Shown: positions 1 through 64,000 of the stretch, one piece after another
Numbering within the stretch: position 1 is the stretch's first letter
How the letters are laid out: every line of letters starts with the position of its first letter
DNA from: an uncultured Acidobacteriota bacterium
GTDB taxonomy: Bacteria; Acidobacteriota; Thermoanaerobaculia; Multivoradales; JAHEKO01
NCBI GenBank assembly: GCA_963719055.1
Contig: CAVRAU010000008.1
Span: forward strand, 123,374 to 187,373
Length of the DNA: 64,000 nucleotides
Reading direction: 5' to 3'
Translations under genes and position numbers: made by a program
Notes under the pieces: model-generated
Database searches by the model: none
Seen by the model: only the letters and a program-made list of their open reading frames with translations
What the model was told of the DNA's origin: nothing

Positions 1-1
1 C

Positions 2-625
2 CAGTCCCTGGGAGTCGCCGCTCTCACCACGATCTTCACTGGCATGGTGCTGGCTCTGCAGACTGCCTACAGCCTGCCTTCCATCGGGGTCAAGTACTAC
101 ATCGGCACAGTGGTCTCCAAGTCCCTGGTCCGGGAGTTGGGACCAGTACTGATAGCCCTGATCGTGGGAGGCCGTGTCGGCACTGGCATGACGGCCGAGC
201 TCGGGACCATGAAGGTGACCGAGCAGATCGACGCCCTGCGTTCCATGGCAGCCGATCCGGTCAGGAAACTGGTCGCACCCAAACTGGCAGCGGCACTGAT
301 CATGTTTCCCATGTTGACCATACTTGGTGACGCCATCGGTATCTTCGGCGGTTTGCTGGTCGCCGTGTTCCAGCTCAAGATCACCGCCGGCTTCTACCTC
401 AATGATGTCTTGAGTGCCATCACACTCGATGACATCTTCAGCGGCATCGGCAAATCCATCTTCTTCGCTTTCTGGGTGGCGATCATCGGTTGCTACAATG
501 GTCTGCGAGCTCGAGGGGGTGCCGATGGCGTCGGTCGCGCCACGACCAACACTGTCGTCGTGACTTCGGTCCTGGTCCTGATCACCGACTTCTTCTTGAC
601 CAAGCTGTTCTACATCCTTTTCTGA
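2..625 (+). CDS. mlaE: MlaE-family ABC transporter permease (5' end outside window)
   Basis: RELGPV...GRVG..MTAELGTMKVTEQIDAL and GADGVGRATT motifs; followed by ATPase and MCE genes. Confidence 0.93.
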   Translation, partial: QSLGVAALTTIFTGMVLALQTAYSLPSIGVKYYIGTVVSKSLVRELGPVLIALIVGGRVGTGMTAELGTMKVTEQIDALRSMAADPVRKLVAPKLAAALIMFPMLTILGDAIGIFGGLLVAVFQLKITAGFYLNDVLSAITLDDIFSGIGKSIFFAFWVAIIGCYNGLRARGGADGVGRATTNTVVVTSVLVLITDFFLTKLFYILF

Positions 626-646
626 CCAAGAGACTGGAAGACTCCG

Positions 647-1402
647 GTGATAGAACCGATCTATAAGATTCGCGGACTCTGCAAGAGTTACGGGTCGAGA
701 GCCGTGCTGGTAGATCTGGACTTCGATGTCCTGCGCGGCGAGTCGCTGGTCGTCTTGGGCCGGTCCGGATCGGGCAAAAGTGTCGCTCTACGTCAGCTCA
801 ACGGGTTGGAGAAACCGGATCGCGGCTCCATCGAGTTCGACGGCGAAGAAATCTCCGGCCTTCGCGAACGAGAGCTCTACCCACTGCGCCGGCGAGTGGC
901 CATGCTTTTTCAGGGCGGCGCGCTTTTCGATTCGATGACCGTCGCCGAAAACGTGGCCTTCCCTCTCCGCGAGCACACCGACCTCAGCCAATCTGAGATC
1001 GCCGACAGGGTTCGTGAGAAACTGGCGAAGGTGGGGCTCCAAGGCATCGAGGACACGCTGCCCGCAGACTTGTCAGGCGGGATGAAGAAGAGGGTGGCCC
1101 TGGCACGATCCATGGCGCTGGACCCCGAGGTGGTGCTCTTCGATGAGCCGACGACTGGCTTGGACCCCATGACCTCGGCCACCATCGCCAACCTCATCCG
1201 CGCCACACAGCGCGACCTGCGCGCGACCTCTGTGGTCGTTACCCATGACATCGCACTAGCCCGCCGTGTCGGCGATCGGATAGCCTTCCTGGACCAGGGA
1301 CGATTCCGATTCATTGGCTCTTGGGCGGCGGCAGACAGCGTCTCGGATCCGCTTCTGACCGGCTTTCTGAGCGGTCGAGAGGAGAACGAGAATGGTGCGT
1401 GA
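647..1402 (+). CDS. mlaF: MlaF-family ABC transporter ATP-binding protein
   Basis: Walker A GRSGSGKS, LSGGMKKRVALAR signature, FDEPTTGLDP; lies between mlaE and mlaD. Confidence 0.92.
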   Translation: MIEPIYKIRGLCKSYGSRAVLVDLDFDVLRGESLVVLGRSGSGKSVALRQLNGLEKPDRGSIEFDGEEISGLRERELYPLRRRVAMLFQGGALFDSMTVAENVAFPLREHTDLSQSEIADRVREKLAKVGLQGIEDTLPADLSGGMKKRVALARSMALDPEVVLFDEPTTGLDPMTSATIANLIRATQRDLRATSVVVTHDIALARRVGDRIAFLDQGRFRFIGSWAAADSVSDPLLTGFLSGREENENGA

Positions 1403-2563
1403 GGTCAAAGTCGGTCTGCTGGTGATTGCCGCCTTCGTCGTGCTCGGGATCGGCGTGTTTCTCGTCAGTGAGCGGCGCAATCTATTTACCCTCAAGAACA
1501 CCTACTTCATAGAGCTGCAGACCGTCAGCGGACTCGGTCAGGGAAGCCCTGTCCACCTCGATGGAGTCGGCGTGGGCAGCATCCAGAGCATTGTTCTCCC
1601 AGAGCGGGTGGAACAGAAGATGCTGACAGTCTGGGTCACCGCCGAAAGGCGGTACGCCGAGCGTATTCGTGAGGACTCGTTGGCCATGATCAAGACTCTC
1701 GGGCTGCTGGGCGACAAGTACATCGATATCTCGTCGGGTACCACTCATTCACCCATCATCCCCGCCGGCGGGAACATTCCCGCGGCCCCACCGACCGACG
1801 TCGACCGCCTGATCGCCACCGGCGGCGACGTCATGGGTAACGTCGTTTCCATCTCGTACTCGTTGCGAGTCATCCTGGAACGAATGGAAGCCGGGGAGGG
1901 ACTGCTCGGGTCGCTGACGACCGATAGTGAGGCCGGGATGCAGGCCAAGTCGGCGCTGCTCGAGGTCATCGAGTCGACTCGTCAGATTACCGAGCAGATC
2001 CAGGCTGGCAATGGCACCCTTGCCCGACTCATCAACGACGATTCCCTGGCCACCAAGCTCGAAGGCTCGGTCGGACCAACTGGACGGGCTGCTGACGGAT
2101 CTGAGGCAAGGGGCGGGCGCGCTGCCGGCTCTTCTCAATGACCCCCAGACGCGGGAGCAACTCGATCTCCTCCTGAGGAGGGTTTCAGCAAACCAGCGAG
2201 CGTCTGGCGGCTATCACGGGTGCCATCCAGAGCGGCGATGGTCTGCTGAGCAAGATAGTCAACGATGACGATTTCGCGCGGCAGCTGACCCAGGAGCTCC
2301 AACAACTCCTGCAGAACCTGCGGGTGGTATCCGAGAGAATCGCCCAATCCCAGGGTACGCTGGGTATGTTGATTTCGGACCCGGAGATCTATGAAGCCAT
2401 GAACGATATTATCGTCGGCGTCGACGAGTCATCCATGTTGCGGTGGCTGGTCAGAAACCGGCAAAAGAAGGGGATCAAGAAGCGGTACCAAACCGAGCAA
2501 TTGGAATTGCAGGAGCTGCCTCCGACGACTGAAGAGAGCACCGATCCGGCCGGTACCGGCTAG
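1392..2563 (+). CDS. mlaD: MlaD/MCE-family protein with long helical C-terminus (frameshifts near 2070-2200)
   Basis: N-terminal TM helix, GLxxGSPV.LDGV.VG.I, GLLGDKYIDI; repeated G.GxL..Lxx helices continue in shifted frames to TAG at 2563. Confidence 0.85.
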
Positions 2564-2644
2564 CAGACAGTTTCGCTTGCTGCCAGGTGTAGCCACTGCA
2601 GGGAAGACCATGACGATGACGACAACTCCAGAGAGAGCTCGAAG

Positions 2645-3602
2645 ATGACAGCCCATGTGCTTGTAACGGGCGGCGCCGGGTTTATTGGCAGCCACCTCAC
2701 CCACAGATTGCTCGGGCGCGGCGATCGAGTCACCGTCCTCGATGATTTCAACGATTTCTACGATCCGGCACGAAAGCGCGCCAACGTCGCACCCTTCCTG
2801 ATGAAGCCGGAGTATCGAGCTGGTCGAAGGGGATATTCGAGACGCCGACCTGGTCGAGGATCTCTTCAAACGCGGCTCGTTCGACATCGTCGTGCACCTG
2901 GCCGCCAGGGCGGGCGTCCGACCGAGTCTGCAGGAGCCAATTCTCTACGAGGACACCAACTGCATCGGCACGCTCCGCTTGCTCGAAGCATCCCGCCGCT
3001 GGGGCCCTGAGAAGTTCATCTTCGGCTCGTCGTCATCGGTCTATGGAATCAATGAGAAGGTGCCGTTTGCGGAGACCGACGAGATCAATCAGCCCATCAG
3101 CCCCTATGCCACCACCAAACGCACCGGCGAGCTGCTGTGCTACAACTACAATCACCTCTACGGCATGCGGATCGCCTGCTTGCGATTCTTTACCGTCTAC
3201 GGTCCGGCACAGCGACCGGAGATGGCGATCCACAAATTCACCGATCTGCTGGCCAGGGGGCAGGCCGTCACCATGTACGGTGATGGCGGCAGCCGACGCG
3301 ACTACACCTATGTCGATGACATCATCGATGGCGTCGTCGCCAGCATGGATCTGGCACCGCCTTTCGAGATCCTCAATCTGGGTGGTGCCGACACCACATC
3401 CCTGTCCGATCTGATCCACTGGATCGCCGAAGAGCTCGAGGTCGAGCCGATCATCGAGACACTTGCCGATCAACCCGGAGACGTACCGATTACATATGCC
3501 GATGTGACCAAGGCCGCCGAGGTGCTCGGCTATTCCCCCAAGGTTCCTATCCGAGAGGGTCTGCGCCGGTTTGTGGCCTGGTACCGGCAGAATGCGAGCT
3601 GA
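2645..3602 (+). CDS. NAD-dependent nucleotide-sugar epimerase, UDP-glucuronate 4-epimerase-like (frameshift near 2818)
   Basis: [28 protein letters not shown], YxxxK (YATTK), LRFFTVYGP; split over two frames. Confidence 0.88.
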
Positions 3603-3668
3603 TCCAGGAAGACCGGGAATCAGGTCGTCGAGAGAAACTCCAATGACTTCATCAGGGAAGAGAGTGCC

Positions 3669-5007
3669 ATGAATATCTGCGTTGTGGGCAGTGGTTATGT
3701 AGGCCTGGTCACGGGCGCGTGCTTGGCCGATTTCGGCATGAAAGTCGTCGGCGTCGACAAGGACGCCGACAAGGTGGAGGCTCTCAAGAGGTGTGAGATC
3801 CCCATCTACGAACCCGGGTCTGCCAACCCTGGTTCGCACCAACATGGATTCCGGTCGGTTGCGATTCACCACCGAGCTGGGCCCCGCTATCGAAGAGGCC
3901 GTCGCCATCTTCATCGCGGTGGGCACACCTTCGCAAGCCGACGGCTCGGCCGACCTGAGCTTCGTGCGCGAAGTCGCCAGATCCATTGGACAACACCTCA
4001 ATGGCTACAAGGTGGTGATTACCAAGAGCACCGTACCCATCGGGACGGGACAAATGGTCCGAGAGATCATCGAGAAAGAACAAACCGGGGCGACCATGAA
4101 TTCGCCGTCGTCAGCAACCCCGAGTTTCTCCGCGAGGGCTCGGCCATCGCCGACTTTCGCCACCCCGACAGGGTCGTCATCGGCAGCACCGATTCCCGTG
4201 CCATCGACATCATGCTCGACATCTACTCGCCACTACGGGTGGCAGACGTACCGTTCGTCGTCACCAATGTCGAGAGCTCGGAGCTCATCAAGTACGCCTC
4301 CAACGGTTTCCTCGCTACCAAGATCTCGTTTATCAACGAGATCGCCAAGCTCAGCGAGATCCCTGGGTGCGGATGTGGAGACAGTGGCCCATGGGATGGG
4401 TCTCGACAAGCGTGTCGGCCCCCTCTTTCTGCATCCGGGACCCGGGTTCGGCGGCTCCTGCTTTCCGAAGGACGCCCGCGCAGTAGCCCAGATCGCCCGT
4501 GACAGAGGAACTGCGTTCAAGATCATGGACGCGGTCTTGGAGGTCAACGAGAACACCAAGAAGCGCATGGTCCGCAAGATCAGCGAGGCCTTTGGCGATC
4601 TCGAGAGCCAAACCGTGGCCGTTCTCGGCCTGTCCTTCAAGCCGGACACCGACGATATCCGCGAGTCACCAGCCCTCGAGATCATCAGCGGTCTGCTCGG
4701 ACAGCGGAGCCCGAGTGCGAGCGTTTCGATCCGGCAGCCATGGACGAGTGTCGTCCCCTCTGGCCGCAGGTAAAATTCTGCGAGACGGCGTATGAGGCGG
4801 CTCAGGAAGCCGATGGACTGGTGATTCTCACCGAATGGAATCAGTTCAGAGCGCTTGGATCTGGACCGACTCCATCAACTCCTCCGACGACCCTTGATCG
4901 TCGATCTGCGGAATATCTATGAACCCGTCAAGATGGCGGCGGCCGGGTTCGAGTACATCTCGGTCGGTCGCCCACCCGTCGGACCCAAGGAGTCGGTTAC
5001 AGCATGA
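3669..5007 (+). CDS. ugd: UDP-glucose 6-dehydrogenase (several frameshifts)
   Basis: [56 protein letters not shown] across successive frames; stop overlaps next ATG. Confidence 0.9.
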
Positions 5008-5950
5008 CGATTTCAGTGGTTACAGGCGGTGCCGGTTTTCTCGGCTCCCACCTCTGCGAGAGGCTCCTGGCCGAAGGTCATCGAGTCACGTGTGTGGACA
5101 ATCTGATAACGGGCAAGCTGGAAAACATCCAGCAGTTGGATGACCATCCGGATTTCGAGTTCATCCACCACGATGTCACGGTCCCGTTCGAAATCGAATC
5201 CGACGTCCACAATGTGCTGCATTTCGCCTCACCCGCCAGTCCGATCGACTATCTGGAGCTGCCCATCCAGACTCTGAAAGTGGGCTCACTCGGTACGCAC
5301 AATACCCTCGGTCTGGCCAAGGCCAAGAGACGCACGCTATCTGCTGGCCTCGACCTCGGAGGTCTATGGCGATCCCCTCATTCATCCCCAGCCCGAGTCC
5401 TACTGGGGAAACGTGAATCCCGTGGGTCCTCGCGGTGTCTATGATGAAGCCAAGCGGTTCGCCGAGGCCATGGTGATGGCGTACCACCGGTACCACGGTC
5501 TGGATACCCGGATCGTCAGGATTTTCAACACTTTTGGTCCCCGTATGCGACTCAAGGACGGTCGGGTCGTTCCCGCCTTCATGCACCAGTCGTTGCAGGG
5601 CAATCCCTTGACGGTTTTCGGAGACGGCCAGCAGACACGTTCCTTCTGTTTCGTCGACGATCTGGTTGAGGGCATCTGGCGGCTCTTGAATACCGACACC
5701 GCTGACCCGGTCAACATCGGCAACCCGCGCGAGATGACGATTCTGCAGTTCGCCGAGGCTATCCTGCAGGCGACCGGCAGCCAGAGCGAAATCGCGTTCG
5801 AGCCCTTGCCGGTGGATGATCCCAAGATCCGGCAACCCGACATTACCCGTGCCAGAGAGGTTCTGAGTTGGGAGCCAGAAGGTTTCCCTGGAGGAGGGTC
5901 TACGTCTGACTGTGGGTTACTTCCAGAACCTTTTGTCGATTTCGACCTAG
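5004..5950 (+). CDS. UDP-glucuronate decarboxylase / UDP-xylose synthase (frameshifts near 5328 and 5880)
   Basis: [43 protein letters not shown] motifs. Confidence 0.88.
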
Positions 5951-5959
5951 GTCGCTTGT

Positions 5960-6220
5960 ATGGAAGATCCCATCAAATCACTGCAGTTTGCCCTCGAGAA
6001 GTATCCCCAACGAGTGGAGCTCGCACCCGTCCAGGATCTGCTCATGGACAGTGCCCGTCAAAACGATCGACGACCCGCCTTCGTCAAGCTCGCGGTACCC
6101 GACGAGGTCGTCAAATCACTGCGTGGCAAGCGCGAAAACCAGGACCTGATCCTGCTCGTGCGAATTCCGGCGGAGGTTTCCGATCGCGTCGATAGCCGAA
6201 TCGTGCTGCCTGGAGAATAG
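5960..6220 (+). CDS. Small hypothetical protein (86 aa)
   Basis: Fills the gap between uxs and yggX on the same strand; plausible composition; no motif recognised. Confidence 0.65.
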
Positions 6221-6232
6221 GAGGGAAAGACT

Positions 6233-6484
6233 GTGAAGACCGTTCTCTGTTCCCGTTGTCGCCAGCAACGCACCGCAATCGAGGAAGTCCCCTATTCGGG
6301 CGCGCTGGGCGAGCAGATCCAGCAGAGTGTTTGCGAGCCATGCTGGGCGGAATGGCAAGAGGCCGAGGTCATCGTCATCAACGAGCTCCGACTCGACTTC
6401 ATGGATCCCAGATCCCACGACATCCTCGTCCAGCACATGCGTGAGTTTCTCGGCCTGGACGGTGAGCCCTCGCGAACCCAGTGA
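6233..6484 (+). CDS. yggX: Fe(II)-trafficking / oxidative damage protection protein, YggX family
   Basis: V.C..C, LG..I...VC..CW.EW, INE.RL, M.EFL; GGAGGG RBS. Confidence 0.8.
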   Translation: MKTVLCSRCRQQRTAIEEVPYSGALGEQIQQSVCEPCWAEWQEAEVIVINELRLDFMDPRSHDILVQHMREFLGLDGEPSRTQ

Positions 6485-7233
6485 GCCGGGAATCGACACC
6501 GGAGGGCCGTCCCCGTCGACGCATCTCACTGCGATCCGCGGTTCTGAAATTCTCGGTGTTGATGGTCTTTCTTGTCGCGGCTTTCCTGGTATTTCGCTTC
6601 ACTCCTCTCCACGAAGTCCTGACTCGCGACAGAATGATCGCTCTGATGGCGGAGCTACGGTCGGCCTGGTGGGCACCGGTAGCGCTGATTGGACTCTACG
6701 TCATCGTGTCGCCCTCCGGCTTGCCTGTCAGCCCCTTGATCTGGGCAGGAGGCATCGTCTTCGGAGTCTGGTGGGGTTGGTTGTACAACTTTCTGGGTGC
6801 CCTGCTAGGGGCCTCCGCCAGCTTTCTGCTGGCCCGGGCGCTGGGTCGAGACCTGGTGCTCCACGTCGCCAGTGCGACCCTTCTGGACCGCGCTGAGGCC
6901 ATTCTCGAGCGCCACGGCTTCTGGGCTCTGGTGCGGGTACGGTTTCTGCCGATCCCCTTCTCTGTCATCAACTACGGGGCCGCGCTGGCAGGAATACGAT
7001 GGCCCGTATTCCTCACAGCCACCACCATCGGTCTGGCACCGTCCATGGTGATCTGGACATACTTCGGCTACGCCATCTTCAGCGTCACCACCGCGGACCG
7101 GGGCGAGATCGTTCGCAACCTGGTCGTGGCACTGGTTCTCGGGCTGGGTCTCACCTTCCTGGTGCCACTGCGCAATGCCTGGAAGAAGCGTCGCTATGGT
7201 CAGAGCAGTCCTCCCGCCCCTGACGATTTCTAG
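6481..7233 (+). CDS. VTT-domain (TVP38/TMEM64, DedA superfamily) membrane protein
   Basis: Multiple TM helices, G..FG...G, RFLPIPFSVINY.A. Confidence 0.85.
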   Translation: MSRESTPEGRPRRRISLRSAVLKFSVLMVFLVAAFLVFRFTPLHEVLTRDRMIALMAELRSAWWAPVALIGLYVIVSPSGLPVSPLIWAGGIVFGVWWGWLYNFLGALLGASASFLLARALGRDLVLHVASATLLDRAEAILERHGFWALVRVRFLPIPFSVINYGAALAGIRWPVFLTATTIGLAPSMVIWTYFGYAIFSVTTADRGEIVRNLVVALVLGLGLTFLVPLRNAWKKRRYGQSSPPAPDDF

Positions 7234-8300
7234 GACTCCAAGGCCGCCTCGACCTCAGGTAGATCGATCATCAGCGTGCCGTCATTGGCGGACTCGTGAG
7301 GTTGGAACTCGTAGTCACGAATGACCCGGCGGAAGACCTCCTTCAGGGCACGGGCACCGAGGCGCGGTTGCTTTCCAGCCTCGACGGCGATCCGACGTAC
7401 GGCGGCGGGCGACACGGCTAGATCGACGCCGACGGCTTCGAAATACGCCCGCGCCTGATGAAAACCCGATTCCGGGCTGTTCAAGAAGATATCGACCAGT
7501 TGCTGCTCGCCCAGATCATTCAGCAACACGACCGCATCGAACCGGGACAGGAACTGAGGGCTCATTCCATAGTCGAAGAGGTCCTCGTAGCGCAGCCATT
7601 CCCGCAGCGAGAATCTCATCTCGTGATGCACCTCGCCCCCATCCATCACGCTCACACCCTGCAAGGCCCCCCGATCCCTGCCCACGGTGATCCGGTCATA
7701 GACCTCGTCATAAAGACCCTCGAACGCTCCAGCACAAACAAAGAGCAGGTGGCTCGCATCGAAGGTCACGGTACCGCCCCCTGCCCAATCGGGGATCGTC
7801 AGCGGAATCGCCTCGTTCTCGATCAGAGTCAACAGCGACTCCTGGGCTCGAATCCCAGTCACGTTCGGTTGGTCCCCGACCGAGGCCCTGATCTTGTCCA
7901 CCTCGTCGACGAAGACAACTCCCTTACCCACCCGATCCAGCAACTCGTCGACTCCGGTCTCCCGGCCCATCTCCTGTCTCGCCTTGTCCAGCAGACGTCG
8001 CAGGAGCGCCTCTCCCCCACGCCCTTCTTCGGCTTGCTCCGCCAACACATTGGCGTGTACCCGGATGAGGAGGGTCTTGTCGGCCAGAGTCGAATTGGCA
8101 CCCAGATAGTCCTCCACCGCCCGCATGAGCGTGGTCTTGCCCGTCCCCGAGGAGCCGATCATCAAGATATTGCCGGTTCTCAGACCGGCCAACCGCTTGG
8201 CCAGAGCAATGGAGACCTCGCGCAGGGCCTCGTCCTGACCGACGACCCGCCCACTCAGATCTCCGGCAATCTCCGCCGGTAGTGGAGTCTCCACTTGCAT
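7230..8300 (-). CDS. ClpX-like AAA+ ATPase lacking the N-terminal zinc-binding domain
   Basis: VVGQDEA, GSSGTGKT, VVFVDEVDKI, LFVCAGAF, G..P.FL.R, LGARAL. Confidence 0.85.
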   Translation of the reverse strand: MQVETPLPAEIAGDLSGRVVGQDEALREVSIALAKRLAGLRTGNILMIGSSGTGKTTLMRAVEDYLGANSTLADKTLLIRVHANVLAEQAEEGRGGEALLRRLLDKARQEMGRETGVDELLDRVGKGVVFVDEVDKIRASVGDQPNVTGIRAQESLLTLIENEAIPLTIPDWAGGGTVTFDASHLLFVCAGAFEGLYDEVYDRITVGRDRGALQGVSVMDGGEVHHEMRFSLREWLRYEDLFDYGMSPQFLSRFDAVVLLNDLGEQQLVDIFLNSPESGFHQARAYFEAVGVDLAVSPAAVRRIAVEAGKQPRLGARALKEVFRRVIRDYEFQPHESANDGTLMIDLPEVEAALES

Positions 8301-8410
8301 GGCCCTATTCTAGTCGCCCTGTGCAAAAACCGGTGTGTGCCAGTTCTCAGGGACCGACTGTGAAGTTCCCTATTGAGCTGATGGTTCAGGTGTTCTAGAT
8401 TCCCACAGAC

Positions 8411-9439
8411 ATGACGAGATCCGCGAGTCGCTTCGCCGCCCCGTCGAAAAGCCAGGTCTTCTTGTTGCTCTGTGCACTCGTTCTTGGCACCTTCGGCCAG
8501 GTCTCTGCGACCGGGGCTCAAGCCCGCTCATCCGCGGAGCCTCTTGCCGGAGCCCAGGAGCTCCTGGATGCGGGAGATGCCGACGGTGCTCTCGAGATCC
8601 TCAATCGGTTGGTCAAGAAGAAGCCACCCAATGCCGAGGCCTATCTCATGCGGAGCACGGCGTTCTTCATGGTGGGTGACCTGGATCAGGGAAGGCGTGA
8701 TCTGGATCGAGCCATCAAGATCGATTCTCGTTTGCGGCAAGCATGGCTGAACAGAGCCGCTCTCGATCTCTCCGAACAGCAGTTCGAGAAAGCTCTCGAG
8801 GCTCTGCAACGGGCAAAAGAGCTGGATCCAGCGGCACCTGACAACGACCTCAACATAGGTGCCGTGCAACTCCTGCAAGGCAACCTGCAGGAGGCCACGG
8901 CCTTCTTTCGAACCTATCTGGGCAACAACTCGACGTCCGCCGAGGCGTTCTATCTCGTGGCCACGAACTACGCCATGGCCGGGTATGCCGGGCCGGCTAT
9001 CGAACAACTCCGCCGAGCCATCGAGCTCGACGAAAAGAGTCGACTGAGGGCCCGAACGGATCCCAACTTCCGCGAGCTGGAAGCCAACGATCGTTACCAG
9101 CAGATTCTGAGTAGTGACTCCTTCGAAATCCCGCCGGGCTCATATCAACGACTCTTGACAGTCGAGACCCCGTTCGCAGGCATCGACAGCTTGCTTCTCC
9201 GCGCCGTCCTCGATGCCCTCCAGTTTTCGAATCAGCCCTTCGATCGCCGCGTCGAAGTCACCTCCGATTGGGCACTGATCTGGGGCGAGATGCGCATCAA
9301 GCTCAGCAACAACGACACGGGCAAAGGACAGATCCTGCTTACGGCCGCCGCCGACCAGTACACCCCCGCCCAGTGGCAGCAGCAGACGGATGACCTCGCG
9401 CGGGAGATCACGGTTCGACTGACAACCCGCGGCCGCTAG
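8411..9439 (+). CDS. Secreted tetratricopeptide-repeat protein
   Basis: Signal peptide followed by about five TPR-like helical repeats. Confidence 0.82.
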   Translation: MTRSASRFAAPSKSQVFLLLCALVLGTFGQVSATGAQARSSAEPLAGAQELLDAGDADGALEILNRLVKKKPPNAEAYLMRSTAFFMVGDLDQGRRDLDRAIKIDSRLRQAWLNRAALDLSEQQFEKALEALQRAKELDPAAPDNDLNIGAVQLLQGNLQEATAFFRTYLGNNSTSAEAFYLVATNYAMAGYAGPAIEQLRRAIELDEKSRLRARTDPNFRELEANDRYQQILSSDSFEIPPGSYQRLLTVETPFAGIDSLLLRAVLDALQFSNQPFDRRVEVTSDWALIWGEMRIKLSNNDTGKGQILLTAAADQYTPAQWQQQTDDLAREITVRLTTRGR

Positions 9440-9453
9440 AGGGACCCAGTCCT

Positions 9454-10950
9454 TCAAACGGTGTCGGGCACGAACAGCTTTTTCAGCTCGGGTTTGGTGA
9501 CCTTGCCCATGGGATTTCGGGGTAGCTCATCCAGGATCAACAGCCGACTCGGGGCCTTGTAGGGGGCCAGTCGATCCTTGGCCCATTCCCGCAAGACTTC
9601 GAGGGAAAGATCGGCATCGTCGGTGACCACTGCGACCGCGGCTACCCGCTCGCCCCATTCCTCGTCGGTGACACCGACGACGGCACACTCACGGATCAAG
9701 GGATGCTGACACAGAACATCTTCGATCTCGAGAGCCGAGACCTTGAATCCTCCGGTCTTGATGATATCCACGCTCTGGCGCCCCAGGATGCGGTAGGAGC
9801 CCTGCTCCACCACGGCCACATCGCCGGTCTTGAACCAGCCCCCGCGAAAGGACCGAGCCGTCTCCTCTGGTCTACCCCAATACTCGGCGAAGACCCCTCG
9901 GCCCTGAACCTCGATCTCGCCCGGTTCTCCCGGGTCTACGGCGCGGCCCTCTGGATCCACTCGTCGGACCCTGACACCCGGCAGGGGCACCCCGACGTGT
10001 CCGGGGATCCGACTCCCTTCCAGAGGGTTGGAGAGAGCCATGCCGATCTCAGTCATACCGTAGCGCTCGAGAAGCGAGTGACCGCTGATCTCACGCCAGA
10101 GTTCGAAGAGCCGTACGGGCAAGGCCGCCGATCCGGAGACCATCAGGCGAAGATGTCGACAGGCTCCGGTCCACCTCTCTCGAGTTCCGCGATCCGCCTG
10201 TTCCCACGTGGCAGCCAGCCTGGAATAGATGGTTGGCACCGCCATGAACAATGAGAGATCCCTTTTCAAGAATCTCTGCCAGACCTCGGTAGCGTCGAAA
10301 CGGGGCATCATCTCGCAGGTTGCCCCGGCCCACAGCGCCGACCCCAAGACATTGATGATGCCGTGCACATGGTGCAGAGGAAGCACCAGAAGGACCCTGT
10401 CGTCGGCTCGCCAGCCCCACGCCTCGACCAGGGATTCGATCTGGGCGCGAATATTCTCGTGAGTGGTCACCACCCCTTTGGGTCCACCCGTAGTGCCACT
10501 CGTATAGACGATCATGGCGGGTCGTTGGGAAGCGATCTCTGGCAGACCACCTTGCGGCCCGTCACAGAGCTCCACTGTCGACCAGAGCCGACAGCCGCGC
10601 CGTGCAGCTATCGGCGACAGCCGCGACACGAGACTTGGAGACGCTACGAGGATCTGCGCCTGACAATCGGCGGTCACATACTCGAGCTCCGGCTCGGGAT
10701 GGGACAAACAGAGAGGCACCGCCACGCCGCCCGCCCTCCAGATCCCCCACTGCACGGCCACGTACTCAGAAGTGGGTGGTACAAGAAAAGCTACACGATG
10801 TCGCGCCAAATCCGAGGCTCCTGCCAGCAAGTGCGTGGCCACGACATGGGACGCCTCCAAGAGCTCTCTGTAGGTGAACTCCCCATCCACCGCAGAGATT
10901 GCGACTCTGTGCTGAAAACCGACGGCCCGTTCGATCAGCGGTATCGGCAT
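9454..10950 (-). CDS. Acyl-CoA synthetase, malonyl-CoA synthetase (MatB)-like
   Basis: YTSGTTGGPKG, PLHHVHG, ERYGMTE, FKTGD, PRNPMGK. Confidence 0.9.
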   Translation of the reverse strand: MPIPLIERAVGFQHRVAISAVDGEFTYRELLEASHVVATHLLAGASDLARHRVAFLVPPTSEYVAVQWGIWRAGGVAVPLCLSHPEPELEYVTADCQAQILVASPSLVSRLSPIAARRGCRLWSTVELCDGPQGGLPEIASQRPAMIVYTSGTTGGPKGVVTTHENIRAQIESLVEAWGWRADDRVLLVLPLHHVHGIINVLGSALWAGATCEMMPRFDATEVWQRFLKRDLSLFMAVPTIYSRLAATWEQADRGTRERWTGACRHLRLMVSGSAALPVRLFELWREISGHSLLERYGMTEIGMALSNPLEGSRIPGHVGVPLPGVRVRRVDPEGRAVDPGEPGEIEVQGRGVFAEYWGRPEETARSFRGGWFKTGDVAVVEQGSYRILGRQSVDIIKTGGFKVSALEIEDVLCQHPLIRECAVVGVTDEEWGERVAAVAVVTDDADLSLEVLREWAKDRLAPYKAPSRLLILDELPRNPMGKVTKPELKKLFVPDTV

Positions 10951-11562
10951 TCAGCCACCAAGCCGTTCGAGGTCCTCGAGGGTATCGAGATCCCGCAAGG
11001 CGTCCTCGCGAGCCAGCGCGAGCTCGACAATGCTGGGCTCGTGCAGGGGAAAGATCTGTCGGCCGCCGCTATCTCCTTCGATCGCTGCGAGCTCTCCAAA
11101 GAGCGACCGTCCGATCACGGCAGGCGCACCTCTTCGACCTTGATATGCGGGCACGACAATCGGGGCCGCGGTCTGTTGGTAGCAATCCAGAAGAGCGTTG
11201 ATGATGGAGGTCGATAGTCGAGGCTGGTCGACCGGCACGAACATGGCAGCAGCACTGCGCTCATCGACAGCTGCCAGCCCGACCTTGACCGAGGTGCTTT
11301 GTCCCTCGCGGAACCGAGGATTACTGGCGATCCGAACATCGAGATCCTGGAGGGTTCTCTCCACTCTCGCCGCTGCCAATCCGGTGACGACGATCACCTC
11401 GGCTAGTTGAGATTCGACGGCCTGCCGGACAACGCGTCGCACGAGCGGCTCACCCTCGAAAAGAGCCAACTGCTTGGGTGGGTCCTCACCGAAACGCCGT
11501 GAGGAACCCGCGGCCAGAATCACACCCGAGACTCGAGCTCGATTCATCGAATTCTCAGTCAC
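10951..11562 (-). CDS. mocA: Molybdenum cofactor cytidylyltransferase-like NTP transferase
   Basis: LAAGSSRRFG..KQL, G.STS, DQP, GDSGGR, DLDT; next to xdhC and coxG. Confidence 0.82.
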   Translation of the reverse strand: MTENSMNRARVSGVILAAGSSRRFGEDPPKQLALFEGEPLVRRVVRQAVESQLAEVIVVTGLAAARVERTLQDLDVRIASNPRFREGQSTSVKVGLAAVDERSAAAMFVPVDQPRLSTSIINALLDCYQQTAAPIVVPAYQGRRGAPAVIGRSLFGELAAIEGDSGGRQIFPLHEPSIVELALAREDALRDLDTLEDLERLGG

Positions 11563-12308
11563 TCAGGTGCCGTCCTGTCGGACGTCCGTATCCCGCCGCC
11601 AGAATTTCGGCCATGATGGCGAGGGAAATCTCCTCGGCCATACGCCCACCCAGGTCGAGGCCGATAGGCGCATGGATACGACCGATCTCCTCCTCGCTGA
11701 AACCGCGCTCAAGGAGGGCTGCGACCCGCTTGGCGTGGGTCTTTCGGGAACCGAGCGCGCCCAGATAGCGACAGGAGCTGCGGAGCCCCACCTCCAAAGC
11801 CGGCAGATCGATCTTCATGTCGTGGCTCAAGACCACCAGACATGAAGCCTCGTGCAGCTGGATCTCATTCAGAGCCTCCTGAGGCCATAGGTTGAGGAGC
11901 AGGTCAGCTTGCTCGAAGCGCTCCTCCGTCGCAAATGCGGCTCGCGGATCGATGACGATGGTGCGGAACCCCAGGATCTTGGCAAAAGCGATCAAGGGCA
12001 CCGCCAGATGAACCGCACCCACGACGACGATCTCCGCGGGTGGTGGATAGACCTCGAAGAACACATCGATATCCCGGGCCTCCCAGCGAAAAGACTTGCG
12101 CCCGGATTGCAGGCCCGGGATGATCTGTCTCGGCAAACAGGGCGGCACGCTGGTTCAGTCTCGGAGACCCGAGGTCTCCATAGGTCTCACCCCGCGGCCA
12201 GATCAACATCTGGCATCCCTGCCCCTCCCCTTCGACCACCGTGGCCAGGACCACCGACTCTCGTCGTTCGAGACAGGCGGCCAGCTCGGCGAAGATCTCA
12301 CGACGCAT
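11555..12308 (-). CDS. XdhC/CoxF-family Mo-hydroxylase accessory protein (frameshift near 12135)
   Basis: IVVVGAVH, ID.R, LSHD..ID, YLGALGSR, PIGLDLGG..EEI. Confidence 0.85.
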
Positions 12309-12332
12309 GTATGGTGACTCCAGTCTCGGCGT

Positions 12333-12665
12333 TCAGTCTTCGAGAGGCTCCACAAAGACCTCGATCCGGCCGCCGCAGCTCAAGCCCACGGCCCAGGCCT
12401 CGCCATTGGCAACGCCAAAACGGACCAACCTGGATTCCCCGGCAGCCAGTACCTTGAGGCCTTCTTCGAGCACGGCGGCCTCCACACAGCCGCCGCTCAC
12501 CGAGCCGACCATTTCGCCGGTGTGGGTGATCGCCATCTTGGATCCGATCGGTCGCGGTGCCGAGCCCCAGGTCTTGACCACGGTGGCCAACGCGACCGAC
12601 AGACCGCGGCCCTGCCACTCGGCGATTCTCGACATGACCTCTCGAATGGAGCCCGTAGATTGCAC
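12333..12665 (-). CDS. Stand-alone XdhC/CoxI N-terminal domain protein
   Basis: ATVV.TWGSAPR..G.KM, GSVSGGCVE, GL.CGG.IEVFVEP. Confidence 0.87.
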   Translation of the reverse strand: MQSTGSIREVMSRIAEWQGRGLSVALATVVKTWGSAPRPIGSKMAITHTGEMVGSVSGGCVEAAVLEEGLKVLAAGESRLVRFGVANGEAWAVGLSCGGRIEVFVEPLED

Positions 12666-12677
12666 TGACGTCTAACC

Positions 12678-13308
12678 TCAGGATCCGCAAGACCGGAAGA
12701 GCACCACGATCACCAAGACGACAATCGCCAGAGCCGCGGTCACCCACAGCGCACGCCGCTCGGGTGGAACGAGGTCGGAGACCACCTCCTTGGCCACCCT
12801 GGCTGCGAATTCCGCCTCCGAGGGGGCCGCGGGCAGGTCCTCCTCGACCCCGATCTGGGAAGCCTCCGTCTGGCTCGAGACGATCTTTCCCAACTCCGCC
12901 AGAGCCTGGTCACTGATGGCCCGGGCGGAGCTGTCGAGGAGTCGCTGGCCGACCCCGGCGATCTTGCCGCCGATCTGGGCATCCATGTCGTACTGCAGCA
13001 GAGTCCCGTCGCCCTCGTCCTCGAGCGTCAAGGTTCCCTTGCCGTTGACGAAACCGGCAGGCCCTTGGCCCTTTATTTGCAGCCTGTACCCCGACGGGCG
13101 GATCGAGCTCGGACAAGGTCAGATGACCTTGGAACTTCCCCTGTACAGGGCCGACACGCATATTGAGAGCGCCCTCGAAGTCGTTCTCTCCCACTTCTTC
13201 CAAACGCTCGAATCCAGGTAGGCAGCGGGAAAGCACCTCCGCATCGAGAAGGGCCTTCCAGACCTGCTCTCTGGGGATCTCGAACCGATATTCGCCGACG
13301 AGTTTCAT
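12678..13308 (-). CDS. coxG: CoxG-like (SRPBCC) protein with C-terminal membrane anchor (frameshift near 13070)
   Basis: MKL.G.Y...PRE.VW.AL.D..VL..CLPG.E, IGGKIA.VGQRL, C-terminal TM helix. Confidence 0.82.
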
Positions 13309-13482
13309 GCAAACTGGCCTGATAGAGGCGTCCAATGAGGTTCGGCCACCTTTCTATCACAATCGAGTCGAATCAGCGCTTCGAGGGCCGCGAGGATTTG
13401 AGAAATTCGCGCCAAAGGAGTAGCCTTTAGGAGACAGGACAAACTGCGCGGCCAGTCGACGCGCAATGAGGGGGAGACTGCC

Positions 13483-13953
13483 ATGAGATCGGCCGAGAAA
13501 AGACGGATCGGGGCTGCTTGGTGGGCAGCGGTTGTCGTGCTCATTCTGACCGCTACAGCTGTGGTGCCGCAGCTGCTGGGCGCTGATCAAGCGACGGAAG
13601 ACAAAGCCTTCTTCGTGGCGAAAGGGCGGGTGACGTACCGCGTCTATTGCATCAATTGTCATGGGGCCAAGGCCCAGGGCGACGGGACCCTCGCCGAGAT
13701 GCTGACGACCAAGCCTTCTGACCTGACCCAGATGAAGGCAGAGAGTGACGGCAGTTTTCCCGCGGATCGCGTCCGGGACATCATCGATGGGCGCACCGGA
13801 GTGCGAGGCCACGGTATGAAGGAGATGCCGGTGTGGGGCGATGTGTTTCAAACCTCCAGCCTGGAGCCCTCCGGCTCCGACGAATCGGGGGAGGAACGCT
13901 CGAAGCGCAAGGTCCACGAGCTCGTCCTGTACCTGGAGTCGATCCAGGAGTAA
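13483..13953 (+). CDS. Monoheme c-type cytochrome
   Basis: Signal peptide, CINCH heme motif, MPVWG distal Met; GGGGAG RBS. Confidence 0.88.
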   Translation: MRSAEKRRIGAAWWAAVVVLILTATAVVPQLLGADQATEDKAFFVAKGRVTYRVYCINCHGAKAQGDGTLAEMLTTKPSDLTQMKAESDGSFPADRVRDIIDGRTGVRGHGMKEMPVWGDVFQTSSLEPSGSDESGEERSKRKVHELVLYLESIQE

Positions 13954-13961
13954 GGGACCTG

Positions 13962-15615
13962 CTAGCCTCCCAGCAGGCCCTCTACCTCACCATCCTTCAG
14001 ATCCATTCGCGTCGCCTGGGGTGTCACTGGCAACCCAGGCATGCGCATGATATCGCCGAGCAACGGCACGACGAATCCGGCGCCTGCGGAGACCACGAAG
14101 TTGCGCACGGTGATCTCGAAGTCCTGGGGTCGGCCTGCCAGCTTGGGATCATCGCTCAACGACGTGGGCGTCTTGGCCATGCATACCGGTAGCTCACCGT
14201 AGCCGAATTTCTCGATTCGCTTGAGCTCGCGCTCCGCCTGCTTGGTGTAGGCCACGTCCGAGGCACCGTACATCGTGCGGGCCACCCGGTCGATCTTGGC
14301 CTTGATGGGCTCCGACCAGTCGTACAATGGCTTGAAGGGACTCTTCTCGTGTTTGGCATGAGCCACCAGGGTCTCGGCCAACTCCGTGCCGCCATCTCCG
14401 CCTCTGGCGAAGATATCCGAGACCGCGAAGGGGGCGCCCATCTCTTCGCAAGCCTGGCGCACGACGGCGATCTCATCATCCGTGTCGGTGTGGAATTTAT
14501 TGAGGGCCACAACGGGCTTCTCGCCAAACGCCCGGATGTTCTCGATGTGCTTTCGCAGGTTGCCCAGACCACGCTCCACCGCGGCCGGATCAGATCTGTC
14601 GAGATCCGCTTTGAGAACACCGCCATGACGCTTGAGAGCGCGCACCGTCGCCACCAGAACCACCGCCGCCGTGTCGAGACCCGCCGAGGTGCACTTGATG
14701 TCGAAAAACTTCTCGGCCCCGAGATCGAAGCCGAAGCCGGCCTCGGTTATGACCCAGTCAGAATGGGCCAAAGCCATCTTGGTCGCGATTACCGAATTGC
14801 AGCCGTGGGCGATATTGGCGAAGGGACCACCGTGCACCAGGGCCGGAACACCTTCTCCCGTCTGCACCAGATTGGGCATCAGGGCATCTTTCAGGAGCAC
14901 GACCATGGCACCGACCGCACCGATGTCCTTGGCCGTCACCGGTTCGTCCTTGAACGTAAAGGCCACCAACAAGCGGCCGAGTCGTTCGCGCAAGTCGTCC
15001 GCATCCTCGGCCAGACAGAGAACCGCCATCACCTCCGAGGCCGCCGTGATGTCGAATCCGGTCTCACGGGGAACACCCTGCAGCTTGCCTCCCAGACCCA
15101 CCACGACGTTGCGGAGTGCCCGATCGTTGAGATCGATCACACGCCGCCAAAGAACGCGTCGGGCATCGATCCTCAGGGGGTTCTTGTGGTAGATCGAGTT
15201 GTCCACCATCGCCGCCAGCAAATTGTTGGCGGAGGTGATCGCATGAAAATCACCGGTGAAATGCAAATTGATGTCGGCGGTGGGAACCAACACCGACTTG
15301 CCGCCACCGGTGGCCCCTCCCTTCATGCCAAACGTGGGGCCCAACGAAGGCTCTCGCAGGGCCAGACTGACGTTGTGACCCAGCTTGGCCATCCCTTGCG
15401 CCAGGCCGATGGAGGTGGTCGTCTTGCCCTCGCCAGCGCTCGTCGGTGTGATGGCCGATACCAGAACCAATTTGCCCGGCGGTCTTGCCGACGCCTCGCG
15501 GGCATCGAGACGGATCTTGGCCTTGTCGTTACCGTAGGGGACCAGGTGATCGGGAGCTGATTCCCAAATCACTTGCAACTTCTGTGATGGGACGGGGTAC
15601 CGGTGTCATGCTCAT
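13962..15615 (-). CDS. fhs: Formate--tetrahydrofolate ligase (N-terminal frameshift near 15557)
   Basis: TPT.AGEGKTT, GGATGGG, INLHFTGD, HGGPFANIAHG, TEAGFG.DLG.EKF, MPGL; likely ATG at 15615 after an AGGAG RBS. Confidence 0.95.
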
Positions 15616-15659
15616 AGCCCACTCTCCTTACCGATCGAGGACCGGGCCGAGCCCGGCCG

Positions 15660-15688
15660 GAAAGGGCCGCGCCTGAAGCGCGGCCCTC
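15660..15688 (-). terminator. GC hairpin between maeB and fhs (possible terminator or mRNA stabiliser)
   Basis: agggccgcgc-N5-gcgcggccct 10-bp stem; only a short T run on the minus strand. Confidence 0.45.
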
Positions 15689-15730
15689 GCGTTTACGAGA
15701 TCACGGTCAGATTTCACGAACCGAGGCCGA

Positions 15731-18028
<2,298 letters not shown>

Positions 18029-18321
18029 CGTAAACCTCCCGAATCTGGGGTTGCACCAAATACAGTTCTCGCCTTTGAACAGGTGAGCGATTGAGAACGG
18101 GTTGCGGGTGAGATCCTTTCTGCTGAGAGGACTTCGCGGGTGCCTCGCGACACCCGCAACACAATGATCACTTGGCGGAGATCCCGGCACCACAGGCCAA
18201 CGGGTAGGGCCGCCACCCGCCCTTGTAGGTAGGGGTTTGAACCGACCCTGGATTCTCCTGTACTCTCCTCCGGGCGAGGCGCGAGCCGACCTCACTTCGA
18301 CCTACCTCCAGGAGACCAGAA

Positions 18322-19650
18322 ATGAGCCGAAAGAAAACCGTCATCATGGGAGCCGCAGGCCGGGACTTCCACAATTTCAACTGTCTGTTCCGGGACCGGG
18401 ACGAATACGAGGTCGTAGCCTTTACCGCCACTCAGATCCCCGATATCGAAGGTCGGATCTACCCGGCAGAGCTGGCAGGGGATCTCTATCCAGAGGGTAT
18501 TCCCATTCGAGCCGAAGAAGAGCTCGAGACGATCGTGCGGTCCGAAGAGATCGACGAAGTCTGGTTTTCCTATTCCGATGTCCCGCATTCCTATGTCATG
18601 GACAAGGCGAGTCGGGTGATCGGCTGGGGGGCTCATTTCGGTGTCTGCTCTGTCCAGAAGACCATGCTTTCCTCGACCAAGCCGGTGATTGCCGTCACGG
18701 CCGTGCGCACCGGGGTCGGCAAGTCTCAGACCAGTCGCTATATCTCGCGCATTTTGCGCCAAATGGGTCTGCGGGTCGTCGCCGTGCGTCACCCGATGCC
18801 GTACGGTGACCTGAGCCAGCAGATCTGTCAGAGATTCGCCACCTACGAAGACCTGGATTCTCACCAGTGCACGATCGAGGAGCGCGAGGAGTACGAGCCT
18901 CACCTCGACAACGGCTTCGTGGTGTACGCGGGAATCGACTACGAGAAGATTCTGCGCCAGGCGGAGCAGGAGGCCGATCTCATCCTCTGGGATGGCGGTA
19001 ACAACGACACCCCGTTCTATGCTCCCGATCTGCACATCACGCTACTGGACCCTCATCGACCAGGTCACGAGCTGACCTACTATCCGGGACAGACCAACTT
19101 CCTCATCTCGGATCTGCTGATCGTCAACAAAGTGGAGACCGCCACCCCCGAGGGGATCGCCGAGGTTCTGGACAACTGTCGAAGATTCAACCCCGAGGCG
19201 CAGGTCGTTCAGTGTCGATCCGCCATCACGGTCGACCACCCGGAGCTGATCGCCGGCAAGCGCGCCCTCGTGATCGAGGACGGACCGACGCTCACCCATG
19301 GTGGCATGACCTACGGCGCCGGCTGGTTCGCTGCCAAGAACGCCGGAGCCGCCGAGATTGTCGACCCCACGCCCTACGCCGTTGGATCCATCAAAGAGAC
19401 CTATGAAGCCTACCCCAACTCCCGAAAGATCTTGCCTGCGATGGGGTACGGACAGCAGCAGGTCGGCGAGCTCGAGGCCACGATCAATGCGACCGAGGCC
19501 GATGTGGTCGTCGAGGGGACCCCGATCAACCTGCAGAGGATCCTGTCGGTCAACAAGCCCATTGCCAATGTCGCTTACGAGCTGGAGGAGCTCGACCCCG
19601 GTGTTATCGAGAAAGCTGTCCAAGCCGTTGTGGACAGCATCGACACCTGA
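18322..19650 (+). CDS. COG2403 P-loop enzyme (annotated cDPG synthetase-like; probable arginine synthetase ArcE family)
   Basis: GAAGRDFHNFN, AVRTGVGKSQ, RHPMPYG, EEREEYEPH, WDGGNND, EDGPTLTHG; AGGAG RBS. Confidence 0.85.
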   Translation: MSRKKTVIMGAAGRDFHNFNCLFRDRDEYEVVAFTATQIPDIEGRIYPAELAGDLYPEGIPIRAEEELETIVRSEEIDEVWFSYSDVPHSYVMDKASRVIGWGAHFGVCSVQKTMLSSTKPVIAVTAVRTGVGKSQTSRYISRILRQMGLRVVAVRHPMPYGDLSQQICQRFATYEDLDSHQCTIEEREEYEPHLDNGFVVYAGIDYEKILRQAEQEADLILWDGGNNDTPFYAPDLHITLLDPHRPGHELTYYPGQTNFLISDLLIVNKVETATPEGIAEVLDNCRRFNPEAQVVQCRSAITVDHPELIAGKRALVIEDGPTLTHGGMTYGAGWFAAKNAGAAEIVDPTPYAVGSIKETYEAYPNSRKILPAMGYGQQQVGELEATINATEADVVVEGTPINLQRILSVNKPIANVAYELEELDPGVIEKAVQAVVDSIDT

Positions 19651-19664
19651 GGGGCGGCCGGCGA

Positions 19665-20249
19665 TCAACCAGGGGAGGCGTGAGCGGTGTCGGCGGGCTT
19701 CTTCTGTCCCTCCATGGCCAACGGCGCCAGAACCATGACCATGCGACGACCATCCAGTCGGGAACGGGACTCGACGGTCGCCACGTCTTCCAACTCCTTG
19801 GTCACGTTGTCGAGAATCTGAGCCCCCAGCTCGGGCCGCCGCAGCTGTCGATAGCGGAAGAAGATGGTGACCTTGACCTTCTTGCCGGATTCGAGAAATC
19901 GACGCGCTCGCTTGGTCTTGATCTCATAGTCGTGCTCGTCGATACTGGGTCTGTATTTGACCTCTTTGACTTCGATGACGTGAGTCTTCTTCTTCGACTC
20001 TCGCGCCTTCTTCTCGCGCTCGTACTTGAGCTTGCCCCAGTCCAGAATACGAACCACCGGCGGATTGGCATCGGCCCCGACTTCGACCAGGTCCAAGCCC
20101 TGGTCTTCAGCCTTTTCGCGGGCCTCCTCGATGGGCACGACGCCAAGCTGGGCGCCGTCGACATCGATTAGCCGCACCGGACTCTTGCGGATCTGTCGGT
20201 TGATGCGGGGTTGATCGTCTCTGCGGGGGGGAAACCTATCTCTTCTGAT
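19665..20249 (-). CDS. infC: Translation initiation factor IF-3, ATC start
   Basis: RINRQIR..VRLID, LDLVEV, PPV.RILD.GK.KYE, KEVK.RP.I..HD; in-frame ATC at 20249, 7 nt after AAAGGAG. Confidence 0.93.
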   Translation of the reverse strand: MRRDRFPPRRDDQPRINRQIRKSPVRLIDVDGAQLGVVPIEEAREKAEDQGLDLVEVGADANPPVVRILDWGKLKYEREKKARESKKKTHVIEVKEVKYRPSIDEHDYEIKTKRARRFLESGKKVKVTIFFRYRQLRRPELGAQILDNVTKELEDVATVESRSRLDGRRMVMVLAPLAMEGQKKPADTAHASPG

Positions 20250-20455
20250 TGCGATTCTCCTTTCCGGGAATTCGCGAGCCGCACCCGAGGGGTGGCAAGC
20301 TTAGGAACATACACGAATTCCGAGGGGCTGATTCACTGAATGATCGATGCAGCGGGAATGGGCTGAGGCACAGAGTCCTCAGCTGGACGGGGGGGGGCAC
20401 TAGGAAGACTGCCAATCACGAAGGCCTGATAATACCACATGCGTTTTCCGGTCGC

Positions 20456-21829
20456 TCACTTGAGCTCGGACTCGAGCCGCTGCACCTGCCGCTCGATCTC
20501 GACCCATGCCGTACCACCCACGGAGGCTCGCCTCGCCACGGCCTGCAGCGGGTCCAGCAGTGAGGCAAGCTCTGCCGGCGGCGAACCGATTCCATGCTCC
20601 GCGAAATCGGCAGGCTGCACGTCTCCCAGACGCTTCCCTGCAGCCTCCAGCCCCTGAACCAGCCTCCCCACCAACTCGTGAGCCCGCCGAAAGGGCACTC
20701 CCGTCACCACCAGGGCGTCCGCCAGGTCGGTGGCCAGACTGTCATCACCCTGAAGCTCGTTCGCGAACCGATTCGCATCGAGGGTCAGCGTCTGCCAGAC
20801 CGCGGCCAGGATCCGGGTACTGGCAGTCGTCGTCTCCACTGCGTCGAACAAGGGTCGCCGATCTTCCTGAAAATCGCGGTTGTAGGAGAGCGGTACTCCC
20901 TTGGCCATGGTCAGAAGCGATACGAGATCGCCGTACACTCGTGCGGCCTTGCCACGCACGAGCTCGGCGGCGTCGGGGTTGCGTTTCTGCGGCATGATGC
21001 TGGAGCCGGTGGCGTAGGCCTCATCGAGGTTGGCAAACCGGAACTCCGCTGTCGACCACAAGACCAGCTCGGCGGCCATTCTCGACAAATGAGTCATGGC
21101 AATGGCACAGACCGCTGCCACCTCCTGCTCGTGGTCCCTGGCGGCCACCGCATCCAGAGCATTGTCCACCACGCCAGCGAACCCCAGGATTTCCGCCGTG
21201 CGCTGACGATCGATAGGCAGGCTGGTCCCGGCCAGAGCGCAGGCCCCCAGGGGGGAAGCATCCAGTCTATCGAGAGCATCCGCCAACCGTTGCCGGTCCC
21301 GCCGGAGCGGCCAGACATGGCCCAGCAGGTGGTGGCCGAGAAGGATGGGCTGCCCTCGCTGAAGATGGGTGTAACCGGGCATGACAATCCGCCCGTCCTG
21401 GCGGATCCTATCGAGCAGCACACGGATCAACCCGCCGAGTGACTCGTCCAAGAAGCTCAGGTGGCGCTTCAACCACAACCGAACATCGGTCGCCACCTGG
21501 TCGTTGCGCGAGCGCGCCGTGTGCAGCTTGCCTGCCAGATCGCCCAGCAATTCCTGCAGTCGGAATTCCACGGCCATATGGATGTCTTCATGCTCGACGG
21601 AGGGGCAAAAGTCTCCCGATTCCAATTCCTGGCCGATCTGTTCCAGACCCCGCGTCAGACGCCGCGATTCCTCCGCAGTGACAATTCCAACCTCACCAAG
21701 CATGACTGCATGGGCAATCGATCCTGCAATATCTTCCTGCGCCATCTGCAGATCGATATCGATGGATGATGAGAATCGATCCATGTCCGCATCCGTCGGA
21801 CCCCTGAAACGACCCCGCAGTCGACTCAT
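20456..21829 (-). CDS. argH: Argininosuccinate lyase
   Basis: [40 protein letters not shown]. Confidence 0.96.
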
Positions 21830-23034
21830 TCTCCCTCCGAAATTCGCTTGGCTGCCAACGTCCGCAGACGCAGCGCGCGCATGCGAATGAAGCCGGTCGA
21901 ATCGGCCTGATCAAAGACATCGTCGGCTTCGAAAGTCACCGTGGCTTCGTCATAGAGAGCGTGGGTCGTCGACCGTCGACCTTCCACTGCCACATGCCCT
22001 TTGAAGATCTTCAAACGGGCCTCGCCGTTGACGCGTTCCTGGACCCGATCCATGTACGACTGGAGAGCCTCCCGCTCGGGACTGAACCAGTAGCCGTTGT
22101 AGACCATCTCGGCGTATCTCGGTACGAGCTCATCACGCATGTGATGAACCTGACGGTCGAGAGTGATCGACTCCACCGCCCGATGGGCGTGATGCAGAAG
22201 AGTTCCGCCAGGAGTCTCGTAGACGCCGCGGCTCTTCATCCCCAGGAAACGGTTTTCAACGATATCGACGCGACCCGCTCCATGCCGGCCGGCGATCTCA
22301 TTCAAGCGAGCCAGCAACGCGACCGGCTCCATCTCTTCGCCGTTCACGGAAACCGGATTGCCTTTCTCGAATCCTATGGTGACCCACTCTGGCTCGTCTG
22401 GGGCGTCCTCCGGGTCGGTGGTCAGGCGAAACATTCCGGCAGGCGGCGCCGCCCACGGATCCTCGAGAATGCCCCCCTCGTAGGAGATGTGCATGAGATT
22501 CGCATCCATGGAGTACGAGGGTTTCGGCGCTGCCGACAGGTCGAGGCCATGCCGCTCGGCATATTCCACCAGATCTCGGCGCCCACGAAAGTCCCACTCT
22601 CGCCAGGGGGCGATGATCTGGATATCGGGCTTGAGCGCGTAGGCGGCCAGCTCGAACCGCACCTGATCGTTCCCCTTGCCGGTGGCACCGTGCGCAATGG
22701 CGTCGGCCCCCGAACGCCTGGCGGCCTCGACCAGTCCCTTGGCGAGCGGCGGCCGAGCGAGCGCCGTCCCCATCAGGTAGTACCACTCATAGACGGCGTT
22801 GGCTCGCAGAGCGGGAAAGATGTAATCGCGCACGAAGGTCTCACGCAAGTCTTCGATGACGATCTCGGCGGCGCCTGTGCTTTCGGCGGCCCGTCGCGCT
22901 TTTTCCAACTCATCCTCACCCTGGCCCACATCCCCGGTATAGGTGATGACCTCGACATCATAGGTCTCACGGATCCAATGCAGGATCACACAGGTGTCCA
23001 GTCCCCCCGAATATGCCAGAACGACTCGTTTCAC
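21826..23034 (-). CDS. argG: Argininosuccinate synthase
   Basis: [41 protein letters not shown]. Confidence 0.97.
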
Positions 23035-23177
23035 TCTTGTACCCTCCGCAGGATTGAGAACACTTGTTCCGGCTCTACGCTACCACCGTAGAGGCCCCAG
23101 TCGACTCGGCTTTCCTGGACCGATGGGCCCGTGTCCGACACAACTTCGAACCCCTGCTGGTGTAGGATCTAAAGGCT

Positions 23178-23417
23178 ATGATCCTCTACAAGCTCAGAAT
23201 TCTCGCATTCGCCGTGGTCTTGCCAGCCCTGCTGGGATGTGGCGGACCCCCATCCGACCAGGACACCGAATCGGCACCTCCGGCGGCAGTCGAGCAGGAC
23301 GAGGAGGCGGTATTCGAGGAAGATTTCGAGGCTGGTGACGCCACGCAGTGGGCCGAGACCGAGGCCTCGGAAGCTGCCAGCAGCGAAGACCCCGCGACCG
23401 ACCCGGACAAGGAGTGA
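23178..23417 (+). CDS. Small acidic lipoprotein carrying a VFEEDFEAGDATQW motif
   Basis: Signal peptide with lipobox LLGC; low-complexity acidic body. Confidence 0.7.
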   Translation: MILYKLRILAFAVVLPALLGCGGPPSDQDTESAPPAAVEQDEEAVFEEDFEAGDATQWAETEASEAASSEDPATDPDKE

Positions 23418-23457
23418 CACCGGTCACTCTTTAGACCTCCGTCCTCGGGTAGGGTCC

Positions 23458-24318
23458 ATGACCATGCCGTCAGACTCGTCACCGTCGAACCCTACAATCG
23501 CCAGTCGCCCGGTCTATGACTCGGCGCACCGACGCCACCCTTTTACCGAGGAGCTCTACGAGCTCTGGCGGTTTCGGGAGCTGGTTCTCCTTTGGGCGAA
23601 GCGCAATATCAAGCTCCGCTACAAGAGATCTGTGCTCGGGATTCTGTGGACCCTGATCGAGCCCCTGATGCTGATGACCATCTTGACGGTGGTCTTCTCG
23701 ACTCTTTTCAAATTCCAGCTCGAGCGCTATCCGATCTACCTGCTCTCAGGGCTACTGCTCTTCGACTTTTTCAGTCGCACCACCCTGCAGATCATCGAGG
23801 AGATTGTCGCCAGCCAGGGTCTAGCGAGTCGCGTCTACACGCCGAGAACGGCTTTCGCGGTGGCGACGGTCCTGACCTACCTGACGAATTGGGCGATCGC
23901 GCTGATCCCTCTGCTCGCGATCATGGCGATTCTGGGGCAGCCCTTCTCGCTCGCCCTTCTGACAGTGCCGGCGGGGATGGTACTCACCAGCTTGTTCGCC
24001 CTGGGTGTCGGCCTCCTCGTCGCCACCCTGGGTGCTTCCTTTCACGACTTCAAACTCACGTATCAGGTCTTGCTGACCGCCTGGCTGTACGCCACACCCA
24101 TCATCTATCCACTGGAGATCGTGCCGGAGAAATTCCACCGATTCTTCAAGCTCAATCCCCTCTTCTATCTCTGCGAAACAGTCAGAGATCCAGCCTTCCT
24201 GTCCACCGTCGCTCCAGCCAACGTCTGGTTGATCGCCTTCACGGTGAGCGTCGGAACCGCGATTCTCGGATGGTGGGTGTTCACAACCCGGAGAAGTGTT
24301 CTTGAGCACCTTGGCTGA
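23458..24318 (+). CDS. wzm: Polysaccharide ABC exporter permease
   Basis: LW.FREL...R.IK.RYKRS.LG..W...EP, W.Y.TPIIYP, LNP. Confidence 0.92.
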   Translation: MTMPSDSSPSNPTIASRPVYDSAHRRHPFTEELYELWRFRELVLLWAKRNIKLRYKRSVLGILWTLIEPLMLMTILTVVFSTLFKFQLERYPIYLLSGLLLFDFFSRTTLQIIEEIVASQGLASRVYTPRTAFAVATVLTYLTNWAIALIPLLAIMAILGQPFSLALLTVPAGMVLTSLFALGVGLLVATLGASFHDFKLTYQVLLTAWLYATPIIYPLEIVPEKFHRFFKLNPLFYLCETVRDPAFLSTVAPANVWLIAFTVSVGTAILGWWVFTTRRSVLEHLG

Positions 24319-25114
24319 GCCCGGTCGCCAACCCGTTAGAGCATCGTCCGCCGGGGATTTTGCGATTCGGCTCGCAGATATCAGCGTCTGTTTCGAGATG
24401 CCCGCCGAGCGCATCCCCAGTTTCAAGGAGTACGTGCTGCGGCGATTGACAGGAAGAATCGAGCGTCGCCAACTGTGGGCTCTCCGTGACGTCGGCCTCG
24501 AGGTTCGCTCGGGCGAGGTGCTCGGGGTCGTCGGACGCAACGGGGCCGGCAAGAGCACGCTCCTGAAGGTCATCTCCCGAGTCTTGCATCCGAACCATGG
24601 GCACCTGGTGGTTCGAGGAACCGTGGCACCCCTTCTGGAGCTCGGCGCCGGCTTCCATTTCGATCTGACCGGCCGCGAGAACGTCTACCTCAACGCCGCC
24701 CTTCTGGGCCAGCCGATCCGAGAGGTCGAAGCACACTTCGAAGAAGTCGTCGAGTTCTCGGAGCTGCGTGAGTTCATCGACTTTCCCATTCGCAACTACT
24801 CCAGCGGCATGCTCACCCGACTCGGGTTCTCCGTGGCCACCATGATTCGCCCCGATATTCTGCTGATCGACGAGGTGCTCGCTGTCGGCGACGCCAGTTT
24901 TCAGGAGAAGTGTCTGCAAAGGATCTACGAGTTTCGTTCCCTGGGGACCACCATCATCCTCGTTTCTCATCAGACGAAGGAGGTCGAGCGCCATTGCGAT
25001 CAGGCGCTGTGGATCGATCAAGGAAGGGTGGCGGCGTTCGGTCGGACACAGGAGGTCATCGCCCACTATCGTCAGGCTCTCGAAGAGAGCGCCGACCACA
25101 GCCTCCAGGTCTGA
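24296..25114 (+). CDS. wzt: Polysaccharide ABC exporter ATPase without C-terminal CBM
   Basis: WALRDV, GRNGAGKST, YSSGM..RLGF, DEVLAVGD..FQ.KC; 272 aa. Confidence 0.92.
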   Translation: MFLSTLAEPGRQPVRASSAGDFAIRLADISVCFEMPAERIPSFKEYVLRRLTGRIERRQLWALRDVGLEVRSGEVLGVVGRNGAGKSTLLKVISRVLHPNHGHLVVRGTVAPLLELGAGFHFDLTGRENVYLNAALLGQPIREVEAHFEEVVEFSELREFIDFPIRNYSSGMLTRLGFSVATMIRPDILLIDEVLAVGDASFQEKCLQRIYEFRSLGTTIILVSHQTKEVERHCDQALWIDQGRVAAFGRTQEVIAHYRQALEESADHSLQV

Positions 25115-25175
25115 ATCATCTTTGGGCCAGTACAACCATGATCCGGCCGGGCCGACATTCCGCATCGCCAAATCC

Positions 25176-26141
25176 ATGACGACTCCCTCCCCTGTCACCG
25201 TTGTCATTCCGACAATCGGCAGCAGCCCGGTATTCGAGCGGTGCCTCGAGGCTTTGTCCTCTTCACGCAACGCCACCGCTCACATCGTCGTGGTGGCGGA
25301 TTCCCAGACGGATTCGACCACGATCCCTCGTCAGCTCTGCAATCGCCTCGTCATCGCTCCCGCTCACAGCGGATTCGCGGTTTCGTGCAATCTCGGTCTG
25401 GCTGAATGCGTCACTCCCTACGCCGCCATCGTCAACGACGATGCGGTGGTCGAGCCCGATTGGCTGTCAACCCTCGTGGCGGAGTTGGAGAAAGATCCCC
25501 AGGCCGCCGCCGCTCAAGGAATGAACCTGCGAATGAACGACCCGGGCGAGATCGACGGCTGTGGAATCGCCTGGAACCGCCGTTGGCAGCCGATCCAGCT
25601 CGACCACGGGTTCCACCGGCCTTCCGCAACCCAGATTCGTGAGATCTTCGGCGTCTCGGCAACCGCGGCGGTCTATCGATTCGAAGCCCTGACCCAGGCG
25701 GCAGTGAAGACGCAAAAGATCTTCGATCCCGAGCTCCACACCTATTACGACGACGTCGACTTGGCCAGCCGCCTCCAGGCCACCCGGCGCCGATCCATAT
25801 TTGTCCCACAGGCCAAGGCGTACCACGCCGGGGGAACCAGTACGGCAGACGCACTCGAATGGCGGCACCGCCAGCTCTACGGCAATCGCTTGTTGGTTCT
25901 CGCGCGCCTGCTGGGCCGTTCGTTTTGGATTCGACTGCCCATCATCTTGCGACCAGACATGGGGGATCTCTACCATGCCACTGCCCGACGGGATGGTGTC
26001 CGAGTCCGCGGAATCCTGAGAGGATGGCGGCGAGCCGCGACTCACCTACGACGGTTTGCACATGCTGGCCTACCCCTGGTGTCAATCGATGAGCTGCGGC
26101 ACTTCCGACAGGATCCAGAGAGAAAGCCCCAAGATTCGTGA
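25176..26141 (+). CDS. GT2 glycosyltransferase (rhamnosyltransferase-like)
   Basis: VVIPT, GFA..CN.G, VNDDA, YYDDVDL. Confidence 0.85.
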   Translation: MTTPSPVTVVIPTIGSSPVFERCLEALSSSRNATAHIVVVADSQTDSTTIPRQLCNRLVIAPAHSGFAVSCNLGLAECVTPYAAIVNDDAVVEPDWLSTLVAELEKDPQAAAAQGMNLRMNDPGEIDGCGIAWNRRWQPIQLDHGFHRPSATQIREIFGVSATAAVYRFEALTQAAVKTQKIFDPELHTYYDDVDLASRLQATRRRSIFVPQAKAYHAGGTSTADALEWRHRQLYGNRLLVLARLLGRSFWIRLPIILRPDMGDLYHATARRDGVRVRGILRGWRRAATHLRRFAHAGLPLVSIDELRHFRQDPERKPQDS

Positions 26142-27088
26142 CCACGAGCTACCATCCGAGACTGTGTGGCATCGTCGTGAATTGGTTTGACGAGGACCGC
26201 CTCGCCGATCTCGTGGAGGCGTGGCCGGCGGATGACGATCTCGAGCTCCTCATCGTGGATAACGGATCGACCCAGGACCTGCCGGCAAGAGGCCAGATAC
26301 TGGATGGAGGACGGAATCTCGGATTTGCGGGCGCGATCAACTTGGGTCTACGAAACACACAGGCGCCGCTGGTGTTGGTCATGAACTCCGACGTGTGTCC
26401 GCAGCCGGGAGCCCTGGGATCGTTGATCCAGGGATTCGAGCGCTGGCCCGATGCGGCGGCGCTGGCCCCTCGCCTGGTGAGCGCTGACGGGTCGAGCCAA
26501 TATCGGTGGCAGCTCCGCTCCCTGCCCTCCGTGTCTACTCTCTTGTTACAGGCCCTGCTCTTGCCAGCCACCGGTCAGAACCGGTCGGAGCTCGGCCCTG
26601 GCCAGCAGGTCGAACAGCCTGCCGCAGCAGCCTTGGTTCTGCGACGCCAGGTCTTGGCCGAGATGGGGGGGTTCGATGAGACGTTTTTCCCTGCCTGGTT
26701 CGAGGACGTGGATCTCGCCAAGAGGATGCAGGATAGCGAGCACCGCATTCGCTACTGCCCGGAAGCGGAGTTCACCCATCACCTGGGAAGCAGTATTCCT
26801 CGATTGGGCTACGGTAGGTTCCTGCGGATCTACTACTCCAATCTATGCCGATATCTCGGCAAGCACCACGGCGTGCGATGGGCCCGGATGGCGCGGTACC
26901 TGCTGATCCCGGCCTCTCTTTTGCGACTCGTGCTGCTGCCCATCCGGTGCCCCAAGAGAGCCGGCACACGCCGCGAAGCCGCACTCGGACTTTGGAGGCT
27001 GGCGGTGAATGCAGCCTCTGGGTGGCAAGAAACCTCCACAGATCTCTCCCCTGACGGATCCTCGTCAGATCAGGATGGCACCCCGTGA
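26138..27088 (+). CDS. GT2 glycosyltransferase (WbbL-like)
   Basis: IVDNGS, NLGFAGAIN.G, MNSD, GGFDE.F..WFEDVDL. Confidence 0.88.
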   Translation: MTTSYHPRLCGIVVNWFDEDRLADLVEAWPADDDLELLIVDNGSTQDLPARGQILDGGRNLGFAGAINLGLRNTQAPLVLVMNSDVCPQPGALGSLIQGFERWPDAAALAPRLVSADGSSQYRWQLRSLPSVSTLLLQALLLPATGQNRSELGPGQQVEQPAAAALVLRRQVLAEMGGFDETFFPAWFEDVDLAKRMQDSEHRIRYCPEAEFTHHLGSSIPRLGYGRFLRIYYSNLCRYLGKHHGVRWARMARYLLIPASLLRLVLLPIRCPKRAGTRREAALGLWRLAVNAASGWQETSTDLSPDGSSSDQDGTP

Positions 27089-28089
27089 CGACGGTGACGC
27101 GTCCTCTGGTCTCTATCTGCGTGGTCAGCCACAACTCGGCACGGGATCTCCCCGGTTGTCTCGCCTCGATCGATCGACTCGCCTACCGACCTCTCGAGAT
27201 TCTGCTGGTCGATTGTGCCAGTGCAGATCAGTCAGTCGATATCGCCAGGGAATCGATGCCCCAGGATCTGCCTCACCAGGTGATCGCCTTGCAGGAAAAC
27301 CTCGGTTTCGCCGGAGGTATGAATCGGGCCCTGCAAGATTCGAAGGGTACCTACATCCTCTCCTTGAATCCCGATGCCCGACCCGCACAGGATTTCGTCG
27401 ATCGGCTGGTGGAGCGTGGCTCGGGGGCAAGCCGACGAATCGGAGCGGTTACCGGACGACTGACCCGCTTCGAAACAGACAACGAGATTCCTGTTCTCGA
27501 TGCCTGCGGCATGGTCCTCACCCCGACCTGGAGACATCTGGACAGGGGTTCCGGTCAACCCGACCGCGGTCAATGGCTCGTCGCGGAGAGGGTCTTCGGG
27601 GGCACTGGCGCGGCAACACTCTTTTCTCGATTGGCGCTCCAAGACGTCGCCATCGACGGCCAGGCCTTCGATGCCGACTTTCATTCGTACCGTGAAGATG
27701 CCGAGCTCTGCTTCCGTCTCCGCGAACGCGGCTGGGAAATTCTCTACGAACCCGAAGCCAGGTGTGGCCATGGCCGGACAAACCTGCCAGCAAGACGCCG
27801 GGCGATGCCCGCCGAGGTCAACTTTCACTCCCTGAAGAACCGGTACCTGCTGCGGGCCTACCACCAGGACCTGCCGAATCTCCTCATCACCCTGGCGCCG
27901 TCCCTGTTCCGTGATCTGATGGCGCTGGGATATGTGCTCTCGCGAGAGCGCAGCTCTCTGGGAGCCTACTCCTGGCTCTGGAGGCGGCGACGGCAGATCA
28001 TCGCCCGGCGACGACGGATTCTCAGACGCCGATCGTGCTCCTGGTGGGAGCTCAATCAATGGTTCTGCCGCCGAGGCATGCCGTCTTGA
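27085..28089 (+). CDS. GT2 glycosyltransferase
   Basis: VD.AS.D, ENLGFAGG.N, LNPDA, FD..F.SY.ED. Confidence 0.88.
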   Translation: MTTVTRPLVSICVVSHNSARDLPGCLASIDRLAYRPLEILLVDCASADQSVDIARESMPQDLPHQVIALQENLGFAGGMNRALQDSKGTYILSLNPDARPAQDFVDRLVERGSGASRRIGAVTGRLTRFETDNEIPVLDACGMVLTPTWRHLDRGSGQPDRGQWLVAERVFGGTGAATLFSRLALQDVAIDGQAFDADFHSYREDAELCFRLRERGWEILYEPEARCGHGRTNLPARRRAMPAEVNFHSLKNRYLLRAYHQDLPNLLITLAPSLFRDLMALGYVLSRERSSLGAYSWLWRRRRQIIARRRRILRRRSCSWWELNQWFCRRGMPS

Positions 28090-29207
28090 AACGCCTGCGC
28101 ATCGCCCTGATCGGCAGCCGCGGAATCCCGGCCTGCTATGGGGGCTACGAGACCCTCATGGAAGAGCTGGCAACCAGACTGGTGGACCGTGGTCACCGGG
28201 TGACCGTCTATTGCCGCAGCCATTACACGCCCAAAGACCTTCGCGAATACCGCGGAGTCGAGCTGGTCGTGCTGCCAACGATCCGGACCAAGTATCTCGA
28301 TACCCCGGTGCACACCCTGGTGTCCTGTCTGCACGCCGCGCAACGTCCTTTCGACGTCGCCCTGGTCGTCAACGGCGCCAATGCCCCGTTTGTCCCTCTG
28401 TTGCGATCGGCCGAGATACGAGTGGCCTTGCACGTAGACGGGATCGAGCGTCGACGGGCCAAGTGGGGCCCTCTCGGCCGTAGCGTCTACGCCATTTCGG
28501 AGTGGCTGGCGACGTTGGTACCCAACGTACTGATCACGGATGCGCAGACCGTCAGAGATTACTATCTAGACAAATGGAACGCCGAATCCTCGGTCATCTT
28601 GTACGGAGTAGAGCCCCGGCACGAGCCCCCTGGCGAGCAAATGGCCAAGTTCGGACTCGAGCCCCGACGGTACTTCCTGTACGTCAGCCGCTTCGAGCCG
28701 GAGAACAACCCTCATCGGGTGGCCGCGGCCTACCGGCGGGTGCCAGGCGACATGCCACTCGTCATGGTGGGTGGGGCTCCCTACGCCGGGGCCTTCGTCC
28801 GCAGCTTCACCGAGAACGCCGATCCCCGAATCATCTTCACCGGCCCTGTCTACGGCCGCGGCTACCGCGAGCTGCTCTCGCACTCCCTGGCCTACATCCA
28901 TGCCACCGAGGTCGGCGGCACCCACCCGGCGCTGGTCGAAGCCATGGGCTATGGCAACCCTGTGATTGTCAACGATACGCCGGAGAACCGAGAGGTGGGA
29001 GGAGAGTGCGCGGTCTATTTTCAGGCCAGACGCCCGAATTCCCTCGCGGCGGTCTTGCAGAAGGTTGCTTCCGAACCGACAGAGTATCGAGCAGAATGGG
29101 GAGTGCAGTCTGAACAGCGGGCAGCCGAAAAGTACAGATGGAATATCGTAGTCGACGAGTATCTGAGGGTTCTCACGTCACCCTCACCGGACGAATTCGA
29201 GCGATGA
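28086..29207 (+). CDS. GT4 glycosyltransferase (DUF1972 N-terminus, rhamnosyltransferase-like)
   Basis: IG.RGIPA.YGG.ET, DGIE..R.KW, SRFEPENN, EVGGTHPALVEAMG. Confidence 0.9.
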   Translation: MKRLRIALIGSRGIPACYGGYETLMEELATRLVDRGHRVTVYCRSHYTPKDLREYRGVELVVLPTIRTKYLDTPVHTLVSCLHAAQRPFDVALVVNGANAPFVPLLRSAEIRVALHVDGIERRRAKWGPLGRSVYAISEWLATLVPNVLITDAQTVRDYYLDKWNAESSVILYGVEPRHEPPGEQMAKFGLEPRRYFLYVSRFEPENNPHRVAAAYRRVPGDMPLVMVGGAPYAGAFVRSFTENADPRIIFTGPVYGRGYRELLSHSLAYIHATEVGGTHPALVEAMGYGNPVIVNDTPENREVGGECAVYFQARRPNSLAAVLQKVASEPTEYRAEWGVQSEQRAAEKYRWNIVVDEYLRVLTSPSPDEFER

Positions 29208-31513
29208 CACCTACAAGAATGAAAGCTTGTCAGGGTGCCGTCTCGTGTCTTCTCGCGTTCGTGGTCGTGCCGCTCCTCTTGATGACGCCGAGCTGCAGAT
29301 CGGAAGTGCAGACCCGATCTCTCGGCACCGAGATCCTCGGCGACCGACAAGCGATGGCTCTCGACTACACCTTTCCGAGCTATCGCTTCGACGGTCGGGG
29401 CGGTTCCCTGCTTCCCACCGAAGGGTGGGCCCCTGCTGAAATGGGTAAGCAACCCAAAGACACTCCGTTTTTCGCCTGGGCACTGGACAGGGAGGCTTCT
29501 TTGGTCTTCTTGCGTCCACCTGGATCTGACCTTCACTTCTTTGCACGCGCCAAACCCCTTCATTGGCCGGGGGCACCCAGACAGGTGCTGGCCGTGATCC
29601 TGAACGGCCGGCAGATTGCCTCGATTCCCCTGGCGCCGGGGTGGAGCGACTATCGAACAGCCATACCCCCTGCGGCGTTGGTGGAAGGTCTGAACAGAAT
29701 CCAGCTGAAATTCGCCTTTGCGCAACGACCCAGCGAGATCAGCGACTCCAACGACGATCGCAACCTCAGCTGCGCGTTCTCGGACATCGCGGTGCTCCCC
29801 GCCCCAGCGAGCGACGCCTGGGCCCTGCTCGACATACCCCGCTTCGATCCGGTGCAGGGGATTGTCGAGATGCCGCTCTTCGGTGGTTTTTCGATTCCGT
29901 TACCTGCCAAAACCCAGGGTACCCTGAGGCTGGGAACGGTAGTGTCCAAGTGCTCCTCCTGTCTGTTGACCGTCGAAGTCTCGTCAGGGAGCACGATGCG
30001 TCGGCTCTGGTCAGGATCTGTAGCCGAGGCCAGTAATCTGGAGATCTCCCTCGCAGCACCAGGAGGAGCACTCGTGAGTTTCCTGGGAGTGCGCCTCGAG
30101 CCTCCCGGCGACGCCTTGGTGCCACCACAGACGAAGACCCTGATCCAGCTACCGCCAGGCTATCTGGAGATTGTTGAATCACCCCGGAACGCTCCCAGCA
30201 ACTCCCCACCCCCGATCTTTATCTATATGATCGATACCCTGCGGGCCGATGTCCTCGAGCCCTACGGGGCCGGTCAGCAGACCTCACCAAGAATCTCGGA
30301 TTTCTCCCAGCATGCCGTCACGTATCTCGACGCGTGGGCGCCGAGCTCATGGACTCTGCCCTCCGTGGCTTCCCTGTTTACCGGTCTCTTCCCGAGCCGT
30401 CACAACATGGGGCTGGCCGAACACAAGCTGCCCGGAGCCCAGGTCAGGACTCTGGCCCAGTTCCTGACTGCCGCGCAGTATCAGACTCTGGCAATCTCAC
30501 ATTCTCACGTTGCCAGCGCGGCCTTCGGGCTCGACTCGGGTTTTGACAAGTTCTTCCTGAGCAATCATCTCAACGGCTGGCAGCTGCGATCGCAAGAGAT
30601 CCGACGTTTTCTGTTGATGCTTCTGGCAACAGCTGACGACAGCAGACCTCTCTTTTCCTATCTTCACACTGTCGATCCTCATGCGCCCTACGCGCCGCGT
30701 GGCGACGACCGGCAGTTTGCTCGCCGCACGGACGGTCAGCTGCCGGAGAAGAAGTACAGACCGATGCCGTTCATCCTCGAGGGGCTGATCGACAACGATC
30801 GCGAGGTCGAGCATCTGCAGGCTCTCTATCTGGGAGAGGTGCTCTTCGCGGATCGCCAATTCGGACTCTTCCTGGATCTTCTCGACCAGCTGTCGCTCTT
30901 GGATGGCAGCTTGATCATCCTGCTGAGTGATCACGGGGAGGAGTTTGGCGAGCATGGTGGTTTCGATCACGGCCGCACGGTGTATGAGGAGATGTTGAGA
31001 GTGCCGCTGATGATCCAGTTCCCGAATCCGGAGTGGTCGGGAGAACGCATTCATCAGAGAGTCAGTCTGCTGGATGTCTTGCCCACTATCCTCCTCGAGG
31101 CAGATGTCTCGGACCCCGATATCGCCCTCGATGGCAGGGCACTGCGTCCCGATCTTCTGGCGGTGCAGGGACCGCGCCCGGTGATCGCGGAAACACACAC
31201 CAAGCCGAGCGCTCACCTCGGACCCGTCGACCTCCAGGCGCTGGCGATCGATACGATCAAGTGCATCCACAGCTCGAGTGGACTGGATCAGTTCTCTAAT
31301 CCCATGCCCGAGTGGCAATCCTTCGAGCTCGAGAGCGATCCGGGCGAATCTCGATCCTTGACCGCTGAAGATTCCACTCACCAACGCTGCCGCAGAGTCC
31401 TGGCGAACTGGCTCGAGGCACGCTCGGCCTGGGAAGGAATCACCGACGCTGACGCCGCCAGGGTCGACGATAAGGCCCTCGAGACATTGAGAGCTCTGGG
31501 ATACATCAATTGA
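29204..31513 (+). CDS. Sulfatase-like (alkaline phosphatase superfamily) hydrolase/transferase with N-terminal beta-sandwich region
   Basis: IDTLRAD, WTLPSVASLFTG, DPHAPY, SDHGEEF.EHG..HG, C-terminal LRALGYIN. Confidence 0.88.
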   Translation: MTPTRMKACQGAVSCLLAFVVVPLLLMTPSCRSEVQTRSLGTEILGDRQAMALDYTFPSYRFDGRGGSLLPTEGWAPAEMGKQPKDTPFFAWALDREASLVFLRPPGSDLHFFARAKPLHWPGAPRQVLAVILNGRQIASIPLAPGWSDYRTAIPPAALVEGLNRIQLKFAFAQRPSEISDSNDDRNLSCAFSDIAVLPAPASDAWALLDIPRFDPVQGIVEMPLFGGFSIPLPAKTQGTLRLGTVVSKCSSCLLTVEVSSGSTMRRLWSGSVAEASNLEISLAAPGGALVSFLGVRLEPPGDALVPPQTKTLIQLPPGYLEIVESPRNAPSNSPPPIFIYMIDTLRADVLEPYGAGQQTSPRISDFSQHAVTYLDAWAPSSWTLPSVASLFTGLFPSRHNMGLAEHKLPGAQVRTLAQFLTAAQYQTLAISHSHVASAAFGLDSGFDKFFLSNHLNGWQLRSQEIRRFLLMLLATADDSRPLFSYLHTVDPHAPYAPRGDDRQFARRTDGQLPEKKYRPMPFILEGLIDNDREVEHLQALYLGEVLFADRQFGLFLDLLDQLSLLDGSLIILLSDHGEEFGEHGGFDHGRTVYEEMLRVPLMIQFPNPEWSGERIHQRVSLLDVLPTILLEADVSDPDIALDGRALRPDLLAVQGPRPVIAETHTKPSAHLGPVDLQALAIDTIKCIHSSSGLDQFSNPMPEWQSFELESDPGESRSLTAEDSTHQRCRRVLANWLEARSAWEGITDADAARVDDKALETLRALGYIN

Positions 31514-33126
31514 GAGACCAGAATCAATGGAAAAGAGGCCCCGTGGCCTGGCTCCTGGCGACGATCGTTCTTCTCGCGGGCTGCGCCGATGATCTCGACG
31601 TTCGCGACCGCAACGTCATCTTTATCGTCGCGGATACGCTGCGAGGCGATGGACTGTCCATTCATGGCGGCTCCGCTCCGACGCCGAATCTCGACCATCT
31701 CGCCAGGTTGGGGGTCCGATTCGAGCAAGCCTACAGTCATGTTCCGGTGACCGGTCCCAGCCACGCCTCGATGTTCACCGGTCTTCTGCCCCACGAGCAC
31801 GGCGCTCTGATCAACACCGCCCCCTTGCCCGACAAGCTCACGACTCTAGCCGAGCTCCTGAAGGACCGCGGTTTTCGCACGGCTGCGGTCGTCAGCCTCG
31901 GCGTCCTGCAGACCAAGTACGGCTTCGCTCAGGGATTCGATGAGTTTGACGACCTCTTCGGCGACAACTACTTCAGACCCGGCGACGAGATCACCGAGGC
32001 CGCTCTCGACTGGCTGGAGGTCGCGCCCGAGAATCCTTTCTTCTTATGGCTCCACTACTCCGACCCTCATGAGCCCTACTCGCCCCCTACAGAGACGTTC
32101 CCCAAGGCGGAGGTATGGCTCAATTCGCATTACCTCCAGACGATTTCCACCAACGGGTACCGACAAATCATCGAGCTCGACCTCGAGAGCGGCGAGAATA
32201 CCCTCGTATTTTCATCTCCGAGGGGAGAAATCGAGGCAGAAGACAAACTGGAGTTTCGCCAGGTGCGGCTCTGGGGCCAAGAGGTCTCCATCAGGTCGCA
32301 GGGTGGCTGGCTGAATGATGCCAAACCGACGAGTGAACGGATGCTTCGTCTCGATGGTTCGAGCGCCCTCCCGGCCACACTCACCCTCACGAATCACAGC
32401 GCGCGACTGCAGAGGGCCAAGGTGACCCTCCTTTGCCATGAGAGGTACACCCAGGAAGGAGCTCGTAGACTCTACGATGAGGAGACAGTTTTCCTGGATG
32501 ACCAGATAGGCAGATTGACGGCCGAGCTGGAGAGAAAGAACATCCTACGCGACTCCATCCTCGTCTTCACATCGGATCATGGCGAAGGAATGGGAGAGCA
32601 TGATCTCATCGGCCACATCCACCAGGTCTACGATTCTCTCCTGCGGGTACCGCTGTTCATCGCGGCACCAGGTCAGCTGTCTGAGAACGTTGTCGTGGAT
32701 GTCCCGGTGCGTCACATCGACATTCTCCCGACATTGCTGGATCTGCTCCAGATCGAGCCGCCCAATGGCCTCTCGGGCTCGAGCCTGGTGCCGCTGATGT
32801 CTGGACAGAAGCCCCGAGTCTCTCGGCCCGTACTCTCGGGCACATACCGTCCGCTGGCGAAGTTCGACCAGCAATCTCTGGTCCGCTTCCCGTACAAGTA
32901 CATCCTCAATCTACAGACCTCGGATGAGGAACTGTACGACCTCAGTGCCGATCCTGGGGAGCTACGCAACCTGATCTTGGAGCAGCCCGAGATGGCTGCG
33001 GAGCTCAAACACGCTCTCGATCTGGCGAGCCAGAGCGGTATCGATACCGCCACGGCGACGGCCGAAGCCCCAGAGCTCACTCAGGAGGAACTCGACAAGC
33101 TGGAGGCACTGGGATATGTCAACTGA
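31510..33126 (+). CDS. Sulfatase-like lipoprotein with an inserted domain
   Basis: Lipobox LAGC, ADTLRGD, VTGPSHASMFTG, DPHEPY, SDHGEG.GEH, LEALGYVN. Confidence 0.88.
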   Translation: MRDQNQWKRGPVAWLLATIVLLAGCADDLDVRDRNVIFIVADTLRGDGLSIHGGSAPTPNLDHLARLGVRFEQAYSHVPVTGPSHASMFTGLLPHEHGALINTAPLPDKLTTLAELLKDRGFRTAAVVSLGVLQTKYGFAQGFDEFDDLFGDNYFRPGDEITEAALDWLEVAPENPFFLWLHYSDPHEPYSPPTETFPKAEVWLNSHYLQTISTNGYRQIIELDLESGENTLVFSSPRGEIEAEDKLEFRQVRLWGQEVSIRSQGGWLNDAKPTSERMLRLDGSSALPATLTLTNHSARLQRAKVTLLCHERYTQEGARRLYDEETVFLDDQIGRLTAELERKNILRDSILVFTSDHGEGMGEHDLIGHIHQVYDSLLRVPLFIAAPGQLSENVVVDVPVRHIDILPTLLDLLQIEPPNGLSGSSLVPLMSGQKPRVSRPVLSGTYRPLAKFDQQSLVRFPYKYILNLQTSDEELYDLSADPGELRNLILEQPEMAAELKHALDLASQSGIDTATATAEAPELTQEELDKLEALGYVN

Positions 33127-33162
33127 CAAGATCCATCTTGCGATGGGTTTATCCTTCGCCGA

Positions 33163-34731
33163 TCAAGCACCTGTCTCCAGCGTCAGTGACTTGACGGCTA
33201 TTCCCCGGCTGCGCTGACTGGAACTGGAACCTTCAGTAACCACGGGAGTTCGCAAGGACTCGAGCTCCAGGGTCAAGAGCAGCATCCCCCCACCCCCAAT
33301 CGACTGTGGATCTATGGGTACCTCGAGAAGGAACGGCTGCCATTCGGCTGGCAGCTGAGAAAGAGGGATCTCCCGAACCAGGTCACCGTTGGCCAGAATT
33401 CTCAGCTGGCGGGGGTCGTTGTCGGTGGTCAAGGCACGCATGATCTCCACCACCACCGAGATCTGCCCGCTGGAATCGAGCCCCGGAAACTCGAATCGTC
33501 GCTCTGGGCTCGACCATCCAACTAAAAGTCTCGCCATGGAGCCCCCAGCCCCTGTCCTGGCTGCGGTTCCAGTTCCCTTGCCGGCCCATTTCGACCCGCG
33601 AGGAAAAGGGCACGGCTGTTGTCCGCTGCTCCCAACCGTATATCCCCGCAAGATGGTCGTATAGGGCATCGGCAACCAGAGCATTCCCTTTGTTGTTGAA
33701 ATGCCCGTTGGGGGGTGGATAGTAGAAGTCTCCGACACCCCCGCTCGCCGATTGGCCAGCATGAACAAAGACCGCTTTGGTATCGATATAGAGGGCACCC
33801 ACCTCTTCGAAGGTCGATCGCAGAAAGGCCTCCCGCCACGAGGTCATCGAAAGGTGAGGTCTGCCAAAAAGCGGCAAAAATACGAGTTCGGTGTCTACAG
33901 CCGCGGATTCCCGCACCATACGCCGGATGAGTCGCTGAGCGATCTGCTCCTTTGGCTCTCTTTGGCACTCCGCCTCGGGCCCACCCCGTTGGCCCCGCAG
34001 GCGTTGTATCCGTTGACGGACCAGGGCCAGAGAGAAACTACGGACTCCATGTGGGTTCTGCTTCAGCCACTCTTCCGGCGTGGCCGTGATCGGGACTCCC
34101 TTGAGCACCACTGAGTCACTGCTCAGCTCGAAATAGGGTTTGGGACCCGCTCGAAAGGTCTCGACCACCCGATCGATATCGCCCAGGAAGATTCCGACGA
34201 TGGCGACGTCGGGTCTCTGATCGGCACTCGCGAGTACGTCTGACAGCCGCAGATAGATCTGGTCCAGGCCATATCCCACGGCCGAGTAGTCCACGAGACT
34301 CCCCCGGGAAGCAACCCTTCCAGCTGCGAGCTGATGCGTTCAGGGGAGACGGTTGGACTCACGCCAGCCACAAAGGAATCACCAAAGAGTGCGATCCTGG
34401 GCCTCTCGATAGAAGTCGATGGGTGACTGCTTTGCGGCAGGGCAGGCTCGTCTGCCTGTTCCTCGACCGGAATCCAGCCATACCGTGGATGCTGCAGATT
34501 CCTGCCACTCTTCAGCGCCCCCTGGGTTTTCCACAAATACCTCAGCTTGTGGTAATCCTCGTCGCAGTACGAGTCCACGTAGTTGGCAGGATTGTCGAGA
34601 TGAGCGATGCCCAAGGCAATGCAGCCACGCAGCAACAGCTCGGTCCCGATGCCAACAGCTATCAGCGCCAGCAGGACCCCCAGAACGGAGCGAAGGATTC
34701 GACGACTGCTGTTTCTCACCACTTCAAGCAC
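33163..34731 (-). CDS. Membrane-anchored SGNH/GDSL protein with C-terminal beta-sandwich (two frameshifts)
   Basis: TM helix, LFGDSF.AG, GYG.DQ, GH.N..G motifs over three consecutive frames. Confidence 0.72.
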
Positions 34732-34758
34732 AAGATTAAGGGAGTCTGAGGCGAATTC

Positions 34759-34790
34759 AAAAAGGCCGGTCGCACAGAATGCGACCGGCC
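34759..34790 (-). terminator. Rho-independent terminator of the secreted-protein gene
   Basis: Perfect 11-bp stem ggccggtcgca/tgcgaccggcc followed by TTTTT on the minus strand, about 25 nt after the stop. Confidence 0.85.
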
Positions 34791-34815
34791 AAGAATGTTT
34801 CGCCCGAGGGTTCGA

Positions 34816-35547
34816 TCAGGGCGCCAACAGAGATCGAAAGGACTCGAAGGAATCGAAGTAAAGAGGTCCCATCGTCAAGGGGTCCTGCGGATTGTCCGTA
34901 AATCCGCTGATCGCACCCATGTGGATCCAGTCCACCTCGTGCAGGTCGTTGTCCAGGTTGGTCCTTTCGCCGACCATGTTGGCGACATACTTGGAATTGC
35001 CCTGGAAGAGCCGGCAGATGCCGTCGCCGGCACCATCGGACGAGGCGGCTTGAAACTCGAGGGTCACCCATTTTCTCTGGGCCAGCTCACCGAGAACGAT
35101 GCCACCAATGTAGGCGAAGGAACCGCTGTCCTGACGGCAACCGAGACGGAAGGTGTAGCGGGGACCATCGGGTCCATCGACGGCGAGCCTTCCCATGATG
35201 CCGCGGAACACCGTGACCTGTCCGCCGCCGTTGTGATCGTCATCGGCACCTCGGAAGCTCACGAAGCGGGTCGCTTTGGTGCCGTTGTCGTTGTCCATGA
35301 AAAGCCCACCGCTGCGGTCGATCCAGAACTGAGCTCGGTAGATCGTTTCACCTTCGGGTGAGTTGTCCCGAACATAGGCCGGGTCCGTCGTACCAGCCTC
35401 CATCGTGATCTCCAAACCGAAATTCCCATCCTGCGCGGCGGCGCCGTTGACCACCAGGGTGTTGGCAAGCGCCGGCGACTGAACAACTACGAGAGCCAGA
35501 GCCAGGGCAAAAGCCACGCCGATTGCTTTGTACGATACTTTCTTCAT
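34816..35547 (-). CDS. Secreted beta-sandwich protein of unknown function
   Basis: Sec signal ending ALA; L.V.GAAA..G.FGL, YV.D.SP..E..YRA.F, C-terminal LYFDSFES; RBS and own terminator. Confidence 0.8.
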   Translation of the reverse strand: MKKVSYKAIGVAFALALALVVVQSPALANTLVVNGAAAQDGNFGLEITMEAGTTDPAYVRDNSPEGETIYRAQFWIDRSGGLFMDNDNGTKATRFVSFRGADDDHNGGGQVTVFRGIMGRLAVDGPDGPRYTFRLGCRQDSGSFAYIGGIVLGELAQRKWVTLEFQAASSDGAGDGICRLFQGNSKYVANMVGERTNLDNDLHEVDWIHMGAISGFTDNPQDPLTMGPLYFDSFESFRSLLAP

Positions 35548-35616
35548 TTTCTGTGAGTCCTCCCTCAAATTGCGAGAATCAATGATTCTTGTCTTCTGAT
35601 CCGTATATGCGTCAGG

Positions 35617-36189
35617 TCAAGAGTGATCGTTCCAGGCTGCCAATCCTCCGACCTCTAATCCACTGCGAAAAATCATATCGGGACTTCTCTCTTCTGCGAC
35701 GCCATGAATGTCGTCCCGAAATCCCTCTCCCTCCACCCCCACCAGAACGGTGAGTCCAAGGGGTTGAGCCTCGGTCGCCATCTCGAATCCTTCCGCGAGA
35801 ATCAGGTCGGGATCAGCGATCTCGGCGGCTGAATGTCCGGACAGGCCGGCGACGGGACTGTCCGCGAGCTCTCTACTCTCTTGACTGTCCGGAGTATCTG
35901 AGGCGAAGATCAAAACCCCAACTGCCAGAGCTACGGTCGCGGCAGCGACCAGATAGTCCCTGCGAACCCTTCTCTGGCGCTGCGGCGGCGCGAACGCTCG
36001 AAGAGCCTGCTCGACGCTCGCATCGACCTCTGGGAAGCGCTGTCCGTCCAGCTCTGCCGTCCACCAGGCCGCGCAATGCGCACACTCCGTGCGGATCAGC
36101 TCCGCACGAGCAGCCTCACCTGGATTGACGAGACCTCTCGCCAGGTGCAGGACGGTATCGGCATGTTCAGGACAATTGACACTCTTCAT
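35617..36189 (-). CDS. Putative membrane anti-sigma factor (ZAS-like)
   Basis: N-terminal C...CxxC, one TM helix, acidic periplasmic tail; directly downstream of an ECF sigma gene. Confidence 0.72.
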   Translation of the reverse strand: MKSVNCPEHADTVLHLARGLVNPGEAARAELIRTECAHCAAWWTAELDGQRFPEVDASVEQALRAFAPPQRQRRVRRDYLVAAATVALAVGVLIFASDTPDSQESRELADSPVAGLSGHSAAEIADPDLILAEGFEMATEAQPLGLTVLVGVEGEGFRDDIHGVAEERSPDMIFRSGLEVGGLAAWNDHS

Positions 36190-36193
36190 TTGT

Positions 36194-36224
36194 CTATAAG
36201 ACGCGCGAACTGTCGAAAGGTAAC
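36194..36224 (-). promoter_or_regulatory. ECF-type promoter between the sigma and anti-sigma genes
   Basis: Minus strand GTTACC-N15-CGTCTTATAG just before the anti-sigma ATG; resembles ECF -35/-10 boxes. Confidence 0.55.
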
Positions 36225-36234
36225 GCCTGTGAGA

Positions 36235-36791
36235 TCACTCACTTTCTCGGATCTCATCCAGACGACGTCGAAGCCGCTTGCGGATTCTCATGATCCGCAT
36301 CTTCATCGCATTCTCGGAAACGCCCAAGCGGTCCGCAATCTCGCGAACCGACGCGCCAGCCGCTCGCTCTTCCAGGAGGGCGACGATTGGCATCGTCCTC
36401 GGCCGACAGGGCCGCCACTCATCTCTTGAATCTCTGCCCGGCGCTCGGTATCCCGACCCGGGTCTTCCGGGCTCACCAACTGCGCGGCCGACTCGAGGCT
36501 CTCCTCGCGGCGTACCGTCAGCCGACGCAGGTGGTCCCTGGCGGCGTTGGCGGCAATCTGGCGAATCCAGGGTGAGAACGACGTCGAGTCTCTCAACGAG
36601 TCGAGCCGGAGCCAGGCACGAAGGGCCGTATCCTGGGTGAGGTCCGCAGCCGTCTCCGCGGTGCGGATACCGCAGGCGATCAACGTCGAGGTAATCGAGT
36701 CACGGTGCTCCTCCAGCAGGTCGCGAAAGGAATCTTCGTTTCCCTCGCGAGCCTCGCGAATCAGCCGCGCGATTCGCACCTGGTCACGCAT
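36235..36791 (-). CDS. ECF RNA polymerase sigma factor (frameshifts near 36390-36420)
   Basis: Region 2 AADLTQD..L.AW..L, F..WI..IA.N..RD; region 4 S.REIADRLGVSENA.K.R..R in a shifted frame. Confidence 0.85.
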
Positions 36792-36880
36792 TACGAAGGA
36801 TTGTGGCACAAGTCAGCCCTGAACAGCCCGACCATGGCGGCGCTGTCGGCTGCCATGCAGCCCGCGATAAGATCGCTCAC

Positions 36881-38416
36881 GTGACACCCGAACACCAGAA
36901 TCCGCCTCTTGGCATCAACATCTTCGGCTACTTCTACGCCGAGAGCGGTATCGGTGAGCACTCGAGACAGCTGGTCGAGACTGTGCGGCAGTCCGGAATA
37001 CCTTATGTGGCCGTCCCCTACACCCGGACACTGACCCGGCAACAGCAACTCTTCGAGGATCCCCACCTCGGGGCACCGAGATTCCCCATCAACATCGTTT
37101 CGGTGAACGCTGACGAGCTCCCACACTTCGCGGCCGATGTCGGAGAGGGCTTTTTGGAATCCAGATACACGATCGGCCTGTGGGCCTGGGAGATCGAGGA
37201 CTTCCCGCGCTCTATGGCGCGGAGTCACCGGTATCTCGACGAGATCTGGGCCAATAGCAGCTTCTCGGCGGAGGCGATCCAGAAGAAGGTCGACTGCCCT
37301 GTCTATCCCTTTCCTCTGCCGGTGTCCGTACCCGAGCTCGAGGCACCCCCACGGCAAGAGCTGGATCTCCCAGAGGGCTTTATCTTCCTCTTCTGCTTCG
37401 ATTTCGACAGCATCTTCGAGCGCAAGAATCCGACAGCGGTGGTCAGAGCCTTTCTCGAGGCCTTCCCCGACGACGACCAGGTCTACCTGCAGATCAAATC
37501 CATCAATGGATCCAAGGCTCCCGAGAAGCTTCAACTGCTCCGCTCCGCGACCGCTGGGGATCCGCGGATCTCGATCGTCGATGGATACTGGGAGTCCAAG
37601 CGGGTCCGAGCCTTGATGGCCTCTTGTGATGCCTACCTGTCTTTGCACCGTGCAGAGGGCTTCGGCCTGACCATGGCCGAGGCCATGGCATACGGCAAGC
37701 CGGTCGTCGCCACGGGGTATTCCGGCAATCTCGACTTCATGAACGATCGCAACAGCTACCTGGTGACGCCGCGCATGATCGCGGTGACGGAAGGATGCGA
37801 GCCGTATCCAAGGGGGGCCCTCTGGGCGGACCCCGACGTCTCCGAAGCCGCACGTCTGATGCGCCACATCCTCTCGACCCCAGCCGAAGCCCGAGAAAAA
37901 GCCGCCCTGGGCCGGGCAGACATCGAGCAGCACCACAGCCCCGCTGCTCGGTCTCGCTTCGTGCGAAAACGCATCGAGGACATATCCAGTCACCTGGCCC
38001 AGTCGATGCTCTCAGCAGAGCTCCCCGGCCTCGACCCTGGCTTTCAATCGGAGCTGCCCTCTCACGTTGTCGAGGACGTCCCCTCTGTCGCCGGTTTTGT
38101 CGGCGCCCAGGCGACAGGGGAATCCGACGCGATCGCCCACCTCTCGGCACGCCTCGAAGAGGGACCCGATCTGCGACGGGCGACCGGTTTGGGCCAGCCC
38201 GGTCTCTGGCTGCGCCGGCTGATCTTCCGCTTGCTACGCAACTACCATCTCTATCAGCTGGAAACAGGCCGGTCCAGCCTGCTGGTCCTGCGGGAGCTCG
38301 ATCAGGCATTGAGAGAATCCCGCCAACAACTCGAAGACCTCGGACAGCGAGTCACGCGGCTCGAGCGGCAGCTAGATCTTCGACCCGACCCCGACAATTC
38401 CCAGAAGAATGACTGA
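36881..38416 (+). CDS. GT4 glycosyltransferase with C-terminal amphipathic helix and coiled coil
   Basis: ESG.GE..R, IG.WAWE, ERKNP, SLHRAEGFGL..AEAM..GKPVVAT.YSGN.DF. Confidence 0.88.
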   Translation: MTPEHQNPPLGINIFGYFYAESGIGEHSRQLVETVRQSGIPYVAVPYTRTLTRQQQLFEDPHLGAPRFPINIVSVNADELPHFAADVGEGFLESRYTIGLWAWEIEDFPRSMARSHRYLDEIWANSSFSAEAIQKKVDCPVYPFPLPVSVPELEAPPRQELDLPEGFIFLFCFDFDSIFERKNPTAVVRAFLEAFPDDDQVYLQIKSINGSKAPEKLQLLRSATAGDPRISIVDGYWESKRVRALMASCDAYLSLHRAEGFGLTMAEAMAYGKPVVATGYSGNLDFMNDRNSYLVTPRMIAVTEGCEPYPRGALWADPDVSEAARLMRHILSTPAEAREKAALGRADIEQHHSPAARSRFVRKRIEDISSHLAQSMLSAELPGLDPGFQSELPSHVVEDVPSVAGFVGAQATGESDAIAHLSARLEEGPDLRRATGLGQPGLWLRRLIFRLLRNYHLYQLETGRSSLLVLRELDQALRESRQQLEDLGQRVTRLERQLDLRPDPDNSQKND

Positions 38417-40007
38417 GCCCTGTGCCTGCACGATCGTCTCGAACAACTACCTGGCTTTCGCCAGGGTTCTGGCCGACTCGGTGCTCGAAAGCCACCCGGA
38501 CATGGAGATCTTCGTCCTGGTCGTCGACGAGCCCGCCCCTGCCATCGACTACTCCGCCGAGCGATTCCAGGTGGTGTTTGCCGACGAGCTCGAGATCCCC
38601 CGATTCCATCATTTCGCCTTCAAGTACTCGCTTCTCGAGTTGAACACCGCGGTCAAGCCCTACTTCCTCGAGTACCTGCACAAGACTCGAGGAAAAGCGG
38701 CTGTTCTCTACTTCGACCCGGACATCAAGGTACTTGGCGCTCTGACGCCACTTTTCGACGCTCTCGATCAAAGCAACCTCCTCCTGACGCCTCATCTTCT
38801 CGAGCCCCTCGAGGACGAGTTCCGGCCCTCGGAGCGCAACATCCTGATGTCCGGTGTCTACAATCTGGGTTTCCTGGGTCTCAGGTTCAACGACCGTACC
38901 CTCGATTTTCTGGACTGGTGGCAGAGACGCCTCTACTCCTACTGCCTCCATCGAATCTCCGATGGGCTGTTCGTCGATCAGCGGTGGATGGACCTGGCCC
39001 CCTGTCTGGTGCCAGACGTGGAGGTCGTGCGGGATCCTGGCTACAACGTTGCCTACTGGAACCTCGCCAACCGGCACCTCGAGCATGGAGAGCAGGGCTG
39101 GCTCGTCAATGGCGCACCCCTCCGCTTCTTTCATTTCAGCGGACTAGTGCTCGACGACCTGGAACAGGTTTCGAAATACCAGGACCGTTACAAGCTCAAG
39201 GATCGACCCGATCTCAAAACGCTGTTTACGGAATACCGGCAGGACATCGTGCGGGCCGGATGGGAGCAGACAAAGGACGTTCCCTTCGCCTATGGGCGGT
39301 TCCGCGGTGGCCCTCGAGTCCCAGATCTGGCGCGCACGGAGATGTGGCGAGTCGACTCCACCGGTGACCGTTGGCCCGATCCTTTCGCCATGGAGGGTTC
39401 CGATTCCTACTACTCGTGGTTGAGCGACAAGGTGAGAGCGGAGGCAGGCTTGGCCTGGTTACCGCGGATGGCCCTTGTCCTCTGGGAGCATCGGCCAGAT
39501 CTCCAGGGGGCCTTTCCTGCACCGCTGGATACGGATCACAACCATTACGTCCGCTGGCTCTTGTCGGACGAGCCCCGAGCGGCGGGAGTCGAAGCCGACT
39601 TCTTCCGCGAGCTCGAGTCCATCGATCTTTTGCGGACCGACTCTGGTGAACAGTCGCCCGACGGCGATCAGAGCCGGGATCTCGACCTTCTGTCCGTCGA
39701 CACGCAGTTCGACGCCGACGCCAGTCCGAGACTTCCAAGAATCGCGATGCTGATCTGGGAGAAGAGACCTGACTTGCAGGAGGCTTTTCAGGCACCACTG
39801 GGGCAGTCGAGAGCCGGCTTTGCTCGCTGGTTCGTCACCTTCGCCCGCGTGGAGTATCAACTGCCTCGAGCGCTCTGGTCGCCGACTCTTCACAGTCTGA
39901 GGCTGTCGGAACGCGCGCGAGCCCGCGCTTGGTGGTGGTTTCATCGAACCCGTGGCAAGAGCATCGACACGAGAGGCTCGTGGCGCGATTTTCGTCCTCA
40001 GGCCTAG
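38409..40007 (+). CDS. GT-A fold glycosyltransferase with duplicated W..RPDLQ.AF repeats
   Basis: CTIVSNNYL..ARVL, ELNTAVKP, YFDPDI, G.YNLGF, DQ.W.D, YNVAYWNL. Confidence 0.82.
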   Translation: MTEPCACTIVSNNYLAFARVLADSVLESHPDMEIFVLVVDEPAPAIDYSAERFQVVFADELEIPRFHHFAFKYSLLELNTAVKPYFLEYLHKTRGKAAVLYFDPDIKVLGALTPLFDALDQSNLLLTPHLLEPLEDEFRPSERNILMSGVYNLGFLGLRFNDRTLDFLDWWQRRLYSYCLHRISDGLFVDQRWMDLAPCLVPDVEVVRDPGYNVAYWNLANRHLEHGEQGWLVNGAPLRFFHFSGLVLDDLEQVSKYQDRYKLKDRPDLKTLFTEYRQDIVRAGWEQTKDVPFAYGRFRGGPRVPDLARTEMWRVDSTGDRWPDPFAMEGSDSYYSWLSDKVRAEAGLAWLPRMALVLWEHRPDLQGAFPAPLDTDHNHYVRWLLSDEPRAAGVEADFFRELESIDLLRTDSGEQSPDGDQSRDLDLLSVDTQFDADASPRLPRIAMLIWEKRPDLQEAFQAPLGQSRAGFARWFVTFARVEYQLPRALWSPTLHSLRLSERARARAWWWFHRTRGKSIDTRGSWRDFRPQA

Positions 40008-42698
40008 GTGAGTGAAGGTATGAAATACCCGCCCGAGCTGTTTCGAGACGATTACAATCTGGATGCGCTCCAACGCATCCGGCCTCCCGGGCACCGATTC
40101 GAGCTTTTCGTCACACCGCGATTCGTCAGTCGCTATGCGGATCACCGATTCGAGCCTCTGACCTCGGCCCTGATCCGCTCCGTCTCCCGTCGCAAGAAGA
40201 TCTTCATCGATGTGGGGGCCCACTATGGGTTCTTCACCATCCTGGCAGGACTCGAGAACACCCAGCTAGAAGTCCATGCCCTGGAGCCGATTCCGGAGAA
40301 CATGGAGATCCTGCGTCGGAACCTGGAGCTCAATGAGTTGTCGGCGATTCGCTGCCATGAAAAGGCAGCCTCCAATCGAGTCGGCCAGGCGCAGTTTCAG
40401 AAATCCCGCGCCGCCGACAACTCCGGTTTCCAGACCCATCCCGAGGTACCCCGGTTGGCCGAGATCGAGGTCGAGACCCTGACCCTGTCGACGTTGCTCG
40501 ACAGCCGTGTCGCAGCTCCGCTGCTCGTCAAGATCGACACCGATGGGCATGAGGTCCCGATCCTCGAGGGTCTCGAAGCCAGCTTGTCCAAGTCCCAGGA
40601 TGTGACGCTCATCGTGGAGTTCAACCCGATCATGCAAAGGCAGGCGGGGTACGAACCCGAGGACCTGCTTGCCAAGCTCGGCGAGATGGGTTTCGCCACC
40701 TTTCTCTTGCAGGAGGAAGAGTACCGGCTCGTACCGATAGACCCCCGCTCCGACTGGTCGGCTCTTCTCGGCTCTGCCGGTTACGCCAATCTCTATTGTC
40801 GCCCCAAGGACGCGGTGGTGAATGTTTGTTTCTTGTCTCACTCCCATGCCCTGGCCGGCGCCGAACGCTCGTTGGCCGAACTGGTCGAACAGCTCGTGGA
40901 GTACCACGGGGCCGTGTGCAATGTGGTCATTCCAGGGGATGGGCCCCTCCGAGCCAGGATCGAGAACGCGGGAGCAGGCGTGATTCTGGCCGAGTACGGG
41001 TGGTGGTGTGGCAGCGACCGTCCGTCCGACGAAGTGATCCGGGAACGCCTGGGCGATGACCTGGCGCGATTTCTCGCGACCACCCTACCCGAGGTCGAGA
41101 GGACTCGACCTGATCTGATCTGTACGAACAGCATGGTAATCCCTTTTGGAGCCATTCTGGCCTCAATTCTCCATCGCCCCCACATCTGGAGCCTCCATGA
41201 ATATGGTGGGGAGCAGAACGGATACCAGTTCTATCTGCCGTTCGAGGAGGTCTTGAAGGTCGTGGCAGGGTTCTCGGACTTCATTTTCGGTGCCGGCCGA
41301 TCGCTGCTGCCGACCCTGTTCCCCGATATGGCGCAGGCGGACTACGACTTCCTATATCCACACATCCGCACCCCGGTGTTGCCAAAGCCGGGAGGCTCGC
41401 CTTGTACCTCCACTGAGGGTTCACCACCTCTCAAGCTGATCGAGCTCTCCTCGCTCACAAGATCCAAGCAACAGGAGACCGATCTGAGGGCCGTGGCCGA
41501 GCTGCTCCACCGGGGCCATGAGACGACGCTGCTTCTCAAAGGCCCGCAAGATGCGGAATACGTCGAATTCCTGGAACAACTCAGCCGATCCCTGAAGATC
41601 GCGGACCGCGTCACTTTCGAAGACTATTCAGAGGATATCTGGTCGGTTCTGGACGCTGCAGACGCCGTGTTGATATCGGCACCGACTCATTGTTTCGGAC
41701 GCATCGCTGTCGAGGGGATGCTGAGGGCCAAGCCCGTCGTCTACCCAGCTGGCACCGATATCGCGGAATACATGGAAGATGGCCTCACTGGACTGGGATA
41801 CGACGCTGGTAACCCCCATCAGATGGCCGATCAGATCGAGCGCTTGATCCTCGACCCCGCTTTGCGACATCAAATCGGTGCCGAGGCCCACCGGAAGGCG
41901 ACCGAGCTCTTCTCTCGAGAGGGATTCGCCGACAAGTTCCTGGAACAGGCTCGCAGGCTCAAAGCCTCGGAACCCGGTGATCGCCCCCCCCTTCCGAGAC
42001 CGGTGCTCGAAAGCCTCTTGACCGGGATCCAGCGATTGAGCCGTGAGAGCTTGGAGCTGCGCCACCAGGTCCAGGCAAGGTCGGAGGAACTCGCCCACGC
42101 GACGATCCTTGCCGCTTCCAGAGATCGTGAGATCACCGCTCTCCGCCCGGTACTCGCGGCCCGGGATCAGGAGTTGGCCAGCCTCAAGCCGATACTCGAG
42201 GCGCGCCAAAAGGAGCTTGCCGACCTCAACTCCCTACTCGTCGCCCGCGACGACGAGCTCGGTTCTGTCAAGCCTGCCCTCGAGGCCCGCAACGAGGAGC
42301 TGGCGGCGCTCAAGAACACCCTCGAGGAACGCCACAGGGAGCTTGCAGCCATCAAGCCCGTCCTCTCAGCGCGTGATGAGGAGCTTGCAGCCATCAAGCC
42401 CGTCCTCTCAGCGCGTGATGAGGAGCTCGCAGCCATCAAGCCCGTCCTCGCGGCACGGGAGGAGGAGATCGCCGCCACCAAACCCGTCCTCGCGGCACGG
42501 GAGGAGGAGATCGCCGCCACCAGACCCGTCCTCGCGGCACGGGAGGAGGAAATCGCCAACCTCGAGCTCTCCCGAGAGCACCAAGCCACAGAGATCCAAA
42601 ATCTGAGCGCTCATCTGGAAGGAGCCAGGGGAATCCTCGACCGCCTACGGCGCTCTCGTCTTGGCAGGCTGGCCCTTTGGATCACTCGCGAAAAATAG
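40008..42698 (+). CDS. FkbM methyltransferase - GT4 - coiled-coil fusion (WbdD-like chain terminator candidate)
   Basis: IDVGAHYG, KIDTDGHE; GAERS and FG...VEGM..KPVV GT4 motifs; 14-aa repeat coiled coil; amphipathic C-terminus. Confidence 0.85.
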   Translation: MSEGMKYPPELFRDDYNLDALQRIRPPGHRFELFVTPRFVSRYADHRFEPLTSALIRSVSRRKKIFIDVGAHYGFFTILAGLENTQLEVHALEPIPENMEILRRNLELNELSAIRCHEKAASNRVGQAQFQKSRAADNSGFQTHPEVPRLAEIEVETLTLSTLLDSRVAAPLLVKIDTDGHEVPILEGLEASLSKSQDVTLIVEFNPIMQRQAGYEPEDLLAKLGEMGFATFLLQEEEYRLVPIDPRSDWSALLGSAGYANLYCRPKDAVVNVCFLSHSHALAGAERSLAELVEQLVEYHGAVCNVVIPGDGPLRARIENAGAGVILAEYGWWCGSDRPSDEVIRERLGDDLARFLATTLPEVERTRPDLICTNSMVIPFGAILASILHRPHIWSLHEYGGEQNGYQFYLPFEEVLKVVAGFSDFIFGAGRSLLPTLFPDMAQADYDFLYPHIRTPVLPKPGGSPCTSTEGSPPLKLIELSSLTRSKQQETDLRAVAELLHRGHETTLLLKGPQDAEYVEFLEQLSRSLKIADRVTFEDYSEDIWSVLDAADAVLISAPTHCFGRIAVEGMLRAKPVVYPAGTDIAEYMEDGLTGLGYDAGNPHQMADQIERLILDPALRHQIGAEAHRKATELFSREGFADKFLEQARRLKASEPGDRPPLPRPVLESLLTGIQRLSRESLELRHQVQARSEELAHATILAASRDREITALRPVLAARDQELASLKPILEARQKELADLNSLLVARDDELGSVKPALEARNEELAALKNTLEERHRELAAIKPVLSARDEELAAIKPVLSARDEELAAIKPVLAAREEEIAATKPVLAAREEEIAATRPVLAAREEEIANLELSREHQATEIQNLSAHLEGARGILDRLRRSRLGRLALWITREK
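42075..42575 (+). repeat. Intragenic 42-bp (14-aa) tandem repeat, about 12 units
   Basis: ARDEELAAIKPVLS / AREEEIAATKPVLA units; near-identical DNA copies at about 42338-42557. Confidence 0.92.
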
Positions 42699-42752
42699 TA
42701 CGCTGCGGACTCGATATCTCTTGTTGATCTCGGTATTTTGAAGAGGAAACCC

Positions 42753-43635
42753 ATGGTGCACCACAAAGGGATCATCCTGGCCGGAGGTGCCGGCACTCGC
42801 CTACTGCCCTTGACCCGCGGCACCAGCAAGCAACTGATGGCCGTCTACGACAAGCCGATGATCTACTACCCGCTTTCGACATTGATGCACGCGGGTATCC
42901 GAGACATCCTGGTCATCACCACGCCGCGCGATCTGCAAGCCTTCCAGTCGTTCCTGGGCGATGGATCCCCATGGGGCATCTCGCTGAGCTACGCCATCCA
43001 GGACGAGCCGGAGGGCATCGCCCAGGCTTTTCTCATCGGTGAACGGTTCATCGGGAGTGATCCGGTGAGCTTGATTTTGGGCGACAACATCTTCTACGGC
43101 GAGGACCTGACCGAGAAACTGCAGAGCGCTGCCGGGCGCAGCTCAGGGGCGACGGTCTTTGGCTACTACGTCACCGACCCCGAGCGGTACGGCGTGGTCA
43201 GCTTCGACAGCAGTGGTCGGGCTCTCGATATTGAAGAGAAGCCGACGAGCCCCAAATCCCACTACGCGGTCACGGGTCTTTACTTCTACGACAACCAGGT
43301 GGTGGATATCGCCAAGAATCTGAAGCCGTCGGCCCGCGGCGAGCTAGAGATCACCGATGTCAATCGGGAATACCTCGAACAGGGTCAGCTGCTGGTGGAG
43401 ATCCTGGGGCGGGGCACGGCCTGGTTGGATACCGGCACGCAGGACTCACTGCTGGATGCGGCGGTCTTCGTCCGCGTGATCGAGAAACGCCAGGGTTTGA
43501 AGATCGCCTGCCCCGAAGAGATCGCCTTCCGGATGGGCTATCATCGATGCCGAGGCGCTGGAGACCCTGGCGAAGGGCTACCACGACAGCGGATACGGAT
43601 ACTACCTCCAAGGCGTTCTACAGGACGAACGGTGA
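42753..43635 (+). CDS. rfbA: Glucose-1-phosphate thymidylyltransferase (frameshift near 43541)
   Basis: [41 protein letters not shown]. Confidence 0.95.
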
Positions 43636-44189
43636 GCGCTCTCGAATTCACCTCCACGAGCATCGCCGATGTGGTGGAGATTGTGCCCCACGTCATCGAG
43701 GATCCACGAGGGTTCTTCATGGAGAGCTGGAACGCCCGCGCTTTTGCTCGCGGGGGCATCGACGCCAACTTCGTACAGGACAACCATTCCCGCTCCCGAC
43801 TTGGAATCCTGCGCGGTTTGCACTATCAAATCCAACAAGCCCAGGGAAAACTCGTCAGGGTGGTGCGCGGCGAGGTCTTCGATGTCGCGGTCGATCTGCG
43901 CCGCAGCTCCGCCACCTTCGGCAAGTGGGTCGGCGTCCGGTTGTCGGCCGAGAGGCACAACATGCTCTGGGTGCCGCCCGGTTTCGCCCACGGCTTCTAT
44001 GTCACCAGTGACGTCGCCGACTTGCTCTACAAATGCACCGATTTCTACTCTCCGCAAGACGATCGAACTCTCCGATGGGATGATCCAGAGGTCGCGATCC
44101 GGTGGCCTCTGATCGACGGCAAGCCGCCCACAGTGTCCGCAAAGGACCATGCGGGCAAGAGCTTGCGGGACGCGGAGACCTGCGCGTGA
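43632..44189 (+). CDS. rfbC: dTDP-4-dehydrorhamnose 3,5-epimerase
   Basis: D.RGFF.E, FVQDNHS, LRGLHYQ, DVAVDLR, GFAHGF. Confidence 0.94.
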
Positions 44190-45064
44190 AGGTGCTGATC
44201 ACCGGCGCCGGCGGCCAACTTGGACAGGAGCTGCAGGCGACCTGCCCGGAAGATGTCACCTTGATCGCCTGCGGGCGAAGTCGAATGGATATCACCCGGG
44301 AGGACGAGATCCGTGGAGTGCTCGGCGAGACTCGTCCCGATTTGATTGTCAACGCGGCCGCCTACACCGCTGTCGACCGCGCCGAGACGGATCGAGAGCT
44401 GGCCTTCGCCGTCAACGGCGAAGGACCCCACAGTCTGGCTCGAGGGGCGCTCGAGGTAGGAGCCAGGCTGATTCATTTCTCCACCGATTTCGTGTTCAGT
44501 GGTGACCAGGGCAGGCCCTACCAGCCCGACTCGGGGACCGATCCTCAGAGCGTCTACGGCGCCAGCAAACTAGCCGGAGAGAGCCTTGTTCTGGAGGTCT
44601 GCGAAAACAAAGGTCTGGTCGTCCGGACGTCCTGGGTGTACTCCCGCTTTGGCGGCAACTTCGTCGCCACCATGTTGCGTCTGATGTCCGAACGCGAGCA
44701 AGTCTCGGTGGTGATGGACCAGATCGGCACCCCGACCTGGACCCGGAGTCTGGCCGGTCTTGTCTGGGCCAGTCTCGGCCACCCCGAGATCCATGGCCTC
44801 TACCATTGGACCGACGCAGGTGTCGCTTCCTGGTACGACTTCGCAATTGCCATTCAGGAAGAAGCCCGGGCTCTGGGACTCCTGGCAGCTCCTTGTCGGG
44901 TGCTGCCCGTGACGACAGCAGAATTCCCCACCGCGGCCCATCGACCGCCCTACAGTGTCCTGGACACCACGGCGGCGCGCAACGATCTGGGTCTGACGGG
45001 CGTCCACTGGCGACGGCAGCTGAGGACCATGCTGCTCGAGATGAGAGAGCACGGAGAGAACTAG
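44186..45064 (+). CDS. rfbD: dTDP-4-dehydrorhamnose reductase
   Basis: [30 protein letters not shown]. Confidence 0.94.
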
Positions 45065-45068
45065 GGTA

Positions 45069-46175
45069 ATGTCGCGTCTACTGATTACGGGTGGTGCCGG
45101 ATTCATCGGCGCCAATTTCGTGCACTACTGGCGACATCGGTACCCCGACGATCGCCTCGTGGTTCTCGACGCCCTGACCTACGCCGGCAACATGGCCAAC
45201 CTGGCAGATATCGCTGAGGCCGGAGAGTTTCGGTTCGTTCATGGGGACATCCGGGATCAGGCCCTGGTTGTGGATCTGCTGCGTCAGCATGAGATCGACA
45301 CCATCGTGCACTTTGCCGCGGAGTCCCACGTGGACCGGTCCATTACCGGACCCGATGTCTTTGTGGACGTCAATATTGGCGGTACCCACAGCTTGCTCAA
45401 GGCCGCGCGGGAAGTCTGGCTCTCAGGACCCAACGGTCCACACCAGGGGCATCGCTTCCACCATGTCTCCACGGATGAGGTGTACGGCTCCCTGGAGCCC
45501 GGTGACCCGCCCTTTACCGAATCGACACCGTACGCTCCCAACTCCCCATACGCCGCCAGCAAAGCAGCCTCGGATCATCTGGTGCGGGCATACCAACATA
45601 CCTACGGGCTCGTCACCTCCATCAGCAATTGTTCCAACAACTACGGTCCCTTCCAGTTTCCGGAAAAGCTGATTCCCCTGCTCATCGTGAATCTACTGGA
45701 GGGCAAACCGCTACCCATCTACGGTGACGGTCTCAACGTGCGCGACTGGCTCTTTGTGGAGGACCACTGCCAAGGTATCGATCTCGTCCTCAAGGAAGGC
45801 GTCCCCGGAAGAACCTACAATATCGGCACCAACAACGAGCTCACCAATCTGGATCTCGTCGAGACCCTATGCGGGCTCCTGGACGAGCTCTTCGCGGCAG
45901 AACCGCGTCTGCACGAAAGGTTTCCCACGGCGCCTCCGGCTGCCGACGACAAGTGCGCCAGTGCCATCACTTTCGTCAAGGACCGTCCAGGTCATGATCG
46001 CCGCTATGCCATCGATATGGCCCGGATCACCGATGAGCTGGGATTCCAGCCACGGATCACCTTCGAAGAGGGGCTCCGATCTACCGTCCGCTGGTACCTG
46101 GACAACGAAGAGTGGTGGCGTTCGGTGATGGATGAGTCCTACCGCGACTGGGTCGATCACCACTACAGCGACTGA
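45069..46175 (+). CDS. rfbB: dTDP-glucose 4,6-dehydratase
   Basis: GGAGFIG, DALTYAGN, HFAAESHVDRSI, STDEVYG, DRPGHDRRYA. Confidence 0.96.
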   Translation: MSRLLITGGAGFIGANFVHYWRHRYPDDRLVVLDALTYAGNMANLADIAEAGEFRFVHGDIRDQALVVDLLRQHEIDTIVHFAAESHVDRSITGPDVFVDVNIGGTHSLLKAAREVWLSGPNGPHQGHRFHHVSTDEVYGSLEPGDPPFTESTPYAPNSPYAASKAASDHLVRAYQHTYGLVTSISNCSNNYGPFQFPEKLIPLLIVNLLEGKPLPIYGDGLNVRDWLFVEDHCQGIDLVLKEGVPGRTYNIGTNNELTNLDLVETLCGLLDELFAAEPRLHERFPTAPPAADDKCASAITFVKDRPGHDRRYAIDMARITDELGFQPRITFEEGLRSTVRWYLDNEEWWRSVMDESYRDWVDHHYSD

Positions 46176-47897
46176 CTCGTGACCTGCAGCCGCTGATCGG
46201 CGGAGTACGGGAAGAAGTCGATCACTTCTCCCTGCCGGTTGCGATCCTGTAGGGCCCGCCAGAAAGCGGTGCCGAATAGATCCTGGTGATGCCTGTCGAA
46301 GACCTCACGGAGCTCCCCGCGGAGCTCCAGAAAGGTTGCCAGCTCTTCGGGGAAGACATCATCGTCGGAGACCGAAAACCACGGCTCCGCTGCCAACTCG
46401 TCTTCCGGATGCCGAGCCTGCGGGAACCTGCGGAATCGGCAGCTGCCCAGAGGCGCGATCTCGTCGTAGTCGTAGAACACCACGCGGCCATGACGAGTGA
46501 CGCCGAAGTTCTTGAGCAACATGTCACCGGCAAAGATATTGGCGGCGGCCAAGTCCTTCAAGGTGTATCCCCAATCGACGATGGCCGCTTCCGCTTCCTC
46601 CCGGGAGGCCTCACGGACGTAGATGTCCAGAGGGGTGACGCGGCGTCCGATATAAAGGTGCCGAATGACCACCTCATCGCCGTCGACCTTGACGGTCCGT
46701 CCCGCAGTGTCTTCGAGCTCTGCCAACAACTCGTCGGAGAATCGCTCCTTGGGGAAGGTCAAGTGCTCGAACTCCTGGAAATCGACCAGACGCCCGACCC
46801 GATCGTGTCTGAGGACCTCGCGATACTTCTGCATGACCTCCTCCCGCGTCGTCGATTTGGAAGGCGGAAAGCAATCCCGGATCACCTTGAAGACGAATTG
46901 GAACGACGGCAGGGTGAACACCGACATGACCAGTCCCGGCTGGCCCGGGGCGATGATGAACTGCTCCCCCGACTGCGCCACGAATCGCATGAGATCTCGG
47001 AAGAACTCGGTCTTGCCATGCTTGTGATACCCCAACGAGACATACAGCTCGGCGATCCGCTTTCTGGGTAGGATCGAATGGAGAAAGCCGATCACCTCTC
47101 GCGGACTGGCAATGTCGGCGTGGAAGTACCAGCGAGCAAAGCTGAAAACGATACTGGTCTCCTCTTCGCCGGTGAGAACCGCATCGAGAATCAGCTCGCC
47201 CTCATGGTTGAGAATCGCCAGTACCAGGGGGATCAGCGAATCCCCGCGGCGCGCCCGACCGATGACATAGGCAGCCTTGTTGCGAATGAGCACCGGGCAG
47301 AGCACATCGAGCGCCTCGATCTCGGGCCCGCCAAGGGCCTCCACCACGCGCCGTTCCAACAAGCCGGCCGCCTGCCGCGCGTCGGTCTCCAGATCCCGAA
47401 AAGGGGCCCTGAGCTCGGTATCCTCCAGGATCCGCCGCATCACTCCGGCATCGACGCGATGGACGGCGTAGAGCCGGGCGCTGGACATCTCCCATCCCTT
47501 GAAGGGCAGGGGAAAATCCGCCGAGGCGAAATCGATGGCTGGATCGACGCCCACATGCGGGAACACCCTTCGAGACAGTGAATTGAAGAAGGTCTGGGCC
47601 AACTCGAAATCATCTCGACCCAGGATGGCCAGCGAATAGGCCTCCTTCATCGTGCGCCCAGAACTCCAGGTCGCTGACCTGCTCGCCGAGCTGATCCACC
47701 AGGGCTTCGAAGGCTTCGGTGACGAACTGGGCGTGCAGTCCCAGTCGCTTGACCGTGTCCCGGCGGATACCCTCCCACTCACAGCGCTCGAATCGCTCAC
47801 GCGTGTGCCGGGTGACGGCGCGAAAGCGCGTCTGGTAGTCGTCGAAGCAGCGATGGATGATGTCCGCGCCGCGTAGAGCCTCGCTCGGATAGACCAC
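46163..47897 (-). CDS. aceK: Isocitrate dehydrogenase kinase/phosphatase (frameshift near 47650)
   Basis: ELAQTFFNS, RNKAAY.IGR, APG..G.VM.VF, VFKVIRD, HDRVGRL.D, ANIF.GDML.KNFGVTRHGRVVFYDYDE. Confidence 0.92.
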
Positions 47898-47959
47898 GAC
47901 GGGATACTAGCAACGCCGCGAGGGGTCAGGACCACCCGTTCGGGCAGGCTGAAAGGCCT

Positions 47960-49297
47960 CTACCCGGCGTCCCGAGCGCAGCGAAACCCGGCGAAGATCT
48001 GACGCCGGATGGGATAGTCCCAATTGCGAAAGGTGCCTCGCGCCACCGATGGGCGGGTCGCCCAGGAGCCGCCACGCAGCACCTTGTACTCGGAGCCGAA
48101 GAAAATCTTCGAGTATTCCTCATAGGGAAAGGCGGAAAACCCCGGATAGGGCTCGAAATCAGAGCTCGTCCATTCCCAGATGTCACCGACGAGCTGTTCG
48201 ACGCCGTAGCGACTGGCACCCTCCGGGTAGGCCCCGATAGGGGCCGGTTGAAAGGCCAGCTGATCGACATTGGCTCTGGTCGCCTCGACTGGGGTATCAC
48301 CCCATGGATAGAGACGGGAACGGTCGGCTGCAGGCCCCCAGAGAGCCGCCTTCTCCCACTCCGCCTCGGTGGGCAATCGTTTGCCCGCCCAGCACGCATA
48401 GGCTTCGGCCTCGTAGAAGCCGACGTGAATCACGGGTAGCTCACCACGCAGAGGCTCGATTCGATCCATGTGGCGTACCCACCAGCCATCGTCGCGACGA
48501 CTCCAGTTTCCGGGGGCGCTCACTCGCGTCTGCTGACGCCATTCCCAGCCCACCGCAGACCAGAACTCCTGCCTGTCGTAGCCTGCGTCCTCCACAAACT
48601 CCAGATACTGGGCACAGCTCACCGGTACCCGGTCGATCCAATAGGACGGCAGGGTCAGCTCATGCAAGGCCAACTCGTTGTCGTAGGCAAAGATCCGCCC
48701 ACTGCCGCCCATGAGAAACGAGCCTTCCGGGATGAGAACCATCGACTCCGGCAAGGGTCTACCAGGAGGCAGAAGCCGCCGCTGTGCAGGTAGATAGGGT
48801 GGCGATTCCAGGACCTGCAACAGCTGCAGGATGGTCTCCTGATGTTGTTCCTCGTGCTCCGCAACCATTTCGTACACAAAGCCGCCCGCGAGCAGCTTCG
48901 TCGTTTCACCTCCCGAGAGCTCGGCCAGAACACCCAGGGCCTCGGTCCGCACCCGTGAGAGGTAGTCCCAAAGGGTCCTGGAGACAGGTAGAGGTAGGTC
49001 CTTCCGTGACGGCCGAGGGTTGAGGACGGCGTCAAACATCTTGGCGAACTCGGCGTTCAAAGGCTCCTCGCTCGCCAGGTTCTGGCAAAGCCAGAGCTCC
49101 TCGAAGTTGGCGATATGGCCGAGGTCCCAGACGATGGGACTCAGGATGGGGATGTGTTGAGTCTGCAGTACCTGCCAATCGAGACCTGACACCAGGCTGA
49201 GAGTTCGCTCCCGCACCTGCTCGAGGCGCCCAGCGATGGAGTCTCGGTCCAGGTTCTGGATGAAGACAGGCGTAGAGATCGACGGCAAAGAGCTCAC
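47960..49297 (-). CDS. egtB: Ergothioneine sulfoxide synthase EgtB (type I-like)
   Basis: DinB-like SP..WDLGH and HE.QH.E iron ligands; FGE-like domain with RLPTEAEWEKAA, YEEYS, FRNWD.P.RRQIF. Confidence 0.85.
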   Translation of the reverse strand: MSSLPSISTPVFIQNLDRDSIAGRLEQVRERTLSLVSGLDWQVLQTQHIPILSPIVWDLGHIANFEELWLCQNLASEEPLNAEFAKMFDAVLNPRPSRKDLPLPVSRTLWDYLSRVRTEALGVLAELSGGETTKLLAGGFVYEMVAEHEEQHQETILQLLQVLESPPYLPAQRRLLPPGRPLPESMVLIPEGSFLMGGSGRIFAYDNELALHELTLPSYWIDRVPVSCAQYLEFVEDAGYDRQEFWSAVGWEWRQQTRVSAPGNWSRRDDGWWVRHMDRIEPLRGELPVIHVGFYEAEAYACWAGKRLPTEAEWEKAALWGPAADRSRLYPWGDTPVEATRANVDQLAFQPAPIGAYPEGASRYGVEQLVGDIWEWTSSDFEPYPGFSAFPYEEYSKIFFGSEYKVLRGGSWATRPSVARGTFRNWDYPIRRQIFAGFRCARDAG

Positions 49298-49303
49298 TTC
49301 GGC

Positions 49304-50515
49304 CTACGTCCGCAGATCCTGGCGACGAGTCATCACCAATGCCGATTCGTCCTTGCCTTCGCGCCGAAAGCCCAGGAGGTGGAAGAGCCGCAGCGCAAAG
49401 AGTCGCGCCAGGCGACGATCGACGATAAAGGCGTCGTCCCGATCGGGATCTCGGGACACGCCCGGCAGCCAGTGCAGGAATCTCTCCAACTGCCAACTGC
49501 GCAGAGTGGCAGAGATGGGTAGCCAAACGGGCCGGATCTCGCGGACAAGGAAGAACCCATCCTCGCCCTGGTCCTGATAGAGCGGCATCAGCAGCATGCC
49601 GGGTCTCGGCGCCAGGATCGATCCATCGGTACTCTTGCCGAGGAGCTGTCCTTCCACCACATTTTGAAAGCTCTTGAAACCGGGCACCATCGAAAAGCCG
49701 TTCGGGTTGTGGATGGGATGCCGATAGAGCACTTCGACGATACCCACCGAGGACTCGTTCTGCTTGTCGAGCAACGCGCGCGCCTTGCGAGCCCGCTGAC
49801 GACTTTCCCCTTCCAAAAGACCACAGGAGTCGAGGGCCAGCCAGATGGCCGCCTCGGCCCCGTCCACCGCGTCCGGGTCCTGGTGCTGACCCGACTCGAA
49901 TCCGAGAACGGTGACACCCTGGGATGTGAGATGGGAAGCCAGGGTCCCGGAGAGTTCCTCCTCCAGACCCAAGACCAGAGGGACGGGGAAATCCATGGCC
50001 ATTTCTCGATTCGGCAAGGTGTCATCGAGAATCGCAAAAGCCGACCCCGGCCCCGAGAAGGTGTGCAGATCGAGCAGAAATACCCTACCCGGTGCCTCGT
50101 CCAAGATTCTCTGCAGGGTGGCATCCAACTCCAGCTGCTCACGGTCTTCCGCTTCTCCAGAGCCAGGTGACTTGAGAAGACGGGCCAGACGCTCTGCTTG
50201 CCAAGCGCGATTCAGGTCGTGATCGATGAATCGTCGACCCAACGCCAGGGCCTGGCGGTTGCCGACCAGGCCCACCCACTCGCCGCGTAAAGTCTCGGCC
50301 CGGGATCGCAGGGATCTCAAAACGCGATGGATGGCCAGAACCCCCGCCGGCTCGTTGCCATGCAACCCGCCTAGACAAATCAGCGTCGGGCCGGGCTGAC
50401 GGCCCACGCAACGCCCCAGCTCTCTCGGCAGATCCCTCAGGTCCAGCGAGTCGGCAGCCGAACCCAGCTGTGATTCGCTGCTCGGTGGGCACAGCTGATC
50501 CAAAGTCGATGTCAT
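49304..50515 (-). CDS. Succinylglutamate desuccinylase/aspartoacylase (M14) family protein
   Basis: GGLHGNE, R..D.DLNR, LLDLHT, FESGQH. Confidence 0.87.
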   Translation of the reverse strand: MTSTLDQLCPPSSESQLGSAADSLDLRDLPRELGRCVGRQPGPTLICLGGLHGNEPAGVLAIHRVLRSLRSRAETLRGEWVGLVGNRQALALGRRFIDHDLNRAWQAERLARLLKSPGSGEAEDREQLELDATLQRILDEAPGRVFLLDLHTFSGPGSAFAILDDTLPNREMAMDFPVPLVLGLEEELSGTLASHLTSQGVTVLGFESGQHQDPDAVDGAEAAIWLALDSCGLLEGESRQRARKARALLDKQNESSVGIVEVLYRHPIHNPNGFSMVPGFKSFQNVVEGQLLGKSTDGSILAPRPGMLLMPLYQDQGEDGFFLVREIRPVWLPISATLRSWQLERFLHWLPGVSRDPDRDDAFIVDRRLARLFALRLFHLLGFRREGKDESALVMTRRQDLRT

Positions 50516-50715
50516 GAGGTCACTGGGCGTCGAGGTCGGCAGCTGTCCAGATTGAAAGGAGCCCTGATTATATTCCGAGACCCGGCTCGCCAGGCAAGAA
50601 CCCCGCCGCCGGATAGAATCTGATTGCGCCGGTTTCCCGCGGGCTTGATAGGCCCCGATCCAATAGGCTAGCCTCTTGGCTGCATGGGGGCGAGACCCCT
50701 CGAGAACTCTTCGAT

Positions 50716-52167
50716 ATGGCTATCTCTGAATCCACCTCCGTAGCCGGCACACGAGCCTTTCGGAGCTTTCTCGAGGCCTACCCGGAGTACTCGGACACGG
50801 CGGCTCTCGATGAGCTACGCCGCCTCGACTTCACCCGGCTCGACCGTGAGCATCACGTCTACCTGGACTACACCGGTGGAGGGCTGTACGCCGAAAGTCA
50901 GATCGACAAGCACATGCAGCTTCTGCGCAACACCGTGTTGGGCAATCCCCACTCCACCAACCCGACATCCATCGGCGCCACCGACAGGGTCGAGAGCTGT
51001 CGGCGGCGGATTCTGGAGTTCTTCCACGCCTCGGAGGACGACTACGGAGTCATCTTCACGGCCAATGCCAGCCAGGCGCTGAAGCTCGTCGGCGAGTCGT
51101 ACCCCTTCGAGCCCGGCGATCAGTTTCTGCTGACTTTCGACAATCACAACTCGGTCAACGGGATCCGCGAGTTCGACCGGGCGCACGGCGCCGAGACGAC
51201 CTACGTACCCGTTACACCACCGGACATGCGAGTGGATCCTGGCGTCATCGATTCGTACCTGAATCTGGCCGACCCGGACCGCCACAACCTGTTCGCCTAT
51301 CCCGCTCAGTCCAACTTCTCCGGCGTTCAGCACCCACTTTCCTGGATTGCGAGGGCTCAGGCCAAGGGCTGGGACGTGCTTCTCGATGCTGCCGCATTCG
51401 TGCCGACGAATCGGCTGGACTTGACCCGATTCCAACCCGATTACGTCGCTTTGTCGTTCTACAAGATGTTCGGGTACCCCACCGGTCTGGGGGCTTTGAT
51501 CGCCCGCTGGCCGGCGCTCGAAAAACTCCACCGGCCCTGGTTTGCCGGCGGCACCATCGAGGTGGCCTCGGTGCAGGCCGACCGTCACTATCTGGCGGCG
51601 GGTTCGGCTGCCTTCGAAGATGGCACCTTGGACTATGCCAACATCCCGGCCATCGATTTGGGGCTGGATTTTCTCGAGTCCGTAGGTCTCGATGTTCTCA
51701 ACAAGCGCGTCAAGTGCCTCGTAGGGTGGTTGCTCGATTCCTTGCTGGCGCTCCGCCATCACAATGGCAGGCCACTGATCCAGCTTTATGGGCCGGTCTC
51801 CATGAAGAGTCGCGGCGGGACCGTCACCTTCAACTTCTATGACCCGGACGGCCAGGTGATCGATCACGATCTCATCGAAGAGGCCGCCAATCGCGAGATG
51901 ATCTCCCTGCGCACCGGGTGTTTCTGCAACCCTGGAGCCGGCGAGATGGCCCTGGGTATCTCCAAACAAGAACTGGTTTCGTGTTTCAGCGACCCCGAGA
52001 GAGGAATGACCTACGGTGATCTCCGACTCTGCATCGACGGCAAGAGCACCGGCGCCGTCAGGGTCTCGGCGGGTATTGTCAGCAACTTCGACGATGTCTT
52101 TCGCTTTGCCGAGTTCGCCAAGAAGTTCCTGGATGGCAAACGGCCTCAGACGATCTCAATCGCGTGA
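50716..52167 (+). CDS. Class V PLP enzyme resembling the NifS-like domain of Moco sulfurase (no MOSC domain)
   Basis: YLDYTG, DNHNSVNGIRE, LDAAA, SFYKMFGYPTGLG, FEDGT, LRTGCFCNPGA. Confidence 0.87.
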   Translation: MAISESTSVAGTRAFRSFLEAYPEYSDTAALDELRRLDFTRLDREHHVYLDYTGGGLYAESQIDKHMQLLRNTVLGNPHSTNPTSIGATDRVESCRRRILEFFHASEDDYGVIFTANASQALKLVGESYPFEPGDQFLLTFDNHNSVNGIREFDRAHGAETTYVPVTPPDMRVDPGVIDSYLNLADPDRHNLFAYPAQSNFSGVQHPLSWIARAQAKGWDVLLDAAAFVPTNRLDLTRFQPDYVALSFYKMFGYPTGLGALIARWPALEKLHRPWFAGGTIEVASVQADRHYLAAGSAAFEDGTLDYANIPAIDLGLDFLESVGLDVLNKRVKCLVGWLLDSLLALRHHNGRPLIQLYGPVSMKSRGGTVTFNFYDPDGQVIDHDLIEEAANREMISLRTGCFCNPGAGEMALGISKQELVSCFSDPERGMTYGDLRLCIDGKSTGAVRVSAGIVSNFDDVFRFAEFAKKFLDGKRPQTISIA

Positions 52168-54999
52168 CGAGAAGTCCAGCTCGACCACCACGGGATCGTG
52201 GTCGCTGGAGCTGCGAGCGTGGGCGAGATCGGAATTGGCGTGCACGATATCGATTCGCGCCCGCGCCTGCGCCAGTAGGGGTTGGCTCAGCAGAATGTGA
52301 TCCAGCAGCTGCGAATCACCCCGATAGTTGAACGAGTAGCGATCCTCGGGTGGCAACAGAAAGACCAGGTTCTCCAGCGGTGTCTCGGTCAAGATTCTCA
52401 ACGGCGTGCGGAACTCGTGATCGTTGAAATCGCCAAGCACAACCACTCCGGCAGCCGGATCTAAAGAGAGCAGTTCGGCCACGAAGTCCGACACCAGGCG
52501 GGCCTGCTGAGAGCGCTGGTCTTCGCTATGTCGGACGGGAGGTTGGGAATCACCGAAAACCGAATCATCCGAGCCCTTCGAGGACCAGTGGTTGTTGACC
52601 ACGAAGAGCTTCCGGACACCAAACTGGAACTCACCTACCAGCGGCTTGCGGCTGGCTGAGAAGCCCCTCGTCTCATCACCGTTGAAGGCCGGAGCTTGCG
52701 ACGCAATTCGACCCGGGTTCGCGGATAGGCCGACCCCGCCTTCGTCCGCCACCAACCGCACCTCGTCGAGGGGTCCCGCCGATCCCCTGTCCACCAGACT
52801 CACCCGACCGGGATTGAACAGGAAAGCCAACCGGATATTGGCCCCGGGCTGCCCACCATCACCATGGTCCACCGGATCGATCTGTCGATACTCATAGTCC
52901 GGTCCTCCGCTATCGGCAACGAGACCGATCAGGCGCTCCAGTGTTACGACAGCAGCGACGGTGCCATCATCCGTCGGACCCGTATCGTCCTGAATCTCCT
53001 GCAAAGCGACAATATCCGGACCCTGCAAGGAGCCGGTCAGGGCGTCGGCGAGCGCTCGGTAGTGAGCCTCGTCACTGCGGGCACTCAAGTTCAACACATT
53101 GAACGTCGCAATCGTAAGACGGCTCTTGCCCGGCACCAGGTCGGTGATCTCTGGTTGACGATCGGCGGAGAGCAACGGCGGCACCGGTGTCTCGACATAG
53201 AGTCGATAGGTACCGAACCGATAGCCGACGATGCCCGCCAAGCTCCCTGCGAATCTGTCGCCTACATTGACATCCGGAGGCCGACCTGAGCCGGAGAAGT
53301 CCACGGTCAGACGCTCTGGATTCAGATCACCCGGCCTGAGCAGCAATCCGCCGACGCGGCTCGCAGCGGCAGACGTCTGACCGCTGGCATCGACAAAGAT
53401 CTCTCCGAAGCGATTCGTCGGCCCGACCACGACGGCATCTGCCAGGACGACCCGCATCCCCTCCACGCTCTCCCAGAAATCGAGGCCATCGAACTGCGGC
53501 TCGAAGATCTGCAGACCATCGTTGTCCACGACCTCTGCCGGCACATGCACACCTTCACGCCCAACGGCAAGCGGCAGTGAACGAAACTCACCACTTTCGA
53601 GGACTTCGAGACTCGAGGCCCAGATCGTTGTCGTGCTCAGCTCACCTGGCCGCTGCGTCTCTACGACCCGCCCATCGACTGTCACGCGGTCTCCGACAGG
53701 TGCCGCCGTCGTCTCTTCGCCATGGAGCACCAGAACCCCACGAGAGGTAGCCACCACGCCGTCATCGGTCATCGACTCCATCCAGAACCCGTTGTCCTTG
53801 CCGGGATAGTTACCGGTAATCACTCCTTCGACGCCCCGCACCCACCGGCCCTCCAACGGCGACCGATGGTCGGCACCCTGGATTCCCTCCACATCGACCG
53901 GCTGGTCCCCAAGGGCGAAGGCGAGAAGCTGAGTGGTCTGGACCAAAGGATTGAAATTGTCATCCGAGACCAGGATCAGGGTCCGGCGACCATCTTGCAG
54001 CGGCGGACCGAAGGTCATCCCTTCCACATTGTCCAGATAGATCCCGAGGTCCGCCAGATTCAGCAGCCGCTCCTTCTGAACCGCGACAACTCTTTCGAGG
54101 TCCACCTTCCGCAGGGCCGGAAAGGTCTGCAAATCAGTCGCACCTGCAAGTCGAAGGAGAAAGATCTGGATGGTGTTTCCCGTACCCATGGAGAACGATC
54201 TCTCCATGGCCAGCAGGTTGTGCTCGTCAAGAGCCAACAGATCCACAAGACCGTTCACCTCGAGGCCATCAGGGACACTCGCGGACGTCGCTACAGGCTC
54301 TGCCCAATACAGGAACTCGGCCACCATCTTGCCGCTCTCCAGGTCGAACTTCAGCAGGCGGCTGGGGCTGGCGACTCCGAGGGCCGCTCCAGGCCCGTCT
54401 TGGACAAGAGCATTCTCCAGTGCCGTGAAGAGGAACCGCCCATCCGGTGTCACGCTCAGACTCTCGAATCCGAGATTGTGACGGGGCCCAGAAGAGCCGT
54501 CTGGCTCGGGCCGGTAGCGGTCAGGAAGCGGCAACTCCCCTAGATACCGTCCGTCCCGAGCGAAATGCCGTACAAACGGTGCCACCTGCTCTCTCACTTG
54601 ACCTTCCGACGAGATATACAGGCTGCCATCCGGGTGGAGCCCAATGCCTTCCGGATCCACAGTCATGCGGGGCATCGGTCCACCCTCGGGGGACTGGATC
54701 ACGGTCATGCTGACCACTTCGGCGCCGTCGTCCGCCAGGCGACCATCGCCGAGATCGATCTCGACGCCATAGAAACGTGCCGGCCCACGAGCGCTCGGAT
54801 CGTCCGTCACGACGTAGTAGAGATCTCGCGACGCATCGAACGTGATTCCGGAAAGACCCCCCACAGGAGTTTCCTCGACCCGCGTTCCCCCGGGAATCCG
54901 CGCCTGTCCGAGAAACTCCATCTGTGTAATCGAAGCGGTACTGGGCTCACCCATCACGAGCAAGCCAAGAATCGCTAGCAGAGGGGACAGAAGCTTCAT
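52156..54999 (-). CDS. Secreted fusion: phytase-like esterase propeller + OB folds + EEP nuclease/phosphatase
   Basis: GGLSG, D.EGI, N.GFESL, DNVEG, VSDDNFN; IQGADHRSP; IATFNVLNL, ALQEIQD, LGDFND, LDHIL, SDHDP. Confidence 0.88.
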   Translation of the reverse strand: MKLLSPLLAILGLLVMGEPSTASITQMEFLGQARIPGGTRVEETPVGGLSGITFDASRDLYYVVTDDPSARGPARFYGVEIDLGDGRLADDGAEVVSMTVIQSPEGGPMPRMTVDPEGIGLHPDGSLYISSEGQVREQVAPFVRHFARDGRYLGELPLPDRYRPEPDGSSGPRHNLGFESLSVTPDGRFLFTALENALVQDGPGAALGVASPSRLLKFDLESGKMVAEFLYWAEPVATSASVPDGLEVNGLVDLLALDEHNLLAMERSFSMGTGNTIQIFLLRLAGATDLQTFPALRKVDLERVVAVQKERLLNLADLGIYLDNVEGMTFGPPLQDGRRTLILVSDDNFNPLVQTTQLLAFALGDQPVDVEGIQGADHRSPLEGRWVRGVEGVITGNYPGKDNGFWMESMTDDGVVATSRGVLVLHGEETTAAPVGDRVTVDGRVVETQRPGELSTTTIWASSLEVLESGEFRSLPLAVGREGVHVPAEVVDNDGLQIFEPQFDGLDFWESVEGMRVVLADAVVVGPTNRFGEIFVDASGQTSAAASRVGGLLLRPGDLNPERLTVDFSGSGRPPDVNVGDRFAGSLAGIVGYRFGTYRLYVETPVPPLLSADRQPEITDLVPGKSRLTIATFNVLNLSARSDEAHYRALADALTGSLQGPDIVALQEIQDDTGPTDDGTVAAVVTLERLIGLVADSGGPDYEYRQIDPVDHGDGGQPGANIRLAFLFNPGRVSLVDRGSAGPLDEVRLVADEGGVGLSANPGRIASQAPAFNGDETRGFSASRKPLVGEFQFGVRKLFVVNNHWSSKGSDDSVFGDSQPPVRHSEDQRSQQARLVSDFVAELLSLDPAAGVVVLGDFNDHEFRTPLRILTETPLENLVFLLPPEDRYSFNYRGDSQLLDHILLSQPLLAQARARIDIVHANSDLAHARSSSDHDPVVVELDFSSRD

Positions 55000-55535
55000 C
55001 CTTGAAACTTATCCGACTGCGGCCACAAGACCAATCCCTCGAAGACCTGCACGCCTCGGTCATCGAATCGCTCAGCGATCTCTTCCAGGGTGAGACCGAC
55101 CACCGGATGCAAGATCCGCGGCGCTACATCCGCCAGGGGAATCGCCACATGGGCTCGTTCGAGAATTTCCGGATCGGGGATTTCCAAACTCGAGGCGGCC
55201 TCATGGACCACTCGCTGCCCGTAAAGAGAGATATCGATATCGAGGGTTCGTGGAGCGTTGCGATCTTCAGACCGTACCCGACCCAATTCCTTCTCGAGAG
55301 GCCTCAGAACCCGGTACTTGAGCGGCCCAGGTCCGTGATCGTACCGAATCTCCAACGCCGCATTCAGAAAGACCGGGCCAGTGCTGCCACCTACCGGTAG
55401 GGTCTCATAGACCCGCGAAGCCGCGACGATTTGCACTCGACGGGCCAGAAGCCTCGTGGCGGCGAGCAGATTTCGATCCGGCCCGATGTTCGAGCCCAAG
55501 GACAGCAGAACGGGTTCAAGGGGATGGACAGACAA
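54996..55535 (-). CDS. folK: 2-amino-4-hydroxy-6-hydroxymethyldihydropteridine diphosphokinase
   Basis: LSLGSNI, S.VYET.P, FLNAA, E..LGR, PRTLDIDI. Confidence 0.92.
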   Translation of the reverse strand: MSVHPLEPVLLSLGSNIGPDRNLLAATRLLARRVQIVAASRVYETLPVGGSTGPVFLNAALEIRYDHGPGPLKYRVLRPLEKELGRVRSEDRNAPRTLDIDISLYGQRVVHEAASSLEIPDPEILERAHVAIPLADVAPRILHPVVGLTLEEIAERFDDRGVQVFEGLVLWPQSDKFQG

Positions 55536-55539
55536 CGAT

Positions 55540-55908
55540 TCAGTGAAAATCGGCTCGGCTGCGTTCGATCTCGACACCGACGGACTGGGCAAAACGCAGA
55601 GCTCCCGGTTTTTCCACTCTCACAGTCACTTTGTTGGCGCCGAAATCCAGGACGGCGATCCGGGCAATATCCGATGCCAGGGCCTCCACCAGGAACCGCG
55701 AGGAGCTCTCCACATGCGCGACGATGGCTTTGGTCAGAGATCGATAGTTGAGCGAGTCCTCGACGTCATCGGAAAGGGCTGCGGCACGCACATCGATGTC
55801 GAGAATCATATTGATCAGGATGTCCTGCTGCTTCTCCCGCTCCCAATCATTCAAGCCGATGATGCCTCGTACCAGCAGGTCACGGATCAGGATCTTGTCG
55901 GTTGCCAT
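55540..55908 (-). CDS. folB: Dihydroneopterin aldolase / triphosphate epimerase
   Basis: D.I.IRDL..RGIIG...WER..KQ, NY, LVEALA, VEKPGALRFA.SVGV.I.R. Confidence 0.88.
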   Translation of the reverse strand: MATDKILIRDLLVRGIIGLNDWEREKQQDILINMILDIDVRAAALSDDVEDSLNYRSLTKAIVAHVESSSRFLVEALASDIARIAVLDFGANKVTVRVEKPGALRFAQSVGVEIERSRADFH

Positions 55909-55942
55909 CGGTCCACTCTCTCCTCTCGACCGGCCCAGCATC

Positions 55943-56716
55943 TCACAGTCGACGATGGCCGGCACCCACTAGATGCTCGCCACCATCCACGCAGATCGCC
56001 TCGCCGGTGATGAAGTCGTTGGCGGCAAGAAACACGACGGTGGCACCCACTTCGGCCGGCAAGCCGGGACGGGCCAGCGGTAGCTCGCTCACCAGACTCA
56101 GCCAGTCCGGGTCTTCGACGTCGGCTCCTGGAGGCGGCAGGATAGGTCCGGGAATGACCGAGTTGACGCGAATCTGTGGGGCCAACTCGCGAGCGGCGAC
56201 TGTGGTCAGATGCAAGAGCCCGGCCTTGCTGACTCCGTGGTGGGCAAATCCCGGCCAGGCGAATTTGCCGCTGAGGTCGGCCACATTCACCACCACCGCC
56301 GGCACCCTCTCCTGTCGCGCTGCCGCCCGCATCAACGGCACCGCCGCTCGCAGGCAGACAAACGGTGCGCGCAGGTTCACCTCCATCGCCGCGTCCCATT
56401 CTGCGACGTCGATCTCTGGCAAGGCCTGCTTGCGAAAACTGGCCGCGCTGTTGACCAGGATATCCAGCCTGCCGAAACGCTCCTCCACCGCGGCGAACAT
56501 CTGTTCGATCTGCGCGACCTCTGCCAGATCGGCCTGCAAACAGACGGTCTCAGTTCCTCGCCGGCGCAAATCGTCGGCGGTGGCTTCGGCCTCGAGGCGC
56601 GAATGGCCGTAGTGGATGATCACGCGACACCCCGCCTCTGCCAGGGATTCCGTGATCCCCTTACCCAGACGGCGGCCTCCACCGGTGATCAGCGCGACAC
56701 GTTCGGTCAGCTTCAT
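55943..56716 (-). CDS. Pteridine reductase FolM/PTR1-like SDR
   Basis: TGGGRRLG, IHY..S, LVNSAA.F, SKAGL, ITG..I.VDGG; upstream of folB-folK. Confidence 0.82.
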   Translation of the reverse strand: MKLTERVALITGGGRRLGKGITESLAEAGCRVIIHYGHSRLEAEATADDLRRRGTETVCLQADLAEVAQIEQMFAAVEERFGRLDILVNSAASFRKQALPEIDVAEWDAAMEVNLRAPFVCLRAAVPLMRAAARQERVPAVVVNVADLSGKFAWPGFAHHGVSKAGLLHLTTVAARELAPQIRVNSVIPGPILPPPGADVEDPDWLSLVSELPLARPGLPAEVGATVVFLAANDFITGEAICVDGGEHLVGAGHRRL

Positions 56717-56750
56717 CCTACCCTCATCATCGGCACTCCCGATCCGTCTG

Positions 56751-57074
56751 TCAATCGGCGATCGGGTGGCGAAGTTGGACGATCCGGTTGTAGATCCAGG
56801 CGGTGAGCCAGCCGGCGGCACCCCCGAGAAGCGCGCCATAGACAAAACCCAACAAGGCCCCTGACCAAGTTACCGAGTAGCCCGGCAGGTAGTTCCGCAG
56901 CAGTGCCAGGTGCTGGCCGACATTGGGGCCGCCGCGAAGGACGAGCCACACTGTCGCCACGAGGAGGCCACTGCCGGTGAGGAGACCGCAAACAATGGCC
57001 ATGATCCCAGCCCTCAACCGGGCAATGGCAGTGGCGATGATCTTCAGCTCGCGCGAGTCCGCTTGGCGGGTCAT
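56751..57074 (-). CDS. Small membrane protein paralogous to the C-terminal domain of the upstream flavoprotein
   Basis: Hydrophobic helices; L.LL..Y..GY.VTW.G..LG; ATGA overlap with upstream gene. Confidence 0.78.
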   Translation of the reverse strand: MTRQADSRELKIIATAIARLRAGIMAIVCGLLTGSGLLVATVWLVLRGGPNVGQHLALLRNYLPGYSVTWSGALLGFVYGALLGGAAGWLTAWIYNRIVQLRHPIAD

Positions 57075-58885
57075 GTGTCGTGTGTCTCCAGTGGATCCAT
57101 GATTTCAGCCAGCTCCAGTTCTTGCAGCACCGACCCTTCGTAGGCCCCTATCAACAGGTTGAGGGTCTTGGCCATCAGGATACCGAGAAAGAATCCCCCG
57201 ACCGTCGCCTCCGCGGTTCCCAGCATGGCGCCCGTCCAAGAGACTTCAAAACCCAGAAAATAGGCTCCCAGCAGCGAGAGGTTGGGACCCAGGGGCACCC
57301 CCCCCTTCAACAGCAACACCGCTGTCGCCAGAAAGAGTCCCAGACCCATCACCGCACCGAGGGACACTGCCATCGCCACCGGATCGTAGCGCGCGAAGGC
57401 ACCTCGGAGAAGCTCCTCCAACTCGACGTCCGCGACGGGCTGTGGAACCTGTCTGTCACCGGTGGGCTTCTCGACAGCCCGGCCCTCTTCCAGGTATTCG
57501 CTTTCTACATTCACCGCCCAGACATCGTGCTGGGCACCAAGGATGTTCTGGGCAGCGCAGATTCCCGACAGCATGGAGTGATCCTGGTTGTTGTAGCGAT
57601 GCTGGCCGTTCCTGCCAATGACCTGCAGGTTCGAGAACCCAAAGAGGTAGTCGCGAATCGCATCCACAGATTCACGGTAGTGCCCGTCATAGACCGGATA
57701 GGCCTTGGGCATCCTCACCACGGTGCCGTCCTCCACCTCCCCTGGCTCGACAAGTCCCAGGGTCGCCATCTCCCGAATGCCCAGCTTCACCAGATCCGCA
57801 TCCGAGGCCGTCCAGAGCTCGTCGCCCACGTTGACGAAGTACTCGAGACCCAGCGACGTCTTGCTGGAGTCGGGAACCATCTCCGGACTCCAATTCTTGA
57901 AGTTTTGAATGCGTCCCATCACCACTTCGGGGGAATGGATGTAGATCCAGTTGTCCGGAAAGACATCCTCGCGGTCCACGATCAGCACCACGATCAAGAA
58001 ATCTCTGTAACTGAGCCGATCGGCGGCGGCCCGTATCTCGGCCGGTGGGGCGGGTTCCAAGCATCGAACGAGGTCGCTGAGGGGCATGGACGAGATGACG
58101 TGATCTGCGGCCACCCGCTCGCGCCCACCATCCCTCTTGGCAACGCTCACTCCTTGTACCCGGCCGTTCTCGTGACGAATCTCCTCCACCCGAGTCCCCA
58201 ATTCGATCCTCGCCCCATTCGCCTCCAGGCGGTCCCGACACCGCTCCCACATCATTCCAGGACCGAACCTCGGGTAGTGGAAGCGGTCGATGAGTGTGCT
58301 GATGATCTCGCCACTGCCCCGGGAGCCGATCAGGGAATTGCGAACCGCCTTGAGCAGATCGAGATTCTTGATCCGCTGGGCCGCCCAATCGGCACTGATC
58401 TCGGAGCAGGGTATGCCCCAGACCTTTTCGGTGTAGGTCTTGAAGAAGATCTCGTACAACCGGTGCCCGAACCGATTGGAGACCCACTCCTCGAAACTCC
58501 GCTCCTCGGGGTGCGGCAGGAGCCGTGCCCGCAGATAGCTCAATCCCACTCGGGCCGCTTCCCAGGGCCCCAGCCCTCGGAGAGCGTTCATCGGCTTCAG
58601 CGGATAATCGAAGAACCGGTCCTGGTAAAAGATGCGCGAAAGACGCGGCCGCTCTAGAAAATCCTCTCCGAGAGTCTCTTCCCAAAAGGCCTGGATCTCA
58701 GGCACCTTGGTAAAGAATCGATGCCCTCCGATGTCGAATCGGTATCCCTGATACCGCACCGTACGAGAGATGCCGCCAACGATCTCGTCTTGTTCGAAGG
58801 TTCGAGATTCGCGACCCACTCGCGACAGCTCATAGGCCGCGGCCAGCCCCGCGGGTCCACCACCGATGATGACGATTTCGCTCAT
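57071..58885 (-). CDS. FAD-dependent oxidoreductase (UDP-galactopyranose mutase / HemY-like fold) with C-terminal membrane domain
   Basis: IIGGGPAGL, VGG.SRT, DIGGHRFF.K, KAYPVY, GRNG.H.YNNQDHSM. Confidence 0.87.
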   Translation of the reverse strand: MSEIVIIGGGPAGLAAAYELSRVGRESRTFEQDEIVGGISRTVRYQGYRFDIGGHRFFTKVPEIQAFWEETLGEDFLERPRLSRIFYQDRFFDYPLKPMNALRGLGPWEAARVGLSYLRARLLPHPEERSFEEWVSNRFGHRLYEIFFKTYTEKVWGIPCSEISADWAAQRIKNLDLLKAVRNSLIGSRGSGEIISTLIDRFHYPRFGPGMMWERCRDRLEANGARIELGTRVEEIRHENGRVQGVSVAKRDGGRERVAADHVISSMPLSDLVRCLEPAPPAEIRAAADRLSYRDFLIVVLIVDREDVFPDNWIYIHSPEVVMGRIQNFKNWSPEMVPDSSKTSLGLEYFVNVGDELWTASDADLVKLGIREMATLGLVEPGEVEDGTVVRMPKAYPVYDGHYRESVDAIRDYLFGFSNLQVIGRNGQHRYNNQDHSMLSGICAAQNILGAQHDVWAVNVESEYLEEGRAVEKPTGDRQVPQPVADVELEELLRGAFARYDPVAMAVSLGAVMGLGLFLATAVLLLKGGVPLGPNLSLLGAYFLGFEVSWTGAMLGTAEATVGGFFLGILMAKTLNLLIGAYEGSVLQELELAEIMDPLETHDT

Positions 58886-58972
58886 GATGCGAAGCCATCC
58901 TAACCGAGACTCGGACCTACTGGCGACAGATCGACATCGTGCTGGCGGATTTGGCGATAGAGTCTCTCGGTC

Positions 58973-60400
58973 GTGACGACTCAAGACAGACCGGTGACGG
59001 CCTCGCCGCGGGAGTCGATCCTCGAGAGCTTCACTGCGCTCGGCGGCGGAGTGATCCTATCTCGCCTCGTCGCGTTTATCGGCACCGCCTACCTGGCCCG
59101 CACTCTGGGCACCTACGCCTTCGGCATCGTCGGTCTCGCCACCGCGGTGACCTTCTTTCTGGGTCTCGCCCTACGGATGGGTTTCGAGCCGATTGGCGCG
59201 CGAGAAGTGGCTCGGGACCCGGAATCGGCGACCAGTCTCGCGGCGGGCGCAGGACTTCTCCGACTCGCCCTGGCGTTGGTGGGCCTGGGAATCCTGGCCC
59301 TCGTCGGCCTGTTCCTGGATAAACCTCCAGAAGTTCGGCAAGTCTTCGTCCTGACGGGGCTTCTGCTGCTGCCATGGGCTCTGGATCTTCGCTGGGTCTA
59401 CCGAGGTCTGGCGCGAAATCGCTGGGTCGGCATCAGCATGATTCTGGCGCAAGTCGTCCATGTGACGCTGCTCCTGCTCGTGGTCAAGAGCCCCGCAGAC
59501 GTCATCTGGGCACCGCTGGCGCTGGTCCTGGGAGAGATGGTGGCGGTCGTCTTCTTGTCTCTTCCCCTGCTGCGGAGCTGGACAGGCCGAGCCGACTGGC
59601 GACGGGCCAGGGGTGTCCTTCGATCTTCAGGCTTTCTTGTGTCCTCGGGTCTGCTGGGCGCCCTGATCCGGACCACCGACATTGTCCTCATTGCACTGCT
59701 CCTGGGCGAATCACAGGTCGGTGTCTTCTCCGCCGCCTACCGGATCTGTTTTCTGCTCCTGGCGATCGCCGTCTCATTGCACTCGGCCTACCAACCCCAG
59801 TTGGCTCGAGTCCCCAACCATGATCTTCAGGCGATGGAGAAATTGACGGAGCGGGCCTTGGAGTCCGCGGGCAGTTTGGCCATTCCGTTCGTGGTGGGAG
59901 GCTGGATCCTGGCCACGCCCATACTGAGCCACCTCTTCGGACCCGAGTTCGCGGTCGGCCGGGACGCCTTTCGACTTCTCCTCGTGGCCATGGGACTCTT
60001 CTTTCTGCACGGGGTTTTCTTTCAACTCCTGGTGGTGTTCGATCGCACTCGTCCGGAGTTGGCTCTTCGCGGCACCGCGGCGGGTCTCAATCTGATTCTC
60101 AATCTATTGCTGATTCCGCGATTCGGTATCGCGGGCGCCGCTGTCGCCACCGTCCTGGCGGAGCTGGTCATCCTGGTCTGGCGATGGCTCGTCTGCCGTC
60201 AGCTCGGGGTCACGGTTCACAGCCGGTTCCTGTTGAAGCCGTTGGGGGCCGCATCGGGAATGGCCATCGTCATGCTCTGGATGGAGCCACGCGTTGCCTG
60301 GTTCCTGACCTTCGTCGTGGGCGGTCTCTCCTATGTCATCCTTCTACTTCTGCTACGAGGGTTTCCACGGGATCTGCGCCCTCGAGCCCTGACGCGCTGA
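58973..60400 (+). CDS. Wzx/MOP-family oligosaccharide flippase
   Basis: About 12-14 TM helices, YLAR.LG...FG, G.FSAAYR, LIP.FGI.GAA.AT..AE. Confidence 0.85.
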   Translation: MTTQDRPVTASPRESILESFTALGGGVILSRLVAFIGTAYLARTLGTYAFGIVGLATAVTFFLGLALRMGFEPIGAREVARDPESATSLAAGAGLLRLALALVGLGILALVGLFLDKPPEVRQVFVLTGLLLLPWALDLRWVYRGLARNRWVGISMILAQVVHVTLLLLVVKSPADVIWAPLALVLGEMVAVVFLSLPLLRSWTGRADWRRARGVLRSSGFLVSSGLLGALIRTTDIVLIALLLGESQVGVFSAAYRICFLLLAIAVSLHSAYQPQLARVPNHDLQAMEKLTERALESAGSLAIPFVVGGWILATPILSHLFGPEFAVGRDAFRLLLVAMGLFFLHGVFFQLLVVFDRTRPELALRGTAAGLNLILNLLLIPRFGIAGAAVATVLAELVILVWRWLVCRQLGVTVHSRFLLKPLGAASGMAIVMLWMEPRVAWFLTFVVGGLSYVILLLLLRGFPRDLRPRALTR

Positions 60401-60405
60401 TCACT

Positions 60406-61422
60406 CTAGGACCGAGCGCGTCCGTGGCGACTCCAGAAGAGAACATGTCCAATCAGGAAGGCCACTGCACAGTTGAGCTGATACAACCAGTGCAGGACGA
60501 TGCCTCCCATCAGGAGCTTGACGCCGCCTTTTCTGGCCAGCAGTCGATAGAACCCCGCATTGAGCCACAGCAGGACGAGTCCTGCGCCCAGTGAGATCAG
60601 CAGCGTCCGCGGCCAGGCCAGGGCCAGCACCAGTCCGATCCCCACGAGCAGGGACAACACGACACTCCATCGCCCGCGAAAATCCAGATTCAGTCCCTTC
60701 TGGGAGGGCCCTTCTTCAAGGAGCAGAAGAGTCCAGGGGATGCCTCGGTCCACAAGATCGCTGCGCAGCACTCCGCCCAGGGTCCAGGCTTTGTGGTGTT
60801 TGACCTGTACGTCCTTGGCGAGTCGGATCTGACCCCCGATCTCTACCAAGCGATGCCCCAGTTCGATGTCCTCGATACAGGGTCGCCCATAGCGCTCAGT
60901 GTCGAATCCGCCCAGTTGCTCGAACACCGATCTCCGAATCGCGCCGCAACCGGCCCAGAAGGTCGTCGCTTGTTCGCTCCCCTGTTGGTGAACGAAGTGA
61001 TGCTGCAGATTCTTGTATCTGGCCACGAGCCCCGGGGCACTGGGAGCCTCGTCATAGGAGCCGAACAACGCTTCGAGTTGGGGCTCTCGGCGGAGGATCT
61101 CGACCGCTCGAGCCAGAGTATCCGGGCCCGCACTGCAATCCGCATCGATAAAGAACAGCACCTCGCCGTGAGCCTGGCGGGCGCCCAGGTTCCGAGCGGC
61201 TCCCGGACCTTGCCGACCCGCGGTCTGGAGCACCTTGGCTCCAGCTGCGGCAGCAATTTCCCTGGACCCATCGGTCGAACCGTCGTCTACCACGATCAGC
61301 TCCCAGTCGGTGAAGCTGGAACCACGGAGGTCCTGCAGGCAGGTACCCAACGTATCGGCCCCATCGAGAACGGGAACTACGACCGTCAGGTAGGGAGCTG
61401 CAGGGCTACGACTGTCAACCAT
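60406..61422 (-). CDS. GT2 glycosyltransferase with C-terminal TM helices
   Basis: VVDDGSTD, G.AARN.GA, FIDAD, GGFD, IEDIELG. Confidence 0.9.
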   Translation of the reverse strand: MVDSRSPAAPYLTVVVPVLDGADTLGTCLQDLRGSSFTDWELIVVDDGSTDGSREIAAAAGAKVLQTAGRQGPGAARNLGARQAHGEVLFFIDADCSAGPDTLARAVEILRREPQLEALFGSYDEAPSAPGLVARYKNLQHHFVHQQGSEQATTFWAGCGAIRRSVFEQLGGFDTERYGRPCIEDIELGHRLVEIGGQIRLAKDVQVKHHKAWTLGGVLRSDLVDRGIPWTLLLLEEGPSQKGLNLDFRGRWSVVLSLLVGIGLVLALAWPRTLLISLGAGLVLLWLNAGFYRLLARKGGVKLLMGGIVLHWLYQLNCAVAFLIGHVLFWSRHGRARS

Positions 61423-61499
61423 GATTTTCTTCGCGGGCCAGACCTGCGACTTACTTCAGGTGGGATAGTCTAAGCCAGCCTCGGGGGGAACTGAAGACC

Positions 61500-62426
61500 A
61501 TGATCCATGCACGACCCTGGCCCGGATTCCTGTATTGCCTTCTCGCCAGCTGCATTCTTCTGTTTGCCCAAGGGAGAGTTGTCAGCGCTGAGGATACTGA
61601 AACCTACTCGGCAGATATCGCAGAATGGCATCGTCACCGAGCCGAGAGCCTGACTGCGGAGAACGGCTGGTTGTCTCTGATCGGTCTCTTCTGGCTCGCA
61701 GAAGGTGTCAATACACTCGGTAGCGATCCCGACAGCGATCTGATTCTGCCGGACTCCAAGGCACCCTCGAGGGTGGCCACCTTGACCCTGAAAGGTGATC
61801 AGATCCAGTCTCGAGGTGGCAACGGGTGTGGCCATCACCCATGAAGGCATGCGGATCTCCGCCTTCGATCTGGCCGTGGACACCTCGGGTAGCCCGACGA
61901 TCTTGGATCTGGGGGATCTCCAGTTCTACGTGATCGAGCGATCAGGACGGTACGGCCTCCGGGTCCGAGACCGCAACCATCCAGCCCGTTTCGGGTTTCC
62001 CGGCATCGAAACCTTTCCCATCGACGCAAGATGGCGGATCACCGGCCGCCTCGAGGCCTACGACCCACCCCGAACCATTCCCATCCCCGATGTTCTCGGC
62101 CAGGTGAACCACCTGGAGTCACCCGGCACCACGGTCTTCGACATCAGGAACCAGAGCTACCGGCTGGACGCACTACCCGGACCGGACGGCGAGCCTCTAC
62201 CTGATCTTCGCGGATCAGACTTCAGGCCGAGAGACCTACGGCGGCGGGCGATTCCTCTACAGCGAACCCGTAGCCGAAGACGGCAGCGTCGTCCTCGACT
62301 TCAACAAGTCCTACAACCCGCCCTGTGCCTTCACCGACTACGCGACCTGCCCACTGCCCCCAAGGCAGAACAAGCTACCGGTGCGCATCGAAGCCGGCGA
62401 AAAGAAGCTACGGCAGGCACCGCTAG
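61500..62426 (+). CDS. Secreted DUF1684-family protein (frameshifts near 61810, 62195, 62405)
   Basis: GWLSL.GL.WL; IF.D.T...TYGGGRFLY; [21 protein letters not shown] across frames. Confidence 0.82.
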
Positions 62427-62464
62427 ACCGGGCTGGCCCGGCCTGGATCCTCAATTTACGGAAT

Positions 62465-62496
62465 CAAAACGAGAATCGCGGCCTTGCGGCCGCGAT
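62465..62496 (-). terminator. Terminator hairpin with GCAA tetraloop
   Basis: Minus strand atcgcggcc-GCAA-ggccgcgat followed by tctcgttttg. Confidence 0.6.
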
Positions 62497-62700
62497 CAAG
62501 AGGTCTCCAGAGGAGACTCGATAAGGAAAAGGATGGGAGGTTCCTAAGATGATGTGATATGTGTAGAATTTACCCCGGTTTTTCCGGGGACTGGGGTAGG
62601 CCAGTCAGTGAGTTGGAGATTATTAAAGTCTCCATTAGAGTCGGTTGGAATAACTCGTAGAAAGGGGAACCTCCCAGTCAATGCTCTTTCGAGCTTCCTT
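62465..62700 (-). ncRNA. Candidate ~235-nt structured small RNA
   Basis: Bounded by a sigma70-like promoter and a terminator; GAAA hairpin; 11-bp long-range stem; several internal hairpins; no convincing ORF. Confidence 0.5.
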
Positions 62701-62706
62701 GCGGGA

Positions 62707-62746
62707 ACTATAACAGCTTGTGACACTTTTCACAAGCCCCTATAGA
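62707..62746. promoter_or_regulatory. Bidirectional sigma70-like promoter centred on a TTGTGA-N6-TCACAA palindrome (Rex/CRP-like operator)
   Basis: Plus: TTGTGA(62718)-N17-TATAGA(62741). Minus: TTGTGA(62735)-N17-TATAGT(62712), with a TGn extension. Confidence 0.65.
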
Positions 62747-62760
62747 GAGACTTCTCAAAC

Positions 62761-63681
62761 ATGACCGACGACACCACGAAAACAAGCTCTCTCGCTGCTA
62801 CCGAGCCGTCTGCCCCACCCAGAAGAAAGATCAAGAAACTCGAGGTCATGGTGGCCGATGTAGTTCGCGAGACGCCGGACTCCGCCACCTTGATCCTGTT
62901 TACCGGCAACGATCAGCTCGAGTACCAACCCGGGCATTTCCTGACCATCGATCCCCATCAGTTTCCCGCTCTCGAACGCTTTATCGAGTATTTCGAGGAG
63001 ATGAAGGGCAAGCGCGAGCCCGCTCGTGCCTATTCCATGGCGTCAGCGCCTCATGAGAAGTATCTGGCCATCACGGTCAAGGAGGAGTACTACATCTCTG
63101 GGCGCACCAAGTACCCCCCTCTGCTCTCCCCCCTGTTGGTCTGGAGAATACAGCCCGGCACCCGCATGGTCGTCACTGGATTTGGTGGGCCCTACGTCCT
63201 GCCAGACGACATCGAATCCCGGACCGATCATCTCGTCCATGTCTGCGCCGGTTCGGGAATCGTTCCCAACTGGAGCATCCTCAAACATGCTCTCGCCGAG
63301 AATCTCGAGATCCGTCACACGCTGGTCTATGGCAACAAGACCTTCGACGACATCATCTTTCGCAGCCAACTGGAGGCTCTCCAGCGCCAGCATCCAGACA
63401 GAATCCGGGTGGTGCACGCCTTGAGCCGTGAGCAGGACGTCCGTCGGTATGGCGAGTCTTTTCAGCCGGGGAGGGTTGATCGAGCCGCCATCCAATCAGC
63501 GATCCCCGACCCCGCCGCCGCCGTGGTCTTCGCCTGCGGTCCGGGAATCGGCAAATGGGAGAGATTGGCGGCCAAGGAATCCGGTACCGAGCCGCAACCG
63601 CGGTTCCTGGAGTCGGCGCTCGCGGCCCTGGAGGACATCGGCGTGCCCAAGGCACAGATCCATCGCGAGAGCTACGGCTGA
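62761..63681 (+). CDS. Stand-alone FNR-like FAD/NAD(P)-binding oxidoreductase
   Basis: PG.FLT, RAYSMAS, AGSGI.P, L.YGN, FACGP, C-terminal HRESYG; no ferredoxin domain. Confidence 0.85.
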   Translation: MTDDTTKTSSLAATEPSAPPRRKIKKLEVMVADVVRETPDSATLILFTGNDQLEYQPGHFLTIDPHQFPALERFIEYFEEMKGKREPARAYSMASAPHEKYLAITVKEEYYISGRTKYPPLLSPLLVWRIQPGTRMVVTGFGGPYVLPDDIESRTDHLVHVCAGSGIVPNWSILKHALAENLEIRHTLVYGNKTFDDIIFRSQLEALQRQHPDRIRVVHALSREQDVRRYGESFQPGRVDRAAIQSAIPDPAAAVVFACGPGIGKWERLAAKESGTEPQPRFLESALAALEDIGVPKAQIHRESYG

Positions 63682-63704
63682 GAACTGCCGACTCGCAGTG
63701 GATC

Positions 63705-64000
63705 CTACTGGAGGTCCGGAGGTCTTTGGAGGCCGCCGTGATGACTCTCGCCTGGGCTCACTGGGATGAGACTGCCCGGTGGTCGACGGACGATGGCATC
63801 TCGATACGAGTTGCGAGTCCCGGAATTCGGGTGGCGCTCCTCGCTTCCGTATCCCTGACGATGATGCTCGGGTCGCAGGGGCGGTCGCGGCCTAGGACCC
63901 GGCGCCTCGATCAACGGATACCCACCCCAGAGCGGAATGCCGTAGCGGACAACTATGGCCTCTTCCCGCATTCGACGACTCTCTTCGGCCTGCGCCAGCT
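63705..64000 (-). CDS. 3' end of a hypothetical protein entering from outside the window
   Basis: Open frame to the window edge with a Pro/Arg-rich tail; no motif recognised. Confidence 0.35.
   Translation of the reverse strand, partial: LAQAEESRRMREEAIVVRYGIPLWGGYPLIEAPGPRPRPPLRPEHHRQGYGSEERHPNSGTRNSYRDAIVRRPPGSLIPVSPGESHHGGLQRPPDLQ

Follow-up and report, generated by a model that had tools for sequence, protein, structure and literature searches.

The CcsR or 'cuckoo' RNAs of Alphaproteobacteria are C-rich anti-Shine-Dalgarno sRNAs, and FnrS is an enterobacterial sRNA activated by FNR, a regulator of the CRP/FNR family; the activator position for sites of the CRP/FNR type is -41.5. RoxS and RsaE of Firmicutes make up the Rfam family RsaE. 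RoxS is described as directly repressed by Rex and as using four C-rich regions for target pairing, and it adjusts the NAD+/NADH balance (PMC5419742). Rex is a repressor that senses NADH/NAD+. Its operator is given as the consensus TTGTGAA-N4-TTCACAA (PMC2883068), and Rex is reported to be active in a Gram-negative sulfate reducer, and is thus not confined to Gram-positive bacteria (PMC4045070). Our searches of the open-access literature brought up no described sRNA of Acidobacteriota, no account of the element reported here and no work on a Rex regulon in Acidobacteria.

The window, as we call the whole stretch of 64,000 nucleotides that was analysed, derives from an uncultured acidobacterium. 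Near its end, between a gene of the DUF1684 type and a gene for a flavin oxidoreductase of the FNR type, lies a candidate RNA on the minus strand. The element is, in our view, most likely a new sRNA confined to its lineage, with an operator of the Rex type. With middling confidence we propose, in full, that the minus strand of 62466-62700 encodes a lineage-restricted non-coding sRNA of ~180-235 nt, which would be transcribed from a promoter repressed by a Rex-like protein and would act in trans by C-rich pairing. The interval was initially annotated as a locally AT-richer gap, and its GC content is indeed 0.47 at 62500-62799, against 0.61-0.645 in the adjoining 62000-62499. Both flanking genes are encoded on the plus strand, and the oxidoreductase is divergent from the candidate RNA. 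The oxidoreductase has no NCBIfam equivalog (the best match scores 79.5 bits against a cut-off of 420.8), and the work listed for DUF1684 in a literature search is unrelated. The window assembly contains several frame-shifted genes, so single-base indels inside the RNA are possible.

The element is shared by few of the related loci. GTDB species genomes scanned with the neighbouring oxidoreductase yielded 13 loci, the source genome not among them, of which the best are 71% identical and come from MAGs labelled Thermoanaerobaculia/Acidobacteria. A homolog of the element occurs in two of the 13, L006 (nhmmer E 8e-25) and L007 (6e-21), which brings the copies to three among 14 sequences with the window included. 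Both loci come from Thermoanaerobaculia/Acidobacteria MAGs and maintain the order seen in the window: DUF1684 gene, element, oxidoreductase. No copy occurs in the remaining loci whose upstream sequence is long enough, among them the closer Thermoanaerobaculia loci L001 and L002. A search for further copies in the window and the 13 loci (220,848 bases), with an nhmmer profile at E<=100 and the covariance model R1 at E<=10, recovered only the three source sequences, the next best match (E 0.24) falling on the plus strand of the window itself. The plasmid and phage collections gave no match (blastn 'distant').

In the RNA core the window shares 70% identity with L006/L007, compared with 38% at four-fold degenerate sites in the gene next to it; the corresponding values for L006 versus L007 are 94% and 72%. 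The excess of identity in the core over the four-fold sites (70% vs 38%) shows purifying selection on the element. It is real, selected and non-coding. L006 and L007 being 94% alike, the three sequences represent effectively two lineages.

A promoter of the sigma-70 type precedes the element on the minus strand. The initial annotation had placed TTGTGA-N17-TATAGT at this position, and a scan of 61400-64000 returned it as the sole promoter-like site. The architecture TTGTGA-N17-TG-n-TAnnnT recurs on the minus strand of all three copies, as a motif match only. The -10 hexamers read TATAGT in the window, TATGAT in L006 and TATTAT in L007, with T1, A2 and T6 constant, and an extended -10 TG stands one base ahead of the hexamer. 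The 6 nt separating the -10 from the predicted +1 vary among the copies; sequence conservation begins at the predicted +1 itself, 7 nt after the -10, with the block AAG(G/A)AAGCUCGAAAGAGC. From the -10 spacing and this onset of conservation we infer that the RNA starts at about 62700; the corresponding start would lie at about 9912 in L006 and about 4255 in L007. The -35 hexamer was correctly identified in the initial annotation, which missed that it is one half of a conserved palindromic operator of the Rex/CRP type; since the hexamer is an operator half-site, its match to a -35 does not count as separate evidence for a promoter.

The palindrome measures 18 bp. It differs from the Rex operator consensus by one mismatch in the window, and L006 and L007 have the exact TTGTGAA-N4-TTCACAA at the homologous place. 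The site is the sole match to the Rex consensus in the 64 kb, and none of 100 shuffled controls yields a match with <=1 mismatch. Its half-sites are invariant in the three copies and its spacer is variable, as expected of a putative dimer-binding site. It spans the -35 hexamer and the promoter spacer with its centre ~26 nt (about -26.5) upstream of the predicted start, which by this predicted geometry is a repressor-type position, and lies 25 nt from the oxidoreductase ATG in the window. Inside the palindrome lies a CRP-type core, TGTGA-N6-TCACA; the window has one such core and L006/L007 have it at the matching site, and a CRP/FNR-family protein may thus be the regulator instead. We infer from the flanking T/A and inner A/T positions that the palindrome fits Rex better than CRP. 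Neither a rex gene nor a gene of the CRP/FNR type is found among the 56 ORFs of the window and the 48 ORFs of L001-L008, which are small fractions of the genomes.

Table 1. Features of the candidate sRNA locus, in positions of the window; helices and unpaired segments are predicted.
Feature	Position	Strand	Details
FNR-type flavin oxidoreductase gene	62761-63681	+	Pfam NAD_binding_1
Palindromic operator candidate	62718..62735	.	TTGTGAA-AAGT-GTCACAA read on the minus strand
Promoter, sigma-70 type	62707..62735	-	-35 TTGTGA 62735-62730; 17-nt spacer; -10 TATAGT 62712-62707
Extended -10 TG	62715-62714	-	
Predicted transcript	62466..62700	-	~235 nt; start ~A62700; 3' end in the U-tract past the terminator
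P1, 5' hairpin	62683..62694	-	GCUC-GAAA-GAGC, GNRA loop; invariant in 3/3 copies; pairing probability ~1 in all three
P2, 5' strand	62666..62675	-	GGGAGGUUCC; partner 62535-62544; 10/10 pairs invariant in 3/3 copies; pairing probability ~1 in all three
P2, 3' strand	62535..62544	-	GGAACCUCCC; closes the multi-helix core
P2, 11th pair in the window copy	U62676-A62534	-	full stem 62676-62666 / 62544-62534
CCUUUC	62660..62665	-	right after the P2 5' strand; invariant
P3		-	3 bp; common to all three copies
P4 hairpin	62614..62634	-	GAGA/UCUC core, in 3/3 copies with differing loops; in the window UGGAGA/UCUCCA, 62634-62629 / 62619-62614
GACUGG/CCAGUC hairpin	62606-62601 / 62594-62589	-	window copy only
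C-rich tract	62586..62601	-	GCC(U/C)ACCCCA(G/U)UCCCC; conserved, before P5
P5 hairpin	62573..62589	-	CCCCGG/CCGGGG, 62589-62584 / 62578-62573; stem invariant; pairing probability ~1 in all three
C/U-rich tail	62521..62533	-	UCCUUUUCCUUAU, after P2; also C/U-rich, with different sequence, in L006/L007
3' module specific to the window	62464..62517	-	GUCUCC-UCU-GGAGAC hairpin and terminator with U-tract; absent from L006/L007
GUCUCC/GGAGAC hairpin	62517-62512 / 62508-62503	-	
Intrinsic terminator	62497-62474	-	GCAA-capped, 10 pairs, then the CUCGUUUUGA U-tract
21-codon ORF	62570-62635	-	no ATG in L006/L007
60-codon ORF	in the window	-	starts upstream of +1, inside the promoter; broken in L007
63-codon ORF	in the window	+	63-65-aa plus-strand ORFs in L006/L007

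The minus strand of the element folds far better than its composition would predict: over 241 nt the free energy is -88.3 kcal/mol, where dinucleotide shuffles give -57.2 +/- 4.6 (z -6.70, none of 200 as good). Folded with their flanks, L006 and L007 exceed their shuffles by only a modest margin (z -2.2 and -2.6). All the hairpins of the initial annotation and its 11-bp stem are present in the window (Table 1). P1, P2, P4 and P5 recur in all copies; the GACUGG/CCAGUC and GUCUCC/GGAGAC hairpins and the terminator are restricted to the window. P2 gains a 5-bp extension in L006/L007, P4 becomes GAGA/UUUU in L006, and the loop of P5 is AAAAA in the window and CAGCUGA in L006/L007. Each of the 27 pairs in the consensus is standard in every one of the three sequences; shifting the partners by 1-3 columns lowers the proportion to 36-65%. 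Most pairs (22 of the 27) never vary, two change on one side (G-C to G.U, in P4 of L006) and one is compensatory (G-C to A-U, in P3). The search for homologs and covariation proposed at the outset produced the two homologs, and covariation across the three sequences is not significant, the observed score being reached by 174 of 500 shuffles. Given the scarcity of variation, the fold is consistent with the data rather than proven by them.

Between and beyond the helices the predicted RNA has several C-rich unpaired regions: CCUUUC, GCCNACCCCANUCCCC and the C/U-rich tail. The C/U-rich unpaired segments described initially are present and are conserved in part. CCUUUC has an unpaired probability of 1.00 in the window, 0.23 in L006 and 0.19 in L007, where the region is paired in a CUUUC-G(G/U)AA-GAAAG hairpin. 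For the C-rich tract before P5 the probabilities are 0.67, 0.95 and 0.99, respectively; in the window it is partly taken up by the non-conserved GACUGG/CCAGUC hairpin. This tract is the best candidate for a seed. Full-length RNAduplex predictions against 43 start regions of the window (starts of the longest ORFs) returned only long, uninformative duplexes.

The same pattern of conservation would suit a minus-strand structured RNA that is not a base-pairing regulator, that is, a protein-binding RNA, a sponge or another non-coding RNA whose helices and C-rich strands serve protein or tertiary contacts. The invariance of P1, P2, P5 and the GAAA loop, against loops and linkers that vary, fits recognition of structure or by protein as well as it fits seeds, and a multi-helix junction of ~180-235 nt is larger than most sRNAs of the seed type. 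We regard this explanation as credible but unlikely. Repeated GGA or similar motifs are absent from the element, its narrow distribution (three of the 14 sequences searched) suits an sRNA better than a housekeeping RNA, and it resembles no protein-binding family of Rfam at E<=10. At gathering thresholds Rfam 15, which includes RsaE, FnrS and Acido-1, has no match in the whole window and none in L006 and L007, in agreement with the original view that the element is not 6S, SRP, tmRNA, RNase P or a riboswitch. With the threshold lowered to E<=10 in 62350-62850, only two sub-threshold matches appear, STnc50 (22.1 bits against 55) and CC0196 (20.6 against 35); both fall on the terminator hairpin and are generic terminator resemblance. 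Readings as a retron, 6S, Y RNA or tracrRNA-like RNA were dropped, there being no partner genes among the window ORFs and no Rfam match. A search by eye for the 11-nt tetraloop-receptor motif and for a plus-strand G-quadruplex found neither.

The 3' end of the RNA differs among the copies in a way that bears on a second explanation, under which minus-strand transcription would act in cis, as antisense or by interference, on plus-strand read-through from the DUF1684 gene into the oxidoreductase gene, and would uncouple or silence the latter. Either the RNA would match the spacer between the two co-transcribed genes with perfect complementarity, or its promoter would collide with the transcription coming through. 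Of the promoter and terminator attributed to the RNA at the outset, the promoter is common to all three copies; the intrinsic terminator is present in the window, and none was found downstream of the element in L006 or L007. The RNA of these two loci would run antisense into the 3' end of the DUF1684 gene unless otherwise stopped, and the last DUF1684 reading frame in the window itself reaches 62524, across the terminator. In each of the three copies the plus strand carries both flanking genes, as the antisense explanation would require, and scanning L006 and L007 for a sigma-70-like promoter that would drive the oxidoreductase on the plus strand gave none. With neither that promoter nor the minus-strand terminator in L006/L007, the antisense explanation gains some weight. 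We nevertheless consider it distinctly unlikely. Antisense action requires neither a conserved fold nor GNRA loops, and the window copy terminates ~40-60 nt from the end of the DUF1684 coding region. The window also has a plus-strand TTGTGA-N17-TATAGA, a mirror image afforded by the palindrome, just upstream of the oxidoreductase ATG (~8 nt before it), whose -10 TATAGA is not kept in L006/L007. In L001 and L002 the oxidoreductase orthologs occur with neither the DUF1684 gene nor the element, so the oxidoreductases there have promoters of their own.

Both strands of the element fold well, and stability alone does not choose between them. The plus strand reaches -95.1 kcal/mol over the 241 nt (z -5.11). 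Absolute energies are lower on this G-rich strand, with a consensus of -56.4 against -48.9 and single minimum free energies of -64 to -74 against -59 to -61. Relative to shuffles the core ranks the other way, the z-scores for the window, L006 and L007 being -5.1, -4.3 and -4.7 on the minus strand against -3.8, -3.4 and -2.6 on the plus strand. Loops read as GNRA on the minus strand only, as had been observed initially for GAAA and GCAA: GAAA in P1, GGAA/GUAA in L006/L007 and GCAA in the terminator, whose plus-strand readings are UUUC, UUCC and UUGC. P4 of L006 likewise has two G.U pairs that would turn into A.C mismatches on that strand. The promoter, the window terminator, the GNRA loops, the L006 G.U pairs and the core z-scores together favour the minus strand.

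A plus-strand cis-regulatory RNA, either as the 3' UTR of the DUF1684 gene or as a leader or intercistronic element in the mRNA of the oxidoreductase, would account for the element lying directly upstream of a plus-strand gene, for a plus strand that beats its shuffles and for its lower consensus energy. We find it improbable: in addition to the loss of the GNRA loops and of the P4 pairs of L006, the promoter kept in all copies and the terminator of the window are oriented for minus-strand transcription, and no riboswitch or leader family is matched. The operator and promoter separate the element from the oxidoreductase ATG, which would leave the element on the upstream side of a local promoter.

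The best-conserved block includes a clear palindrome of the protein-binding type, and the conservation could in principle reflect DNA-level regulatory sites for the oxidoreductase, the DUF1684 gene or both, with no functional RNA involved. This is very improbable, since ~180 nt of conserved sequence with perfect helices nested over distances of up to 130 nt go far beyond the needs of an operator, and the conservation begins at the predicted +1 of the conserved minus-strand promoter. That the locus instead encodes a small protein, from the minus-strand ORFs of 60 or 21 codons or the plus-strand ORF of 63 codons, is hardly credible: such ORFs exist in the window, the 21-codon ORF having been noted initially, and the plus-strand ORFs of L006 and L007 share ALSSFL..I.AC.SFHK, but the shared peptide stretches coincide with invariant P1, promoter and operator nucleotides, the copies are put out of frame with one another by indels of 1 and 2 nt (one of them separating even the 94%-identical L006 and L007), which rules out a conserved ORF, minus-strand translation would start inside the promoter, the 21-codon ORF is not kept in the homologs, and there is no Pfam match.

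For the favoured reading, a redox-controlled sRNA acting in trans, the following mechanism can be proposed. At low NADH, a Rex-like dimer would occlude the sRNA promoter; rising NADH would release the dimer and permit transcription. The RNA would then fold into the GNRA-capped P1 hairpin and a core closed by the 10-11-bp P2, which would enclose P4 and P5 and display the invariant C-rich strand before P5 unpaired. This tract and the other C/U-rich segments may pair with G-rich ribosome-binding regions of mRNAs encoded elsewhere in the genome, and the pairing would adjust redox metabolism. The oxidoreductase shares the operator and may be co-regulated. Acidobacteriota are abundant and mostly uncultivated bacteria, and the element, if real, would offer a testable sRNA candidate from Thermoanaerobaculia with a predicted start, regulator site and seed. 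Should the Rex link fail, the locus would be one more lineage-restricted conserved intergenic element.

Among the described systems, the CcsR or 'cuckoo' RNAs resemble the candidate in displaying C/U-rich motifs unpaired within a structured sRNA. The motifs of the candidate are placed in single strands between helices rather than in repeated hairpin loops; there are no repeats and no Rfam match. FnrS offers a parallel in the promoter, where a palindrome for a dimeric regulator responsive to redox state or oxygen is located, with a core of the CRP family (TGTGA-N6-TCACA) in the present case. The candidate differs from FnrS in that the site stands at about -26.5, in a repressor-like rather than the -41.5 activator position, and in that it has no Rfam match. 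The likeness extends, in sequence, to the promoters of Rex regulons and their ROP sites (consensus in PMC2883068), with which the candidate has in common an 18-bp inverted repeat TTGTGAA-N4-TTCACAA overlapping a promoter.

The closest counterparts are RoxS and RsaE. With these the element has in common a stand-alone sRNA gene with a Rex operator in the promoter region, here a candidate by its sequence; unpaired C-rich regions for which pairing with G-rich ribosome-binding sites is presumed or demonstrated; and a link to redox or central metabolism, which is presumed here (PMC5419742). The element is about twice as long, has a long-range closing helix, belongs to a different phylum and does not match the RsaE model at E<=10 in sequence or structure, and its terminator is found in only one of three copies. 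Its operator lies over the -35 and the spacer, whereas that of RoxS is described as lying just downstream of the start site (PMC5419742). The element is analogous to RoxS/RsaE but falls outside the RsaE family. A narrower proposal, possible though doubtful, is that it represents a C-rich riboregulator gated by Rex through NADH/NAD+, which would have arisen independently in Acidobacteriota (Thermoanaerobaculia) and converged with RoxS/RsaE. The operator being common to it and the divergent oxidoreductase gene, one NADH signal would then switch on an enzyme together with a post-transcriptional regulator. If true, the control of an anti-Shine-Dalgarno sRNA by a redox repressor would extend beyond Firmicutes, and, the Rex link holding, Rex-controlled C-rich sRNAs would be a recurrent solution to the re-balancing of NADH/NAD+ rather than a peculiarity of that phylum.

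The candidate small RNA (sRNA), which lies between the DUF1684 gene and the FNR-type oxidoreductase gene, has homologs in two of the related loci found via the oxidoreductase, L006 and L007. Gene order is shared by the window and both loci: HPPK (folate synthesis) and a short-chain dehydrogenase, then DUF1684, the sRNA element and the oxidoreductase. Only the window carries an additional block between the short-chain dehydrogenase and DUF1684 (57071-61422), which encodes an amine oxidase, a polysaccharide flippase and a family-2 glycosyltransferase.

The DUF1684 gene of the window is broken when referred to its intact L006 ortholog, with frame shifts near 61809 and 62197. Its last frame crosses the sRNA terminator and ends at 62524, 37 codons beyond the stop of the orthologs. 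Either the gene has become a pseudogene, or indel errors in the assembly have produced the frame shifts. Elsewhere in the window, an NAD-dependent epimerase/dehydratase is spread over two overlapping ORFs, one matching Pfam profile positions 2-105 and the other 135-240, and a UDP-glucose dehydrogenase has an N-domain without its start and a mostly missing C-domain. Together with DUF1684, these apparent defects suggest that the window assembly is indel-prone.

On the plus strand of the window, the mirror image of the Rex-like palindrome yields TTGTGA-N17-TATAGA. Transcription of the oxidoreductase from this putative promoter would begin about 8 nt ahead of the ATG, giving a nearly leaderless mRNA. 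The TATAGA hexamer is not kept in L006 or L007. In these two loci the operator is separated from the oxidoreductase ATG by a G+C-rich hairpin, which is part of the oxidoreductase leader on the plus strand and, read on the minus strand, is terminator-like (AGCCUGCCGGCGGGCU then UUUUGAUCCU). No such hairpin is present in the window, where the operator-to-ATG spacer is just 25 nt.

The loop of P5, the CCCCGG/CCGGGG hairpin of the sRNA, is AAAAA in the window copy. In L006 and L007 it contains the self-complementary CAGCUG, through which loop-loop dimerisation could take place.

Table. Features in the window and related loci
Feature	Location	Strand	Remark
-10 TATAGA of TTGTGA-N17-TATAGA	window 62741-62746	+	mirror image of palindrome
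DUF1684 gene	window 61500-62524	+	three reading frames vs intact L006 ortholog
P5 loop CAGCUGA	L006 9788-9794; L007 about 4131-4137	-	
Syntenic regions	window 54996-56845 (-); L006 6948-8680 (-); L007 1297-2256		
AceK isocitrate dehydrogenase kinase/phosphatase; malic enzyme + phosphotransacetylase-like domain fusion	window 46163-47935, 15731-18295	-	
Exact TGTGA-N6-TCACA palindrome	L009 3168-3183; L011 2119-2134; L012 12066-12081		
Split or truncated-looking genes	window 3793-4773, 5004-5444, 5413-6195	+	epimerase/dehydratase and UDP-glucose dehydrogenase
G+C-rich hairpin, operator to oxidoreductase ATG	L006 9971-9986 (-); L007 about 4315-4330		

Three more distant loci, with oxidoreductases 51-55% identical, contain an exact TGTGA-N6-TCACA palindrome each, with the start of the oxidoreductase about 2 kb upstream; one locus is labelled Candidatus Neomarinimicrobiota (L011), the others uncultured bacterium (L009, L012). 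These palindromes fit the Rex consensus more poorly. The window also encodes two central-metabolism regulators, AceK and the malic enzyme fusion, which could be worth considering in connection with a redox-linked sRNA.
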